Shown here: positions 1-64,000 of the stretch, piece by piece
Numbering within the stretch: the stretch's first letter is position 1
Layout: every line of letters starts with the position of its first letter
Assembly (NCBI GenBank): GCA_964291415.2
Contig: OZ219920.1
Location: 544,001 to 608,000 of the forward strand
DNA: 64,000 bases
Direction: 5' to 3'
From: Alphaproteobacteria bacterium
GTDB taxonomy: Bacteria > Pseudomonadota > Alphaproteobacteria > SP197
Notes under the pieces: model-generated
Seen by the model: the letters and a program-made list of their open reading frames with translations, nothing else
Told to the model about the DNA's origin: nothing
Database searches by the model: none
Program-made: the position numbers and the translations under genes

Positions 1-2112
1 CTCGCCATGGCCCGGTGCGTCGGCCGCGGCGAACGTCGCCGTCGCCGTCGCGCCGGAGATCGACACGCCCGTCGAGTCGTGCGCACTGCCGCCATGGGTC
101 ACGCTGAACCGGTTGTTCGACACGTTCCCCGACGCGCCGGCGGCCGCCAGCGTCTCGTCGAAGACCACCGTCAGCGTCGTGCCGTTCATCGACGCCGAGA
201 CGAACGTCGGACCCGTGGTATCCGCCGCGGTGTCGTTGGTCGCCGTCTTCGTGTCGCCGAAGCCCGTCACCGGGAGCTTCAGGTTGTCCGCGTCCTGGAG
301 CTTGGCGCCGGTCGCAGGCACCGCGTAGGCCACCGTCACCGTGTCGGTGCGCAGCACCGCCTCGGCCAGGGTGAGCGTCACCGCCGAGCCGCTGATTGAG
401 ACCGGGTTGGTGGCCGCCAGGCTCAGCGTGCTCTCGGTCCCCGAGCGCGTCGCCTTCACCGTGAACGCGCTCCCCGCCGGCACCGCGTCCTCGTCAAGCG
501 CCCCATTGAAGGTGATGGTCAGCGCCGAGCCGTTCACCTTCGCCGACGAATACGCCGGCGGCGTGTTGTTGGTCAGGTTGTTAGCGAACGTCCCCTGCGG
601 CACCAGGTTGCCAGCCAAGTCCTTGAGCGCGTTCGCCGAGTTCAAGTCCTGCGGCCCGACATAGGACGCCCGCAAGCGCACTCCGATGTGGCGTACCGCC
701 GTCGCCAAGGTCACGGTCACGGTGTCGCCGGAAATCGAGACCCCCGACGAACGAATGGGGTTGACGAAGTCGTTGCCCCTTACGATCTGAAACATACTCG
801 CCACCGCCGCTGGCGGCAGCACGCTCTCGTCCAGCGCTTCATTGAAGACCACCGTCATCTTCGCCCCGTTGATCGAGGCCGAGACGAACGAGGGCGGTGT
901 CGTGTCCCCGGCGTTGCCCGCCGGCCGGTCGGCGAAACTCGGCAGCTCGTTGTTGGAGCTGTCCTTCAGCACATTGCCGCTGGCCGGCTTGTCGTAGCGC
1001 ACCGTCAGCCGCTCGTCCGCGGCCACCGCCGCGCTCAGCGTCGCCGTCACCGTCTTGTCCGAAATCCCGACCAGCGCGCCCGTGCCGGCGATGGTGCGGA
1101 TCGAGCCCGATTTCGAGGCGGTCACCGTGAACGCGCTGCCCGCGGGCTTCGAATTCGTGTCCAGCGCCGTGTCGAAGGTGACGCTCAGCTTGGTGCCGTC
1201 CACCGTCGCGCTCTTCACCCGCGACGGGAGCACCGTGACCGTCACCGTGTCCTCCTCGGACGACGTCCCGTCATTGACGGTCAGCGTGAAGGTCAGGTCG
1301 GTCTGCATGCTCACCGACGGCGCGATGAACGCCGGCGTCGCCGAACTCGCGTCGTCCAGCATCACCGTCGGCCCGGCCGTCTGCGACCACGCGTAGGTCA
1401 GCCTTGCGGGCCTCGAGCCCGTGCCGTCCAGCGCCACACGCGCCCCGGCACGGACCGTCAGGTCGTCACCCGCGTCGGCCGATAGGCTCAATGCCTCCAG
1501 TCTCGCCTGGGCGATGTCGCCAGCCCACACTCCGTTGTGGCGACTTCGCATTTCCACGCCCACCGTCCAGGTGACGCCGGTCTCCAGGCCGGTCAGCGTG
1601 AACGAGCGTGTTTGGGCGTTGGTTATCTGGCGGACCGGTCTCTCCACGTTCCCGGTGCTCTGTTTCTTTGCGTGGATGTGCCACCGGACGAAGTTCCCTT
1701 GGGGGCCCGTGGTGGCCGGCTCCCAGCGCAACGTGATCTCCCCGACGCCTGGTCCCGGCTCGGCGGTGCCCGTCGGCGCGTCTGCGCAGTTTGGGCAGCT
1801 GGTGCGGTCCAATCCCAGCTTCAGATGCACATGACCCTCAGCCCCTTCGTCATGCGCCTGGGCCGCCCCGGCGCCGAGCAGCAGGGGGAGGACGAGGGCG
1901 GCGGCGAGCGCGCAGGCGGACGCCCGCCAGGCGCGGGCCAGGCGGGCGGGCCGGAAGCCGGAAGGAGGGGGAGAGCGGGAGTGGCGCGCAGGGTCCGCCG
2001 GACGGCGGCGCCCGAGGCTCAGCCGGCCAGGGCGCTCCCGCAGGCGGGCCGGAGCCCGTCCCGAACCTGTCGCAGAGCCCGTCCCGAGCCTGTCGAGGGA
2101 GGCGCCGCCCAC
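1..2112 (-). CDS. Large secreted surface protein/adhesin, N-terminal part (signal peptide, FN3-like, PKD/K319-like, at least 4 SwmB-like repeats); runs off the window edge
   Basis: Hand translation of the minus frame is open from GTG 2112 to base 1 (absent from the ORF track because there is no stop in the window). Signal peptide ALAAALVLPLLLGAGAAQA|HDE; FN3-like EITLRWEP...SFTLTGLETGVTWTVGV; PKD-like ADAGDDLTV...YAWSQTAGP...FTLTVNDG; SwmB-like ATVDGTKLSVTFDTALD...VSISGDTVTVTL repeats. The true start may lie upstream of the SSR (GTG 2267 or TTG 2252). Confidence 0.85.
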   Translation of the reverse strand, partial: MGGASLDRLGTGSATGSGRAPARLRERPGRLSLGRRRPADPARHSRSPPPSGFRPARLARAWRASACALAAALVLPLLLGAGAAQAHDEGAEGHVHLKLGLDRTSCPNCADAPTGTAEPGPGVGEITLRWEPATTGPQGNFVRWHIHAKKQSTGNVERPVRQITNAQTRSFTLTGLETGVTWTVGVEMRSRHNGVWAGDIAQARLEALSLSADAGDDLTVRAGARVALDGTGSRPARLTYAWSQTAGPTVMLDDASSATPAFIAPSVSMQTDLTFTLTVNDGTSSEEDTVTVTVLPSRVKSATVDGTKLSVTFDTALDTNSKPAGSAFTVTASKSGSIRTIAGTGALVGISDKTVTATLSAAVAADERLTVRYDKPASGNVLKDSSNNELPSFADRPAGNAGDTTPPSFVSASINGAKMTVVFNEALDESVLPPAAVASMFQIVRGNDFVNPIRSSGVSISGDTVTVTLATAVRHIGVRLRASYVGPQDLNSANALKDLAGNLVPQGTFANNLTNNTPPAYSSAKVNGSALTITFNGALDEDAVPAGSAFTVKATRSGTESTLSLAATNPVSISGSAVTLTLAEAVLRTDTVTVAYAVPATGAKLQDADNLKLPVTGFGDTKTATNDTAADTTGPTFVSASMNGTTLTVVFDETLAAAGASGNVSNNRFSVTHGGSAHDSTGVSISGATATATFAAADAPGHGE
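2052..2095. repeat. Two tandem 21-bp units GAGCCCGTCCCGARCCTGTCG (REP-like)
   Basis: Units at 2052-2072 and 2075-2095, 1 mismatch, inside the extended N-terminal region of the adhesin ORF. Confidence 0.55.
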
Positions 2113-2146
2113 GGCGTCAGCCGCCGCCGGCGTGCGGACGCAGGAG

Positions 2147-2236
2147 CGGCTCGGCTCGGCTCGGCTCGGCTCGGCTCGGCTCGGCTCGGCTCGGCTCGGC
2201 TCGGCTCGGCTCGGCTCGGCTCGGCTCGGCTCGGCT
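2147..2236. repeat. Pentanucleotide simple sequence repeat (CGGCT)18 = (AGCCG)18 on the adhesin coding strand
   Basis: Directly visible perfect 90-bp tract. Confidence 0.98.
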
Positions 2237-2406
2237 TAATCAGGCGGAGCAATTCTCTACCTGCCACACTGCTGCGGGCATACGGACACCTCCCGCCCGG
2301 CGGTACCAGGCGCCGACGCGTTGCATTCCGGTGCACCGATCTGCAACGGCGTCTGGACTTCACCGGCGATTTCGAAAACTTTAGAGGAGGCCCAAAACCC
2401 CCGTAA

Positions 2407-2425
2407 ATCCTGCCATTTGGGAGGT
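2407..2425. promoter_or_regulatory. Palindromic operator-like site ATCCTGCCATTTGGGAGGT upstream of the adhesin
   Basis: 18/19 identical to the site at 3823-3841. Confidence 0.6.
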
Positions 2426-2515
2426 ATCGAAAGCCCGCCCGAAGCCCGGTCAGGGCGGCGGGAGAAGGGGAGCAGGGGGAGCGCCGGCTGTCGCCGGCGG
2501 ACCCTCGGCGGGCCG

Positions 2516-3661
2516 TCAGCGCCGGGGCAGGGCGTCCACCGCCAGGACCTGGCGCACCAGCTCGACCTGCCCCGACACGCCCAGCTTCCGATAGGCCTGC
2601 TTGGTCAGCCAGCGCGCATAGTCCTCCGACCATCCCGCCGCCGCGGCGATCTCGTTCACCTTCTGGCCCTCGGCCAGCAGCGCCGCCGTCCGGCCTTCCG
2701 ATGGCGACAGGCCGAGCGTCACCGCCACCCGCTGGGCGTCGATGCGCGAACGCCGCGCCGGGTCGACCACCAGCACCAGCGCCGCCACTCGGCGCCCGCC
2801 GAAGTCCGTCGCCCCGTCGCCCACCGGGGTGACGTGGAGCGCCAGCCGCGAGCGGCCCGAGGAACGCTGGACCGTCATCGAGCCGCCGGACGGCGCCTCG
2901 CCCCACAGGTCCGGCAGCGCGCGCCCGAGCAGCCGCCGCAGCCGGCTGCGGTCCGCCGGCAGCCAGGCGTCGAGCGCGCCGTCGCGGTCGATGAGCCCGT
3001 CGCCGCGGCGCAGGATCTCCGCCGCCGGCGCGTTGGCCTCCAGCACCCGCCCGCCGCGGTCGAGCTGCACCACGCCGATGCGGCCGTTGTCCAGCAGGCC
3101 CTCAAGGCCCGACCCCAGGGCTTCCGCCGCCGCCAGCGCCTGGCGGACGCGCACGAACTGGCGGATATGCGGCAGCAGGGACTCCAGGAATTCCACCCGA
3201 TCGGCGTTCCAGCCCTCGCCGTCGCCGGGGTCCCCGACACCCCAGACCACGCTCAGGCCGTCCTGCCAGTCGAGGCGCGTGATGAGTCCGTTCCGGCCGC
3301 CGCGGGCGGACCATCCCTCGTTGTACGCCGCCGACGTCTTCAGCTCCCTCTCGGTGTACATGTCGGGGACGTGGACCAGCGCGCCGACCGGCCACCCCCA
3401 GAGGCGCGGCGGCCCTTCGTCGTGGGGCTGGTAGACCTCGAAATACTCGCGCGCCAGGTCGTGGCGCGTCTCGCCCCGGTAGAGCAGCCGGGCGAAGTAG
3501 ACACGCACCTCGTCGCCGGACCTCTCGCCGACCGCCAGCACGTTGCCCGTGGCGCCGCAGGCCTCTTCGATCTGGGCGGCGGCGCCAGGCCAGCGGGTGT
3601 CGTCGAGGGCGGCCTCATGCAGCGCCGCGAGGATGCGCCCGAAGGCGTCGTCCGGGTTCAC
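2516..3661 (-). CDS. LuxR/CsgD-type HTH transcriptional regulator with GAF/PAS-like N-terminal region
   Basis: C-terminal GLSPSEGRTAALLAEGQKVNEIA...KLGVSGQVELV; PAS-like GVVQLDRGGRVLEANAPA. Start set at GTG 3661 by alignment with the paralog at 36841-37989. Confidence 0.88.
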   Translation of the reverse strand: MNPDDAFGRILAALHEAALDDTRWPGAAAQIEEACGATGNVLAVGERSGDEVRVYFARLLYRGETRHDLAREYFEVYQPHDEGPPRLWGWPVGALVHVPDMYTERELKTSAAYNEGWSARGGRNGLITRLDWQDGLSVVWGVGDPGDGEGWNADRVEFLESLLPHIRQFVRVRQALAAAEALGSGLEGLLDNGRIGVVQLDRGGRVLEANAPAAEILRRGDGLIDRDGALDAWLPADRSRLRRLLGRALPDLWGEAPSGGSMTVQRSSGRSRLALHVTPVGDGATDFGGRRVAALVLVVDPARRSRIDAQRVAVTLGLSPSEGRTAALLAEGQKVNEIAAAAGWSEDYARWLTKQAYRKLGVSGQVELVRQVLAVDALPRR

Positions 3662-3822
3662 GCCGCGGCGCTCCGGCGACGCGTCGCCGCCGGTCCCCGC
3701 CGAACACCGATTTGCCCAACAACGACGCCGCTGCGCATCATTCTCCCCCGGCCGCCGGATCGCACGGCCACCCTTCCGATGCGCCGTCCGGCGAAATCTA
3801 TGGGAGATCGGCCAGCCCAACC

Positions 3823-3841
3823 ATCCTCCCATTTGGGAGGT
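3823..3841. promoter_or_regulatory. Palindromic operator-like site, core CCTCCCA-TT-TGGGAGG, upstream of the LuxR-type gene
   Basis: Perfect 7-bp arms at 3825-3840; second copy at 2407-2425. Confidence 0.6.
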
Positions 3842-4489
3842 TTCGTGAAAATTGCGGGTCGAGAATCATCCTCCGTTTCACGATTTTCCGCCCCCGGACC
3901 GACGGTCGTTCCGCTCGCGCCCGTCACCCGCCGTGCACGATTCGCGCTGTCGAAACACCGCCGTCGACCGCGGGATCGAAGACGCGGCCGGGCGGCCCGG
4001 AAGGACCGCCGCGGCCATGGCGGCCCGCCGGCAATGCGTCGGGACGCCCGTGGAGTCCCGGCCGCAGACCCGCCTGTCGCGGCGCGGCGCAAGCTCCGGG
4101 GTCGCCTGCCGAGCGCGCTCGACAGCGCGCCGCCGCCGGTCATATGCTCATTGTCCGTCACCCGGGATTTGGACAGCGAGACCGGCGGCGACAGGACCAG
4201 GGCGAACCCGGCAGGGCATTGCGTGCCGCCTCTTCTTCGTGACCGTTTCCGGCGGCGTGCCTCCCCGGCTCAGACCGGCAGGTCCGGGCATCTTCCCGGG
4301 CAGGCCGCCTGCGGCGCGGCGCCGACGCCAGCCCGTTTGCAGACACCCTTTCCGGAGGCCGGCTCATGAGTTTGCCCCCCATCGCCCCCGGCGCGGTTGC
4401 CGGATCCGGCCGGCGCAGCCGATGCGACGGGCGACCGTCGTGATCGCGTCGGCGCGCGCGGCGCCATCGCCCGGCGGCAGGGCCCTGCG

Positions 4490-5755
<1,266 letters not shown>

Positions 5756-5843
5756 GGCTCCTCCGCCATCCTCTGACCGCAATCAGGCGTTCGCGCCTGC
5801 CGGGGAGCCGATCACCCACGAGCGACCCTTGCGGCTGCACCCC

Positions 5844-6062
5844 TCATCGCGCCCCCAGCCTGTCCGCATCCGCCGTCGTGGTGGCCCGGCGCCGCGCCGC
5901 CCATGCGTCCAGATCCGACCGGCAATAGCGCACCCGGTTGCGGAAGCGGTGGAACGCCGGCCCGGCGCCGTTCACGCGGTAGCCGTCGAGCGTGCACGGG
6001 CCGAGGCCGAGATAGGCCGCCGCGCGCCTTGTGTCGAAGAATCCGCCCTCGCCGTTGCCCAT
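5844..6062 (-). CDS. Excisionase/AlpA-like small HTH protein, copy 1
   Basis: FFDTRRAAAYLGLGPCTLDGYRVNGAGPAFHRF.NRVRY.RSDLDAW, typical HTH_17/AlpA pattern. Confidence 0.85.
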   Translation of the reverse strand: MGNGEGGFFDTRRAAAYLGLGPCTLDGYRVNGAGPAFHRFRNRVRYCRSDLDAWAARRRATTTADADRLGAR

Positions 6063-6552
6063 GCCGCCCCCCCTTTCCATTGCAGGACGTGCCGGACCCG
6101 CTGCGGCGCCGACCCCAGCGCCTGCTGAGTACGGCACGCCGGCTGAAGCGAGGGTAGGCGGGGCGGCAGGGTATTCAAAGCGCACGATCAGGAGAACCCC
6201 GGCAGTGCTACGCCGACCTGGCAATTGCGCGCGGCTGACGTACCACCTGCTACCGACCAGCTTTCGGGGATTGCCAGTCGGGCGCCCCAGGCTTGTGCAC
6301 CGGGATCACCCGGGGAGTTCGACGCATCGCGACTTGCCACCGCGGCCAACCTCGAACCGCTGTCCCCGGGGCCGGTAGCTTGGGCATCGGCAAGCAGCGA
6401 TTCCGCAGGCGCAATGCGCACCGCGAACCGCATCCTCAACAGCGTTTCGCTCCGGTTCTCTCCGCTCGTGTCAGGAGCACTCGACGGCGCCGCTCGACAA
6501 CTTCCATCGCATCACCGAACATCGACAGCGTACACGAGCTCGGAGGACACCC

Positions 6553-6828
6553 ATGACCCGATCGGAGCTGTGTGCCCGCGCTGCGGCCCGCTCGTCGCTG
6601 TCAAAGGCCGACGTCGCCGCAGCGCTCGGCGCCCTCACTTCCAGCATTGCCGACGCGCTTGCCGAGGGCGAGACCGTCACCGTCGCCGGATTCGGGAAGT
6701 TCACGGTAAGGACCCGCGCGGCTCGCCAGGGGCGCAATCCCCGCACCGGCGAGCCCGTCGACGTCCCCGCCGCCCGGGTGCCGTCCTTCAAGGCCGCGAA
6801 GGCCCTCCGCGACGCGCTCAACCCATAG
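6553..6828 (+). CDS. HU family DNA-binding protein
   Basis: GFGKFTVRTRAARQGRNPRTGE...RVPSFKAAKALRD; GGAGG RBS. Confidence 0.95.
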   Translation: MTRSELCARAAARSSLSKADVAAALGALTSSIADALAEGETVTVAGFGKFTVRTRAARQGRNPRTGEPVDVPAARVPSFKAAKALRDALNP

Positions 6829-6844
6829 CGGGCCGGATCTGTGG

Positions 6845-7230
6845 ACAGCCATCCGGCTCTTGTCGCGGCAGCGCGGACGCGACCCGGCAGCGCCTTCGCC
6901 ACGGCGCCTCGTCGATACGCGACTGCTTGAACGCAGGAATGTTCAGGGTCCTAGCACCCGGCGCATTTCCACCCGGTGGACCCGCTCTGGCCGACAAGTC
7001 CCGATCATGAACATGTCCTGGCTCGCCCGCTGCGGTTTTGACTGGCGACGCGCCACAGAGTCACATTCGGGGCAGGGGGGAGGCGTAGCGATTTGCCCGA
7101 TTGGACAATCATGGGCATGGGCACCGATCCGAAATCATGCTCCGACGTTGAATCCCCACGCACGAGGGTACCCGCTTGCACATTCCATGCGAATGCCATG
7201 AACCAGTCACCCGTACCGGCACACCCGAGG
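6845..7230 (-). pseudogene. Putative heavily degraded integron-integrase (intI) relic
   Basis: Joining frames on the minus strand gives WFMA...DFG...IVQSGK...RAR.VHDRDLSARAG.RVEMPGA...IDE.AVAKA...VRAAATRAG. The order and spacing resemble IntI, including the integron-specific insertion. It is divergent from the attI-like site. By-eye alignment only. Confidence 0.4.
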
Positions 7231-7330
7231 GCTGGATCATGCGTGGTGATCGGTGAGTCCAGGGGTCGGGCATCTCCAGGCGATGATACTGCGCATGGCA
7301 GATCTGCTCGAAACAGGGTCCAATAGCGTG

Positions 7331-7367
7331 TTATCAGGCGGATGTGCCTGATAATCATTGGTTAGAG
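7331..7367 (+). other. attI-like recombination site (first cassette boundary G|TTAGAG)
   Basis: TGATAAT-CATTG-GTTAGAG (L box, 5 nt, R box). GTTAGAG is the exact complement of R'' CTCTAAC at 8091. It is preceded by the inverted repeat TTATCAGGC...GCCTGATAA. Confidence 0.6.
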
Positions 7368-7394
7368 CGCGCAAATTCAATAGAGGATTACGAC

Positions 7395-8096
7395 ATGGCT
7401 AGATGCACCGCACCAGTACGTGGCCATCGCACAGCGAGCGCGGCAGCCAACTGCCCTGCTTGCGGTGGGCGTTATGGCGGCTATAGGGGTTACAGCGGCT
7501 ACGGGTCGTACTCGCCCTCGTCTTACTCTCCGTCGCGTAACCGTGGCAGCGGTCGGAGCGGCGGCGGATCCAGCCGCACGACACAGCCGCGATGGTCGCG
7601 ACCAGGTTCGTCTGTCATGTACACGCCTGCCGAGGTGCGGACGCTTACACCGATCCGTGAAAACGTCGAGAAACGAGCGACGGTGCCCGATCTTCGTGAC
7701 ACCTTCCTTTGCCACGCTTGGGATGATCGGCAAGGGGCTGCCAAAGAGTTGCACGATCATCTTGAGTCTCGAGGCGTTTCCGTTTGGTTCAGCGAGAAGG
7801 ACATCGTCCTCGGTGCGTCGTTGCTTAGGGAAATCGACAAGGGCTTGGCCAACTCCCGAGTGGGGATCGTGCTGGTGACCCCTGCGTTCCTGCGCCGTGT
7901 CGAGGCAGAGGGTATTGCTGACAAAGAGCTTTCGGCGCTCTTGGCGCGTGATCTGCTCGTTCCTATCGTGCATAACACTACGTATGAAGCACTTCGCGAA
8001 GTTAGTCCATTACTTGGCTCGCGCAGTGGCTTGAGCACCGCAGAAGAGCCCATGGCAGACATTGTGGTAAAACTCGCGGAGTTGGTCGCGCTCTAA
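7395..8096 (+). CDS. TIR-domain protein (TIR_2-like), integron gene cassette 1
   Basis: FLCHAWDD...GVSVWFSEKDIVLGASLLREIDKGLANSRVGIVLVTPAFL...KEL; N-terminal CxxC/His motif and Gly/Ser/Tyr linker; the stop overlaps attC R''. Confidence 0.92.
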   Translation: MARCTAPVRGHRTASAAANCPACGGRYGGYRGYSGYGSYSPSSYSPSRNRGSGRSGGGSSRTTQPRWSRPGSSVMYTPAEVRTLTPIRENVEKRATVPDLRDTFLCHAWDDRQGAAKELHDHLESRGVSVWFSEKDIVLGASLLREIDKGLANSRVGIVLVTPAFLRRVEAEGIADKELSALLARDLLVPIVHNTTYEALREVSPLLGSRSGLSTAEEPMADIVVKLAELVAL

Positions 8097-8178
8097 CAAT
8101 GCCTTGCAACCGACCCGCTTTCCGCTACTTCCCTTCGATCATTCGCTTCAAGCGGGCGGCTGAAGGCAGGCGTTATGT
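8091..8178 (+). other. attC site 1 (88 bp)
   Basis: R'' CTCTAAC, stem GCCTT[G]CAACCG[A]CCCGCTT / AAGCGGGCGGCTGAAGGC with two extrahelical bases, R' GTTATGT. Confidence 0.9.
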
Positions 8179-8207
8179 TCTTCGTGAATTCCTCGACATA
8201 ACAAACG

Positions 8208-9086
8208 ATGAATGAGACGGAATATCAACGCCGTATGGCCCAGATCGATGAGTGGGCTAAAGCGCTAGGTTTTGAGCTGGCAGATCTGATCGAACCAAAT
8301 CCGGCAGATGTGATTTATCATTATACAAACTCTAGTGCACTGATTGGAATGCTTGAATCCGGCAAAGTCTGGGCTACGCATGTAAGCCGGATGAATGATT
8401 CGATGGAATATAAAATCGGGATCGAGTTGGTGGAACGATTGGTGCGGAAAAATATGGAAGGCCAGTTGCGTCAATTGTTCGAACGAGCGATATCCAACCT
8501 TGTGTCCGTAGATACATATATTGCTTGCTACTCATCTGAGGTAAATCAGCTTAGCCAGTGGCGTGCATACGCAGGGCTAGGCGTTGGCTATTGCATAGGG
8601 TTCAAGTCTGGTGATATGGCAACCACAGATGGCAGGATGCCGTTACTCGAAAAAGTCATCTACAGTGAGGAAGTCGCTGAAGCTGTTGTGGTACGCTTGC
8701 TTGGTCGGGTTGAGGAACTCTTGGCAAAAAGTGATTTCGGTGAGGTGGAGGTCGGTTACCTTCTCGGCATGCTGGAAGCAACGTTCAATATCGTGGCATG
8801 TATCATCAAGCATGCGGGATTTAAAGAGGAGGCTGAATACCGCCAGATATACCAACCGTCCATATCCTCGTTGTTGTTGGAAACCAAATTCAGGTCCGGT
8901 CGATATGGTTTAACGCCATATGTTGAGTTTGATTTTCTCAATGAAGGCCGGCTGCCAATTGAGTCGATTACTATTGGGCCATGCGCCGACCCAGATGAAG
9001 AAAATCGCACGCTTGCAGCAATACTGAGTCGGCATGGCTATCAATCTGTCGAACTCCAACAGTCTGGTATTCCTCTACGTGTGTAA
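8208..9086 (+). CDS. DUF2971-family protein, integron gene cassette 2
   Basis: IYHYT, MNDSMEY, CYS...LSQWRAYA...GYCIGF, KHAGFKEEAEYR, ITIGP; low GC relative to the flanks. Confidence 0.88.
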   Translation: MNETEYQRRMAQIDEWAKALGFELADLIEPNPADVIYHYTNSSALIGMLESGKVWATHVSRMNDSMEYKIGIELVERLVRKNMEGQLRQLFERAISNLVSVDTYIACYSSEVNQLSQWRAYAGLGVGYCIGFKSGDMATTDGRMPLLEKVIYSEEVAEAVVVRLLGRVEELLAKSDFGEVEVGYLLGMLEATFNIVACIIKHAGFKEEAEYRQIYQPSISSLLLETKFRSGRYGLTPYVEFDFLNEGRLPIESITIGPCADPDEENRTLAAILSRHGYQSVELQQSGIPLRV

Positions 9087-9113
9087 GATAGAAACAGCAA
9101 TCGTGCAGGACGA

Positions 9114-9173
9114 ATATAACAATTTGCTGCAGCGGACCAGCGTCCCGCTGGCCGCTGAGCACTGTCGTTATGT
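9114..9173 (+). other. attC site 2 (60 bp, 59-base-element-like)
   Basis: R'' ATATAAC, stem GCT[G]CAGCGG[A]CCAGCG / CGCTGGCCGCTGAGC, R' GTTATGT. Confidence 0.92.
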
Positions 9174-9217
9174 GCAGGTAAGTGAGGTCGCAAGGAACAG
9201 GTGCCGGAGAAAATAAT

Positions 9218-9451
9218 ATGTCAAAATCCACATACAGCGTCACAGTCATATATGAAGGTCGAGAAAAGGATTACCGCGATTTCTGGGATCGCAAGATAAA
9301 GGTCAATTCGGACGGGGAAGAGCTTCATCCGGGGCTGGTGGGCTTTACAGAAGTGGTAGAGGCAAAGAATCTAAACGAGGCTATCGCAATCGTACAGAAA
9401 AAGCATCCGGCGCTAATTGTTGCAAGGGACCATTCAGCGAAAGTTGGATGA
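9218..9451 (+). CDS. Hypothetical 77-aa protein, integron gene cassette 3 (no downstream attC seen)
   Basis: Follows attC2 R'; GGAGA RBS; low GC. Confidence 0.75.
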   Translation: MSKSTYSVTVIYEGREKDYRDFWDRKIKVNSDGEELHPGLVGFTEVVEAKNLNEAIAIVQKKHPALIVARDHSAKVG

Positions 9452-9701
9452 TCCGGGTTCTGATTACTTTACGTGAGTCTTTCTGGGGCGCAACTCCCGT
9501 ATGTCGATTGTAACCAACCGATTTATTGAGATTTTGCGTTCGTTTCCGATGGCCTTTGGGGCCGATCGGTGACAAGTGGGGTTTCGGGGTCGGGATTTTG
9601 TCACGGCCGCTCGGTTGCGGGGCCGGAAGCGGGACCGCTCCGCTCGCCGGGTGCGGGTAGGATGTCGTTCTGAACAAACCGGAACCACGGCAGCGCCCTC
9701 C

Positions 9702-9920
9702 TCATCGTGCGCCCAGCCTGTCCGCCTCCGCCGTCGTGGTGGCCCGGCGCCGCGCCGCCCATGCGTCCAGATCCGACCGGCAATAGCGCACCCGGTTGCC
9801 GAAGCGGTGGAACGCCGGCCCGGCGCCGCTCACGCGGTAGCCGTCGAGCGTGCGCGGGCCGAGGCCGAGATAGGCCGCCGCGCGCCTTGTGTCGAAGAAT
9901 CCGCTCTCGTCGCCGCTCAT
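9702..9920 (-). CDS. Excisionase/AlpA-like small HTH protein, copy 2
   Basis: Near-identical to 5844-6062. Confidence 0.85.
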   Translation of the reverse strand: MSGDESGFFDTRRAAAYLGLGPRTLDGYRVSGAGPAFHRFGNRVRYCRSDLDAWAARRRATTTAEADRLGAR

Positions 9921-10638
9921 GCCGTTCCCTCTCGATTGCCGAATGCGCCGGACCTTCCGCACCGCCGGCCCGCTCCCGCCGACGCAGAAAAGGTAGGCGG
10001 AGCCGCGCGGGTGTTCAAAGCCGACGGTTAGGGGAAATCCTCTATTGCCCCGCCGTCCGCGCGCTTGCACGCGCTCGGGCGCGGCGGCCGCGCCTGCGCC
10101 CGCCAGACAGCCATCGCGGGCACGCCCGGCGCCCACGATCCGCCTTCTTGAAGGCAGCGAACCGGGTCACGAGTTGCGGTTCCCTCACGGGCTGACGACG
10201 GCCATGCGATCGACGCGTCTGCCTGGCCGCGGCAGCCGCTGTAGGTGACGGTCGAGAACTGCATTTATTTGCTGGAGTTTGTCGCCTGCGCGCGGCGTTG
10301 GGATGACGTCCTGTTTGGCATTTGAGGGCCTTCTCTGTCGGAGCTGTGGGTAAATGGCCCGGCGCCGCGACCGCCACGAGTCTGGCGGCGGCGGGCCATT
10401 TATCCATAGCGGTCAGCCGTCTCGATTTTGATTTTGCCGGGCTGGCGGCGGTTCCGCGGCCCTGACAGCGAGACCTGCGGAACTAGACTGAGGCCGCTGA
10501 GAACGATGCGGCGCCGGCCCCGTCTGCTTGGTGGCAACGACCGGCGCCGCACCCCCCGAGCCATGCAAGGCGCGGCCCGTATGCGCAGTATCGTGCGCGC
10601 TCGGGCGCGGGTCCACCCCGTTCTCATCGGTTGTCGCG

Positions 10639-11070
10639 ATGAAGAACGCCGCCCGCCTGTTCACCTGCGCCTCGTGCCGTCGCCAGGTGGTTCTCTGCCG
10701 GCGCTGCGACCACGGCAACATCTACTGTTCGCGGCGCTGCAGCGACCGGGCGCGGCGTCGGTCGGTGCGCCTTGCCGGGCAGCGCTACCAGAACAGCCGC
10801 CGGGGCCGTCACAAGCATGCCGAGCGTCAGAGGCGCTACCGCGAACGCCGCTGCCCGGCGTCGGCGGCTCCGGCCAGGGTGCAGAAAGTGACGCATCACC
10901 CTTTGACCGCCGCGCGGTGGCGTCCTGTTGTGACGCGCATGTCGGCGGGGCGATCCGGAACCCGGCCCTTCGGGCACGACCGTCCCGCCAGAGTGTTCCG
11001 CTGCGATCACTGCGGGCGGTTCTGCGCCCGCGCGGTCTATCCGGGCCTGCGCCCGGCGCGAAGGGAGTGA
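10639..11070 (+). CDS. Cys-rich basic putative Zn-binding protein inside the IS21 element
   Basis: CASC...CRRC...YCSRRC and a C-terminal CDHC; stop 1 nt before the istA ATG. Confidence 0.7.
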   Translation: MKNAARLFTCASCRRQVVLCRRCDHGNIYCSRRCSDRARRRSVRLAGQRYQNSRRGRHKHAERQRRYRERRCPASAAPARVQKVTHHPLTAARWRPVVTRMSAGRSGTRPFGHDRPARVFRCDHCGRFCARAVYPGLRPARRE

Positions 11071-11071
11071 G

Positions 11072-12577
11072 ATGGCCATCGACAAGCAGACCCGCGCCGA
11101 GATCCTTCGCCTGTATTTTGCCGAGAAGTGGAAGATCGGCACGATCGCGCGTCAGCTCGGCGTTCATCACAACACGGTCGACCGTATCGTCGGCGAGGCC
11201 GGGGTGCCCGTGCATCTGAGAGGGCGCAGGCCCTCCAGGATCGACCCCTTCCTGCCCTTCATCCGCCAGACCCTGGCGACCTGGCCCAAGCTGCCCTCCA
11301 CCCGGCTCTACCAGATGGCCGTAGAACGCGGCTACCGGGGCAGCCAGAGCCACTTCCGCAACGTGATCGCCCCCGAGCGTCCCAGGCCCGTGGCCGAGGC
11401 CTATCTGCGCCTCAACGCGCTTCCCGGCGAGCAGGGCCAGGTCGACTGGGCGCACTTCGGCAAGGTGAGGATCGGGCGGGCCGAGCGCCCGTTGATGGCC
11501 TTCGTGATGGTGCTCGGCCACTCACGGCGCCTCTTCCTGCGCTTCTACCTCAATGCCGGCATGGACAACTTCCTGCGCGGCCATGTCGAGGCCTTCGAGG
11601 CGTGGCAGGGTGTGCCCCGCGAGCTCTGGTACGACAACCTGAAGAGCGTCGTGCTGGAGCGCCATGGCGATGCCATCCGCTTCAACCCCCGGTTCCTCGA
11701 CTTCGCCGGTCATTACCGCTTCCTGCCGAAGCCCGTCGCGGTCGCCCGCGGCAACGAGAAGGGGCGCGTGGAGCGGGCCATACGCTATGTCCGCGACAGC
11801 TTCTTCGCCGCCCGCGCCTGGCGCGACATCGACGAACTCAACGACCGGGCCCGGGCCTGGTGCGACGGCATCGCCGCCGACCGTCCGTGGCCGGACGACC
11901 GCTCCCTGTCCGTGCGCGAGGCCTTCGAGCGCGAGTGCGGCTCTCTCCTCGCGCTGCCCGACGACCGGCCCCCGGTCGACGAGCGCGTCGAAGTCAGGAT
12001 CGGCAAGACGCCTTACGCCCGGTTCGACCTGAACGACTACAGTGTCCCGCATACCCATGTGCGGCGCACCCTCACCGTGGTCGCGACGCTGGAGCAGGTG
12101 CGCATCCTCGACGGCCTGGACGTCATCGCCAGCCATCCGCGCAGCTTCGACAAGGCGGCCCGCATCGAGAACCCCGAGCACATCGAGGAACTGGTCAGGC
12201 ACAAGCATCACGCGCACCGCCTGCGCGGGCAGAGCCGGCTGCTCCAGGCCGCCCCCAACAGCGAACTCCTGCTCGCCGAGACCGCAAAACGCGGCGGCTA
12301 CATGGGCGCTACCGTCGCCGCCCTGCTGCGCCTGCTCGACCAGTATGGCGCCGCTGAACTCGAGGCGGCCATCGACGAGGCCCTGAAGCGGGACGTTCCC
12401 CATCCCAACGCCGTGCGGCTCAGCCTCACCCGGCGCCGCGAGCAGCAAGACCGGCCTCCGCCCATCCCCGTCGAGCTGCCCAGGGATCCGAGAGTGCGCG
12501 ACATCGCCGTCCGCGATCACGACCTCGGCGGATACGACGGGCTGGTCGAAGACCCCGAAGAGGACAGCGAAGAATGA
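11072..12577 (+). CDS. istA: IS21 transposase IstA
   Basis: PGEQGQVDW, YDNLKS, KGRVER DDE motifs. Confidence 0.96.
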   Translation: MAIDKQTRAEILRLYFAEKWKIGTIARQLGVHHNTVDRIVGEAGVPVHLRGRRPSRIDPFLPFIRQTLATWPKLPSTRLYQMAVERGYRGSQSHFRNVIAPERPRPVAEAYLRLNALPGEQGQVDWAHFGKVRIGRAERPLMAFVMVLGHSRRLFLRFYLNAGMDNFLRGHVEAFEAWQGVPRELWYDNLKSVVLERHGDAIRFNPRFLDFAGHYRFLPKPVAVARGNEKGRVERAIRYVRDSFFAARAWRDIDELNDRARAWCDGIAADRPWPDDRSLSVREAFERECGSLLALPDDRPPVDERVEVRIGKTPYARFDLNDYSVPHTHVRRTLTVVATLEQVRILDGLDVIASHPRSFDKAARIENPEHIEELVRHKHHAHRLRGQSRLLQAAPNSELLLAETAKRGGYMGATVAALLRLLDQYGAAELEAAIDEALKRDVPHPNAVRLSLTRRREQQDRPPPIPVELPRDPRVRDIAVRDHDLGGYDGLVEDPEEDSEE

Positions 12578-13389
12578 CCGATACCCTCAAGAACCGTGCC
12601 CTGGCCCTCGGCCTGCACGGCCTCGTCTCCCACTGGGGCGACATCGGCGAGACCGGATGGCTCCCAACCCTGATCACATGGGAAGAGGAGGAACGGCGTA
12701 GCCGTAGCCTCAAACGCCGCCTCGGCACCGCCCGCATCGGACGCTTCAAGCCCCTCGCAGACTTCGACTGGGACTGGCCAAGGCGCTGTGACCGCATGGC
12801 CGTCGAGGACCTCATGAGCCTCGACTTCCTCGACGAAGGCGCCAACGTCGTCCTCATCGGACCCAACGGCGTCGGCAAGTCGACCATTGCCGCAAATATC
12901 GCCCACCGCGCCGTGCTCGAAGGCCATACCGTGCGCTTCGCCACTGCCGCCAGCCTGCTCGGCGAACTCGCCGCCATCGACTCCGATACCCTGCTACAGC
13001 GCAAGCTCCGCTTCTACGCCCGACAGCACCTCCTGGTGATCGACGAAGTCGGATATCTCTCCTACTCCAACCGCCATGCCGACCTGCTGTTCAATATCGT
13101 CTCCAGCCGCAGCCAGAAGCGCTCCACCATCATCACAACAAACCGGCCCTTCGCCGAGTGGAGCGAGGCCTTCCCGAACGCCGCCTGCCTCGTGGCCCTG
13201 GTCGACCGGCTCGTCCACAACGCCGAAATCCTCGCCATCGACGGCGACTCATATCGCCGAAAGGAAGCCGAGGAACGTCAGAAGGTCCGAAGCGCCGAGC
13301 GCCGCCGCCGGCGGAGCGCGAAAGACAGGCAGACTACCGGAAAGGCACGTGAAGCCGAACCCGGAACGCCGCCGAACTCCAGCAAATAA
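12574..13389 (+). CDS. istB: IS21 helper ATPase IstB
   Basis: Walker A GPNGVGKS, Walker B LLVIDEVGY, DRLVH. Confidence 0.96.
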   Translation: MTDTLKNRALALGLHGLVSHWGDIGETGWLPTLITWEEEERRSRSLKRRLGTARIGRFKPLADFDWDWPRRCDRMAVEDLMSLDFLDEGANVVLIGPNGVGKSTIAANIAHRAVLEGHTVRFATAASLLGELAAIDSDTLLQRKLRFYARQHLLVIDEVGYLSYSNRHADLLFNIVSSRSQKRSTIITTNRPFAEWSEAFPNAACLVALVDRLVHNAEILAIDGDSYRRKEAEERQKVRSAERRRRRSAKDRQTTGKAREAEPGTPPNSSK

Positions 13390-13478
13390 GTGCACTTCCT
13401 AACCGTCGCTAACAGCCGCCACCGTATCGCGTCGTCCTCCCGCCACCGCGTGACCGAACGGCAACAAACGATCTCGTA

Positions 13479-13595
13479 TTCGTTCGTTTAGCGGGTGATG
13501 ACGGTGGGCATTCCACCGAGGGCAGCCCTCTCCGCTCGGGCGGAATTGCGTGCCGCCGCTGGCCCGGCGATGGCATCACCCGCTGAACGAACGAA
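13479..13595. repeat. 22-bp inverted repeat enclosing two small hairpins
   Basis: TTCGTTCGTTTAGCGGGTGATG (13479-13500) versus CATCACCCGCTGAACGAACGAA (13574-13595), 21/22 complementary. Confidence 0.7.
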
Positions 13596-13764
13596 CATAC
13601 GATCTCTTGGCAGATCCTTCGTCCGGGGCGCATGCGCGCTTGCCGCGGCGCGCGGCTTCGGATCCGGATCGCTCTCTGGATGCTTACGGAGTTCGAATCG
13701 ATCCAGGTGGAAACGGAAAAAAACGTAGATATATTGGCTAGTTAGTGCGTTTCAGACCGTATCC

Positions 13765-13804
13765 TACTACATGCGCGTCCAGAACGACGCGATTCAGCTT
13801 TCAT
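13765..13804 (-). pseudogene. Remnant 5' end of a PIN toxin gene
   Basis: ATG overlapping the antitoxin 3' end reads MKAE/(frameshift)RVVLDAHV, like the PIN start RVVLDTNV, then breaks off. Confidence 0.45.
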
Positions 13805-14045
13805 CCGCCAGAAGCGATTCGAGTCGGGCCTCGGTCAAGCCATTCGCGCAAGCTTCCTCCCCCAAAGCATCCATCGTCGCAGTCAGGCGCTCCCACGCGG
13901 CTCCTCGAAGCCGCTCATACTGCTGCACCGACATGATCACGCCGACCGCGCGGCCCTTTCTGGTCACGCGCACGGGCGCGCTCTGCGCGTCATCGAGCAG
14001 GTGGCCGAAGCGATTCTTGGCTTCTCTCGCCGCTATCTCCTTCAT
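13794..14045 (-). CDS. Phd/YefM family antitoxin
   Basis: MKEIAAREAKNRFGHLLD...PVRVTRKGRAVGVIMSVQQYE. Confidence 0.92.
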   Translation of the reverse strand: MKEIAAREAKNRFGHLLDDAQSAPVRVTRKGRAVGVIMSVQQYERLRGAAWERLTATMDALGEEACANGLTEARLESLLADES

Positions 14046-14349
14046 GTAGCCATAACAGCCATAATGGCTTCCAATTGCAATCGCTGTCCGACTTGCGGAC
14101 CACCATGATCAAGGTGCGGTCGGGAACTCCCGGCCCCGCCTGATACCCCGCAAGGGTCTCAATTCCCGAAGGGTGGCCGGCGCGACCTCCCGGAATGGAA
14201 GAACGCCCACAGACTTGGTGGGCCCCTGGACAACTCTCCACCGGACACCGGGTCGAGGTCGAAGTGGAGGCCCCGAAACTCCGGGTCAGCAGGCCGGCCC
14301 GCGTCGCAGGACACTTCCCCTGTCGTAGTCGTTCTCGTCATCCAGCCGG

Positions 14350-14465
14350 GGGCATGGGGAACTTCCCCAAGGTTGATGCCGTGGGCGGTGGTGACGATCC
14401 GGCTTTGCGCGGCCTGGCGGAACACCTTGATCAGGGGCGCCGCCGGTACCGCGCCCGCCTCGACA
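14350..14465 (-). pseudogene. Fragment resembling a RecD2-like helicase
   Basis: AGAVPAAPLIKVFRQAAQSRIVTTAHGINLGEVP resembles the RecD2 FRQA...SRI...AH.IN.G motif. Confidence 0.5.
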
Positions 14466-14603
14466 AGGTTGCAGTCAATGCAATTGCGCTTGCCGGGCGA
14501 CACCCTTCTCGGTCTTGAAGGGTTGCTCCCTGACAGGGTGGAAGCGCCGCCGTCCAAGGGGCCAGGTCCCCGCCTGCACATGCCGGGCCGACGGGATCCC
14601 GTC

Positions 14604-15353
14604 TCAGTCGAGGGGCCTGATCGCCTTCATGATGAGGGTCGCCGGCACCATGTCGAGAATTCTCGGGACATACTTGGCGCGCAGGCCGAACCAGGGATCG
14701 TAGGGATAGCGAATTCGGGAGTCCGGCTCGACAATTCTCTCGACCGCCAAACCGGCGTCCACCAGAGCCTGGTGCAGGCTCGAGATGGTGTACCGGTGGA
14801 CCGTGACGTGGCCGTGCTCGCCCCTGTCGTCGAGACTTGGGCCCGTTTCGTTGCAGCTCTCGACGAGCATCAGGGTGTCACGATCGACCTTCCTGAAGAA
14901 GGGGTGCTCGAGCGAAAAGACAAAGACGCCGCCTGGCCGCAGGACGCGCATGACCTCGCGGAAGGTCCCGGTCCTGTCGGCCACGAACTGCAGGGCGAAC
15001 GCGGAGAACACGATGTCCATGCTCGCCGAGGCGATCGGCTCGAGGTCGCCCATGTCGTGTTGCACGAAGTCGATCTCGACGCCGTGCCGGACCGCCAGCG
15101 CCCGGGCGAAGCGGAGCTGCTCGACCGAGATATCGAGCGCGGTCGGCCGGGCCCCGCGCAGGGCAAACGCGACCGAACACTGGGCGCCGCCACATCCGAT
15201 CTCCAGGACGTCCCGCCCCTTGAGGTCGCCCAGCAGGTTGAGTTCGTCCTCGTTGGGGCTGCCCGGGCCGTAGTGGATGTCGACAGGGATGCGCGTGCCC
15301 GCCTGGTAGGCCCCGGAATAGCCTTCCCAGAATTCCTTGATGTCGTCCGTCAT
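14604..15353 (-). CDS. Class I SAM-dependent methyltransferase
   Basis: VLEIGCGGAQ, LDIS, RVLRPGGVFVFS. Confidence 0.93.
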   Translation of the reverse strand: MTDDIKEFWEGYSGAYQAGTRIPVDIHYGPGSPNEDELNLLGDLKGRDVLEIGCGGAQCSVAFALRGARPTALDISVEQLRFARALAVRHGVEIDFVQHDMGDLEPIASASMDIVFSAFALQFVADRTGTFREVMRVLRPGGVFVFSLEHPFFRKVDRDTLMLVESCNETGPSLDDRGEHGHVTVHRYTISSLHQALVDAGLAVERIVEPDSRIRYPYDPWFGLRAKYVPRILDMVPATLIMKAIRPLD

Positions 15354-15660
15354 GTCAGGAACCCCCGACGGCCGACTGGTCCTGCACCGGCGCGGCGCCT
15401 TGCTTCGACCCGAAACGCCCTTGCATCGCTTCCGGCTCTCCCTTTGCGGTCCGTCCGGCGCCTTGTCGTTCTCCCCTTGTGGCGGATCGGGGCCGGCGAT
15501 TCAAGCGACGACATGGACCGTCAGGCGCGCCAGACACCCTCCTGCAGGAGTTCGTCCGTCGCCGCCGACCCGGATCGAAGAGCGCCCGCAGACTTGCCCA
15601 CAACTACCAGGGGAGCCAACTCCTACACTATGTGGTGGGACTCAACCTCTGGTGGTTGGC

Positions 15661-16715
15661 TAGAGCGCAATCCTATCTGAGTGAATCGAAAGGGATTCCC
15701 AAGTCGTTTGTTTTGTGATTCACACTGTCTGCCGGGAAGGAGGCCGGCAGACATGTCGCAAGCGCTTTCCCTTGATCTTCGTGTTCGGGTCCTTGAGGCG
15801 GTGGCCGAGGGCCTGAGTCACCGCGCCGCTGCGGCCCGCTTTGGCGTGAGTGCGGCGAGTGTCAGCCGCTGGCGCAGACGGGCACACGTTGAGGGCGATC
15901 CTCGTCCGAGAGCGCTGGGCGGCGACCGTCGCTCGGGTCGCATCGAAGCGCATCGAACGCTGATCCTTGGCGTGCTGGCTGAGACGCCGGACAGCACCAT
16001 CGAAGAGTTGCGCCGCCTGCTCGCCAGGCGCGGGCTCGACTTTGGCTACGGCACGATCCAGCGCTTCCTCATCCGCCACCAGATGACGCGCAAGAAGAAG
16101 ACGGGCCACGCCAGCGAGCAGGACCGCCCGGACGTTCTCGATCGCCGGCAGGCGTGGCGCGAGAAACAGACCGCGCTCGATGCGACCCGTCTGGTCTTCA
16201 TCGACGAAACCTGGGCCAAGACCAACATGACCCGCAGCCATGGCCGCGCGCTCAAGGGCCAACGCCTACGCATGGGCCAGCCGCACAGTCACTGGAAGAC
16301 CTCGACCTTCGTCGCCGGGCTCACGCTTGGAGGCATGATCGCACCCTTCGTGCTCGACGGACCGATCAACCGTCTCGCCTTCGAGACCTACGTCGAGAGG
16401 GTGCTGGTCCCCGAACTGCGCCCGGGCGACATCGTCATCATGGACAACCTGTCCAGCCACAAGGGGCCAAGGGTCCGGGAAACGATTCAGACGGCCGGTG
16501 CCGAGCTCGTGTTCCTCCCGCCCTACTCACCCGATCTCAACCCGATCGAGATGGCCTTCTCCAAGCTCAAGGCGAACTTGCGCAAGGCCGCCGAGCGCAC
16601 CGTAGAAGGCCTGTGGAACGCCATCGCCCGCATTCTCGAAACCATCAAGCCCCAGGAATGCCGGAACTACTTCGCAGCCGCCGGATATGATCCAGCCTGA
16701 TCGGATAACGCTCTA
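15661..16715 (+). mobile_element. IS630-family insertion sequence
   Basis: TAGAGCG...CGCTCTA ends in a CTAG context (TA duplication). Confidence 0.9.
15753..16700 (+). CDS. IS630 transposase (single reading frame)
   Basis: FIDETW, MDNLSSHK, LPPYSPDLNPIE. Confidence 0.96.
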   Translation: MSQALSLDLRVRVLEAVAEGLSHRAAAARFGVSAASVSRWRRRAHVEGDPRPRALGGDRRSGRIEAHRTLILGVLAETPDSTIEELRRLLARRGLDFGYGTIQRFLIRHQMTRKKKTGHASEQDRPDVLDRRQAWREKQTALDATRLVFIDETWAKTNMTRSHGRALKGQRLRMGQPHSHWKTSTFVAGLTLGGMIAPFVLDGPINRLAFETYVERVLVPELRPGDIVIMDNLSSHKGPRVRETIQTAGAELVFLPPYSPDLNPIEMAFSKLKANLRKAAERTVEGLWNAIARILETIKPQECRNYFAAAGYDPA

Positions 16716-16998
16716 GAGCGGAAGATCCGGTCGCTTGCAGCGGTGCAGGCGAACGCACGTATGGAAGAATGATCGATCAAATCCCGGAGATTCGCCGCGC
16801 GTTCTTTGCGCGTTTCGCAACGGCACATGTCAGCGGTACACGGCGGGGCTCTTCTTCGAGCGAGCCAGTTCGAGGAAACGGGTCTTGATCCGCGCGAACA
16901 GCCCCGGCGGGATGTAACCGTAGCTGAGGGTATCCGGCCGACCGGGCACCGGAGACAGTCCGGCATTGGGCCATTGGGACATATATCGGAAAGTCACA

Positions 16999-17439
16999 TC
17001 ACACTTTCCGATCTACAGCATTGCACTCCAGCAATGTCAATGCATGGGCGGCCTTCGGGTCGAGTCGTTTGATCGGCGTTCCCGCGTTGCCCACACACGA
17101 GGCCCGGCCCATCACGCCGGGCCTCTTTGTGACTTTCGGATAGTAAGTCCCGGGCCATTCATCGATGTTGTGTTCCGATACGATCACCCAGTTCGGCGGG
17201 CCGTCCAGGCCCAAGGCCTGTCTGACGCGCGCCGGCATTTCGATGCCCACGGTATCGCCCTCGGGTCGTGCATGGGTGATCGGCAGCAGCACGACATGGC
17301 GCGGGCGATGCGTCGGGTCGGTGGCGGCTATCAGACAAGCAGGACGGTTCTTGCCCTGATCGCGGCCGGTGGCGGCCTCATGCGTCCAGAGAGTGTCGTA
17401 GCGGACGAGCAGGCCCGGCTTCGGATCGGGAAGCGTCAC
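16999..17439 (-). CDS. PemK/MazF-like toxin, C-terminus probably altered
   Basis: PKPGLLVRY..LW...GKNRPACL...VVLLPITH...LGLD...WVIVSEHN; the sequence after DEWPG looks unrelated. Confidence 0.7.
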   Translation of the reverse strand: MTLPDPKPGLLVRYDTLWTHEAATGRDQGKNRPACLIAATDPTHRPRHVVLLPITHARPEGDTVGIEMPARVRQALGLDGPPNWVIVSEHNIDEWPGTYYPKVTKRPGVMGRASCVGNAGTPIKRLDPKAAHALTLLECNAVDRKV

Positions 17440-17449
17440 CGTTTCGTCG

Positions 17450-17704
17450 TTACGTCAGCAGGTCGTCGAGCGGCTTGTGCTCCACATCCATCTCGGCGCG
17501 CTCCACCGCGTCGATCACCACATCGGCGGAATCTTCTGTACGATGGCTGCGCTGCGCCGAAGCTCGAAGCCAGTCATATTGCTCCGCGGACATGAGCACG
17601 AACTCTCGGCGCCCATGCCGGGTTATCTCCACCGGCTCGCGCTGCGCCTCGTGCTGGAACCGGCCGAACTTGCGCTGGAACTCAAGGGCGCTCACTCTGG
17701 GCAT
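17450..17704 (-). CDS. Phd/YefM family antitoxin
   Basis: VSALEFQRKFGRFQHEAQREPVEITRHGRREFVLMSAEQY. Confidence 0.9.
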   Translation of the reverse strand: MPRVSALEFQRKFGRFQHEAQREPVEITRHGRREFVLMSAEQYDWLRASAQRSHRTEDSADVVIDAVERAEMDVEHKPLDDLLT

Positions 17705-17809
17705 GGCAAACTCCCCAGATAACAAGGATCGGCCTCAATACACGTATAGACCGTAGAGTTGAAAGGGGCAGGCTCGCGAAGCTGTGCGCCGGTCCAGTCG
17801 GCCGCGTAT

Positions 17810-17925
17810 CCTCGGGTGCGGAAGGTCCGGCAGCCGCATGTCCGGTGATGCACGAAGCCGCAGGACCAGACGCGGTCCGTCCGCTCGGTACGCACCTTCA
17901 GCCCCTCGCGCCGCCGCACCACGCC
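17810..17925 (-). pseudogene. IS3-family transposase remnant
   Basis: RREGLKV...DRVWSCGFVHHRT..RTFR resembles the IS3 HVWSYDFVHDRT..GR.FR motif. Confidence 0.5.
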
Positions 17926-17983
17926 AGAGGCCCTGCGCACATCGCAGACAACGTCCGTTGCGTCAGCACACCTGTCGCAAGGG

Positions 17984-19924
17984 TCACGCCTGACTCCCGG
18001 GACCTCGTCTTCGGGACGACGGGTCCTCTCCAGCCAATCCCTCCAGCAACAGCACCTCGACGGGAGCGGCGCGCCCCTTGACCGGAATCGTGCCGGCCGG
18101 TGTCGCGGCAAAGTCGCTGCCCGCGTCACGGGCGGTATCGGCGCTGATGGCGATGGCCACCTCGGCCAGGGGCGCGATGTCCCGGCCAAGCTGCTCGAGT
18201 CGCTGGGCGACGTTCACCGTGTCGCCGATCACCGTGTAGTTCAGCCTCGTCGGGCTGCCGATGTTGGCCACGGTCGCCTGGCCGGAGTGGATGCCGATGC
18301 GCATTCGCATGGCCCTGTTTCCGGATGCCTCGCGTTCCCGGTTGTCCTCCTCGATGCGCCGCCGGATGGCGAGAGCGGCAAGGCACGCGCGCCTGGCACG
18401 GTGCTTCTGCTTCTCCGGTGCGCCCCAGAACGCCATGACCCCGTCGCCGATGAACTTGTCGACGGTGCCGCCCTCGGCCTCGATCTCCGCCGTCAGGATC
18501 GAGAAGTGATGGTTGAGCAGGGCCGTGACCCCGGCCGCGCTCATGCCCTCCGACACCGTGGAATAGCCGGCGATGTCGGTGAACATGACGGTGATGTTGC
18601 GGCGGTCCGATTCGAGCCCGGCCATGTCGCCGGCGTGCATGATCTGGCGGACCAGGGCCCGCGGGACATAGGCCTGGAACCATGTGAGCGCGCCGCTCAT
18701 GGAGTTGAAGGCGTCCGCCTGGCGATCGAGTTCGATGACGCGGCTGGGCGGCAGGGTCTCGAGGCGGTCAAGGTCCATGCGCCCGACCAGATGGGCGGCG
18801 GCAGACAGCCGTTCAAGGGGGCGCGACAGGCGTCGCCCGATCAGCATCGCGACGATGAGCGAGATGAGGATGGCTGTCACTCCGATGACGACGGAATTGA
18901 CCAGGCGGCCGATTTCCTCGTCGAAGACCTCCGCGCGATAGTAGGCGCCGACCAGAAGCGGCACGGTGGTGTAGGCATCGATGGAGCGGTAGACGAAGAC
19001 CAGGGTCGTGCCGTCGATCTCCACCGTGTGGCTCTCCATGTCGGACGTTGCCGGCACGACGATGCGCCGGATCAGCCGGGCGGTGGTGAGCGTGCGCACC
19101 CGGCCCTGCATGTCGGTCGCCGGCAGGGCGATCCGTTCAAGGGTTGCAGGATCCCACATGCCGGCGAGACCGGCATCGGCAAAGCTCTCGAGGGCCGGCA
19201 GGGGATCGGCGGCGGAAAGACCGGGATAGCCGCCGGCCATCAGGCCGTGGGCAAGGACCCGGTCGCGGCCGAAGAGGGCAAAGACCTGGCTGCGCAAGTC
19301 CGCGACGGCGGGCGCCATGCGTGCCGACAGCTGCTCGATGCTGATGGCGGTGACCAGCGCCCCGAGGACTTCGCCGCCGCGCCGGACCGGCCAAACGAGC
19401 GTCAGGATCGTGATGTCGTAGTCGGCTCTCCAGCTCGGCGGCATCCAGAATGGCCCGTCGCCGGCCGCGGCCCTCGCGAGCGCTTCCACGGCGATCGGGT
19501 CGTCTCCGGACGGGACATGGTAAATCCGGGCAGGGGGATCGAGACGGTCGACGATCACGGCCTCGCCGCCCGGAAAGATGAAGGCATGCCCGGCGATGGC
19601 CGGATCGGCGGCCATGGCGCCCGTCAGCAGCGATCCCAGACGCGCGCCGTCGTCGACATCGACCTTGCCGGTTTCCAGCATGCCGGCAACGAAGGCGGTC
19701 TGGGTTCTGGCAGCGGCAAGATGCCGGTCGATCTCGCGCACGACGAGCGACACACCGAGTTCCGCCTCCTTGCGAAGGAGGTCGATGGTGTTTCGGGTGG
19801 CGCCCGTCACGGTGATGCCCAGCACGGCAGCCATGGAAACGGTGATGAGCGTGCCGAAACAGACCGACAGGACCAGCGACATCGACAGTCGCCAGCGCTT
19901 CTCCCGTCCCGCACGTGTCTCCAC
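17984..19924 (-). CDS. Membrane class III adenylate/guanylate cyclase (2 TM, Cache-like, HAMP)
   Basis: VMFTDIAGYS, VDKFIGDGVMAFWG, RIGIHSG, YTVIGDTVNVAQRLE. Confidence 0.95.
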   Translation of the reverse strand: METRAGREKRWRLSMSLVLSVCFGTLITVSMAAVLGITVTGATRNTIDLLRKEAELGVSLVVREIDRHLAAARTQTAFVAGMLETGKVDVDDGARLGSLLTGAMAADPAIAGHAFIFPGGEAVIVDRLDPPARIYHVPSGDDPIAVEALARAAAGDGPFWMPPSWRADYDITILTLVWPVRRGGEVLGALVTAISIEQLSARMAPAVADLRSQVFALFGRDRVLAHGLMAGGYPGLSAADPLPALESFADAGLAGMWDPATLERIALPATDMQGRVRTLTTARLIRRIVVPATSDMESHTVEIDGTTLVFVYRSIDAYTTVPLLVGAYYRAEVFDEEIGRLVNSVVIGVTAILISLIVAMLIGRRLSRPLERLSAAAHLVGRMDLDRLETLPPSRVIELDRQADAFNSMSGALTWFQAYVPRALVRQIMHAGDMAGLESDRRNITVMFTDIAGYSTVSEGMSAAGVTALLNHHFSILTAEIEAEGGTVDKFIGDGVMAFWGAPEKQKHRARRACLAALAIRRRIEEDNREREASGNRAMRMRIGIHSGQATVANIGSPTRLNYTVIGDTVNVAQRLEQLGRDIAPLAEVAIAISADTARDAGSDFAATPAGTIPVKGRAAPVEVLLLEGLAGEDPSSRRRGPGSQA

Positions 19925-20041
19925 AATGGTGCTCCAGTCCGGTTATCCAAGGAGACGCAAGGGTAGCAACCATCGCACCCTTCGTCCGGCAGTTGATTCA
20001 TCCACAGTCCTCGTTCGGTTGGTTTCCACAAGGAGTCTAGG

Positions 20042-21460
20042 ATGCCGGCAACCTCCCCGGGACTAGAGGAGCAGGGTGTGCCACGACTGCCGGACACGTT
20101 CGCGTACTACTTCGAGCCCCGCATGGCCCGCATCTTCCTCCTGGGAATCATCAGCGGGTTCCCGTGGGTCCTGATCGGCAGCAGCCTCAATCTCTGGCTC
20201 CAGGAGGACGGTCTTTCCCGCAGCACCATAGGCTGGGCCGGCCTCATCTTCGGCGTCTACGCCTTCAACTTCCTGTGGGCACCGCTCATTGACCGCATCC
20301 GGATGCCGTGGCTCACGGACCGGATCGGCCACCGGCGCGCCTGGATCGTCGTCCTCCAGGCGGTCATTCTCGCAAGTCTGGTCGTCTGGAGTCTCATCGA
20401 TCCGCTGGCCAACCTTGCAGCGGTCATCGGTGTCGGCCTCGTCATCGCCATCGCCTCGGCAACCCAGGACATCACCATCGATGCCCTGAGGATCGAGCAG
20501 ATCGGCCAGGCGGAAGGCGAGGCGATGGCCGCCGGCGCGGCCACCGCCGTGGTGGGCTGGTGGACCGGCTACAAGATCGGCGGGATCATCGCGCTCGAGA
20601 CGGCCCAGCGCTTCCAGGACGCCGGTTTCGCCAACTACTGGCAGATGACCTTCCTGGTGCTGGGAGCGGTGGTCATTGCCTGCAACATTGCCCTGATGTT
20701 CGTGCGCGAAGCGCCGGCCCACGAACGCCTGGCCCGTCAGGCCGACGACGAGAAACAGGTTGCGCGCACGTTGCCGGGTCCCCTTGCCTGGCTCGGCGCC
20801 ACCGTGGCCGGGCCGCTGATGAGTTTCTTCCGCAAGAACGGCCTTGCCATCGCCGTCGCCATCCTCGGCTTCATCTTCCTCTTCAAAATCGGCGAGGCCT
20901 TCCTCGGGCGCATGTCGCTCGTATTCTACAAGGAAGTCGGGTTCACCAAGTCGGACATCGCGCTCTATTCCAAGGGACTGGGCTGGATCACCACGCTTGC
21001 CTTTTCCGTCCTGGGCGGGCTCCTCGCCATCCGCATCGGTCTCATCCGCGCGATGTTCGTCTCCGGCCTTGCCATGGCGGCGACCAACCTGCTCTTCGCG
21101 CTGCTGGCCTGGACCGGGCGCTCGGAACTCCTCTTCGCAGTCGCCGTGGTCATGGACGACCTGACGAGCGCCTTCGCCACGGTGACCTTCGTCGCCTTCA
21201 TCTCGATGCTGGTCGATCGCACCTACACGGCGACGCAGTACGCCCTGATGGCCTCCATCGGCACCGCCGGCAGGACCCTCTTTGCCGCCTCGTCGGGCGA
21301 ACTCGTCGACTGGCTCGAGGGCGACTGGGGCACGTTTTTCGTCATCACCACCCTCATGGTGCTCCCCTCGCTCGTCTGCCTCTTCCTCATCCGCTCGCGC
21401 CTCGCCGCCATGCTGGCAGGCGCACGCGTCCGGCTCTTCACGAAGGAGGCGGAATCCTGA
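20042..21460 (+). CDS. ampG: AmpG-family muropeptide MFS permease
   Basis: LGIISGFPW, FLWAPLID, SATQDITIDALRIE, YTATQYAL; the start may be GTG 20078. Confidence 0.92.
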   Translation: MPATSPGLEEQGVPRLPDTFAYYFEPRMARIFLLGIISGFPWVLIGSSLNLWLQEDGLSRSTIGWAGLIFGVYAFNFLWAPLIDRIRMPWLTDRIGHRRAWIVVLQAVILASLVVWSLIDPLANLAAVIGVGLVIAIASATQDITIDALRIEQIGQAEGEAMAAGAATAVVGWWTGYKIGGIIALETAQRFQDAGFANYWQMTFLVLGAVVIACNIALMFVREAPAHERLARQADDEKQVARTLPGPLAWLGATVAGPLMSFFRKNGLAIAVAILGFIFLFKIGEAFLGRMSLVFYKEVGFTKSDIALYSKGLGWITTLAFSVLGGLLAIRIGLIRAMFVSGLAMAATNLLFALLAWTGRSELLFAVAVVMDDLTSAFATVTFVAFISMLVDRTYTATQYALMASIGTAGRTLFAASSGELVDWLEGDWGTFFVITTLMVLPSLVCLFLIRSRLAAMLAGARVRLFTKEAES

Positions 21461-21461
21461 T
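21318..21461 (+). repeat. ampG 3' end, copy 1 of a 144-bp direct repeat
   Basis: Matches 22790-22933 with about 8 mismatches counted by eye. Confidence 0.95.
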
Positions 21462-21755
21462 CTAAGGATCACCGCGCGCTCGTCATCGACCGGCCTCTCA
21501 AAGTCTGTAGCGACTTTTCGAGGCCTCGTCCGACGAGGCGACCGACGCGGCTCTCGAGACGCAGCGGGGCAGGGGCGGCAATGACCTTTCGGTTGCAGCC
21601 ATGCAACCCGAGGCGTCCTGGGGACGCAATGGCGGCGCCTGCACGAACGCATCCGAACCATTCACCGAATACCCGCCAACCCGCCAGGCGCCAGAACCGA
21701 CACTTGGACGTTCCCGGGATGCACTCCATTGTGATAGCGTATATGCTGTCAAGTT

Positions 21756-22184
21756 ATGGAGAAGAAGATTGTCTCGGGCACGTATGTTCTTGTCTCCGCG
21801 GTTCTTTCTCCTGATGGCGCGGCGCGGGAAGTCCTGCGGCGGTGCCTTGTCGGCGCCGCCCAACCGTTGATCGGCAACGCATTGTTCCTGGAGTACGAGG
21901 ATGTCCTGTCGAGAGAGGAGTTGTTCGCCGAGGCGCTGATCGGTTCGCAAGAGCGTACGGCACTGATGGATGCCGTGCTGGGCGTCTGCCAGTGGATTAA
22001 CATTTCCTATCTTTGGCACCCGAACCTCCGGGACGAGTCCGACAATCACCTGGTGGAGTTGGCGGTTGCTGGGAATGCGGCGTGGATTGTGACAGGCAAT
22101 GCGAGGGATGCCGCAGAGGGGGAGCTCGTTTTCGATGGCTTCCAGGTTGTCACACCGGGGGAATGGCTGAAGGGAGACTATTGA
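21756..22184 (+). CDS. PIN-family putative toxin (first catalytic motif degenerate)
   Basis: EYEDVLSR, LRDESDNHLVELAV, IVTGNARD; the N-terminal DTNV is replaced by GTYV. Confidence 0.85.
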   Translation: MEKKIVSGTYVLVSAVLSPDGAAREVLRRCLVGAAQPLIGNALFLEYEDVLSREELFAEALIGSQERTALMDAVLGVCQWINISYLWHPNLRDESDNHLVELAVAGNAAWIVTGNARDAAEGELVFDGFQVVTPGEWLKGDY

Positions 22185-22185
22185 C

Positions 22186-22416
22186 ATGGCAACGCTGACG
22201 ATCCGGCTTCCCGATGCGCACCGCGACCGTTTGGCGGCGATGGCTGCGCAGCGTGGCGTGAGCATGAACAAGCTGATGGCAGAGCTCTCGGTGCGGGCGT
22301 TGGCCGAACACGACACCGAAATGCGGTTCCGGATGCGCGCAGCGCGCGGCGATACCGAACGTGGTTTGAAGTTGCTTGCCGAACTCGACCGTCGGCACGC
22401 GCAGTCGAATACGTGA
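22186..22416 (+). CDS. Ribbon-helix-helix antitoxin
   Basis: MATLTIRLPD..RDRL...A..RGVSMNKL; 1 nt after the PIN stop. Confidence 0.85.
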   Translation: MATLTIRLPDAHRDRLAAMAAQRGVSMNKLMAELSVRALAEHDTEMRFRMRAARGDTERGLKLLAELDRRHAQSNT

Positions 22417-22537
22417 GGGACCCGCGAGTCTTTCGATTGACGCGATCTGTCCGGTCCGGTCCATGCCGTGTTCTCGACTCGTCGAAAGCATGCTGGAAGA
22501 GGTGTGCCGACGCGATCTGCGCAAGGGATAATCGACC

Positions 22538-22789
22538 ATGGCCATGCTGACCGTGCGCAACCTGCCCGGACGAGGTGCATCGCGCTTTGGCGTGTGCGGG
22601 CGGCTCTGAGCGGCCGCAGCATCGAGGCCGAAGTACGCGCCATTCTCGAGGAAACACTTCTGCCGGAAGGGCGGGCCGCCATGGGGCACTGCTGACCGCC
22701 ATCCGCCGGCGCGCCGAGTTGAAGGACGGCGATGTTGCAGGATTCGCGCAACACGCCGCCGCTCTGGTCCGACCGATCGATCCGGCGCC
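22538..22789 (+). pseudogene. FitA/StbC-like RHH antitoxin pseudogene
   Basis: MAMLTVRNLP/DEVHRAL/RVRAALSGRSIEAEVRAIL split across frames. Confidence 0.75.
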
Positions 22790-22933
22790 AGGGTGACTGG
22801 GGCACACTCTTCGTCATCACCACCCTCATGGTGCTCCCCTCGCTGGTCTGCCTCTTCCTCATCCGCTCGCGCCTCGCCGCCATGCTGGCAGGCGCGCGCG
22901 TCCGGCTCTTCACGAAAGAGACGGAATCCTGAT
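22790..22933 (+). repeat. ampG 3' end, copy 2
   Basis: Encodes GDWGTLFVITTLMVLPSLVCLFLIRSRLAAMLAGARVRLFTKETES*. Confidence 0.95.
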
Positions 22934-22997
22934 TGACGTCAGAGGAGATCAATCTGGCAGGGATTCTGAGCCACCCGGCCCTCGAATCCGGATTGGA

Positions 22998-23257
22998 TCA
23001 ATCCGTCGTCGGCGCGAGGGGCCCTATGATTGTTACCGGGTCGCTGTCGAATACCGCCAGCAGTACCCGAGCTGACCGGCCGGGAACCCGGCGTCCCTGC
23101 TGCCAATCGATCGGCAAATGTCTGCCGGCTGAGGTGCAGGCGCTTGCGCGGGGCGACAATCCGATACGGCCTTGCCTCAAACATGGGCGAGGGTCTCGCC
23201 AAATGCTTCCTCAATCACAAGGCTGGCACCTGCGCGTTCGGTACTCTTCCTTCCCAT
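22998..23257 (-). pseudogene. HigA-like XRE HTH antitoxin pseudogene
   Basis: RKRLHLSRQTFADR and DWQQGRRVPGRSARVLLAV lie in different frames; internal stop. Confidence 0.65.
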
Positions 23258-23348
23258 CCTCCCCATTCGGTGTTCGTCACCGGCCGTGCCTACGCCTTGC
23301 GGTCCGCCGTCCTTGGCTCACCGATGTTCCGCAAGATGTCTGCTCACC

Positions 23349-23633
23349 CTACTTACCAACGATCAACGCGCGCCTGACTGCCTCCGGTTCCTTCTGGATA
23401 ACGCGCAGGAGTGCTGCCGCAGGGCCGCTGATCCGCCGCGTTCCCTGCTCCCAATTTCTGTAGCCAGACAGGCTCATGCCCATCAAGGGGGCCATCTGAG
23501 CCTGAGTGAGCTTCGCCTGCTTGCGGACATCGCACGGGGTCACGGGTGCATGAACCACAGAAGGGCCTTCGCCCTTGGCATGGACCAGCGCCTCGTTGAG
23601 AGACTGGATCAGATCGTCTGCGAACGTACTCAT
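23349..23633 (-). CDS. HigA-like XRE HTH antitoxin
   Basis: DLIQSLNEAL...LTQAQMAPLMGMSLSGYRNWEQGTRR.SGPA.ALLRVI. Confidence 0.9.
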   Translation of the reverse strand: MSTFADDLIQSLNEALVHAKGEGPSVVHAPVTPCDVRKQAKLTQAQMAPLMGMSLSGYRNWEQGTRRISGPAAALLRVIQKEPEAVRRALIVGK

Positions 23634-23958
23634 GGCTTCTCCTTTCGGGCTCTCGTGATCGCCGCAGCGATCCGGGCTTCTTGGCGCCGCTCTGCCGGGT
23701 TCAGGTCCGTTCTGGCGGGGCGAGGAGCGCATGGACTGGTATGTCCTCACCACCACAGAAACAGATCAAACGCGCACCGCCTCGCTTGCCTCGGCCCAAC
23801 GCTGCAGACCGCAGCGTTCGGACGCCGCCCGTTCCTGGAATCTCGTCGCCTGGCGCGGAGGCTTCGGCCGGATAGTCGATCAGTGCCTTCCGTTCCTCCT
23901 CGCTGAACAGTCTGTCAGTCCGGTGCGTGAATGTCGGGGTCTCGGCGACGGCTTGCAT
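23630..23958 (-). pseudogene. HigB/RelE-like toxin, frameshifted near the C-terminus
   Basis: ETPTF...GDEIPGTGGVRTLR...GRGKRGGARL; it stops at 23701 while the expected tail continues in another frame up to the antitoxin start. Confidence 0.75.
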
Positions 23959-24181
23959 GGATCCATGATCTAACCCAATGGTGTAGATCCGTTACGGATT
24001 GAACGAAGGCCGCTTCGCGGCCATGGGTGCCGTGATCGGGTTCCAGTTCTGTCAGTCCGGTGCGTGAATGTCGGGGTCTCGGCGACGGCTTGCATGGATC
24101 CATGATCTAACCCAATGGTGTAGATCCGTTACGGATTGAACGAAGGCCGCTTCGCGGCCATGGGTGCCGTGATCGGGTTCC
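23911..24181. repeat. Perfect 134-bp tandem duplication (23911-24044, 24048-24181)
   Basis: Directly visible; covers the toxin promoter/operator and the first 16 codons. Confidence 0.95.
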
Positions 24182-24299
24182 GTGTCGCGTGATCAACGTG
24201 AGTGGTGTGGAGGGAGCAGGATCCTTGCTGTTCCGATGATCTGAGAGGGGATTCACACGTCCTGGTCTCCCGACTGTTCGGGAGGACGATCAACCAGGA

Positions 24300-24630
24300 A
24301 GTGAGAGAGGAAGGTAAGGGACGTATCCCCTCTTTGCCAGAAGACCCCCGACGGCCTGCCGATGCACAGCTTCCGCACCCTCATCGACGATCTCGCCAGC
24401 GTCGTCGTCAACGTCATCCGCCTGCCGGGCGCCGGCCAGAAACGCACCACCATCGTCACCCGGAGGATCCGGCTGCAGAGCCGCGCCTTCGAACTCCTCG
24501 AGGTCAACCCCGACCGCACTGTTCCCATAAACCTGACAGGTTGAGACCGCGCTCCTCAGTCCAACAATGGCGTCGAGTCATAACGTTGGGAGACGATTGG
24601 CCTCTTCAAACCCGATGAAGCTACGACTAA
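24300..24630 (+). mobile_element. IS1634-family 3' fragment with right IR
   Basis: HSFRTLIDDLAS...LQSRAFELLEV; CGATGAAGCTACGACTAA (24613-24630) is an imperfect inverted match to 39959-39976. Confidence 0.75.
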
Positions 24631-25039
24631 ACAGAGACCCAACACGGCGGATGAGCTCGATGCCCTCGTCGAGGGAACCGAGGACGGCGTCGAGCCAGTC
24701 CTGCCGCACTTTTGCCTCGCGGTCCTCCCGGCGGCGATGGATTGTCAGTGTCGGCGCGGCCTTGGCACAGCGCGAGCTGGCGACGGAGATTCCCCTGACC
24801 GCGATCTCGTTGACCCCGGCTACGGCGAGCTGTTTGTCGCCCCATGCGAGCATGCGGTTGAGGTTGTCGACCTTCTGTTCGTAGGGTGGCGTCGAGCCGC
24901 CGTGGTCGAGGGCGCGCCGGTTCCGGGCCTCGAGCTCGTCGCGGAGCCCGCGGTAGGCATCCTGGAGGAGTTCATAGCTGGTGCGGCGGAAGCGGAGATC
25001 GCCGTCACGCGTGTCGTCGAACTCGTAGCGATAGCTCAT
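24578..25039 (-). CDS. Hypothetical protein, 3' end probably truncated by the IS1634 end
   Basis: Plausible codon usage; the last 18 codons lie inside the IS end. Confidence 0.5.
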   Translation of the reverse strand: MSYRYEFDDTRDGDLRFRRTSYELLQDAYRGLRDELEARNRRALDHGGSTPPYEQKVDNLNRMLAWGDKQLAVAGVNEIAVRGISVASSRCAKAAPTLTIHRRREDREAKVRQDWLDAVLGSLDEGIELIRRVGSLFSRSFIGFEEANRLPTL

Positions 25040-25143
25040 GATGGTGCCGGGCTGGTGGACTGGACGAAGGGTTTCCGGACAGGCTGGCCGTGACTCGGGG
25101 ATGCTTGCGGGTTTGAAGATACCCCCATTATGCGTCTAGCAAG

Positions 25144-25202
25144 TGACGAAATTCGGAGCATGTCGAACTTGAAAGCGGTTTGAGAGATCATTAATTTCGT
25201 TA
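25144..25202. promoter_or_regulatory. Inverted repeat in the abiEi promoter region
   Basis: TGACGAAATT (25144-25153) ... AATTTCGTTA (25193-25202); AbiEi proteins autoregulate through promoter IRs. Confidence 0.45.
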
Positions 25203-25204
25203 TC

Positions 25205-26083
25205 ATGAGATACCAAAAACGCCCAATGCTAAACCATCTTCACCGGCTGCTGCCGGAAGGGCTGGTTGCGGACGCCGGCTGGTTCACCCGCCTGGGCTAC
25301 CCGAGCTCTCTGCGCAGCCGCTATTGCGCCAGCGGTTGGCTGGAACCTGTGGCGCGGGGGGTGTTTCGGCGCCCGCTGCACAAGCCGGGGATTGAGGCGA
25401 CAACAGTGCCGCTGCGCTGGCAACATATCGTGGTTTCGCTGCAGATGGTGCTGGAACAACCGGTCGCGGTGGGCGGGCGCACGGCGCTGGAACTGCACGG
25501 CTTCGCGCACTACCTGCCGAGCGAGGGGCCGCGGGAGGTTCACCTTTACGGAGACGAACGGGCGCCGGGATGGCTCAGCAAGCTGCCCATCGTCACGCCC
25601 TTCGTCTTTCACAATGCCCGCAAGCTGTTTCGCGTTGAGCCGATCGCGGCCGGTCTCGAACGGCTCAAGTCGGCGATGGCCGTTGAGGGGCCGTCGCACC
25701 AGGCACAGATCCATGGCAGCTTGACTTGGCGGCACTTCGGCGACGGGGACTGGCCCATCGTGATGTCGACGCCGGAACGGGCGGTACTGGAACTGCTGGA
25801 CGAGCTTCCCGGCGGGGAGACGTTCCACCAGGTCGACATGCTCATGGAAGGTCTGGCCGGTCTCAGCCCGAAGCGCACCAGCCGTCTGCTCGGGGAATGC
25901 CGAAGCGTCAAGGTGAAGCGCCTGTTTCTGTGGTTTGCCGAACGCCACGGGCATCCGTGGCTCGATCGCCTCGACCGCGACGGGATCGATCTCGGCAAGG
26001 GAAAGCGTATGCTGGTGCGGGGCGGCAAGCTCGACACGAAGTACCAGATCACGGTTCCGGAAGACCTCGATGCCGGTGGATGA
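25205..26083 (+). CDS. abiEi: Type IV TA antitoxin AbiEi-like
   Basis: GWLEPVARGVF, VGGRTALELHG, STPERAVLELL, CRSVKVKRLFLW. Confidence 0.92.
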   Translation: MRYQKRPMLNHLHRLLPEGLVADAGWFTRLGYPSSLRSRYCASGWLEPVARGVFRRPLHKPGIEATTVPLRWQHIVVSLQMVLEQPVAVGGRTALELHGFAHYLPSEGPREVHLYGDERAPGWLSKLPIVTPFVFHNARKLFRVEPIAAGLERLKSAMAVEGPSHQAQIHGSLTWRHFGDGDWPIVMSTPERAVLELLDELPGGETFHQVDMLMEGLAGLSPKRTSRLLGECRSVKVKRLFLWFAERHGHPWLDRLDRDGIDLGKGKRMLVRGGKLDTKYQITVPEDLDAGG

Positions 26084-27041
26084 GCGATACCGGCGGCAGG
26101 TCGAGCTGCTGGTGCGCACCCTGCCTTACGTTGCCCAGGAGAGGTGCTTCGCGCTGAAGGGCGGGACGGCGATCAACCTGTTCTTCCGAAACCTTCCCCG
26201 GCTGTCGGTCGACATCGACCTCACCTATCTGCCGGTGGCTGACCGGGCACGGTCGCTTGCGGACATCGAGGCCGCGCTGCGACAAATCGGTGAGCGTATC
26301 GAAGGCGCCCTTGCATTCGCCCGCGTTCAGACCGGAGTGCTGAAAGAGGAAGGCACGGTCAACAAGCTCTTCATCCGCGAACGCGGCACGCAGATCAAGG
26401 TCGAGGTCACGCCGGTGTTGCGCGGCTGCGTGTTCGAGGCGGAGGAAAAGGCGGTCTCGGATGCGGTTGAGGAGCAGTTCGGCTTTGCCGCCATTCAGGT
26501 GGTGTCGTTCCCGGACCTGTTCGCCGGCAAGCTGGTGGCGGCGCTCGACCGTCAACATCCGCGTGACCTGTTCGACGTCCATGATCTGCTGTCGAACGAG
26601 GGGATCGACGGCGAGCTCCGCACCGCCTTCATCGTCTACCTGGTGAGCCATCATCGGCCGATCGAGAGGCTGTTGGCGCCGGTGCGCCGGGACATGCGCG
26701 AAGAGTTCGAGCGTGGTCTGGCAGGGATGATGGAGGTTCCCGTCGCGCTGGACGTTCTGGAGCGGACCCGCGAGGAGCTGGTGGCCGCGATTGTCGGCCG
26801 CATGCCTGATGCCCACCGGGAGTTCCTGCTGTCCATCGCGGGCGGGGAACCGCAATGGTCGCTGCTTGGGATGCGCAGCGTCAGTAGCCTTCCCGCAGTG
26901 GAGTGGCGGATGAGGAAGCTCGCACAGCTCGACGAGAGGGAGCGATCGGCGATGGTCCGGAGGATCGAGGCGGCACTGACGGACAGGATCGATCGCGCCT
27001 CCATGCCGACGCCTACTGGTCCCGGTGTTAGCTGTGGATAA
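26070..27041 (+). CDS. abiEii: AbiEii nucleotidyltransferase toxin
   Basis: FALKGGTAINLF..LPRLSVDIDL, GKLVAALDRQHPRDLFD. Confidence 0.94.
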   Translation: MPVDERYRRQVELLVRTLPYVAQERCFALKGGTAINLFFRNLPRLSVDIDLTYLPVADRARSLADIEAALRQIGERIEGALAFARVQTGVLKEEGTVNKLFIRERGTQIKVEVTPVLRGCVFEAEEKAVSDAVEEQFGFAAIQVVSFPDLFAGKLVAALDRQHPRDLFDVHDLLSNEGIDGELRTAFIVYLVSHHRPIERLLAPVRRDMREEFERGLAGMMEVPVALDVLERTREELVAAIVGRMPDAHREFLLSIAGGEPQWSLLGMRSVSSLPAVEWRMRKLAQLDERERSAMVRRIEAALTDRIDRASMPTPTGPGVSCG

Positions 27042-27920
27042 GTGGCCCGCCGCAGCGACCACCGGGAGTCTGGCGGAGGCGGACTGCCTATCCACAGCGG
27101 GCGGCGTGCGGCGAAGTCGTTGTCGGCGTCGGCGGTCATGATCCATCCTTTCATGTGGAAGGCCTTCCGCCAGCCCGTCATTGCGGCATTCCCGAAGGCC
27201 CCCGGACTGCCGCAGGATACGAATGCCTATCTCTCCTTCATCGATGACATGTATTGGAGTGACGCCTATCACTCGTTGTCGATCGAAGGATACCGTGTAA
27301 CGCCCGAACTGATCGAACAGGTGCGTGCAGGTGATTGGGACCCGCACGGGCATGACACCGACCGACAGACCCGCGATGCACTGGCCGCGCGCGGTTACTG
27401 GCAGGCATTTCAGGTTGTCCGAGAGACTGTCGGGCGAGTGATTGAGGGCGCGAATCCCGGCGCCTTGGCCCGTGCCGTTCATCGGGATTGGCATCGAGAA
27501 ATGTTTGAGCCCTGTGTTGCCGCAGGCCTGATCGAAGCTTCGGCGCTTGCCGGCTACCGGAACGACCCGGTTTTCCTGCGCGGATCGCGCCACGTTCCGC
27601 CCCGCTGGGAAGCCGTGCGTGACGCCATACCGGCGCTGTTCGACTTGCTGGAAAACGAACCCGAATCGTCGGTACGCGCCCTCCTGGGGCACTGGCTCTT
27701 CGGTTACATCCACCCCTATCTGGACGGCGACGGGCGCATGACACGCTTCCTCATGAACACAATGCTGGCCTCAGGCGGCTATCCATGGAACATCATCCGC
27801 GTGGAGCACCGCGATCCCTATTTCGCCGCGCTTGAATGCGCCAGCGTTCAACAGGACATAGAACCACTCGCGAGGTTTGTTGCCGACCAGGTGGTGTGGT
27901 CGATGGAGCACGCCAGCTGA
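27042..27920 (+). CDS. Fic-domain protein, probably N-terminally truncated
   Basis: DAYHSLSIEGY; Fic motif HPYLDGDGRMTR (Asn to Asp versus HPFxDGNGRxxR); start uncertain. Confidence 0.82.
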   Translation: MARRSDHRESGGGGLPIHSGRRAAKSLSASAVMIHPFMWKAFRQPVIAAFPKAPGLPQDTNAYLSFIDDMYWSDAYHSLSIEGYRVTPELIEQVRAGDWDPHGHDTDRQTRDALAARGYWQAFQVVRETVGRVIEGANPGALARAVHRDWHREMFEPCVAAGLIEASALAGYRNDPVFLRGSRHVPPRWEAVRDAIPALFDLLENEPESSVRALLGHWLFGYIHPYLDGDGRMTRFLMNTMLASGGYPWNIIRVEHRDPYFAALECASVQQDIEPLARFVADQVVWSMEHAS

Positions 27921-28084
27921 GCGCGCAGTCTTGCGGTGCTCGACGCTTCCTACCTTTCCCGCGATCCCGCTCCGCCCCGGGTAAGGTCCTCGCTGCTTTG
28001 CCTCACCCACCGTCACACCCGCTCCGGGCGTATGGGTCCCGACGCCGAATGGACCGCTATCGTGGCACGCCATTCAGTTCCACG

Positions 28085-28486
28085 TCATGGCGAGGCGCCG
28101 AGTACGAACCCCAGAACCATCGCGACGACGGCGAACATCGCAACGCCCCAGACGATGCTGCGAAGCCCGGGGATTCCGGAGGCGTAGGCGGGCAGGTAGA
28201 CCACCCGGCCGCAGAACCACACCCAGCCGCCGTACGCGGTCAAGTCGTTGGCGCGGCCAGACAGTTCGACGGCGATGAGCACCGCCAGCACGGCCGGCAG
28301 TGTTTCGAGATAGTTCGCACACGCGCGCTTCAAACGCCCGTTCACCAGAGTTTCGCGCGGCGGATTGTCGCGAGCACCGAGCGCCCAGGCGTTTCCTGCG
28401 GTGGCCCATTGGGCAAATCCATGCGCGCAGACGTGAACGAACAGCCACGCCCCCGCGAGCACGATCAGCAAGACTTCGTCGGTCAC
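28085..28486 (-). CDS. MAPEG-family membrane protein
   Basis: GARD...GRLKRACANYLETLP...GRVVYLPAYASGIPGLRS. Confidence 0.9.
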   Translation of the reverse strand: MTDEVLLIVLAGAWLFVHVCAHGFAQWATAGNAWALGARDNPPRETLVNGRLKRACANYLETLPAVLAVLIAVELSGRANDLTAYGGWVWFCGRVVYLPAYASGIPGLRSIVWGVAMFAVVAMVLGFVLGASP

Positions 28487-28904
28487 CGTACCAGCCCCCT
28501 GTCACACCACTGTCTCGCATCAGGCATCGTCATGGCGACCCCTCATCCACAAACTCTGCATCGGAAGACCGATTACTCTGAACCCAGACCCAGGTCGAAC
28601 CGGAAGAGTAGCAGGCGCAGCGGAGTCGTCACGTTCACGGCTCTCCTTATGCAACCCTACCGCCCCTCAGCAACGCTTGTCGGTGGTGGAGAGTTTTCAT
28701 GAGGGGGTCGTTCTCGTGCATGCTGAGCGGCTACGCACGGGCCTCCGCGGCCGATGGCGCGGCGAAGGCGCCGGGCTCGAGGTTGCCGACGCGTCAGCGA
28801 CGGCGCGCCGCTATGTCAAGCTTGCCCCGATGAGGCCCCTCGGTTGCCGGACCGGTCTGTCAATTTGGCACGCGCCCGAGTTTCCAGATGATGGCCGATC
28901 GTTT

Positions 28905-29069
28905 TCAGGGCCGCGTCGTCCTGGGATTACCCGCCAGCGAAGGTCAGCGTGTTGTCCTTGATTCGGTAGCCCTCGTCGATGAGGGCGGAGCATGCCGGCA
29001 GCGCGTGTCGTCGAATACGGCATCATGCAGCGTCGCCAAGATGCGGTCGAACATCGTTCAGTCGCTCAT
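28905..29069 (-). pseudogene. Truncated third copy of the LuxR-type regulator
   Basis: MSD*TMFDRILATLHDAVFDDT... aligns to the N-terminus of 36841-37989; stop at codon 4 and frameshifts. Confidence 0.85.
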
Positions 29070-29774
29070 GGCAGTGCCATCTTCGTGGCTCGCCCCGGGG
29101 CAGGCAATCCGCGGGCGGGATGGGAAGCTTGTATCCGATAAACGTGACGATTGAATAAAACTCAAACCTGTCCGGTTGTCGACGGTCGCTTCGGTTCTGC
29201 CGATGAACTCACTCCAATACAGGAGAGCAGACATTCTGCTGACAAACACTCCTGTGGCTCGAACTTCGCTTGATTCAGTCGCCATCTGCAAGGATAGGCG
29301 TTTGGATTCCGGTTAACCCCACCATTTTGAGGGTAGGTGTGAGAATATCGGAAGCACCGGTTTGAGTGAGCCGCAGGATTACCCGATCGAGTGCGGCGCC
29401 GCCCCCTCGCGTGTGAATGCGGTTTCCCGTCTGATTGCGGGGAGTCGAGTTTTCGCCTTTCAAATTCTTTGCTCCTCCCCGCAATATTGCCGGGGTGGTT
29501 GGGATCTCGGTTGCCTACCCTTCCATATGGGAAGTAGGTCTTTGACCCTTGGTTCGATTGTCGGAACGTCTTCAATGAAGTTGGCAAGTGCCTGAAGGAA
29601 GGTTTGGACTGTCTCTGAATCAAAATGCTTGGTTTCGTTGTTCATGGTTCAAGCTTCAGTAAAGGTGGAGGGGCCTTGGGAGTTCGCCGGGGAGGTCGAT
29701 GGGGACCGTGTGGCAGATGACAGCCCAGTTGGTTCATAATCTAGCCGCCGGTGCCGTGTGCAACTTGCGAGGAC

Positions 29775-30182
29775 ATGATGGCTAAGAAAGCCGACAGAAA
29801 GTCTAGAGGTCTTCAAAATGCCTTGAAGAAGATCGCGTTGCGATATCTGAAGGTGTACTTCGATAGTTCCATCGCCCTGGGCTTCTTTTGGCGAAGTTTC
29901 TGGACGTTCATTGGATCAGCGGCATTGTTTGCAATGTTGTTCTCCTTTTCCATCGGGGATCCGTTGTTCGCGTTCGAAAAGACGCTGAAGAGTGCACTGG
30001 GAGGCGACCTTGAAGTCAGTCAAGTTCTCTTGCTGGCTATGTTCTCCTCAACACCGTTGTTCCTTGCGCTAGCGGTTGGTTTGAGCGTTCGTACTGGGCG
30101 ACCATTACGCTTCTTTCTTATCGGCTTCTTCTTGTCTGGTTTGTTGCTTACAGTCGTGGATCTACAGGTTCCCCCCGGTTAG
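29775..30182 (+). CDS. Hypothetical membrane protein (low GC)
   Basis: Three to four hydrophobic segments; GAGGA RBS; ends just before the IS66 end. Confidence 0.6.
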   Translation: MMAKKADRKSRGLQNALKKIALRYLKVYFDSSIALGFFWRSFWTFIGSAALFAMLFSFSIGDPLFAFEKTLKSALGGDLEVSQVLLLAMFSSTPLFLALAVGLSVRTGRPLRFFLIGFFLSGLLLTVVDLQVPPG

Positions 30183-30253
30183 AACTAAGGTATCCGGTCA
30201 CTTTGCGACGTCGTTGACGCCGAGTGTCCGCACCCCTGAGCAGTCTGTGATTG

Positions 30254-30548
30254 TCAGGCGGCCTGCGGCGCCTTCGCGGGCTCGGCTTTGCTGACGTCGG
30301 ATGTCATCGGGTTGTCGGCGAAGTGGTCCTTCCACAGGCGTGGCGTCAGCTGAACCACGTCCCGGGCCGGATGGACCGAGACCCGCTGTAGGACATCCAA
30401 CAGCCACGTGTAGGGATCGATACCGTGCAGGCGACATGTCAGCACCAGGCGCTGCAGGATCCCGACGGCGTCCGCACCCGCCTCGCTCCAGCAGAACAGC
30501 CAGTTGCGGCGGCCCAGCGCGACCGGCCTGACGCACTTTTCGAGATGG
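30254..30548 (-). pseudogene. tnpC: IS66 tnpC C-terminal part
   Basis: HLEKCVRPVALGRRNWLFCWSEAGA...TCRLHGIDPYTWL. Confidence 0.9.
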
Positions 30549-30687
30549 CTATCCCGGACACCGGATTATTCCGGAGTCATTCCACAACCTGTGGATTTCT
30601 GCGGACATTGTGCGCTTGATGCCGGGATAATCACAAGCTGTCGTCTCCCGCTGGCTCGGTTGCCAGCGTCTGCAAAGGAGACGACAG

Positions 30688-31928
30688 ATGTCGACAACCA
30701 CCTTCTTTACCTCGTCAACGGGCTGGAACCTGTTGCACGCCGGCCCGCTCGGCGACCATGTTGATGATTTTGCAAACTGGCTCGCGGATCAGGGCTACGC
30801 GCGACCGACCGGACGTCGGAAGCTCCGACTGGCCGGTCAGTTCAGCCGCTGGCTGGAGGATCAGGGGCTCGGCCCTGCGGCACTGGACGAAGAGCACCTC
30901 GAACGGTTTCGTCGCTTCCGATCGCGCCACGGCAAGTACACGGCCAACGTCATGTCCGACGGTCGGACGCTGTTGACATGGCGCGCGAGTCCGGCCGTCT
31001 GGCGCCGCAAGCAGCCGAACCGTCGTGCGATGACCCGATCGGGGAGACCGTGGACCGGTATGAACGCTTCCTCTTCGACGAGCGCGGCGTAAGCCCGAGA
31101 ACCGTGCAGACTTATCTGTCGAGCGTTCGAGCCTTGTTCGGTGACCGTTTCCACTCCGGATCCCCTGCGGCTCTGGCTCTCCAGGACATCAACCGGTTCA
31201 TTCTCCACTCGTGTCAGCGCCACAGTCCGGCAACGACGCGGGGCCATGTGACGGCGTTGCGCAGTTTCACGGGATATCTGTATCGATCCGGGATCATGGC
31301 CACGGACATTGCCGATGGCATCGCCGGGGTCAGAGCCTGTCGTCTGTCGAACCTGCCCAGGGGGTTGGAGCCCGATCAGGTCCAGGCGGTGCTCGACAGT
31401 TGCGACCGCGGCACGGTCATCGGCCGGCGCGATTACGGCGTTCTGCTGTTGCTGGCGCTCCTCGGGTTGCGGGCCTGCGAGGTCGTCCGCCTGACCCTGG
31501 ACGACATCGACTGGTCGAACGCCGAGATCAGCGTGGTCGGCAAGGGTAGCCGGCGCGATGTTCTGCCCCTGCCCCACGAAGTCGGCGAAGGCCTGGCCGC
31601 GTATCTGCAGGCCGGTCGGCCGAGTTGTGCGACACGCCGTGTGTTCGTCGGGCGCTATGCCCCCGTTCACGGCTTTCAGTCGTCGGCCGCGGTCGGACAT
31701 ATCGTTCGTCGTGCGCTGGCACAGGCCGGAATCGAACGACCCGGCAGGGGCGCGGCCCACCTGTTTCGTCATGCGCTGGCAACCAGAATGCTGCGCAACG
31801 GAGCCTCGCTCGAGGAGATCGGGCAGATCCTGCGACACCAGCATCCCGACAGCACTCGGATCTACGCCAAGATCGATCTTGACGCCCTTCGCCCCCTGGC
31901 TCCGGCGTGGCCGGGAGGTGCGGCATGA
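30688..31928 (+). pseudogene. ritA: RIT tyrosine recombinase A, frameshift near 30981
   Basis: N-terminus in the 30688 frame, remainder in the 30978 frame; LGLRACEV, GKG, HLFRH, LRH, TRIY. Confidence 0.85.
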
Positions 31929-32851
31929 CAAGCCTTCGTATCCTCTGTGAGGACTATCTCGCCTTCCGCCGCGCCCTGGGAACCAAGCTCATCATGACGC
32001 GCGGACTCCTGCTCCAGTTCATCGCCTTTCTGGCGCAGCGCGAGGCTCCGTTCATCACCGCCGCGTTGGCGCTCGAGTGGGCCAGCACGCCGCAAGGCGT
32101 GCAGCAGGAATGGCGAGCGCGCCGGCTGTCGGAAGTCCGTCAGTTCGCCCGCTATGTTCACGCGCTCGATCCGCGCCACGAGATCCCGCCTCAGCGGCTC
32201 CTGCCCTATCGGCGCCAGCGGCCCCAGCCCTACATCTACAGCGATAGTGAGATCGAAGATCTGATCGGCGCCGCGCGTGACCTGTCGGGACGACTCCGCC
32301 CGCGGACCTGTTCGACGATGCTGGGCCTGCTGGCGGTGACCGGCATGCGCAGCGGCGAAGTGGTCCGTCTCGACCGCGACGATGTCGATCTCCGGCGCGG
32401 CGTGCTGACGATCCGCGAGAGCAAGTTCGCCAAGTCGCGTGTCAACCTGTGCCATGACACAACCGTGCGCGCTTTGGTCGACTACGCTGCCTGGCGCGAT
32501 GAGCTCTGTCCTCGGCCGCATTCTCCCGCCTTCTTCCTGAACCAACGCGCGAATCGGATCGACAAGGCACGCTTCCGCATGACGTTCAAGGACCTGGCGT
32601 GTCAGACCGGGTTGCGCGACCCCGCGGCCTCCCGAGGGCCCCGCCTTCACGAGCGCCATACCTTCTCCGTCAGAACTCTGATCCGATGGTATCGCGACGG
32701 CGTCGACATCGAGCGCCACCTGCCTCGTCTCTCCACCTGGCTCGGCCATAGCTCCATTGCCGGTTCCTACTGGTACCTTACAGCGGTCCCCGAGCTCATG
32801 GCGCTTGCCGCCCGGCGTCTCGATGAACAGCAGGGGAGGCGCAGTTCATGA
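31925..32851 (+). CDS. ritB: RIT tyrosine recombinase B
   Basis: TGMRSGE, SKFAKSR, LSTWLGH...YWYLTAVPEL; the HxxR box reads RLHERH (one codon short). Confidence 0.9.
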   Translation: MTSLRILCEDYLAFRRALGTKLIMTRGLLLQFIAFLAQREAPFITAALALEWASTPQGVQQEWRARRLSEVRQFARYVHALDPRHEIPPQRLLPYRRQRPQPYIYSDSEIEDLIGAARDLSGRLRPRTCSTMLGLLAVTGMRSGEVVRLDRDDVDLRRGVLTIRESKFAKSRVNLCHDTTVRALVDYAAWRDELCPRPHSPAFFLNQRANRIDKARFRMTFKDLACQTGLRDPAASRGPRLHERHTFSVRTLIRWYRDGVDIERHLPRLSTWLGHSSIAGSYWYLTAVPELMALAARRLDEQQGRRSS

Positions 32852-33846
32852 GTGCGATCGCCGACTTCGCCAGGCTGCTGACCCTGTTCTTCTCCAGCTA
32901 CCTCATGCAGCAGCGTCAGGTCAGCCCCAACACCATCGCCAGCTACCGCGACACCTTCCGGCTGCTCGTCACCTTTGCCAACAAGGTCCTCGGCAAGCCG
33001 CCGCAGGACCTGTCATTCGAGGATCTCGACGCCGACGTTATCGGCGACTTCCTCCATCATCTCGAGCACGAGCGCGGCAACGACGTCCGTACCCGCAATG
33101 CCCGCCTGGCGGCCATCCGTTCCCTGTTCGGTTATGTCGCCATGCACGAACCGCAGCATGCGGCCCTGGCTCAGCGGGTCCTGGCCATACCGACCAAACG
33201 CCATACCCGACGAGAGGTCGACTTCCTCAATCGCGCGGAGAGCGAGGCCCTCCTGCGGGCGCCGGATCAGACCAGCTGGGTCGGGCGACGCGACTACTGC
33301 TTGTTGCTGGTGGCCCTGCAGACAGGCATGCGGAGCTCAGAGATCATCGCCCTGCGCCACGCTGATGTCCGCCTTGACGACGGCGCCCACGTCCGCTGTC
33401 ACGGCAAGGGGCGCAAGGAGCGATCGATCCCGTTGCGCCGGGACTCGGTCGCGGCACTCGACGCGTGGTTCAAGGAGCGTGGCGGCGAGCCCTGTGACCC
33501 GGTCTTCCCCAACCAGCGCGGCAGACCGCTCACCCATGACAGCTTCGCCTATCTCCTGGCTCGCAACCTGGCCGCCGCGCGGTCAGGCTGCCCGTCGCTG
33601 GGAAGCAAGCGGGTGACACCCCATACCCTGCGGCACAGCGCCGCCATGGACCTGCTTCACAACGGCGTTGACCGCGCCACCATCGCCTTGTGGCTGGGCC
33701 ACGAATCCGTCGAGACCACCTACATCTATCTGCATGCCGATCGCGAATTGAAGGAGCGGGCCATGGCCAGAACCGTCCCCACCGGAGCCCCAATGCGAAG
33801 GTACGAACCCGAGGACAACGTCCTGGCGTTCCTGAACGGCTTGTGA
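32848..33846 (+). CDS. ritC: RIT tyrosine recombinase C
   Basis: TGMRSSE, GKGRKER, HTLRH, WLGHESVETTYIY. Confidence 0.94.
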   Translation: MSAIADFARLLTLFFSSYLMQQRQVSPNTIASYRDTFRLLVTFANKVLGKPPQDLSFEDLDADVIGDFLHHLEHERGNDVRTRNARLAAIRSLFGYVAMHEPQHAALAQRVLAIPTKRHTRREVDFLNRAESEALLRAPDQTSWVGRRDYCLLLVALQTGMRSSEIIALRHADVRLDDGAHVRCHGKGRKERSIPLRRDSVAALDAWFKERGGEPCDPVFPNQRGRPLTHDSFAYLLARNLAAARSGCPSLGSKRVTPHTLRHSAAMDLLHNGVDRATIALWLGHESVETTYIYLHADRELKERAMARTVPTGAPMRRYEPEDNVLAFLNGL

Positions 33847-33929
33847 TTATCCCGGCATCAAGCGCACAATGTCCGCAGAAATCCACAGGTTGTGGAATGA
33901 CTCCGGAATAATCCGGTGTCCGGGATAGT

Positions 33930-33959
33930 CATCTTTATTCCAGATCTGGAATAAAGATG
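33930..33959. repeat. Perfect 30-bp palindrome CATCTTTATTCCAGA|TCTGGAATAAAGATG
   Basis: Directly visible, at the RIT right junction. Confidence 0.95.
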
Positions 33960-35284
33960 GTTCGTGTCGATGGGCACGTCGGGATCCTGGAGGCAGATCT
34001 CGAGGCCGCTCTTATGTGGTTGCGGGCGTAGCCGATGGCCTTGAGCAGGGGATCCTGCGGCGGGCGCGTCATGTCATCAGCCATGGCATCGCACCATCGC
34101 CAGAAGGCCTCGACGATCGGCCGGGAATGCTCCCGGCGCCAGAGAAGCTTCTCCCGGCCGCCGAGCTTCTCACTGCGGATCTTCTCCTCCTCCGCATAGA
34201 GATCGCCGATGAGGTCGAGGGCCTCGTCGCAGCGCACCGGATCGAGATCCCGGATCTTCGCAAACTCACGCCTGGCGTGACTCCAGCGGCTGGCGTGGAC
34301 CACCGCCTCCCCGCGGGCCTTCGCATAGGCGTCGTAGCCCTGGTAGCCGTCGCTGAGAAGGGTGCCCGAGAAGTCCCCGAGGAATGCCTCGACATGGCGG
34401 TGTTCCCGGGACGGGGCATAGTGGAAGACGATCTCGTCGCGATCGCCGAAGATCGGCCAGAAAAAGGCCTGGCGCATCTTCCCCGGACCGGTCCTGCCGG
34501 CCTTGATCGAGGTCTCGTCCATGGCCAGAACGGCGCTCTCCAGAACCGATCGGCACTGCGCCTCGAAGATCGGCTCGAGCAACGCCGTCGTTCTCAACAT
34601 CCACGAGGTCAGGCTGGCACGGCTGAGCGTCACTCCCGCTGCCTGCAGGCGCTGGTGCTGGCGATGCAGCGGCAGGTGCCAGACAAGCTTGTCGACGATC
34701 ATCCCCGCCAGGAAGCTGACATCCGCACAGCTGCGCTCAAGAACCGCAGCCGGCGCCGATGCCGCCATCATCTCGCCGGTGTCCCGGCGCTTGAAGGTCT
34801 CGCTCACGTAGCGCAGCACCACCCATGAGCCCGGCTCCTGGGCCAAGCGGTGGGTCACCTTCTCGCCCACCTTCACCCGATCACCTTCTGGGATCGCCTC
34901 GGCCTCGGGGTTGGCAACATGGATCGTCTTCACCGGCACCGTGTCGTCGAACCGCAGGCCTTCCTCGTTGACACAGCCTTCGCGACTCTTACGCCGCCGC
35001 TTCCGCCGCACCACCTCTTTGACTTCCGCGCCCTTGCCGGCCGCGGACGCCTCGCCGAAGAGGTTGCCCATCTCGGATGGGTCCGCCATCAGACGCCGTT
35101 CCGAGGTCGCGCCGAAGATCTGCTTCCTGAACCAGGTCAGCGTCTGCCTGAGCGACGCGACCTCCTCAGCGTCGCTCGGCGTTCTCCTGTTCCAGGGCGG
35201 CGATCGTGTGAGAGGCAACTGCCATCGAGGACCACATGTCCTTGTAGAGACCGTGGATGGTCCCTACCGTCGGGTGTGGTTCAT
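33955..35284 (-). pseudogene. tnpC: IS66 tnpC N-terminal and central part (frameshifted)
   Basis: FGATSER, HLPLHRQ, AMDET, LLSDGYQGY, WSHARR; ends at PIDTNH at the RIT junction. Confidence 0.9.
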
Positions 35285-35315
35285 GTCAAGGAGAACCATC
35301 TGGAGTCATGGGTCT

Positions 35316-35666
35316 TCATGGCTCTCCGGTCCAGCGCCGGCGGCGGCCCGTCACGCGGATCTCCAGGCCATCCACAAGAGCATGGAACTCCGCCCGCGAC
35401 AGCACCCGCTTGTCCGATCTGCCACAACTCAGGGAGGCGAAGAGCCCCTTCTCAAGACGCTTGGCCCAGATGCAGAACCCGCCCGCCTCGAAGCACAGCA
35501 CCTTGCACAGTGTCCGCCGGCGGTTGATGAAGACGTACCAGCGGCCCGACAGGGGATCGTCCCCGAGGTGCTGCCTCACCAGGGCCTGCAGGCCATCAAA
35601 GGACTTGCGCATGTCGACGGGATCGCGGGCAAGCCACACACCGCCCCGCGGCCAGCCACCCAGCAT
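35316..35666 (-). CDS. tnpB: IS66 accessory protein TnpB
   Basis: PVDMRKSFDGL...VFINRRR...WAKRLEKGLF. Confidence 0.93.
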   Translation of the reverse strand: MLGGWPRGGVWLARDPVDMRKSFDGLQALVRQHLGDDPLSGRWYVFINRRRTLCKVLCFEAGGFCIWAKRLEKGLFASLSCGRSDKRVLSRAEFHALVDGLEIRVTGRRRRWTGEP

Positions 35667-35926
35667 CAGGACTTCCGCAGGCGCAGGACCGTGCCGTCGT
35701 CAAAAGCCAGTTCGACATCCCAGGCCGCCGCCTCCGGAGGCGTCACCTCGACAAAGGTCGTCTCCTGCTTGAGCCGCCAGTAGCGCAACGAACTGCACGA
35801 GATGCCGTGCAGGCGACAGAACTCGGCCTGGGTGCCGAGGAAGCGCTCGTACTCTTCGCAGATCTCGCGCCATCGGGCCGCACCCTTCCTCGGCGACCGT
35901 GAGCGAACAACATCGGAAACCGACAT
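35666..35926 (-). CDS. tnpA: IS66 accessory protein TnpA
   Basis: W......TQAEFCRLHGI...SLRYW...FVEV. Confidence 0.85.
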   Translation of the reverse strand: MSVSDVVRSRSPRKGAARWREICEEYERFLGTQAEFCRLHGISCSSLRYWRLKQETTFVEVTPPEAAAWDVELAFDDGTVLRLRKS

Positions 35927-36840
35927 GACAATCTCCCTTCGCGCGTGACAAAACGCCAAGGGATAGCGCGAGTCATCACAGCCTCAAGGCCGTCCTGGAA
36001 TGTCCGGTTACCCCGGGACGGCACCGACCCGGGGGTGCATCCGGCGGCCTGACAGCCGGCCACAGTGAAGCGTGAGTGCTCGAGGCAGGTTTCCATCGGC
36101 GCGGGCGAACTGTGCGCCGTCACCGTCTCCATCGACTACAGGTGGGCCGGCGACGGGGTTCCGAATTCCGGTTCCTTGAATTCCTGTCGGATCAGGGCGG
36201 TTCCGGGCCAGAAGATCTCTTTCTCTGCTCAGCGAGCAATGTGCTCCAATTCCGATGAATTCGGCAGTGCCGTTTTCAAGAGAGCAACCATGTCAAATAT
36301 GCCGCACTTTAGTTCGCCCAGCTTCGACCATCAGCGGGTTGGCTTGTGATGGCAAATGGTCAGGCTTGCACAATCCACCTGACCGGAGAAGGAGTGCCGC
36401 GATGACCGCCAACGACTTGACGACCCTATCGACCCCAGTTGGAGACGAGTTCCGACAGCGAATCTTCTTCTCGAGATGATCTAGTTTGCGGCCTGGGCGC
36501 GCCTTATGGTCCTGGAAGTGGAGGGGCTGACTGGTGCCGCGTGTGGATTGGCGTGTCGATGCTGCTCACAGCCAGCGTCGCCAGTAGTCCGGCTGCGGCG
36601 CAGTTCACGGGCATGATGCTCGACTCTTCCTGCCAATGGCGGAGAATGGCGCGCGAGGGTCGCGAATCCCGGCCGACAGCCGACTTCCGCGAGTCGTGTG
36701 AATGCCAGGCCATCGTCGGCATCGTGTTCCCGGCGACATTGCGCGGACCGACCCCAAAAAACTTGCAAATGACGCCTGGCCGATGCGCGAGGCTGCCGGT
36801 CCTTTCGGCACCAACCCATGTTCCGAGCGACGAATTGAAT

Positions 36841-37989
36841 TCAGGGTCCGAGATCGGGACCCCCGTCAAGCGAGAGCACCTCCCGCACGAGGTCGGTCTG
36901 CCGGGAGATGCCGCGTTTCTCGAATATCTGCCGCACGTGCCAGCGGACGGTCCGCTCCGAGCGGCCGGTGGTCGTGGCAATGTTGCGGACGGTCCTGCCT
37001 TCGGCCAGCAGTACCGCCACGCGGCTTTCCGCCGGTGTCAGGCCGAGGGCCGCCGCTGCCATGAGCGGATCGATGACTTTCGGCTCCTGATCGATGACCA
37101 GAACGAGTGCGGCGACGCGCCAGGGGCGGAAGTCGATCTCACCGGCGCCGACAGGATTGATGTGCACCGAGAGCCCGGGCAGACGGTTCGGGCGGCCGAC
37201 CATGAGCGAACCGCCCGCACCCTGTTCGGTCCGAGTTGGCAGCGCGCGCGCCAGCGCTGCCTGGAGCGCGTTGTCGTCGACGGGCAGTCGGGCATGGAGA
37301 CTGCCGGCCCGGTCAAGGAGCGCATCGCCCTTCCTGAGAATTCTTCTCGCGTGTTCGTTCGTCGCGACGATCCGTCCGCGACCGTCGAGATGGACGATAG
37401 CCAGGCCTCTCGTCTCCAGCAGGCCGGTGAGGGATACTCCCAGCGCCTTGGCGTCACGGAGCACCTGCCGGACAACTACGTATTGGCGAATGTGGGGCAG
37501 CAGCGCCCGAATTGCCTCGATCTGATCAAACGACCAGCCGTCCCCATCGACGGGATCGGCCGAACTCCAGGTAATGCGCGATCCGTTCGGCCCATCCATG
37601 CGCACGATGACGCCGTCGTGGTACTCGTTCTTGGGCAGAATTTCATTATAGGTCGCCGACGTCTTCATTTCCTCCTTGGTGTACAGGCTGGCGACGTGGA
37701 CTACCTCGCTGTCGGGCAGGCGAAACACCCGCGGTACCTTCTCGTCCTGCGGGTAGTAGACATCGAAGTATTCACACTCCAGGGTGTAGTGGCGCTCGCC
37801 TCGCAGATAGAGCCGGGCCAGGTAGATTTCCGCTTCGTCCTGGGATTGCCCGCGAGCGAAGGTCAGCATGTTGCCCTTGATCCGGCAGACCTCGTCGATG
37901 AGGGCGGAGCATGGCGGCCAGAGTGTGTCGTCAAGCACGGCATCGTGCAGCATCGCCAGGATGCGATCGAACGTTGTTCTGTCGCTCAT
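36841..37989 (-). CDS. LuxR-type HTH regulator with GAF/PAS-like region, paralog of 2516-3661
   Basis: GLTPAESRVAVLLAEG.TVRNIA...TVRWHVRQIFEK.GISRQTDLV. Confidence 0.92.
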   Translation of the reverse strand: MSDRTTFDRILAMLHDAVLDDTLWPPCSALIDEVCRIKGNMLTFARGQSQDEAEIYLARLYLRGERHYTLECEYFDVYYPQDEKVPRVFRLPDSEVVHVASLYTKEEMKTSATYNEILPKNEYHDGVIVRMDGPNGSRITWSSADPVDGDGWSFDQIEAIRALLPHIRQYVVVRQVLRDAKALGVSLTGLLETRGLAIVHLDGRGRIVATNEHARRILRKGDALLDRAGSLHARLPVDDNALQAALARALPTRTEQGAGGSLMVGRPNRLPGLSVHINPVGAGEIDFRPWRVAALVLVIDQEPKVIDPLMAAAALGLTPAESRVAVLLAEGRTVRNIATTTGRSERTVRWHVRQIFEKRGISRQTDLVREVLSLDGGPDLGP

Positions 37990-38469
37990 GGCGGCGCCAT
38001 CACCGCGACTTGCGCCGGGCAGGCAATCCGTGGACCAGGTGGGACGCTTGAATCAGATGAGCGAGCCGGTTGAAAGACACTCAAGCCTGGCCGGTCGCCG
38101 ACGGTCGCTTCGGTTCTGCCGGTGAACTCATTCCAATGCAGGAAAGCGGACATTCTGTCTGACGCTCAATCCGGTGATTCAAACCCAGCTAATTTCAATC
38201 TCCATCAGCAAGAGTAGGCGGTCCGGGTTCCGGTGACCCCCCAATTTGAGGGGGGTGTGTGAGAACATCTGAAAACTTGGCCCAAGGGAGTTGCAGGAAC
38301 ACCAGATCGAGCGCGGCACGCGGTCCGCTCACATGTCAATTCGGGTTCCTTGTCCTCTCCCGCAGATTGGCACGTTCGCCTTGCGGGATTTCCGCCTCGC
38401 ACCCGCAATGTTGCAGGGGCGGTGGGGCTCTCGATCGTCTACTCCTCCCGACGGGAAGGAGGCTGGTGA

Positions 38470-39010
38470 TGACGCGAATGAGAAGAGTCCTCTCGACGAC
38501 ACTGCACTCTTGTCGGCGCTGGCCGGAACGGCGTCGCTAGGTCAGTCGAGTTGGCGACCGCCACCAAGCGCGATTCGATCGTCCGGGAGGCACCCTTCTG
38601 CGTGAAGGTCCTGTCCGAGGCGGAGGTCCGGCGCCTGAACATTCCGATCATCGAAGATCAATCCCTCGGCGTGCCCGGGCTGTCGATACAGAACCCCGGA
38701 CCCGGACAGAGCGTCTTCGCCATCCGTGGTGTCTCCTCCGGGCAGATCGCGCTCGATCAGCCGGCAACCGCTGGCCAGTCGGGATGCGAGCGCCTTGGCG
38801 GGCAGTGTGGGCGTGGGCCTCAGGTCGGCAGACGAAGCTGTCTGGTTGCCTTCCAGCCTGCGCGAAGCCACCGAGACCGAGCAGATGACGCACGAACTGC
38901 GCCTTGTCTCCGATGAAGGCGGTGACGACCGGCGGCTCGTCGGTGCGTTCTTCTCCAGCGCGGAACGCGACCATTCGCGGAGGTTTCCCATCCCGGGCCG
39001 GAATTCACTC
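38470..39010 (+). pseudogene. TonB-dependent receptor relic with a large internal deletion
   Basis: Plug TATKR...VPGLSIQNPGPGQSVFAIRGVSSG adjacent to the barrel fragment QMTHELRLVS...LVGAFFS. Confidence 0.75.
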
Positions 39011-39263
39011 CATGGGAGTTCCGGCGATCTCTCGACACATCCGCGGCGCAAGGACGCTCCGGTCGTGAAGCCCGGTGCAACGACTGTAGCCGTCGGGGCG
39101 TGGGCACGGACCGCGCTCAGCGCCTCGGCACGGAGCTGCATCGGCCATGCCTCGCAATCCAACGCCAATGGCGCTGTCGTAGCGGTCCGGGGCCGCTGTT
39201 GCGAGACCATGAGTGTGAACATCTGCCTGGTGTGCCAGGAGACCATCACAGAGGACAGGAAGC

Positions 39264-39884
39264 ATGAACGACGATAGCAGCAGCGGTGTGGTCAATCCGG
39301 ACGCGAAGAGCGCAAGCGCCTATCCGGCGGACGGACCAGTCGAGGTCCTGGGCTTCGCCTATAGCGATGATCTCTATCTCACTCGCGGGATCGAAGCGGT
39401 CCAGATGCGTGGTGACGAGGAAGATGCGGACTACATCGTCGCTCGACGCTACTGCTCACAAGTCAGGCTCCGGCTGCCGAGCGGTGAAGAGTGCACGTTT
39501 CCGATCGAGGTTCCGTGCGGTCTGTTGACGGACCTTTCCTCGGTTCCGCGGTGGGGTCGCTGGTTCTTGGGCAAGGTCGGGGCCCATCTCGAGGCAAGCA
39601 TCGTGCACGACTGGCTCTACGTTGCATGGCAGCACGAAGTTGCGTGGCAAGGTGAGAACAGGCCTCCCAGGTGGATGCGCAGGTTCGCCGATGACGTCTT
39701 TCTCGCAGCGATGAAGGAAGCCGGTGTCGGCCGGCTCAAGAGATCGATCGCCCATGCCGCGGTGTGCAGGTTGGGCCATGGCAGCTTCTACAAGAAAAAC
39801 AAGGCAACCGTTCGGTGTGTATGGGATATCTCAAGGAACGGCGACGCGAACTGCCTGGGCCAGAAGCCGGTGCCCGACCCTTGA
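39264..39884 (+). CDS. DUF1353-domain protein
   Basis: VPCGLLTDLSSVPR, ASIVHDWLY, ADDVFLAAM. Confidence 0.88.
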   Translation: MNDDSSSGVVNPDAKSASAYPADGPVEVLGFAYSDDLYLTRGIEAVQMRGDEEDADYIVARRYCSQVRLRLPSGEECTFPIEVPCGLLTDLSSVPRWGRWFLGKVGAHLEASIVHDWLYVAWQHEVAWQGENRPPRWMRRFADDVFLAAMKEAGVGRLKRSIAHAAVCRLGHGSFYKKNKATVRCVWDISRNGDANCLGQKPVPDP

Positions 39885-39958
39885 TCGTCTGGCTGCTATC
39901 GCCCGTCATCAAGCGCTACCCCCATAATCGTATACAAAACTCCGCACCAAGTGCCGAG

Positions 39959-40930
39959 TTAGCCGGAACTTCATCGACCCTCAAGTGACCTAACTCGCTG
40001 GATTGGTTGATCAATCGGCGTGATTGGGGGTGTGCAAACTGGCAATGTGTTCCCATAACATTTGGCGGACATGTTGGGGGTCAGGGGTGTTGACAGGTGA
40101 CATATGGGGGGCTAGTGTCTGCATGATGTTCCCATAACGGATGCCCCATGGCCTTCAACATCGAACGCGTCCCCAACCAGGCCGGCAAGCCCGCCGTGCT
40201 CTTGAGACAGGCCTGGCGCGAGGGATCCCGAATCAAGAAGAAGACCATCGCCAACCTCTCCATGCTCCCCGATCATGTCGTCGAGGGCTTCCGCACCGTG
40301 CTCAAGGGCGGTGTCGCCGTCGATGAGCTCGGCGCTCTCATGACCGTCGAGCGCTCGCTCGCCCACGGCCATGTCATGGCCGTGCTCGGGACCTGCCGCC
40401 GGCTCGGCCTCGAGCGCCTGCTGCACCGCCATGACAGCCGCCAGCGGCAACTGGCCCTGGCCGCCGTCGCCGCCCGGGTGCTCAGCCCGGACTCCAAGCT
40501 CGCCACCGCCCGCAGGCTGTCGCCGGAGACCGCCACCAGCAGCCTCGGGCCGATGCTCTGTCTGGGGCCGGTGAGCGGCAACGAGATGCTGGCCATGCTC
40601 GACTGGCTGCTCTCCCGCCAGCGCTGGATCGAACGGGTCCTGGCGCGGCGCCACCTGGAGGATGCCACCCTCATCCTCTACGACGTGTCGAGCTCGTACC
40701 TCGAGGGCCGGGCGTGCCCCCTGGCCGCCTTCGGTCACAACCGCGACGGCAAGAGGGGCAAGCAGCAGATCGTGTTCGGCCTGTTGTGCAGTTCACAGGG
40801 CTGTCCCATTGCGGTGGAGGTGTTTGCCGGCAACACCGCGGACCCGGCGACCCTGGCCTCCTGGATCGCCAGGATCCGGCAGCGCTTCGGCATGGCCCGC
40901 GTCGCCCTGGTGGGCGACCGCGGCATGATC
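39959..40930 (+). mobile_element. IS1634-family 5' part (transposase from 40148), truncated by IS21
   Basis: KKTIANLS, LYDVSSSYLEG, FGHNRDGK, GNTAD, VGDRGMI then an abrupt IS21 end. Confidence 0.9.
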
Positions 40931-41139
40931 TGTAGCGCGACGATCTGGATGAGAGCCGCGCGTCAATCAGGATGAGATTCCCGGCGGCAGCGGCGAAGGG
41001 ATGATTCCCGTGCCTGGTGGCGATTGCAAGCGTGTTTTTGGTTTGATTGTCGCGGCGCGACAGACAGCGCGACATGGGTGTTGCTGGTGTGGTTGGAGAA
41101 GACCGGCCCGCGGAGGTGATCGCCGCGGGCCGTGAGGGT

Positions 41140-43559
<2,420 letters not shown>

Positions 43560-43604
43560 TCATCCTGATTGACGCGGGAGTCTCATCCTGATTGTCGCGC
43601 CGCA

Positions 43605-43899
43605 CCCGCTGGAAGAAGCCCTTGAAGGCATGATCGAGGCGCTTGAGCGTCCCGCGCTGAATGGCCACCGGCACCGCCGCCATGTCCGGCAGCGCCTTGC
43701 GGCAAAGGGTCAGGGACTTCGCCTGATCGAAGTAGGTGAGTGACGTGCCGGTCTTGCGGTAGCAGTCGATCCGTTCTTCCAGCGCCGCGTTGTAGAGACA
43801 GCGCTGCGCGTCGAGCATGGCCTCCAGCTGCCGCCAGGTGCTGCGCTTCTCGGGCAGCAGGCGAAAGGTGATCTGTCGATAGGTGACAGAGGAAGACAC
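43605..43899 (-). pseudogene. tnpB: IS200/IS605 TnpB RNA-guided nuclease, N-terminal fragment only
   Basis: FRLLP...QR.LYNAALEERIDCY...YFDQ.KSLT...QRGTLKRLDHAFKGFFQRV, cut by the IS21 end; no RuvC. Confidence 0.85.
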
Positions 43900-43940
43900 G
43901 CGAGGACTCCGGTATTGCGAGCACTGATTTACCACACGAA

Positions 43941-43969
43941 TTCATATCGATAACACCATTGGATGTCAA
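43941..43969 (-). promoter_or_regulatory. Sigma70-like promoter TTGACA-N17-TATGAA upstream of the tnpB fragment
   Basis: Minus strand TTGACA (43969-43964), 17 nt, TATGAA (43946-43941). Confidence 0.55.
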
Positions 43970-44247
43970 GTCGATTCTGTCAAGTTGCGTATATAATCCC
44001 CTTTGCATTCCTTCCCGGCGGCCGGCCATCGCTGCATCGGGCTCCGGTGATCGCTCGCGAGTTCTCTTCCCGCAACCTCGTGAATCGCGGCGCGCGTGAG
44101 ATCTCCCGGCGGTCCGGCATTGACATGCGGCTTGCCTCGAGATCATGCCGCCTGCAAGCGAACCGGGAGGGGATGACATGAAGACGAAGGCTGCAGCGCG
44201 ATGCATCGCGCTCGCTTGAGGGCCCTCTGCCATGCGACGGGCGCGGT

Positions 44248-44825
44248 GTGATCGCCTCTCCTGCGGTTTCCCCTTCCACGCAACCCTGGGAAGCGGTTCA
44301 GCGTCTGGTGCGACCGGGCCGGAACGCGTTGGCACCGTTCGCACCGTGTGGCACGCACCTTGCTTGTATCGGGGCGGTCGTCGGCGGCATCGCTCTCGCA
44401 GTGCTGGTCGCGCCGCGCAGGCCGGAGGCCGCCAGGAAGGTCCACAGCCACGGTCTGGATTTTCGGCCGATCCTGCGCTTGCGCAAGGCGATGAACTTCA
44501 TCGTCGGTCATGCTGGCCACGGGACAGAGCTCTTCGTCATGCGTTTCTGGATCGTGGGGTGTCTCGTGTTCTGTCTTGGCACCGGCGCCGAATTCGAGCT
44601 CGGCGCCACGCTGCTTGCCAACTTGACCGCCACCGTCGCGTTGGTATCGAGTATCGGCGGTGCGGAGCTGGCATTGCGCGTTGGCCGCGTTCGCCTGGTG
44701 ACCGGGGCGATGTTGTCCACGTTCGCGAACAGCGTCATCGTCGGGTTCTCGTCGATCCTGCCCTTTGCCGTGGCCGTGCTCTGTCTGCTTTGTACCATGG
44801 CGATCCAGGCCGATTCGGGCGGCCC
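44248..44825 (+). pseudogene. MFS transporter fragment
   Basis: Hydrophobic segments with LDFRPILR...GHAGHGTELFVMRFW...QADSG; lacks both ends. Confidence 0.6.
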
Positions 44826-44905
44826 TCGCCGCCGCGCCGCAGAGAGGTCAGGAGGTGTGCGGCCTGGAACGAGAGAACTCCGGACCCAGCCGGTGGACCG
44901 GTGTT

Positions 44906-45430
44906 TCAGCCACGGAAATGCCGGACCCTGGGGAGGAGGTCCGGGCCGGGACGGCCGTCGACGGTCGCGGCCCAACCGACGACATCCGGGCGCCGACCGA
45001 ACAACGCGAAGACCTGACCGTCCCGGTCGGGGCCAGGCTGGAGGCCGCCGTCGACGCGCCATCCGTGGGCCGCGCCGGGTTTCAGCGCCGCCGAAGGCGC
45101 GGCGATGCCGTCGGCATGTTCCCGATGCCGCCGGGCGGTTTGCTGGCAGGTGGGCCAGGTGCCCGGTCCGCCGGTCAGCGTTGCGTGTGGCAGGTCCGGT
45201 CGATGCGACGGGGTTTCGCCGATATCGACGGCCCAGAGGGCGCGACGGACGGTGGCGAGATCCTCCGGATCGCGGATCTCCTCGTGTCGAAGAAACTCCG
45301 CCCAGGCCCCGTCCGGCGTGTCGCAGAAGTAGTGGGTCAGCTCGCCCGGCGCGTTCCAGCGGCCAGCGGCTTGCGAGGACTCCTCCCGCAGAAAGGGAAA
45401 GCGGGGATCAGCGTGGCGATAGGCGATCAC
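44906..45430 (-). CDS. RES-domain toxin
   Basis: R (GRWN), E (AWAEF), S (GIAAPSA); GTG overlaps the antitoxin stop. Confidence 0.87.
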   Translation of the reverse strand: MIAYRHADPRFPFLREESSQAAGRWNAPGELTHYFCDTPDGAWAEFLRHEEIRDPEDLATVRRALWAVDIGETPSHRPDLPHATLTGGPGTWPTCQQTARRHREHADGIAAPSAALKPGAAHGWRVDGGLQPGPDRDGQVFALFGRRPDVVGWAATVDGRPGPDLLPRVRHFRG

Positions 45431-46047
45431 GTCGCCGGCGACGACATCAGGGCCTGGGCGAGTTCGCGGACCCTTCGGGGCCCGTCGTCTCCCGGCGACC
45501 ACTCGTCGCCGAGTGCCTGCGCGGGCGTGTTACCGTCGAGTCGTTCTCGGGGCCGGTTGAACCAGCGCCGAACCCCGATGTCATTGTATGCGCCGGCCAG
45601 GTCCCCGACGACGAAGGCGAGAAAGTGAAGCCGGGCGGCGATCGTGTCCGGCGTGGAGCGGCTGCCGGAGATATAGCGCCGTGCACTGGACTGGGAGGTG
45701 CCGAGGAGGCGGGCCAGCAATTCTACTCCCAGGGCACCTTGCAGGGTGCGCCATTCATGCGCGGGGGCCGGGGACTGGTCGAGAGCCTCGTTGATCTTTT
45801 CCAGAAGCGTGGAAAGCCGTGCGGCATCGGAGCAGGGCATCCGGTGAAGCTCCGCAAGGAAGCGGCGGCCGATACCGGCCTCGGCCATGCCCGTTTCGAG
45901 TCCCTGAATCGCGGATTCGTCCAGGCAGGTGACGGGACGCAAGAGCAGGCCCATCGCGTCGGCGCGGGTCAACGCCCCGATCGCCGCGGAGGCAAGCCTC
46001 GGGTTATCGAACGGACTACGAATGGACTGGATATGGAGATTCGTCAT
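45427..46047 (-). CDS. Xre/MbcA/ParS-type antitoxin
   Basis: HTH LARLLGTSQSSARRY plus C-terminal VRRWFNRP..RLDGNTP. Confidence 0.87.
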   Translation of the reverse strand: MTNLHIQSIRSPFDNPRLASAAIGALTRADAMGLLLRPVTCLDESAIQGLETGMAEAGIGRRFLAELHRMPCSDAARLSTLLEKINEALDQSPAPAHEWRTLQGALGVELLARLLGTSQSSARRYISGSRSTPDTIAARLHFLAFVVGDLAGAYNDIGVRRWFNRPRERLDGNTPAQALGDEWSPGDDGPRRVRELAQALMSSPAT

Positions 46048-46856
46048 GACCCAAATGTATGCCGGGGCCGCGGTCGGGTCAATGCAGGCTGGTCCGGGCC
46101 GGTGCGGGTTCGTTCAGGTGGCACAGGGGCCGACGTGTCCGAACTCGTCGAGCCAGGTGCCATACGCCATCCGCAGCCTCCGCAAGCACGAAGGCCCGCA
46201 CCGCAGCGCGGGCCCGAGGTTGTCAGCAACGTGCCGGATGATGCGGGACCGGCATCCTCTCCCAGGGGAACGATCCCATGGCCCCTTGAGGCATTCACTC
46301 TACGGGTTCGCTGGAGCGGAACACGTCGACGCTGGAAGTCCGCAATCTCTCGCCCGGGTCTTCCGGCATCGCTTCGCTTCCTCCGGTTCAGCATCGCGTG
46401 ATTCCGCACAAGGGCCGAGTGGAGGAGAGTCCCGAGGGGTGTATCTGCTTTGAGAGCCGTCTGTTCAGACGACGACGCTGCAAGGTTGCCCAGGCTGCTT
46501 TCGCTGGGGAATCCAGGTTGCAGGGCAGACCTGCTTCAGGTGCGCAGAGCATGAGGGGATCATCGCCTTCCGGCCAGAGCGACCTCAGACAGACGGCACG
46601 TTCATGCCCGGCGTGGTCGCTCCTCCTGCCTGTGGTCGGGGAGGGAGCCTGAGTCGTGTCTCCAGCCTGGCAGGGAGACCGCCTTGCCGGCGCCGCAACC
46701 GGACGCCGCGGTGATGCCTCGGTTCTGAAGCGCCGTGCAAGACTTCCGCAATGTTCCGCGACCTGTCCTCAAGGTTGCTCAACAATAGGACGATACTACG
46801 AGCGATCCCGGTTCATCATCGTTGCCTCCGTTCACAACCCCGACGGAGGACTTCAA

Positions 46857-48300
46857 ATGCTCATTCAGACTCCATCACTCCTTGGCGGCGCCATTGTCGC
46901 AGCGCTCGCTTCATCGGCATGGGTTGCGGTGTCGGAATCGCCCCGGCCGTGGTCCCTGGAAGCGGGCTTCGAGGGCGATCCCATGTCCGTCGAGATTGCC
47001 CCTGGCCGGCGGTCCGAACCCGGGCGTTTGCGGTTTCTTTCCGGACGAGCCCCAGCTCGTCCTTGACTACGTCAGTGGAGAATCCGCCCTCAGTATCGGC
47101 ACGGCCAGTCGCGAGGCGGACACCACGCTTGAGGTCACGATGCCTTCAGGCAACGTCCTGTGCGATGATGACAGCGGCGGCGATGGTGACGCGCTCGTGA
47201 CGCTGCAGAACCCGGAAAGCGGCCGGTACGAGATTTGGGTCGGAACCTACTCAAACGCAGAGATCGGCAGCCGTTCCGATGTGTTCGTCACCGAACTCAT
47301 CTCAGGCGATGCCGGCGACAAGGCAGTCTCGCAGTCGACGCACCGGTGGTCCCTGGAAGCAGGCTTCGACGACGATCCCAGGTTCGTTGAGATTGGCGCC
47401 GGCGGCCCGAACCAGGGCGATTGCGGTTTCCTCCCGGACGAACCCCAGCTTGTCGTCGACTACATCAGTGGAGACTACGTGATCAGCTTCGGCACGGCGA
47501 GCTACGAGGCGGACACCACGCTTGAAGTCACAATGCCCTCGGGCCGCGTCCTGTGCGATGACGACAGCGGCGGCGACGGCGATGCGCTCGTGACACTGCA
47601 GAACCCGGAAAGCGGCCAGTACGAGATTCGGGTCGGAACCTTCTATCACGACGAGATCGGCAGCCGATCCGACATCTTCGTCACGGAAATGACAGGCGAG
47701 AGCGACGTTTTTTCCGGAACGGGCTTCCTGGTCTCCGGCCATCACATTGTCACGAACTGGCACGTCGTTGATGACGCTGTTGGCAGCGTGACCGTGCGCG
47801 CGTTGGGTCTGCCGGAGTTCCAGGCCGAGATCGTGACGTACAACGAAGCGGACGACATCGCGCTGCTCTACGCCGAAGAGATGCCCGAAGGGCTGATCGA
47901 GGTTGTCTTCCGCTCGCGGCCGCCGGTCTCCATCGGCGAAACGGTCTTCGCCTTCGGGTTCCCCATGCCGAACGGCAACTTCACGCAAGGCAGTGTTTCG
48001 GCACTGACCGGCGCCGAGGGCGATCTCGCCGGTCTCCAGTTCACGGCCCCGATCCAGCCGGGCAGTTCCGGTTCGCCGCTGTTTGACGCGGAGGGTCATG
48101 TGGTCGGCATGGTGACATCGAGAATCGCGGACGGACAACTGGTCAACTTCGCGCTGCGCGGCACCCTGGTCAGGGTCTTCCTCGACACGAACAATGTCGA
48201 CTACGAGCTCGCGAATTCGGACGACATCCTTCCGCCTGCCGACATCGGCAACCGTGCTCAGGATTCCGTGGTCGAGCTGATCGTAAACTCCGGCCTATGA
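46857..48300 (+). CDS. Secreted trypsin-like (S1) serine protease with two N-terminal PPC-like repeats; apparent frameshift near 47000
   Basis: Signal peptide in the 46857 frame; two DTTLEVTMPSG..LCDDDSGG repeats; triad TNWH, DIAL, PGSSGSP in the 46822 frame. Confidence 0.85.
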
Positions 48301-48465
48301 CGGTCCCCGGTCCCGGGCGCTGCCTCGACGAAGCGGCGCCCGGGACGATTCGTGTCGTGGCGAACCCCTGCTGCAAGACTTCCGCAAGACTCCGAAATCC
48401 CCCGCACATGTTGCGTGGGTCGTCGCTGTGGTTGAATGGGACACTGGGGCTGCAGGGTGGACGAC

Positions 48466-49974
48466 ATGCCTGATCGCAACTGGTGGGTCGCACTTGTCCT
48501 TGGCGCGGCAACGGCAGCGTTGACGGCCGTGGCAGCCTCCGAGCCCGCCGTCAGCGAACCTGAATTCGGCATCAACCGCGGCGCCCTGGCATTCGATGGC
48601 GCGTGCAACGATCCCCGGTTCGTCGCACAAGAGGGTCCGGACACAGGCGATCTCGAGCAGATCTTCGGCGATGCCGCGGACTGTCATGCCGCCTGGAGAA
48701 AGGGAGAGATTGTCTTGCGGCAGACCGGGCACTACCTGGTGAGCCGCATGGCCACGATCGGGCACCTCGACTACGACCTTGGCGACCTTGATCAAGCTTC
48801 CGGCGAAACCGGCGACACCCTGGGCTCCGACCAGGGGCCCTGGTCCTCGGATGGCGTGTGCAACGATCCCCGGTTCGCGGCCGATCCGCGTTGGCGTGGC
48901 GCCGTCGATCAGATCGACGAAGCCGAGGGCAGGGACTCCACTGACTGCCTCCTGGCATACCTGTCTCGCCAGGCGTGGCCGATCCGGTTTCGGCCAACCG
49001 ACGGCGAGGGCCTCGTGTTTGGCGACGACAGCGGCGAGTGGGCCAACGATGGCGAATGTGACGATCCCAGGTTCATCGGAACTGCTGCCGCCGAGAGCGC
49101 CAGCGTGTCGCACCTCCTGCGCGATGCTTCGGACTGTTACGAGGCCTGGACCAACGTGGACGTCACGCTGATCTTGCCGGTCGCTGTCCTCGACAGCCTG
49201 CCGGCCGGATTCGACCTTGGCGGCGACACCAGCGAATGGGTGTTCGATGGCGAATGCGATGACCCGCGGTTCGAAGGGATGGGCATGGCCCGCGATCCGC
49301 TCACCGTGGATCAGGCGCGAGACGCAACCGATTGCGTCAAGGGTCTGCTGAGCGGCGCGGTCGAACTGAAACTCCCACGACTGCAGGACGGGACGGTTCT
49401 GTCCTTCGGAGACAACGCAGGCGCGTGGGCTGGTGACGGCGTGTGCAACGATTCCCGGTTCGTGGCCGATCCACGATGGCCGGATGACGCTCTTCCTGTC
49501 GTTGACGCCCGACACCATGATGGCGCCGACTGCGAGCAGGGGTTCCTCGAGCGCCGCGTCTGGCCGGCATGGGCGTTGTCGGAGGACAGCAAGGGCCTCG
49601 TGTTCGGCGACGACAGCGGCGAGTGGGTCAACGACGGGGAATGTGACGATCCCAGGTTCTTCGGAGTTGCTGCCGCCGAGAGCGCCAGCGAATCGAACCT
49701 CCTGCGCGATGCTTCAGACTGTCACGAGGCCTGGACCAGCGGGCGCGTCACGCTGATCTCGTCGGTCGCTCTGCTCGACAGGCTGCCGGCCGGATTCGAC
49801 CTTGGCAGGGACACCAGCGAATGGGCGTTCGATGGCGAATGCGACGATCCACGGTTTGAAGGCGATAACGTGGCGTCCGAATTGCATCCGGAAAACCAGG
49901 GACGTGACGCAACCGACTGTGGACGCGCCTTCCTGAAGGGCAAGGCAGACATCAGGACGCAAGCGCTGCAGTGA
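48466..49974 (+). CDS. Secreted protein of seven Cys/Asp repeats (DG.C[DN]DPRF...D..DC)
   Basis: Signal peptide WWVALVLGAATAALTAVAA; 7 repeats counted, each with two Cys. Confidence 0.88.
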   Translation: MPDRNWWVALVLGAATAALTAVAASEPAVSEPEFGINRGALAFDGACNDPRFVAQEGPDTGDLEQIFGDAADCHAAWRKGEIVLRQTGHYLVSRMATIGHLDYDLGDLDQASGETGDTLGSDQGPWSSDGVCNDPRFAADPRWRGAVDQIDEAEGRDSTDCLLAYLSRQAWPIRFRPTDGEGLVFGDDSGEWANDGECDDPRFIGTAAAESASVSHLLRDASDCYEAWTNVDVTLILPVAVLDSLPAGFDLGGDTSEWVFDGECDDPRFEGMGMARDPLTVDQARDATDCVKGLLSGAVELKLPRLQDGTVLSFGDNAGAWAGDGVCNDSRFVADPRWPDDALPVVDARHHDGADCEQGFLERRVWPAWALSEDSKGLVFGDDSGEWVNDGECDDPRFFGVAAAESASESNLLRDASDCHEAWTSGRVTLISSVALLDRLPAGFDLGRDTSEWAFDGECDDPRFEGDNVASELHPENQGRDATDCGRAFLKGKADIRTQALQ

Positions 49975-49993
49975 CCACCGCGCGAGACATCGA

Positions 49994-50848
49994 ATGGACA
50001 GCTACGAATACAAGGTTCTGATCGTCGATGATGAGGATGACGTCCGCAACGGCTGGGTGGCGGGATTGTGCGCGCTGGGAGTGCGCGGACGGGAGTTCTT
50101 CGCCATGGGCGCGAGGACGGCCGGGGACGCTCTTGACCTCCTCTCGGAGGAGAGGGCACGTGGCGCCCCCTTCAACGTCGCGGTGCTCGATCTGCATCTC
50201 GAGGCAAGTGGCGAACCCTACGAGACTGACCGGTGGGCTCTCGCAAGGCAGCTGAAGGAACTCTATCAGCCCTATCCCGACCTGGGGATCATCGTGGTGA
50301 CGGCCATCCACCACGATCCGGCCGATTTCAAGACCGCCAGCGACATTGCCGATGGAGGCTATCTCTCCAAGGCCGCAATCGACGCCGAGAATCTCGCCGA
50401 GGTCATCAGAACGCGCTTTCCGCCGCGAGAGGCTCCCGTCTTCTGGTTCTCTCCGGCGCACCAGGACGACCAGGAAAGGGCCTTCATCCTGAACACGGGC
50501 ACCATGACGCTGCGTCGCCTCCCTGGCCGGGCCAAGGTATCGACGCCGCGCGGCACAGGCGATCTCTGGTTTCTCGAGGTGTTCCTGCGCGAGGCCCTGG
50601 ACAAATCCCCGGAAACTCTGGTCGGGTACGACACAATCTATGCCTACAAGGACGGCCGGCACCAGACGACCATCCCGATACCCTGGCACCTGGGCACTCA
50701 GCGGACCCAGGGAGAGGACAACAGCTGGATTCATCAACCCGTGTCCCGGCTGCGCACTCTCCTCGATCCGGTGGAAAAGGGCATCTTCGAGAACAGGCGC
50801 AATGAAGGCTACGTGGTCGCGGCAAGAGTCAAGAGGGTCGACGATTGA
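49994..50848 (+). CDS. Response regulator (REC plus winged-helix-like output)
   Basis: VLIVDDE, AVLD, IVVT, YLSK; C-terminal VSRLRTLL...FENRRNEGY. Confidence 0.88.
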   Translation: MDSYEYKVLIVDDEDDVRNGWVAGLCALGVRGREFFAMGARTAGDALDLLSEERARGAPFNVAVLDLHLEASGEPYETDRWALARQLKELYQPYPDLGIIVVTAIHHDPADFKTASDIADGGYLSKAAIDAENLAEVIRTRFPPREAPVFWFSPAHQDDQERAFILNTGTMTLRRLPGRAKVSTPRGTGDLWFLEVFLREALDKSPETLVGYDTIYAYKDGRHQTTIPIPWHLGTQRTQGEDNSWIHQPVSRLRTLLDPVEKGIFENRRNEGYVVAARVKRVDD

Positions 50849-52143
50849 TGGTGTGGCACCCCCTGTTCAGGGTTGTCCGGCCCCTGTCGCTGCTCGCACT
50901 TTCGTTCGTCATCGCCGGTGTCATTCTCCACCTTCTGCATGTCACCGTTCCGCCGTCGTTACCCTCGAACGCCCACGATTTGTTCCGGTCAAAGTGCCAC
51001 CTGAGTGACGCTGCCAGAAAGCACTTTTCGGAAAGCCAGGAGGCTTACGCAGAAACTCGCGCCGACACTGAGTTTCGATGGTACCCAAGCGTCAGCTATC
51101 CGCGGTTCGAGGGCATGCATGGTGTTGTTCTGGGAGTGCCGGACATCCCGGAGGAGGGCGTGTCCGGTCAGAACAAGGAGGGCGCCTACGGCACCAGGGG
51201 CGGGGTCCGCATCTGGCCGGCCGTGGAAGGAGAATGGCCATTTCTCCGGGCGAGGGTGCCGGTGTCCAGGATCATTCATTGTGTCAACAAGGATCCATCC
51301 CTGAAGAACAGCGACGGCGAGGGGACCTACATCCTTGTCGAAAGCACATGGGTGCACGATGACTCGTTCGAGACGAAGGCGATTCTGATTCTGATTCTCT
51401 TCCTGGTCAGCACCGGCGCGTTTGCCCTGGTTGTCTGGTATGCCGGCCGTCGCCGCCAGATGATGGACATCAGGCATGATCTCAGAAACATGTTGAACGG
51501 GCTCGTCAATGTGCTCAGCCAGCAGCTGCGCGAAGAGCATGATCCGCAGACCGCCCAGACGATCATGAAGACCGTCACCACACGCATCGACTACCTGGTC
51601 CAGATGGTGGAACCGGGACGCTACAAGAGCGAAACCGAGATTCTGCATCTTCGTTCGCTGTTTCTCGATCTCGGCATGAACGTCCCGACGGATGTCGAGG
51701 TCGACCTGGACTGCCCGGATGCGATCGACATCGAATGCTGGGAGGAGTACTTCAGGCGGGCCATCGACAACGCTCTCGTGAACGCGGCTTCCGCAGCACG
51801 GGCGGCATCCCATCCCCTGGTGCGAATCCGCGTCCGCGCCACGGCGAGGACGGTGAAGATTGTCATCGAAAACAACGGAAAGCGGGTTCCTGTCCATGTG
51901 TTGCGGAGCTTTGGCCGCCGTCATTCGCTGCGCGTGCGGGGCAGCAGCGTGGGACTTGGCCTCAACATCGTGCGATCCGTGATATGGCGCCATGGCGGCA
52001 GGATCGCGCTCGACAACGTTGCGCCCGGCGACGAAGTCGGCGTGCGTCTGACGCTTCGCCTGCCGCGCCGACAGACTCATCCGTTGTCACTGCTTTCCGG
52101 ACAATCACGATCCAGGGACGCGACGAGCGCCCCCCACCCATGA
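50848..52143 (+). CDS. Membrane sensor histidine kinase (atypical)
   Basis: 2 TM; H box IRHDLRN; N box DNALVNA; G2 GLGLNIV; TGATG overlap with the regulator. Confidence 0.85.
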   Translation: MVWHPLFRVVRPLSLLALSFVIAGVILHLLHVTVPPSLPSNAHDLFRSKCHLSDAARKHFSESQEAYAETRADTEFRWYPSVSYPRFEGMHGVVLGVPDIPEEGVSGQNKEGAYGTRGGVRIWPAVEGEWPFLRARVPVSRIIHCVNKDPSLKNSDGEGTYILVESTWVHDDSFETKAILILILFLVSTGAFALVVWYAGRRRQMMDIRHDLRNMLNGLVNVLSQQLREEHDPQTAQTIMKTVTTRIDYLVQMVEPGRYKSETEILHLRSLFLDLGMNVPTDVEVDLDCPDAIDIECWEEYFRRAIDNALVNAASAARAASHPLVRIRVRATARTVKIVIENNGKRVPVHVLRSFGRRHSLRVRGSSVGLGLNIVRSVIWRHGGRIALDNVAPGDEVGVRLTLRLPRRQTHPLSLLSGQSRSRDATSAPHP

Positions 52144-52617
52144 CAGTGGATGCGCCATCGTGTCTGGTCACGAGGATTCGCTTGCGATCCCCTTCCGCCG
52201 GAGAGCCGGACGTGTCCGAATGAGGGCCCCCGGTTCCTCGCATGGCGGCCTTGCTCAGATCGTGCCCCGAGCCGTGGCGTAGAAGCCTGGCGTCTCGGCG
52301 TATTGGGCCGGGGCGTTCAGGCCACCCGCCATGCCGGGGTTCCCCAAGGGCTGGCGCGAGGAGATCAAGGCCGGCCTGGCGGGCCAGGTCGAGGCTGGCG
52401 GAACGCTTTACGGCGTCCGTTCGGACGGTGCTTGCATTGCAAGGACCAGCGAAGGGGAGAGGGTGCTCGGTCCGATCCGAGCGGAAGCCTGCCTGACCCC
52501 GTCTGCGTCGGCCGTCATGCCGACCCTTGTCGTCTCGGCTATCCGCCGCAAGTCTCGTTCGACTCGGGTGGAGTTGCGACTGTCGGGGGCGACACTGCTG
52601 GCACAGTCGGTGTCGAT

Positions 52618-53061
52618 CTAGCTGGTTTCCACGATCCGAAGATGCGGGTCCGGTCGAAGGTGCCGGGGTACAAGCCGGCCCGCACGGCGGTTCAGCGTCG
52701 CCAGGCACCCCGATCTTGTCCGCGCAAGCGACAGGAGGTAGGCATCGGTCACCTGACGATGCCCCGTGAAGAGGATGTCTCGGGAGAACCCGGCCGACAC
52801 GCAGTCAACGTCATCGGACCAGAATTCTTGGCCGTCCATGGCAGTGATGTCCTGCAGCAAGGATGGCGCCGTGGGCGGCGAAGCCGCGCCCGATGTAAAC
52901 GCGGTGTTGGAAGAAAGCGGGACAAATCCGAGCTGGGTCAGCGGACAGGTCGCCCAGCCCGTCGATGCTTCCCGTTCGAATCACGCGTGGGCAGGATCGT
53001 GATGAACGTGCGACGGCCACGCCAGGGCGGGCAGCAGGTTGAGGTCCAGGAGGAAGATCAA
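52618..53061 (-). pseudogene. vapC: VapC PIN toxin with a premature stop
   Basis: LLDLN.L.ALAWPSHVHH..AHA*F...WATCPLTQLGF...GHRQVTDAYLL; in-frame TGA at 52983-52981. Confidence 0.85.
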
Positions 53062-53285
53062 AGCTCGTCTTCGTACCGCTTCACGCGATCGAGGGTCAGA
53101 ACGGTACCGTCGCGGGAGACATCGAATACGGGAAAACCCTTGCGTTTTCGCACAACCGTCGTCTCCGGTCGCAATCCGCGTCGCGCCAGGTCGGAGAGCA
53201 CCGCGCCCACCGAGAGGTTTCGCTCGTCCGCGATCGACCTGGCCGCCTCGAGAATCTCGTCGTCAATGTTCAGCGTCGTTCTCAT
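53058..53285 (-). CDS. vapB: VapB-like antitoxin
   Basis: MRTTLNIDDEILEAAR.......SVGAVLSDLARRGL. Confidence 0.9.
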   Translation of the reverse strand: MRTTLNIDDEILEAARSIADERNLSVGAVLSDLARRGLRPETTVVRKRKGFPVFDVSRDGTVLTLDRVKRYEDEL

Positions 53286-53709
53286 GCCGGAGAGGATGCC
53301 ATCACGATGCTATGATATCGAGATGTGTTCATGCGGAGTGACATCGGGAACGACGTGGACCTTGCAGCCAGAGCAGGTGAGCAGATTGTCGAGATTGCTG
53401 CGCGGACAGGCAGCGGCCCTGGGGTGGACCAGTGCGGTTTCTCGGTCTGAAGCCGTCGCGCCCGTTACCGTCGCGGGCCATCCACAACTCCTCGTTTCGG
53501 ACCTTGCGGATCCAGGGAGGCATTCTTCTGCCGCGGCTGGAAGGAAGAACTGAGCGAGAGCCAGGTTGGGCGGATCCGCGAGATCCATGACGATCAAACG
53601 AAACGCTTCGGCTCCCTGCCCGAAGGGTCCTGACGAGCGGGTTCGAGCATTCGGGGGGCGCCGGTCAGCGAGCTTCTGATCCCGTCAGCGGCGAACGGGT
53701 CTCCCCTTG

Positions 53710-55029
53710 TCAGATGTCCTCGGGCAGGACCTGGTTCAGCACGATGGCGATGACGGCCGTGGGAAGCAGGCCGGAGACGGCCATGGTGTGAAGGACGCCC
53801 GGCAGGTACTGGACGGCGGTGGGGACCAGGTTGAGGCCGAGCCCGAAGGCCAGTGACACGGCGATGATCACCATGTTCCTGCGGTTCATGGTCACGGTGG
53901 CCAGCATGTTGAGGCCGGCGGCGGCCACCATGCCGAACATCACGATGACGCCGCCACCGAGGACGGGGAGCGGCATGGAGGCGATCACCGCGCCGATCTT
54001 CGGCAGGAAACCGCACACGACAAGGATGATGGCGCCGATCGTGACGACGTGCCGGCTCATGATTCCGGTCATGCCGACAATGCCGACGTTCTGGCTGAAC
54101 GACGTGTTGGGAAGGCCACCGAAGACGGATGCCACCGCGGTCCCGAGACCGTCGGCGTAGGTTGCGCCGGCAATCTCCTTGTCGGTCGCGTCACGGTTGG
54201 CGCCCGCCTTCGCCGTGGCGGAGGTGTCACCGACCGTCTCCACGGCCGATACGATGCAGATCAGCGTCACCGCGATGACGGCGCCAAGGCTGAATTCCAG
54301 CCCGTGGGGGAAAACATCGGGGACGGCGACGATGCCCGCCTTCTCCACCGGGGCGAAGCTCACCATGCCGAGGATGAGCGCCAGGACATAGCCCGCCACC
54401 AGGCCGACCAGCACGGCTGCAGCCGAGATGATCCCGCGGCAGTAGAACTTGGCGACGATGGCCACGATCACGACGACGAGCGCCACGGACCAGTGCTCCA
54501 GCGATCCGAAGCTCTCCGCCTCCATCTGGAACGTGGCGGCGCCCCCGGCCGCGTACTTGACGGCCACGGGGATGAGATAGAGGCCAATCGCCAGGATCAC
54601 CAGTCCTGTCACGAGAGGAGGAAAGAGGAAGCGGATGCGGCCGATGATGGTGCCGAACCCGAAATGGATGATGCCCCCGATGAGACAGGCGGTCAGGGCG
54701 ACGCCGAGGCCCTCGGTGGCGGCAATAGCCGTCAGCACCGAGACGAAGGCAAAGCTGGTTCCCTGCATGATCGGCAGGCGGGATCCGACCGGACCGACGC
54801 CAACCGTCTGGAAGAGGGTGGCGATGCCCGCAAAGAGCATGGCCATCTGGATGAGATAGACCTGTTCGGCGCCCCCGAAGGCCAGACCGGCGGCGCCGGC
54901 GACGATGATGGAAGGGGTGATGTTGGAGGCGAACATCGCCAGCACGTGCTGCAGGCCGAGTGGTATCGCTTCCACCAGCGGCGGCGTGACGTCGGGGTTC
55001 GCGTACCGGTTCTCTGCCTGGCTGGTCAT
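53710..55029 (-). CDS. NCS2 family nucleobase (xanthine/uracil) permease
   Basis: GLQHVLAMF, GTSFAF, ETVGD, NAT motif FSQNVGIVGMTG. Confidence 0.95.
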   Translation of the reverse strand: MTSQAENRYANPDVTPPLVEAIPLGLQHVLAMFASNITPSIIVAGAAGLAFGGAEQVYLIQMAMLFAGIATLFQTVGVGPVGSRLPIMQGTSFAFVSVLTAIAATEGLGVALTACLIGGIIHFGFGTIIGRIRFLFPPLVTGLVILAIGLYLIPVAVKYAAGGAATFQMEAESFGSLEHWSVALVVVIVAIVAKFYCRGIISAAAVLVGLVAGYVLALILGMVSFAPVEKAGIVAVPDVFPHGLEFSLGAVIAVTLICIVSAVETVGDTSATAKAGANRDATDKEIAGATYADGLGTAVASVFGGLPNTSFSQNVGIVGMTGIMSRHVVTIGAIILVVCGFLPKIGAVIASMPLPVLGGGVIVMFGMVAAAGLNMLATVTMNRRNMVIIAVSLAFGLGLNLVPTAVQYLPGVLHTMAVSGLLPTAVIAIVLNQVLPEDI

Positions 55030-55195
55030 GGCTGCCGACGCTCCCTTGTGTTCTTGCCCTGCATCATGAAGGCCGCCGGAGGATTTGTCACACGCGGCCT
55101 CGTCCTTGCGCACGCAATCCGGATGCCGTCTACTCTGGCCCTGCCGGGAACCTTGGTGCCTGGCTCATGACGAGTGCGGGAACCTGTAGCCAGCA

Positions 55196-56707
55196 ATGTT
55201 CAATCTTGCCAGCAACCTGGAAAGCGCCGCCGCCAGTTTCCCGGGGCGCGAGGCCATCGTGTTCGCCGGGCGGCGGTGGACCTACGCCGAGCTGGAGGAG
55301 CAGGCGGGCCGGGTGGCCAACGGCCTCTACCGCGCCGGTATCCGGGAAGGGGATCACGTGGCTCTGGTCTGCCCCAACCGGCCGGAGTTCGTGACGAGCT
55401 ATTTCGGCATCCTGAAAGTCGGCGCCGTGGTCGTGTGTGTCAGCGCGTTGCTGAAGGCCCGGGAGATCGCCTACCAGCTCGAGCACTCCGACGCCGTGGC
55501 CATGATCGCCTATGGCGGCGACGACATGACGATCGGAAACCATGCCCGTGAAGCCTTCGAGGAGGTCGGCGCCTGTCGCCGGGCCTGGTTCATCGGCATG
55601 GAGAGTTTTGATGAACTGGTCGGGGACGAGGACGGGACCTTCGAAAGCGCTTCCGTATCCGGTGAGGCGACGGCCGTCATTCTCTACACGTCGGGCACCA
55701 CCGGATTTCCCAAGGGTGCGGAACTGAGCCACGCCAACATCATCATGAACGTCATGGTGCTGGCCCGCATCAAGCCACCACTTGAGGAAGGCGGAAAGAC
55801 CCTGATCGCGCTGCCGCTCTTTCACGTCATGGCGCAAACCTGTGCCATGCACCTTGCCATCTACAACGCCATGACGATCGTCCTGGTCCAGCGCTTCAGG
55901 GCGGCCGACGTGATCAGGCTGATGCTGGAGGAGGGCATCACCGGCCTTCATGGCGTGCCGACGATGTACAGGGCCATCCTCGACTGCGCGGAGGTGACGC
56001 AAGACGAAAGGACGATGCTGGCCGAGCAGCTCGAGTCATTCTCGGCCGGTGGCGCATCCTTGCTGCCTGAACTGCAGAAGGAGTGCATGGAGACCTATTC
56101 GGTCAGCATGTCGAACGGCTACGGCGCCACGGAAACTTCGCCCGCCTCGTGCTTTCACCAGACAAGTGGCGCCATCCCGCTCGGTTCCATCGGCACCGCT
56201 GCCTGGGGTGTCCGGCTGAAGATCGTGGACGGAACGGGTGGCGACGTGCCGGCAGGCGAGGTCGGTGAACTCCTCGTGCGCGGCCATTGCGTCATGAAAG
56301 GCTACTACAAGGACCCGGAAGCCACGGCCGAAGCAATCCGCGACGGCTGGTATCACACCGGCGATCTCGCGAGAATGGACGGGGACGGCCACGTCTTCAT
56401 TGTCGGGCGCAAGAAGGAGCTGATCATCCGAGGCGGATTCAACGTGTACCCGGCGGAGGTTGAGGGCGTGCTCCTCGAACACCCGGCCATTTCCCAGGCA
56501 GCTGTCGTCGGTGTGTCCGACCCGGTTTACGGGGAAGAGGTGAAGGCCTTCATCACCACGAGGCCAGGATCGTCGCTGAACGCTTCTGATGTTGTCAATT
56601 GGGCAAGGAATGAACTGGGGGCGCACAAGTACCCCCGCCTTGTCGAAATCAGGGAGACCCTGCCACTCGGCCCCACGGGCAAGGTGCTCAAGAGGATGCT
56701 GACATGA
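55196..56707 (+). CDS. Long-chain acyl-CoA ligase (ANL family)
   Basis: YTSGTTGFPKG, GYGATE, TGD, GR.KE.I, TGKV. Confidence 0.95.
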   Translation: MFNLASNLESAAASFPGREAIVFAGRRWTYAELEEQAGRVANGLYRAGIREGDHVALVCPNRPEFVTSYFGILKVGAVVVCVSALLKAREIAYQLEHSDAVAMIAYGGDDMTIGNHAREAFEEVGACRRAWFIGMESFDELVGDEDGTFESASVSGEATAVILYTSGTTGFPKGAELSHANIIMNVMVLARIKPPLEEGGKTLIALPLFHVMAQTCAMHLAIYNAMTIVLVQRFRAADVIRLMLEEGITGLHGVPTMYRAILDCAEVTQDERTMLAEQLESFSAGGASLLPELQKECMETYSVSMSNGYGATETSPASCFHQTSGAIPLGSIGTAAWGVRLKIVDGTGGDVPAGEVGELLVRGHCVMKGYYKDPEATAEAIRDGWYHTGDLARMDGDGHVFIVGRKKELIIRGGFNVYPAEVEGVLLEHPAISQAAVVGVSDPVYGEEVKAFITTRPGSSLNASDVVNWARNELGAHKYPRLVEIRETLPLGPTGKVLKRMLT

Positions 56708-56939
56708 TGGGTGTTTCGCAAAGCGAAGTCATCGTACGTCATGGTATCGCCGCCGGATACAGGATTGGTACGAAGGACGGCCCAGAGACCTTCTTGTCAA
56801 CTCCTCCATCGATCCAGGCAACGGTGCCGGGCCGGTTGTGAAGAGCGGGGCAAGCCCGTTGCAAAGTCGAATTCGTGAAGCGGCGCGGTCAACGTCAATC
56901 AGGTCTGACGTCTTCTCTGGCAATGCCGGACGGTCGGGC

Positions 56940-58259
56940 TTACGGCAGTTTCCATAACCGGGATATTGGTACTGCGTGGAAGCGACTGCCGAAGGGGACG
57001 CATGTTTCACCGTCGTAGAGCACTACGCCGCGAGCGAAACGGTTGCCGACTGCACTTTCGAGTTTGCGCAACCCGCGAAAGTCGGTCGAATTCACTGTGG
57101 CCGCCGCCTTGATTTCCACGCCGGCGACATCACCCGACGCCTGCTCGATGACAATGTCCGTCTCGACACCGTCCTTGTCTCGAAAATGAAAGAACTCGGT
57201 CGGTGTGTCGTGCCAACTGGCTTGCCTTCGCAATTCCTGATACGCGAACGTCTCCAGGAAATGTCCCAGCAGAGTTCTGTCTGCCGCGAGCGCCTTGGCG
57301 TTGGCGCCGAGCAAGGCTGCGGCGAGACCGGTGTCGTTGACATGCAACTTCGGGCTCTTGACCAGCCGCTTCATTCGGTTGCTGTGCCAGGCCGGGAGCC
57401 GTTCCAGCAGGAAAAGCCTCTCAAGGAGCGTGACGTAATCCCGGATTGACGGCCGGCTGAGCTCGAATGGCGAGGCCAGGCTGCTGAGGTTGAAGAGCTG
57501 GGCCGTGTGTGCGGCCGCGGCACGGAGGAGTCTTGGCAGCACGTCGAGCGAGCGGACTCGCGTGATGTCTCGCGCGTCACGCTGGACGAGTGCTTCCACG
57601 TAGTCGCGATACCAGTTCGCCAGGCGCCTCGGGGTCGGGCGCGCCAATGCCGCTGGATAACCGCCGGCAACGATCTTTTCGACAAGCTGCCCTGCGAGAC
57701 GATCGCAATGGAACATTGGGAAACCGTCACCGAACAAGGCGTTCAGAAAGTCCGCATCGGGACAAGACGGGCTTGATCGACCCGTGAGCTCAAACTGTGT
57801 CAAAGGATGCAAGGGCACGATTTGTATGCGTCCCGCGAGGGAATCCGACAATTGCGGAACAAGAAAGACATTGGTGGAGCCCGTAAGCAGGAAACGTCCG
57901 GGTGCCCGCTGGCGGTCCACGGAAATCTTGATGGCCTCGAACAGCTCGGGAACACGCTGGACTTCGTCAAGGATGACGCGCTCCGGCAGGTCAGCAACGA
58001 AACCCGTCGGGTCCGTCCGGGCGCCGTCTCTCGCGACAGGATCGTCGAAACTGAAGTACCTGTAGTCCTGATCGTCCTGAGAATAACCCCAAGCGGGTCC
58101 GCCGCCGCCCCGGTTCACATAGTTCGGCGCACAGGTGATCTGAGCGAGCGTTGTCTTGCCGCTCTGACGGGGGCCGTGAATCAGCACGACCGGTGAATCC
58201 TCGAGCGCTTCGACAAGCCGGCGTTCGACGGATCGGGGGTAGAAGACCGGATTCGACAT
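56940..58259 (-). CDS. AAA+ ATPase with DUF4143 C-terminal domain
   Basis: GPRQSGKT, ILDEVQR, LTGS, GGYP, K.PK...DTG, E.D...EIK nuclease-like tail. Confidence 0.93.
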   Translation of the reverse strand: MSNPVFYPRSVERRLVEALEDSPVVLIHGPRQSGKTTLAQITCAPNYVNRGGGGPAWGYSQDDQDYRYFSFDDPVARDGARTDPTGFVADLPERVILDEVQRVPELFEAIKISVDRQRAPGRFLLTGSTNVFLVPQLSDSLAGRIQIVPLHPLTQFELTGRSSPSCPDADFLNALFGDGFPMFHCDRLAGQLVEKIVAGGYPAALARPTPRRLANWYRDYVEALVQRDARDITRVRSLDVLPRLLRAAAAHTAQLFNLSSLASPFELSRPSIRDYVTLLERLFLLERLPAWHSNRMKRLVKSPKLHVNDTGLAAALLGANAKALAADRTLLGHFLETFAYQELRRQASWHDTPTEFFHFRDKDGVETDIVIEQASGDVAGVEIKAAATVNSTDFRGLRKLESAVGNRFARGVVLYDGETCVPFGSRFHAVPISRLWKLP

Positions 58260-58319
58260 CGGCCAAATGTAAGTTCAGAGTGCGGCCAATTGCAAGCTCA
58301 CAGTGCGGCTGATTGTAAG
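58260..58319. repeat. About 2.6 imperfect 23-bp tandem repeats abutting the ATPase start codon
   Basis: CGGCCAAATGTAAGTTCAGAGTG / CGGCCAATTGCAAGCTCACAGTG / CGGCTGATTGTAAG. Confidence 0.75.
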
Positions 58320-58747
58320 AATTTGTCTCGTCCAATTGGAGGAAGATACGTCCGATGCAGTTGAGCGAGCGTTCGTCCGGCGGCGGTCCAACAGGGGCTG
58401 GCCAGCCAACTCGGGTGCCATGTCCTCGCTATGTGCGCCAGGACAACGCAGTTGAAGGGGCTCTCTTGACAACAGCCTATGCCAGCTCCGCCGGCGTGAT
58501 GTGCGCTCCGATGCTGTCCCCCGGACCGCACAGCTCCCGATTATCGGCGGTCCCTCGCCGAGGGCCAGGTGAAGGAATGGAGCAAGTTATGGAGACGCGC
58601 GTCTTCGGTCCCGGCACGCATTCGAACAAGGTGCCAGACAGTGATGTTCCGTGACATGGGCCGCGTGGTATCGTCCGTGGCGGGGAAGACGTACAGGCGG
58701 CAGGACACGATCGTTGTTCGGCACCATCGGTGCGTGAACGGTAGGGC

Positions 58748-60406
58748 ATGATGGCGAAAGCAACGGACTACATCGTGATTGGCGCAGGGTCCGCCGGGTG
58801 TGTGCTCGCAAGCCGGTTGAGCGAGGACCCGCATGTGACGGTGAAGGTGCTGGAGGCCGGTCCGTCGGATCGCAGCCTGTGGTTGCTGCGCATGCCGGCG
58901 GCGGCGTGGATCATCATCAACGGCAAGCGTTACAACTGGCGGTACTTCTCCGAGCCCGAGCCCGGCATGGACAACCGCCGGCTTCTCTATCCGCGGGGCA
59001 AGGTCCTGGGCGGATCGTCGTCGATCAACGGCATGGTGTACCTGAGGGGCAATCCACTCGACTACGACCATTGGGCGACCAACCGCCTCGACAACTGGTC
59101 GTTCGCCCACTGCCTTCCCTATTTCCGGAAGATGGAAAAGACCGACCGTGGCGACGACGCATTCCGCGGCCGCGACGGTCCTCTGGAGATCACCGTGGGC
59201 GGTGACAGCAGCCCTCTCTATCAGGCCTATGTCGAGGCCGGCCAGCAGGCCGGCTATCCCTTCAACGAGGATGTGAACGGCTATCGCCAGGAAGGGGTCT
59301 TCTTCATGGAGCGCACGGTGCTGGGCGGGGTGCGCAACTCGGCGGCACGAGCCTGGCTTCATCCCGCGCTCCATCGCCCCAACCTCGAGGCCCTGACCAA
59401 CGCCACCATCAACCGCATTCTCTTCGAGGGCAGTCGCGCCGTCGGTGTCGAATACATCCAGGGCGGTCGATCGAAGACCATGCGGGCCGAACGGGGTGTC
59501 GTGCTGAGCGCCGGCACCTTCAACTCCCCTCAGATCCTGCTGCGTTCGGGGATCGGGCATGCCGATGAATTGAGGGAGCACGGTATCGACGTGGTGCGTC
59601 ATCTCCCCGGCGTCGGCCGCAATCTCCAGGACCATCTCGACTGGACCATTCAGTACCAGTGCAAGCAGCCGGTCTCCCATTATCCTGCGACGAAGCCCCT
59701 TGGCCAGGCCCTGGCCGGTGTCGAGTGGCTGCTGGCCAAGCGGGGCGTTGCGGCCTCCAACCTCTTCGAGGCCGGCGGCTACTTTCGCAGCCGTCCCGGC
59801 ATCGAGTACCCCAACATCCAGCATCACTTCGTTGCCGCTGCCATGAATCTTGACGGCTCGGTGCCCTGCAAGGATCACGCCTTCCAGATCCACATCAGCC
59901 AGATGCGCCCGACCAGCCGGGGCTACGTCCGCCTGAAGTCTGCCGACCCCTTCGATCCACCTCGCATCCGGTTCAACCACCTTGAGACCGAGAACGACCG
60001 CCTTGAATTCCGGGAGGGACTTGAACTCACCCGCGAGATCGCCGCCCAGAAAGCACTCGCCCCCTACCGTGGACGGGAATTCGCTCCGGGCGAGGACGTC
60101 TCGTCCCGGGAGGACGTCGATGCCTTTGCACGCCGCGTTGGAGAGACAGAGCATCACCCGGCCTCGACCTGCAAGATGGGCTATGACGACGATGCCGTGG
60201 TCGACCGCGATACCCGGGTTCATGGCTTCGACAATCTTCACGTGGTCGACGCATCGATCATGCCCAATGTGGTCACCGCCAATCTCAATGCGACCTGCCT
60301 GATGCTGGGCGAAAAGGCTGCGGACCTCATTGCCGGACGGGAACCCCTGGCTCCCGACTACACGCCGTTCCATCGGGCGCCCGACTGGCAGACCACGCAG
60401 AGATAG
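58748..60406 (+). CDS. GMC oxidoreductase, choline dehydrogenase-like
   Basis: GAGSAG, RGKVLGGSSSINGMVY, GRNLQDH, HHPASTCKMG, NLNA. Confidence 0.93.
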   Translation: MMAKATDYIVIGAGSAGCVLASRLSEDPHVTVKVLEAGPSDRSLWLLRMPAAAWIIINGKRYNWRYFSEPEPGMDNRRLLYPRGKVLGGSSSINGMVYLRGNPLDYDHWATNRLDNWSFAHCLPYFRKMEKTDRGDDAFRGRDGPLEITVGGDSSPLYQAYVEAGQQAGYPFNEDVNGYRQEGVFFMERTVLGGVRNSAARAWLHPALHRPNLEALTNATINRILFEGSRAVGVEYIQGGRSKTMRAERGVVLSAGTFNSPQILLRSGIGHADELREHGIDVVRHLPGVGRNLQDHLDWTIQYQCKQPVSHYPATKPLGQALAGVEWLLAKRGVAASNLFEAGGYFRSRPGIEYPNIQHHFVAAAMNLDGSVPCKDHAFQIHISQMRPTSRGYVRLKSADPFDPPRIRFNHLETENDRLEFREGLELTREIAAQKALAPYRGREFAPGEDVSSREDVDAFARRVGETEHHPASTCKMGYDDDAVVDRDTRVHGFDNLHVVDASIMPNVVTANLNATCLMLGEKAADLIAGREPLAPDYTPFHRAPDWQTTQR

Positions 60407-60470
60407 GACACACGCGGGTGACCAGGACGGCGCCACGCGACGCAAATGAACGGCAACCAGGGACAATGAC

Positions 60471-61178
60471 ATGACCGATGAACCGACAGCCGACGAGATC
60501 GCCTCGCTCGTCGGTATCGACACGCCGACCATCTGCAACCTGCTGGAGATGGTGGTACCGGAAAGGCGCGGGTTCGGCTTCACCGTTCAGCACCTGCACT
60601 GCCTCTTTCCCCACATGAAACCCATCGTCGGATTCGCCAGGACGGCGACGATGAGAGCCAAGGATCCGGCTGGATGGACGCCGGACGAGGCACGATCCCG
60701 TCGCGACCGGTATCTCGACTACGTTGCCGACGGCGACGTTCCCAAGATCTGCGTGGTCCAGGATGTCGATGAACGCCCGGGGTATGGCGCACTCTTCGGA
60801 GAAGTCAACAGCACCGTTCACAAGGCGCTCGGCTGTCTGGGGCTTGTGACCGACGGCAGCGTACGGGATATCGATCAGCTGGCCCCCGACTTCCAGGTGC
60901 TGGCCGGCCTCGTCGCGCCGTCGCATGCCTTCGTCCACGTCGCCCAGTGGGCATGCGAGGTCAACATCAACGGCATGGTCGTGCAGGACGGAGACCTCAT
61001 CCACGCGGACCGTCACGGTGCGGTCGTCGTTCCGCTGGCGGCGGTGAGAGGTGTCCTCGAGAGCCTGGATCTCATGGTGCGCCGCGAGGCTGTCATACTC
61101 GAGGCGGCGCGGCGTCCCGGGGCCACTGTCGATGACATCAAGGAAGCGTGGAAGCGATCGGACCGGATCAGGGAGTGA
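60471..61178 (+). CDS. RraA/HMG-aldolase family protein
   Basis: DTPTICN, GEVN, VTDGSVRDI, GDLIHADRHG. Confidence 0.92.
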   Translation: MTDEPTADEIASLVGIDTPTICNLLEMVVPERRGFGFTVQHLHCLFPHMKPIVGFARTATMRAKDPAGWTPDEARSRRDRYLDYVADGDVPKICVVQDVDERPGYGALFGEVNSTVHKALGCLGLVTDGSVRDIDQLAPDFQVLAGLVAPSHAFVHVAQWACEVNINGMVVQDGDLIHADRHGAVVVPLAAVRGVLESLDLMVRREAVILEAARRPGATVDDIKEAWKRSDRIRE

Positions 61179-61325
61179 AGCGGTACGCCTTGTCGTTCCG
61201 GTGCCTGATGGGCCCGAAGAGTAGGACTCTGAAACGCTGTTCGACAGTCGTCGCGTGAATGCACCGGTGCTTTCGCAGCTTCCCGACCTCGGCGAACCAC
61301 GTGCTGAGGTTGTGCGGATCTATGT

Positions 61326-61520
61326 TCAAATCGAAACCTCGATGCACTCATCTGGCGCTATCTGTTCGATCACGGCCACAATCTGCTCGATGCGAGGCCA
61401 AGACGTGCACAGTAGCACCAGCACCGACAAGTTCCGCCTTGCGAGACTCTGTTGATGACGCAAGCTCTGATCCGTCGTGACCAGCGGCTTGAAGCCACCT
61501 GCCTCGGTGCGATTTAGCAT
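61326..61520 (-). pseudogene. DUF5615 PIN-like toxin C-terminal remnant
   Basis: LVTTDQSLRHQQSL..RNLSVLVL..TSWPRI. Confidence 0.6.
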
Positions 61521-62166
61521 TGCGCTGGTGAGAAGGCGCGACCATACGCGCGAAAAAGCGGTCTCCACGCAGTGATTCGACAGGTTTCCGCGCAGAGCGC
61601 GCTGAACCGACGGAGAAGAACGGCTCTACAAGCGCTGTCGTTGACGTTCGAAGGGCTTTCGCGGGGAGGCCAGGACTTGACGCGGGTGGGACTGAGTTGT
61701 CAGCCGGCGACCTCAACAATATCAAGATCCAAGCTTGTCTCAAGGCCGGGGCGATCGACTTCAACGACTTGCTAACGCACTTCGCGCTTGATCATCCATC
61801 ACGCGGTCAGTCCACGAGGTGTGGTGCTAAGTTCAGATCTTTCCGTGACTTCGAGTTTTTGACAATCCCTACCTGCGGCATTGCCAGTTGCGTGCCTGCG
61901 CCGCACTAGAGTAGCCGTTATGGGATGGACTGTTCCTTGGTTAGAGTGCATGTTGTGAGGTCTGTGTTTGGTGTGGCAGTGGTATCCTGCTGACAGAATC
62001 GCGCCTTGCTCAGACCAAGCGCCGATCACCACGGCTGGGACACTTTAAATGGCTATCTGGGTGCAACGCCGGAGCGCTTGTTGTGAGACCAATAGATGTG
62101 TCGGGCTGGGCTGCCGCTCCAAGCGGCGGGAACGAGGCCCATTCCGGTTGACTGTGGTGATCCACG

Positions 62167-63432
62167 GTGACTAGCGAAGCGAGTGCGGGCGAACGCCCTG
62201 CCACGCTCAGAGCGATCCAGGCCCGCAACTATCGTAGCCTGCGGCACGTTGACTTGCGATTCGACGGGAACTTCTACGTCCTCGTCGGTCCGAACGGTAG
62301 CGGAAAGAGCACGCTATTGGACGCGATTGCGTTCTTGACTGACTTCGTTCAGCAGGGACTGGAACGGGCGGTGGGGAAGCGCACGCGAAACTTCCAGGAT
62401 CTCGTGTGGGGCCGCCCGGCTAAGTCGCCTAGCTTCGAACTGGCGGCGGAGTTCGCAGTGGGTACTCAGATGCTTCGCTACGAGTTGCGGGTCGAGGAAT
62501 CCAGCGATGGCGTAAAGGTGGCGCGCGAGAACGGATACCTTGCCCGCCTCACGCCTAAGGAGTTTGAGATAAGCGCAAGATCCAGTTCTATTGTTCAGAC
62601 ATCCGACAGCAGGCCGCAACAAATCTTTGGCCGGAACGAGCGCCGCAACGTCGCGTGGATCCGCTCCGAGAACAAGGAAGGGGGCGAAATTCAAATCGCC
62701 CACCGCCACAACGAGAACAGTGTGATTGATTTCCTTTCGATGTTGCACGGAGTTTCGCTCAGCGACGAAGAAGAGATGGACTTCTCCGTCTCGTTGCGGA
62801 TCACGAACACGCTAAAGCGGCACGGAGTGCAGCGCCTCCAACTGGACGGCCGGAAACTCAGGCAAGCGTCGAAGTCGAACGGGGACGATGGTAGCCGGTT
62901 GGCGGACGACGGCAGCAATTTGCCCCGCGTGTTGGAAAGGCTGAAGTCGGATCCCAAGGAGTGGGAGAGGTGGCTTGAGCACGTGCGCTTCGCATCGCCG
63001 GAGCTTGAGGGGATCAGAATCGTTCATCGAGAGGACGACCGCCACGACTACCTGATGGTCAAACACGCCGGCGTCGAAGTGCCGTCTTGGGGCGTCTCAG
63101 AAGGCACGCTGCGGTTGTTCGCCCTGACCGTGATCGCCTACCTTCAGGAGTTTCCTTTGGCGTATCTGTTGGAGGAGCCTGAGAATGGCATCCATCCGAT
63201 GGCCATTGAGTTTGCCTACCAGGCTTTGTCGGCAGTCTACGGCACACAAGTCTTCATCGCCTCCCACTCGCCGACGTTGCTGCGCTGCGTCGAAGTAGAC
63301 GAGGTCCTGTGTTTCGGTTACGACCCGAAAAGAGGGACGGCAATCGTTCCCGGTGGTGAGCATCCGCGATTAGGGGAATGGCGAGGTTCAGTGGACGATA
63401 GCGTGTTCTGGGCGGCAGACATCCTGTCGTGA
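62167..63432 (+). CDS. ABC/AAA_21-type ATPase, MAD3-like
   Basis: NYRSL, GPNGSGKS, SEGTLR, LLEEPENGIHP, ASHSP; coupled to the MAD4-like gene. Confidence 0.85.
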   Translation: MTSEASAGERPATLRAIQARNYRSLRHVDLRFDGNFYVLVGPNGSGKSTLLDAIAFLTDFVQQGLERAVGKRTRNFQDLVWGRPAKSPSFELAAEFAVGTQMLRYELRVEESSDGVKVARENGYLARLTPKEFEISARSSSIVQTSDSRPQQIFGRNERRNVAWIRSENKEGGEIQIAHRHNENSVIDFLSMLHGVSLSDEEEMDFSVSLRITNTLKRHGVQRLQLDGRKLRQASKSNGDDGSRLADDGSNLPRVLERLKSDPKEWERWLEHVRFASPELEGIRIVHREDDRHDYLMVKHAGVEVPSWGVSEGTLRLFALTVIAYLQEFPLAYLLEEPENGIHPMAIEFAYQALSAVYGTQVFIASHSPTLLRCVEVDEVLCFGYDPKRGTAIVPGGEHPRLGEWRGSVDDSVFWAADILS

Positions 63433-64000
63433 AAGACTTGTTGATACTCGCGGCCGACGCAGATATCGAGGCGACGATGCGTGGCCTTTTGAACCAACGA
63501 CAAGCAGCACTCGGAATACGAAACATTGAATTCACGATCACCAGGCATCCGAACAGGGATCCGGGGTGCCGCCGGCAGGCGGCATCAACTACGCGTGGTT
63601 ACGTCCACGACCACCAGTACGCTTTGGTGCTGTTCGACAAGGAAGGTTGCGGGGACGAGGGGGCGGAACGGCGGTGCATCCAGGGCGCTGTGGAAGAGGA
63701 TCTGAGCCGCAACGGGTGGGAGAACAGGTCGAAGGTTGTTGTGATCGAGCCTGAACTGGAGACGTGGGTGTGGTCCACGTCCCCGAACGTGAGCAAGGTC
63801 CTCGGGTGGAACGAAGGGACCAGAGTGCTCCGGAACTGGCTGCGTCAACAACACCTTTGGCCCGACGGTGAAGCTAAGCCGCCCGATCCGAAATCAGCTT
63901 TGCAACGAGCGATGATGGAGAAGGGTCACCGCCGTCCGACGGTGGCGACATTCATGGCCCTTTCTCGAAACGTGGGTCTCAATGCGTGCGAGGATCCCGC
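63429..64000 (+). CDS. MAD4-like (TOPRIM-like) protein, truncated by the window end
   Basis: Hand translation VKDLLILAADADIE...RHPNRDPGC...LVLFDKEGCG...IEPELETWVW...KPPDPK; GTGA overlap with the ATPase stop. Confidence 0.8.
   Translation, partial: MKDLLILAADADIEATMRGLLNQRQAALGIRNIEFTITRHPNRDPGCRRQAASTTRGYVHDHQYALVLFDKEGCGDEGAERRCIQGAVEEDLSRNGWENRSKVVVIEPELETWVWSTSPNVSKVLGWNEGTRVLRNWLRQQHLWPDGEAKPPDPKSALQRAMMEKGHRRPTVATFMALSRNVGLNACEDP

Follow-up and report, generated by a model that had tools for sequence, protein, structure and literature searches.

A small integrase-less gene cassette array with TIR and DUF2971 genes in an alphaproteobacterial genome

A recent finding about integrons is that their cassettes serve as a reservoir of compact anti-phage genes, which has been shown mostly in Gammaproteobacteria with working integrases. 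According to the available text of one preprint, ThsB-homologue cassettes confer protection from phages (10.1101/2024.07.02.601719). The term TIR is absent from that text and has 0 occurrences in what is available of a second preprint (10.1101/2024.07.02.601686), and an ADP-ribosyl term appears in neither of the two available texts. As regards DUF2971, the accessible part of one paper identifies it as a DarT-like ADP-ribosyltransferase (ART) with an H-Y-ExE active-site motif (PMC12522546), and that of another presents Aristaios, a 316-aa DUF2971 protein, as a single-gene anti-phage system (PMC11381338). A further preprint, in its available text, describes attG sites as widely scattered genomic positions (10.1101/2022.09.11.507474). 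For the class of the host studied here, the accessible text of a 2016 survey gives none in 243 genomes (PMC4889954), and that of a later one only 6 complete integrons (PMC9024848). The locus described below shows the same currency in a lineage that very rarely has integron parts, and it offers three testable items: a stand-alone TIR protein of a very large, unusually conserved and apparently unstudied family, a cassette-borne DarT-like enzyme and a non-canonical site of evident cassette exchange.

The cassette array and its host

From 7362 to ~9464 of the window (the whole 64-kb stretch of DNA that was analysed), three co-oriented integron-type gene cassettes follow each other in the order TIR, DUF2971 and 77-aa ORF (Table 1). 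The initial annotation had described three low-GC, intact and co-oriented ORFs, and this is confirmed: all three reading frames are intact and on the same strand, and GC within the array is 47–60%, against ~72% in the left flank. In both attC sites, the inverse core (CTCTAAC in attC1, overlapping the TIR stop codon, and ATATAAC in attC2) and the core (GTTATGT, at 8172–8178 and 9167–9173, respectively) are boxes that can pair around an imperfect palindrome. When folded, the bottom strands form imperfect hairpins, with z = −3.8 for attC2 (0 of 200 shuffles as good) and z = −2.4 for attC1 (2 of 200). On the 3′ half of its bottom strand, each site carries two single-base bulges spaced 6 bp from each other, a layout also present in one integrase-adjacent attC site. 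Extrahelical bases in attC are usually G and T; in the present sites they are C and T.

Table 1 Features of the array and its surroundings (window coordinates).
Feature	Position	Strand	Details
HTH_17 (AlpA-type) gene	5844–6224	−	Paralogue of the 9702–10136 gene
Low-GC leader segment	7080–7361	+	57% GC, before cassette 1; a contig of sample X1 starts exactly at 7080
Element E	7282–7365	+	84-nt hairpin ending in core-like GTTAG; cassettes begin at its G|TT (7361|7362)
Cassette 1 (TIR)	7362–8172	+	Begins TTAGAGC
TIR protein	7395–8096	+	233 aa; Pfam TIR_2, E 1.2e-15
attC1	8091–8178	+	88 nt; 60.0 bits (model R2)
Cassette 2 (DUF2971)	8173–9167	+	Start complements own inverse-core region at 8/9 bases
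DUF2971 protein	8208–9086	+	292 aa; Pfam PF11185, E 2.3e-7, 32.5 bits vs. gathering 22
attC2	9114–9173	+	60 nt; 56.6 bits (model R2)
Cassette 3 (77-aa ORF)	9168–9464	+	Without recognisable attC of its own
77-aa protein	9218–9451	+	No Pfam or PADLOC family
Second repeated element	9495–9593	+	Right edge of low-GC island; 3x baseline depth in sample X9, several short contigs
Second HTH_17 gene	9702–10136	−	Paralogue of the 5844–6224 gene
Three tandem tyrosine recombinases	30978–33843

A first attC model, made from the two window sites, was run on 20 stretches of 12 kb beside integron-integrase genes. It gave 42 further matches in 10 of the 20, all 42 on the strand expected for cassettes, and no match in the other 10. 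The covariance model R2 was then built from 27 of those matches, located beside integrases in 7 other genomes, and contains no window sequence; its test is not fully independent, because its training sites had themselves been picked out by the first, window-derived model. R2 recovers both attC1 and attC2 (Table 1), with the next-best match in the window at 10.3 bits (filters off), and the two are the sole matches at E ≤ 1 in the 4.44-Mb genome. The label "textbook" given to the sites suits attC1 and attC2, but not the first site of the array (at most 1.2 bits) or its end, as no third attC follows the 77-aa gene (R2 at most 4 bits downstream) and no partner inverse core complementing the start of cassette 3 was found. 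The only Rfam match in 6500–10200 is at chance level and lies inside attC1 (22 bits vs. a gathering score of 42).

The cassette borders can be followed in other sequence data. The start of cassette 1 complements its own attC inverse core GCTCTAAC at 8/8 bases, and start and inverse core recur in two other loci (L010 and L023). In contigs from other samples, breaks and new joints fall exactly on the G|TT crossovers. In sample X2 one contig joins 7360 to 9167, with 4 letters shared; in X1 cassette 3 directly follows a variant of element E, with its left border at 9167; and in X19 the match to the window begins at 7361. Also in X2, two contigs part ways just past attC2, at 9170. A 2906-nt sponge-metagenome contig spans 7290–9464 with 76 differences, and the similarity of cassette 3 to other samples stops at 9452 or 9464. 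The attC scores, the paired boxes and the G|TT borders in these contigs bear out the cassette array as annotated: the attC sites are genuine, the G|TT crossovers are the cassette borders, and these cassettes are also found in different orders and in different organisms.

The claim that the window has no functional integrase extends to the entire genome, where no integron integrase reaches the cut-off (best TIGR02249 match 76 bits vs. 265). A tblastn search with 10 IntI proteins gave no integrase remnant near the array, with all matches between 5000 and 10500 at E > 1. The array lacks the intI and adjoining attI of a complete integron, and has instead the make-up of a CALIN, i.e. two or more same-strand attC sites within 4 kb of each other and no integrase nearby. 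IntI is found in 1 of 401 genomes of the host class (a pseudogene) vs. 84 of 401 in the phylum, and attC matches in 4 of 151 genomes of the class, this genome included, in agreement with the earlier remark that an integron would be unusual in an alphaproteobacterial host. Given a genome without integron integrase and the rarity of IntI in the class, the array is a small CALIN from a host group poor in integron parts. The locus is an integrase-less cassette array, an element of a known kind in which the host group and the first docking site are unusual. A plasmid collection gave no near match to 5600–10400, and no sigma-70-like promoter was found in 6900–9700 (0 vs. 1.9 expected).

Element E and the flanks

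The first cassette begins within element E, which occurs in many copies in metagenomes, flanked on either side by variable sequence, and has there a form with GTTAGGC. Its depth in X1 and X2 is 10–20x that of neighbouring bins, with loose ends on both sides. Upstream of the crossover, the leader part 7163–7362 (200 nt) has 82% identity to one same-genus genome, and the homology of two same-genus genomes ends at 7362. At locus L043 the TIR gene is preceded by a similar hairpin, and element E itself is absent from the other related loci examined except for a same-genus locus (L144); it was not found in viral contigs. As a canonical attC it was rejected on its R2 score, and the 3 pattern matches obtained in 400 other genomes of the phylum are all chance. 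To the right of the array, GC is back at host level past ~9600. The two HTH_17 paralogues, which bracket the region, share a 238-nt repeat with 93% identity.

Products of the three cassettes

The TIR protein consists of an N-terminal Cys-His-Cys-Cys motif, a Tyr/Ser/Gly-rich linker and a C-terminal TIR domain. The PADLOC ThsB model PDLC00424 matches its full length (1.2e-125; residues 1–233 on model positions 1–234 of 234), sequence matches in the PDB are bacterial TIR proteins (E 3.5e-16 to 2.5e-13), and a search of the ESM Atlas returned TIR clusters only. Residue E178, which may be the catalytic Glu, is part of a K-E-L-S-A-L-L stretch that is invariant in 30/30 sequences and at which HMMER pairwise alignments are gapped. 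A check with PADLOC, as the initial annotation had proposed, yields a full-length ThsB match for the TIR protein and a candidate family, PDC-S31, for the DUF2971 protein, but none for the 77-aa protein and no Thoeris: because ThsA is absent, the lone ThsB-type match does not make this a Thoeris system. Neither the window nor the immediate surroundings of the TIR family (149 nearest neighbours in 80 loci) include a SIR2, SLOG or Macro protein (ThsA-type).

The TIR family is huge and stand-alone, with 62–98% identity across many phyla, and is often found in defence islands; 19 of the 149 nearest neighbours (in 18 of the 80 loci) belong to defence-typical Pfam families, and none of their genes is a conserved partner. 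It occurs widely in free-living soil, water and anaerobic lineages. The GC content of the TIR gene follows that of the host (r = 0.79 across 73 loci; GC3 0.17–0.78) in hosts of 28% to 70% GC while the protein stays 62–82% identical, which points to purifying selection that is both old and strong. Such conservation is not usual for fast-evolving immune sensors. When the N-terminal 100 residues were compared with 1.84 billion representatives, 227 matches were obtained; the 13 longer ones, scanned with Pfam (5 TIR, 5 no family, 3 an unrelated family), included no convincing fusion to another effector.

The DUF2971 protein matches PADLOC family PDC-S31 at 8.9e-7; PDC-S31 and PDC-S66 are candidate families only in PADLOC. 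Its structure model (pLDDT 90) has DarT structures as the top three Foldseek matches (best E 0.014), and an unfiltered structural search against 48,161 chains ranks four DarT chains and the tRNA 2′-phosphotransferase Tpt1 as the top five, although these fold matches are modest (Z 6.2–7.0, 116–153 residues aligned) and below the safe-call level of the tool. Residues H38, Y121, E208 and E210 are invariant in 30/30 sequences and form an H-Y-ExE motif. The cassette 2 product is, on the strength of fold and motif, a predicted DarT-like ADP-ribosyltransferase. DUF2971 proteins encoded on plasmids are ~30% identical to it, and Lactococcus is not among the matches listed in that plasmid search (25 of 582 records plus the ten commonest genera). 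Sites of the attC type accompany 10 of 80 TIR loci (26/26 matches co-oriented) and 10 of 80 DUF2971-related loci (18/18 co-oriented); as 70 of the 80 loci of each show none, neither family is tied to integrons. Pieces 88–98% similar to the TIR and DUF2971 cassettes occur in the X19 metatranscriptome, which indicates presence alone, not transcription.

The 77-aa protein is predicted to form a small alpha/beta fold (pLDDT 95) without a PDB match at E ≤ 0.001. Its 34 relatives, 33 of which have 76–77 aa, are 73–95% identical, and a search with the protein found none in 400 other genomes of the phylum.

Interpretation and comparison with known systems

As an overall explanation we consider it probable, though far from certain, that the locus combines stranded cassettes, a one-gene TIR defence, a DarT-like ART defence and an unrelated passenger. 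An integron integrase would have generated and mobilised the cassettes elsewhere, and the array would now be stranded as a CALIN in a stretch rich in mobile elements and defence genes, on a replicon of a genome that lacks this type of integrase, so that it would be frozen and its expression would need read-through. The cassette 1 product would cleave or cyclise NAD+ after self-association and serve as a one-gene abortive-infection defence. The DUF2971 enzyme would use NAD+ to modify nucleic acid, or possibly protein, and would halt growth upon infection as published for Aristaios, with cassette 3 as the passenger.

Do the genes work together, and do they work against phages? From homology, neighbourhood and published relatives we infer that TIR and DUF2971 are each a reasonable candidate for a one-gene phage defence, and to this extent the "candidate anti-phage module" of the initial annotation stands. 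The word module does not, since each gene has its own cassette boundaries and there is no conserved co-occurrence: only 1 of 80 TIR loci has a DUF2971 gene close by, and the 80 DUF2971 loci contain one distant TIR gene (30% identical, in a single locus) and no 77-aa homologue. We therefore regard as very improbable a single Thoeris-like system of TIR signal producer and ART effector, with or without the 77-aa gene, despite the NAD+ use of both enzymes, the intact block 7290–9464 in another sample, and DUF2971 and 77-aa relatives on equal-size contigs in three cases (1496, 5455 and 57558 nt), where co-travel is suggested from the size match only. An attC lies between each pair of genes, X1 and X2 have contigs with cassette 3 but without the other two, and SIR2, SLOG or Macro proteins make up 0 of the 149 neighbours of the TIR family. 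A different possibility is that the cassettes are genuine and the TIR protein is a conserved NAD-consuming or -signalling enzyme with a non-phage role, be it interference with a eukaryotic host or a physiological or interbacterial function. Interference with eukaryotic host TIR signalling has been proposed for TcpB- and PdTIR-type proteins, and it is bacterial TIR proteins of this type that are the closest solved sequence relatives; the extreme conservation of a gene whose codon composition is adapted to such different hosts, the lack of a partner gene and near-identical copies in sponge-metagenome runs would also fit. However, defence and mobile-element families account for 19 of the 64 nearest neighbours having any Pfam family, the family is widespread in free-living lineages, and the PADLOC ThsB models include a full-length model of it, so that we judge a non-phage role unlikely.

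The arrival of the array can be viewed differently as well. The whole 2.5-kb low-GC block (~7080–9565) might have come as a unit without an integron integrase, with a different site-specific recombinase at work or by homologous recombination of one HTH_17 paralogue with the other, leaving the cassette structure as a fossil. The shift in GC (7080–9600) is indeed wider than the cassettes, an X9 sequence ends at 9565 and continues with letters like window 7078–7096, as if the right end were joined to the left, a weak 10-nt direct repeat (8/10 bases) is present at both edges, and the region has many other mobile elements besides the tandem tyrosine recombinases. Yet the evidence for the end-to-end join is a single loose end of 30 letters, the repeat at the edges may have arisen by chance, and the left homology of the two same-genus genomes ends at the G|TT crossover and not at 7080; arrival as a block is in our view unlikely. 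It concerns arrival only and is compatible with genuine cassettes. The boldest reading takes element E as an undescribed integron docking site, distinct from canonical attC and from known attI, that recombines with attC at G|TT, and, separately, the TIR protein as an ancient one-gene NAD-based immune module in which the low-complexity linker drives the self-association that turns on the enzyme. This reading we consider distinctly improbable, but if the docking-site part were true, cassette arrays could settle in genomes and lineages without integron integrases.

How, then, does the locus with its stranded cassettes compare with what has been described? Like Thoeris ThsB and AbTir, PdTIR and TcpB, the cassette 1 product has a TIR_2 domain with a conserved Glu motif, and it matches a PADLOC ThsB model in full; it differs from Thoeris in lacking the ThsA partner, here and in 80 related loci. 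Tcp-type proteins carry a coiled-coil region, in place of which the present protein has the Cys-His-Cys-Cys motif and the Tyr/Ser/Gly-rich linker. The DUF2971 protein has the ExE motif and a predicted ART-like fold that comes nearest to DarT of DarTG, whereas a DarG-type antitoxin is absent here. With CALINs, as characterised in the available text of PMC4889954, the array has in common two or more attC sites in the same orientation and within 4 kb of each other, no integrase nearby, no integrase pseudogene within reach and cassettes without database function; different here are the start at a non-canonical multicopy element and the missing last attC. As with attG or secondary-site insertion (10.1101/2022.09.11.507474, available text), the cassettes are placed elsewhere than at attI or attC, where the site resembles neither, but element E is conserved, 84 nt long and present in many metagenome contexts, and in this it is more like a dedicated docking site. 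The phage-defence cassettes of 10.1101/2024.07.02.601719 and 10.1101/2024.07.02.601686 likewise consist of small, streamlined defence-type genes; as far as the available texts go, their arrays are functional integrons of Gammaproteobacteria, while the present one is integrase-less, and the ThsB cassettes of the former preprint carry a second gene, while the TIR gene here is alone. Finally, the cassette 2 product resembles Aristaios, going by the description in the accessible text of PMC11381338, in being a single DUF2971 protein of ~300 aa, with the difference that Aristaios resides on a lactococcal plasmid and the DUF2971 protein of this locus is cassette-borne.

A cassette array without an integrase

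The host has a GC content near 70%; the low-GC island within it (7361-9451) holds three genes that are intact, co-oriented and low in GC, as the initial annotation had claimed: 59% for the TIR cassette (cassette 1) and 47-48% for the DUF2971 and 77-aa cassettes (2 and 3) vs. 72% for the left flank.

Features of the cassette island (window positions)
Feature	Position	Orientation or form	Details
Element E	7282-7365	Hairpin	84 nt, array start; inverse-core-like GCTCGAAAC able to pair with GTTAGAGC
TIR gene	7395-8096	Co-oriented with other two, intact	233 aa; Pfam TIR_2, E 1.2e-15
attC1	8091-8178	Imperfect palindrome	Inverse core CTCTAAC overlaps TIR stop codon; core GTTATGT
DUF2971 gene	8208-9086	Same orientation, intact	292 aa; 32.5 bits, cut-off 22
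attC2	9114-9173	Imperfect palindrome	Inverse core ATATAAC; core GTTATGT
77-aa gene	9218-9451	Same orientation, intact	Matches neither Pfam nor PADLOC family

When folded as single-stranded DNA, the bottom strand of each attC site gives a hairpin whose 3' half carries two single-nucleotide bulges spaced 6 bp apart (folding z -3.8 for attC2 and -2.4 for attC1). Since the attC family is absent from Rfam, a search of which gave only a chance-level match, we built our own models. Integron integrases (NCBIfam TIGR02249) are present in 84 of 401 same-phylum genomes, and the test set was the 12-kb stretch flanking 20 of them on the side where cassettes lie. A model built from the two window sites (R1) gave 42 matches at E<=1 in 10 of the 20 stretches, all 42 on the strand expected for cassettes, and none in the remaining 10. 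A second model (R2) was then derived from 27 R1 matches at E<=0.01 in seven genomes, without the window sequence; its training sites were chosen by R1, and what is independent in the test is where, and on which strand, they lie relative to the integrases. Run unfiltered, R2 gives the window sites 60.0 and 56.6 bits, the runner-up in the 64 kb reaching 10.3 bits, and they are its sole matches at E<=1 over the whole 4.44-Mb genome, which upholds and sharpens the earlier identification of two attC sites.

The reported lack of a functional integrase extends to the entire genome, where the integron-integrase model scores at most 76 bits (cut-off 265); tblastn with ten integron integrases gave no match near the array. 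The locus is a CALIN, a cassette array without an integron integrase, with two attC sites and three cassettes. Integron parts are indeed unusual in such a host, as had been suspected: in its class the integrase model exceeds the cut-off in one of 401 genomes, that copy having two in-frame stops, and R2 finds attC sites (E<=1e-4) in four of 151 genomes, the present one included. All 22 same-genus genomes searched lack the cassettes. This rarity fits the published picture for Alphaproteobacteria, for which the accessible text of one survey gives no integron, In0 or CALIN in 243 genomes (PMC4889954) and that of a later one six complete integrons (PMC9024848). Weak plasmid matches to Rhodobacteraceae are the one further hint of the host's affiliation.

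Cassette exchange and the ends of the array

Cassette 1 starts at 7362 with TTAGAGC, the exact complement of its own inverse core GCTCTAAC, and the start of cassette 2, TTATGTTC, matches its own inverse-core region at eight of nine bases. The attC of a circularised cassette is re-formed from the cassette's own first bases. The start and inverse core of cassette 1 recur around the TIR gene of two MAGs, one of Methylophaga (L010) and one of Burkholderiaceae (L023, 12 attC matches). Contigs from public sequencing runs were compared over window 7000-9800. One contig of run X2 joins 7360 straight to 9167, the four letters in common being the GTTA of both cores, and X2 contigs part ways just past attC2; in run X1, cassette 3 (9167-9452) directly follows a variant of element E; in run X19, the match of one contig starts at 7361. 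A sponge-metagenome contig of 2906 nt spans 7290-9464 with 76 differences. Because contigs from other runs break and rejoin there, the crossovers 7361|7362 and 9167|9168 are real exchange points. Cassette 3 moves without cassettes 1 and 2, and the three genes are independent passengers rather than the single module proposed initially.

The two attC sites had also been called textbook, which holds for them; the two ends of the array are not. Downstream of the 77-aa gene there is no attC (R2 <=4 bits), nor was an inverse core complementary to the start of cassette 3 found there. On the left, R2 gives element E at most 1.2 bits. Homology to two same-genus genomes ends at 7362, with compensatory hairpin changes in one of them. 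In runs X1 and X2, element E has 10-20 times the depth of neighbouring bins; in metagenome runs the sequence on both its sides diverges, and some copies end in canonical GTTAGGC. A similar hairpin lies upstream of the TIR gene in a Gemmatimonadetes MAG; element E was found neither beside any integrase nor in the other collections searched. It may be an atypical attC, the attI of an integron class not yet described, or a secondary (attG-type) site, and this non-canonical array start is one of the most open and interesting points of the locus. In the same-genus genome that has the 200-nt leader in common with the window (L144, contig C27 of genome G419, 1000-2359), this leader lies just downstream of a pair that is AbiEi/AbiEii-like by eye from the translations.

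The island neighbourhood is a mobile- and defence-rich zone, with two IS21, one IS630 and one IS66 element, a Phd antitoxin, and AbiEi/AbiEii and Fic genes. The island is flanked by two AlpA-type HTH_17 genes as a 238-nt direct repeat of 93% identity (5837-6074 and 9695-9932), which also encloses an HU gene (6553-6828). AbiEi antitoxin, AbiEii nucleotidyltransferase toxin and Fic-domain genes are consecutive at 25205-27917, and 62167-63429 encodes an AAA_21/AAA_15 ATPase; taken whole, the window has the look of a defence and mobile-element island. Three tandem, overlapping tyrosine recombinases (Phage_integrase; 30978-33843) adjoin the IS66 transposase, and similar trios give matches at two other genome places (C4, ~471-475 kb; C1, ~1176-1180 kb). 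A 15-nt unit repeated at ~2150-2290, one frame of which reads GSARL repeats, lies between a LuxR-like gene and a large, repetitive ORF of surface type on the minus strand (1-2112).

The cassette-encoded proteins

More than 8000 relatives of the TIR protein were scored, the 120 listed being 71-98% identical. Invariant residues include Cys4, His11, Cys20 and Cys23, suggestive of a putative zinc knuckle, followed by a Tyr/Ser/Gly-rich linker conserved in composition; Glu178 lies within a K-E-L-S-A-L-L stretch. The N-terminal part is found essentially only with this TIR domain, and the solved relatives by sequence are of the bacterial TIR NADase and Tcp types. Species-representative genomes encode a relative in 386 stretches, of which the best 80 (62-82% identity) include Proteobacteria, Bacteroidota, Firmicutes, Actinobacteria, Acidobacteriota, Planctomycetota, Verrucomicrobiota, Chloroflexi, Myxococcota and others.

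No neighbour is conserved across these 80 loci, the biggest neighbour cluster being recombinases (five loci). Counting genes of 100 aa or more, the 149 nearest neighbours include 64 with a Pfam family, and 19 of those, in 18 loci, have families typical of defence (Abi_C, AbiJ, AbiGi, three ThsB_TIR, TIR_2, Pycsar-type TIR, SMODS, STAND NTPase, KAP, OLD-type ATPases, AAA_13, BglII, type I specificity subunit, Csy4 and BrxL). Also present are toxin-antitoxin and conjugation/recombination genes; none of the 149 encodes a SIR2, SLOG or Macro protein. At two loci (L017, 911-3180; L074, 1424-3125) the TIR-family gene precedes a ThsB_TIR gene, followed in L074 by the gene for a small protein with hydrophobic stretches, whose cluster mate in L017 is a 294-aa protein in the equivalent position. 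This arrangement may be a multi-TIR system, which could account for PADLOC placing the family under ThsB. A role outside defence is a less likely rival reading for the family, sustained by its unusual conservation, itself among the most open and interesting points. Gene GC correlates with host GC (r = 0.79, 73 loci), as does GC3 (0.17-0.78) with flanking GC (r = 0.78; the 73 of loci L009-L088 with enough flank, proteins 62-82% identical). This tracking of host GC points to a long history of the family in many lineages and to strong purifying selection on it; the window copy (60% GC, host ~70%) looks recently acquired.

The 77-aa protein has 34 relatives at 73-95% identity, 33 of them 76-77 aa long. 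Its confident model is a small alpha/beta fold with no structural match at E<=0.001. Three close relatives sit on contigs equal in size to those of close DUF2971 relatives, which suggests that cassettes 2 and 3 are often carried side by side; the 80 more distant DUF2971 loci lack the 77-aa protein.

For DUF2971, 159 relatives were found (the 120 listed 33-94% identical), with His38, Tyr121, Glu208 and Glu210 invariant, and attC sites lie at 10 of 80 related metagenome loci, including five of the ten closest. On one metagenome contig (L156, 2710-4416) a DUF2971 cassette and then an attC match precede another kind of TIR gene, whose identity to the TIR domain of the window is 30%; DUF2971 and TIR genes are thus neighbours in a cassette array a second time, independently. 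With the confident structure model (pLDDT 90), Foldseek ranks DarT structures 1-3 (best E 0.014), and the top five of an unfiltered structural search are four DarT chains and a tRNA 2'-phosphotransferase (Z 6.2-7.0). The predicted fold is DarT-like, with a consistent theme and modest scores. Two of the three cassette genes are, we infer with some confidence, good candidates for single-gene, NAD-using abortive infection. Published accounts agree with this picture of DUF2971: in the accessible text of the respective sources, it is a DarT-like ART family (PMC12522546), and Aristaios, a 316-aa DUF2971 protein encoded on a lactococcal plasmid, provides abortive infection as a single gene (PMC11381338).
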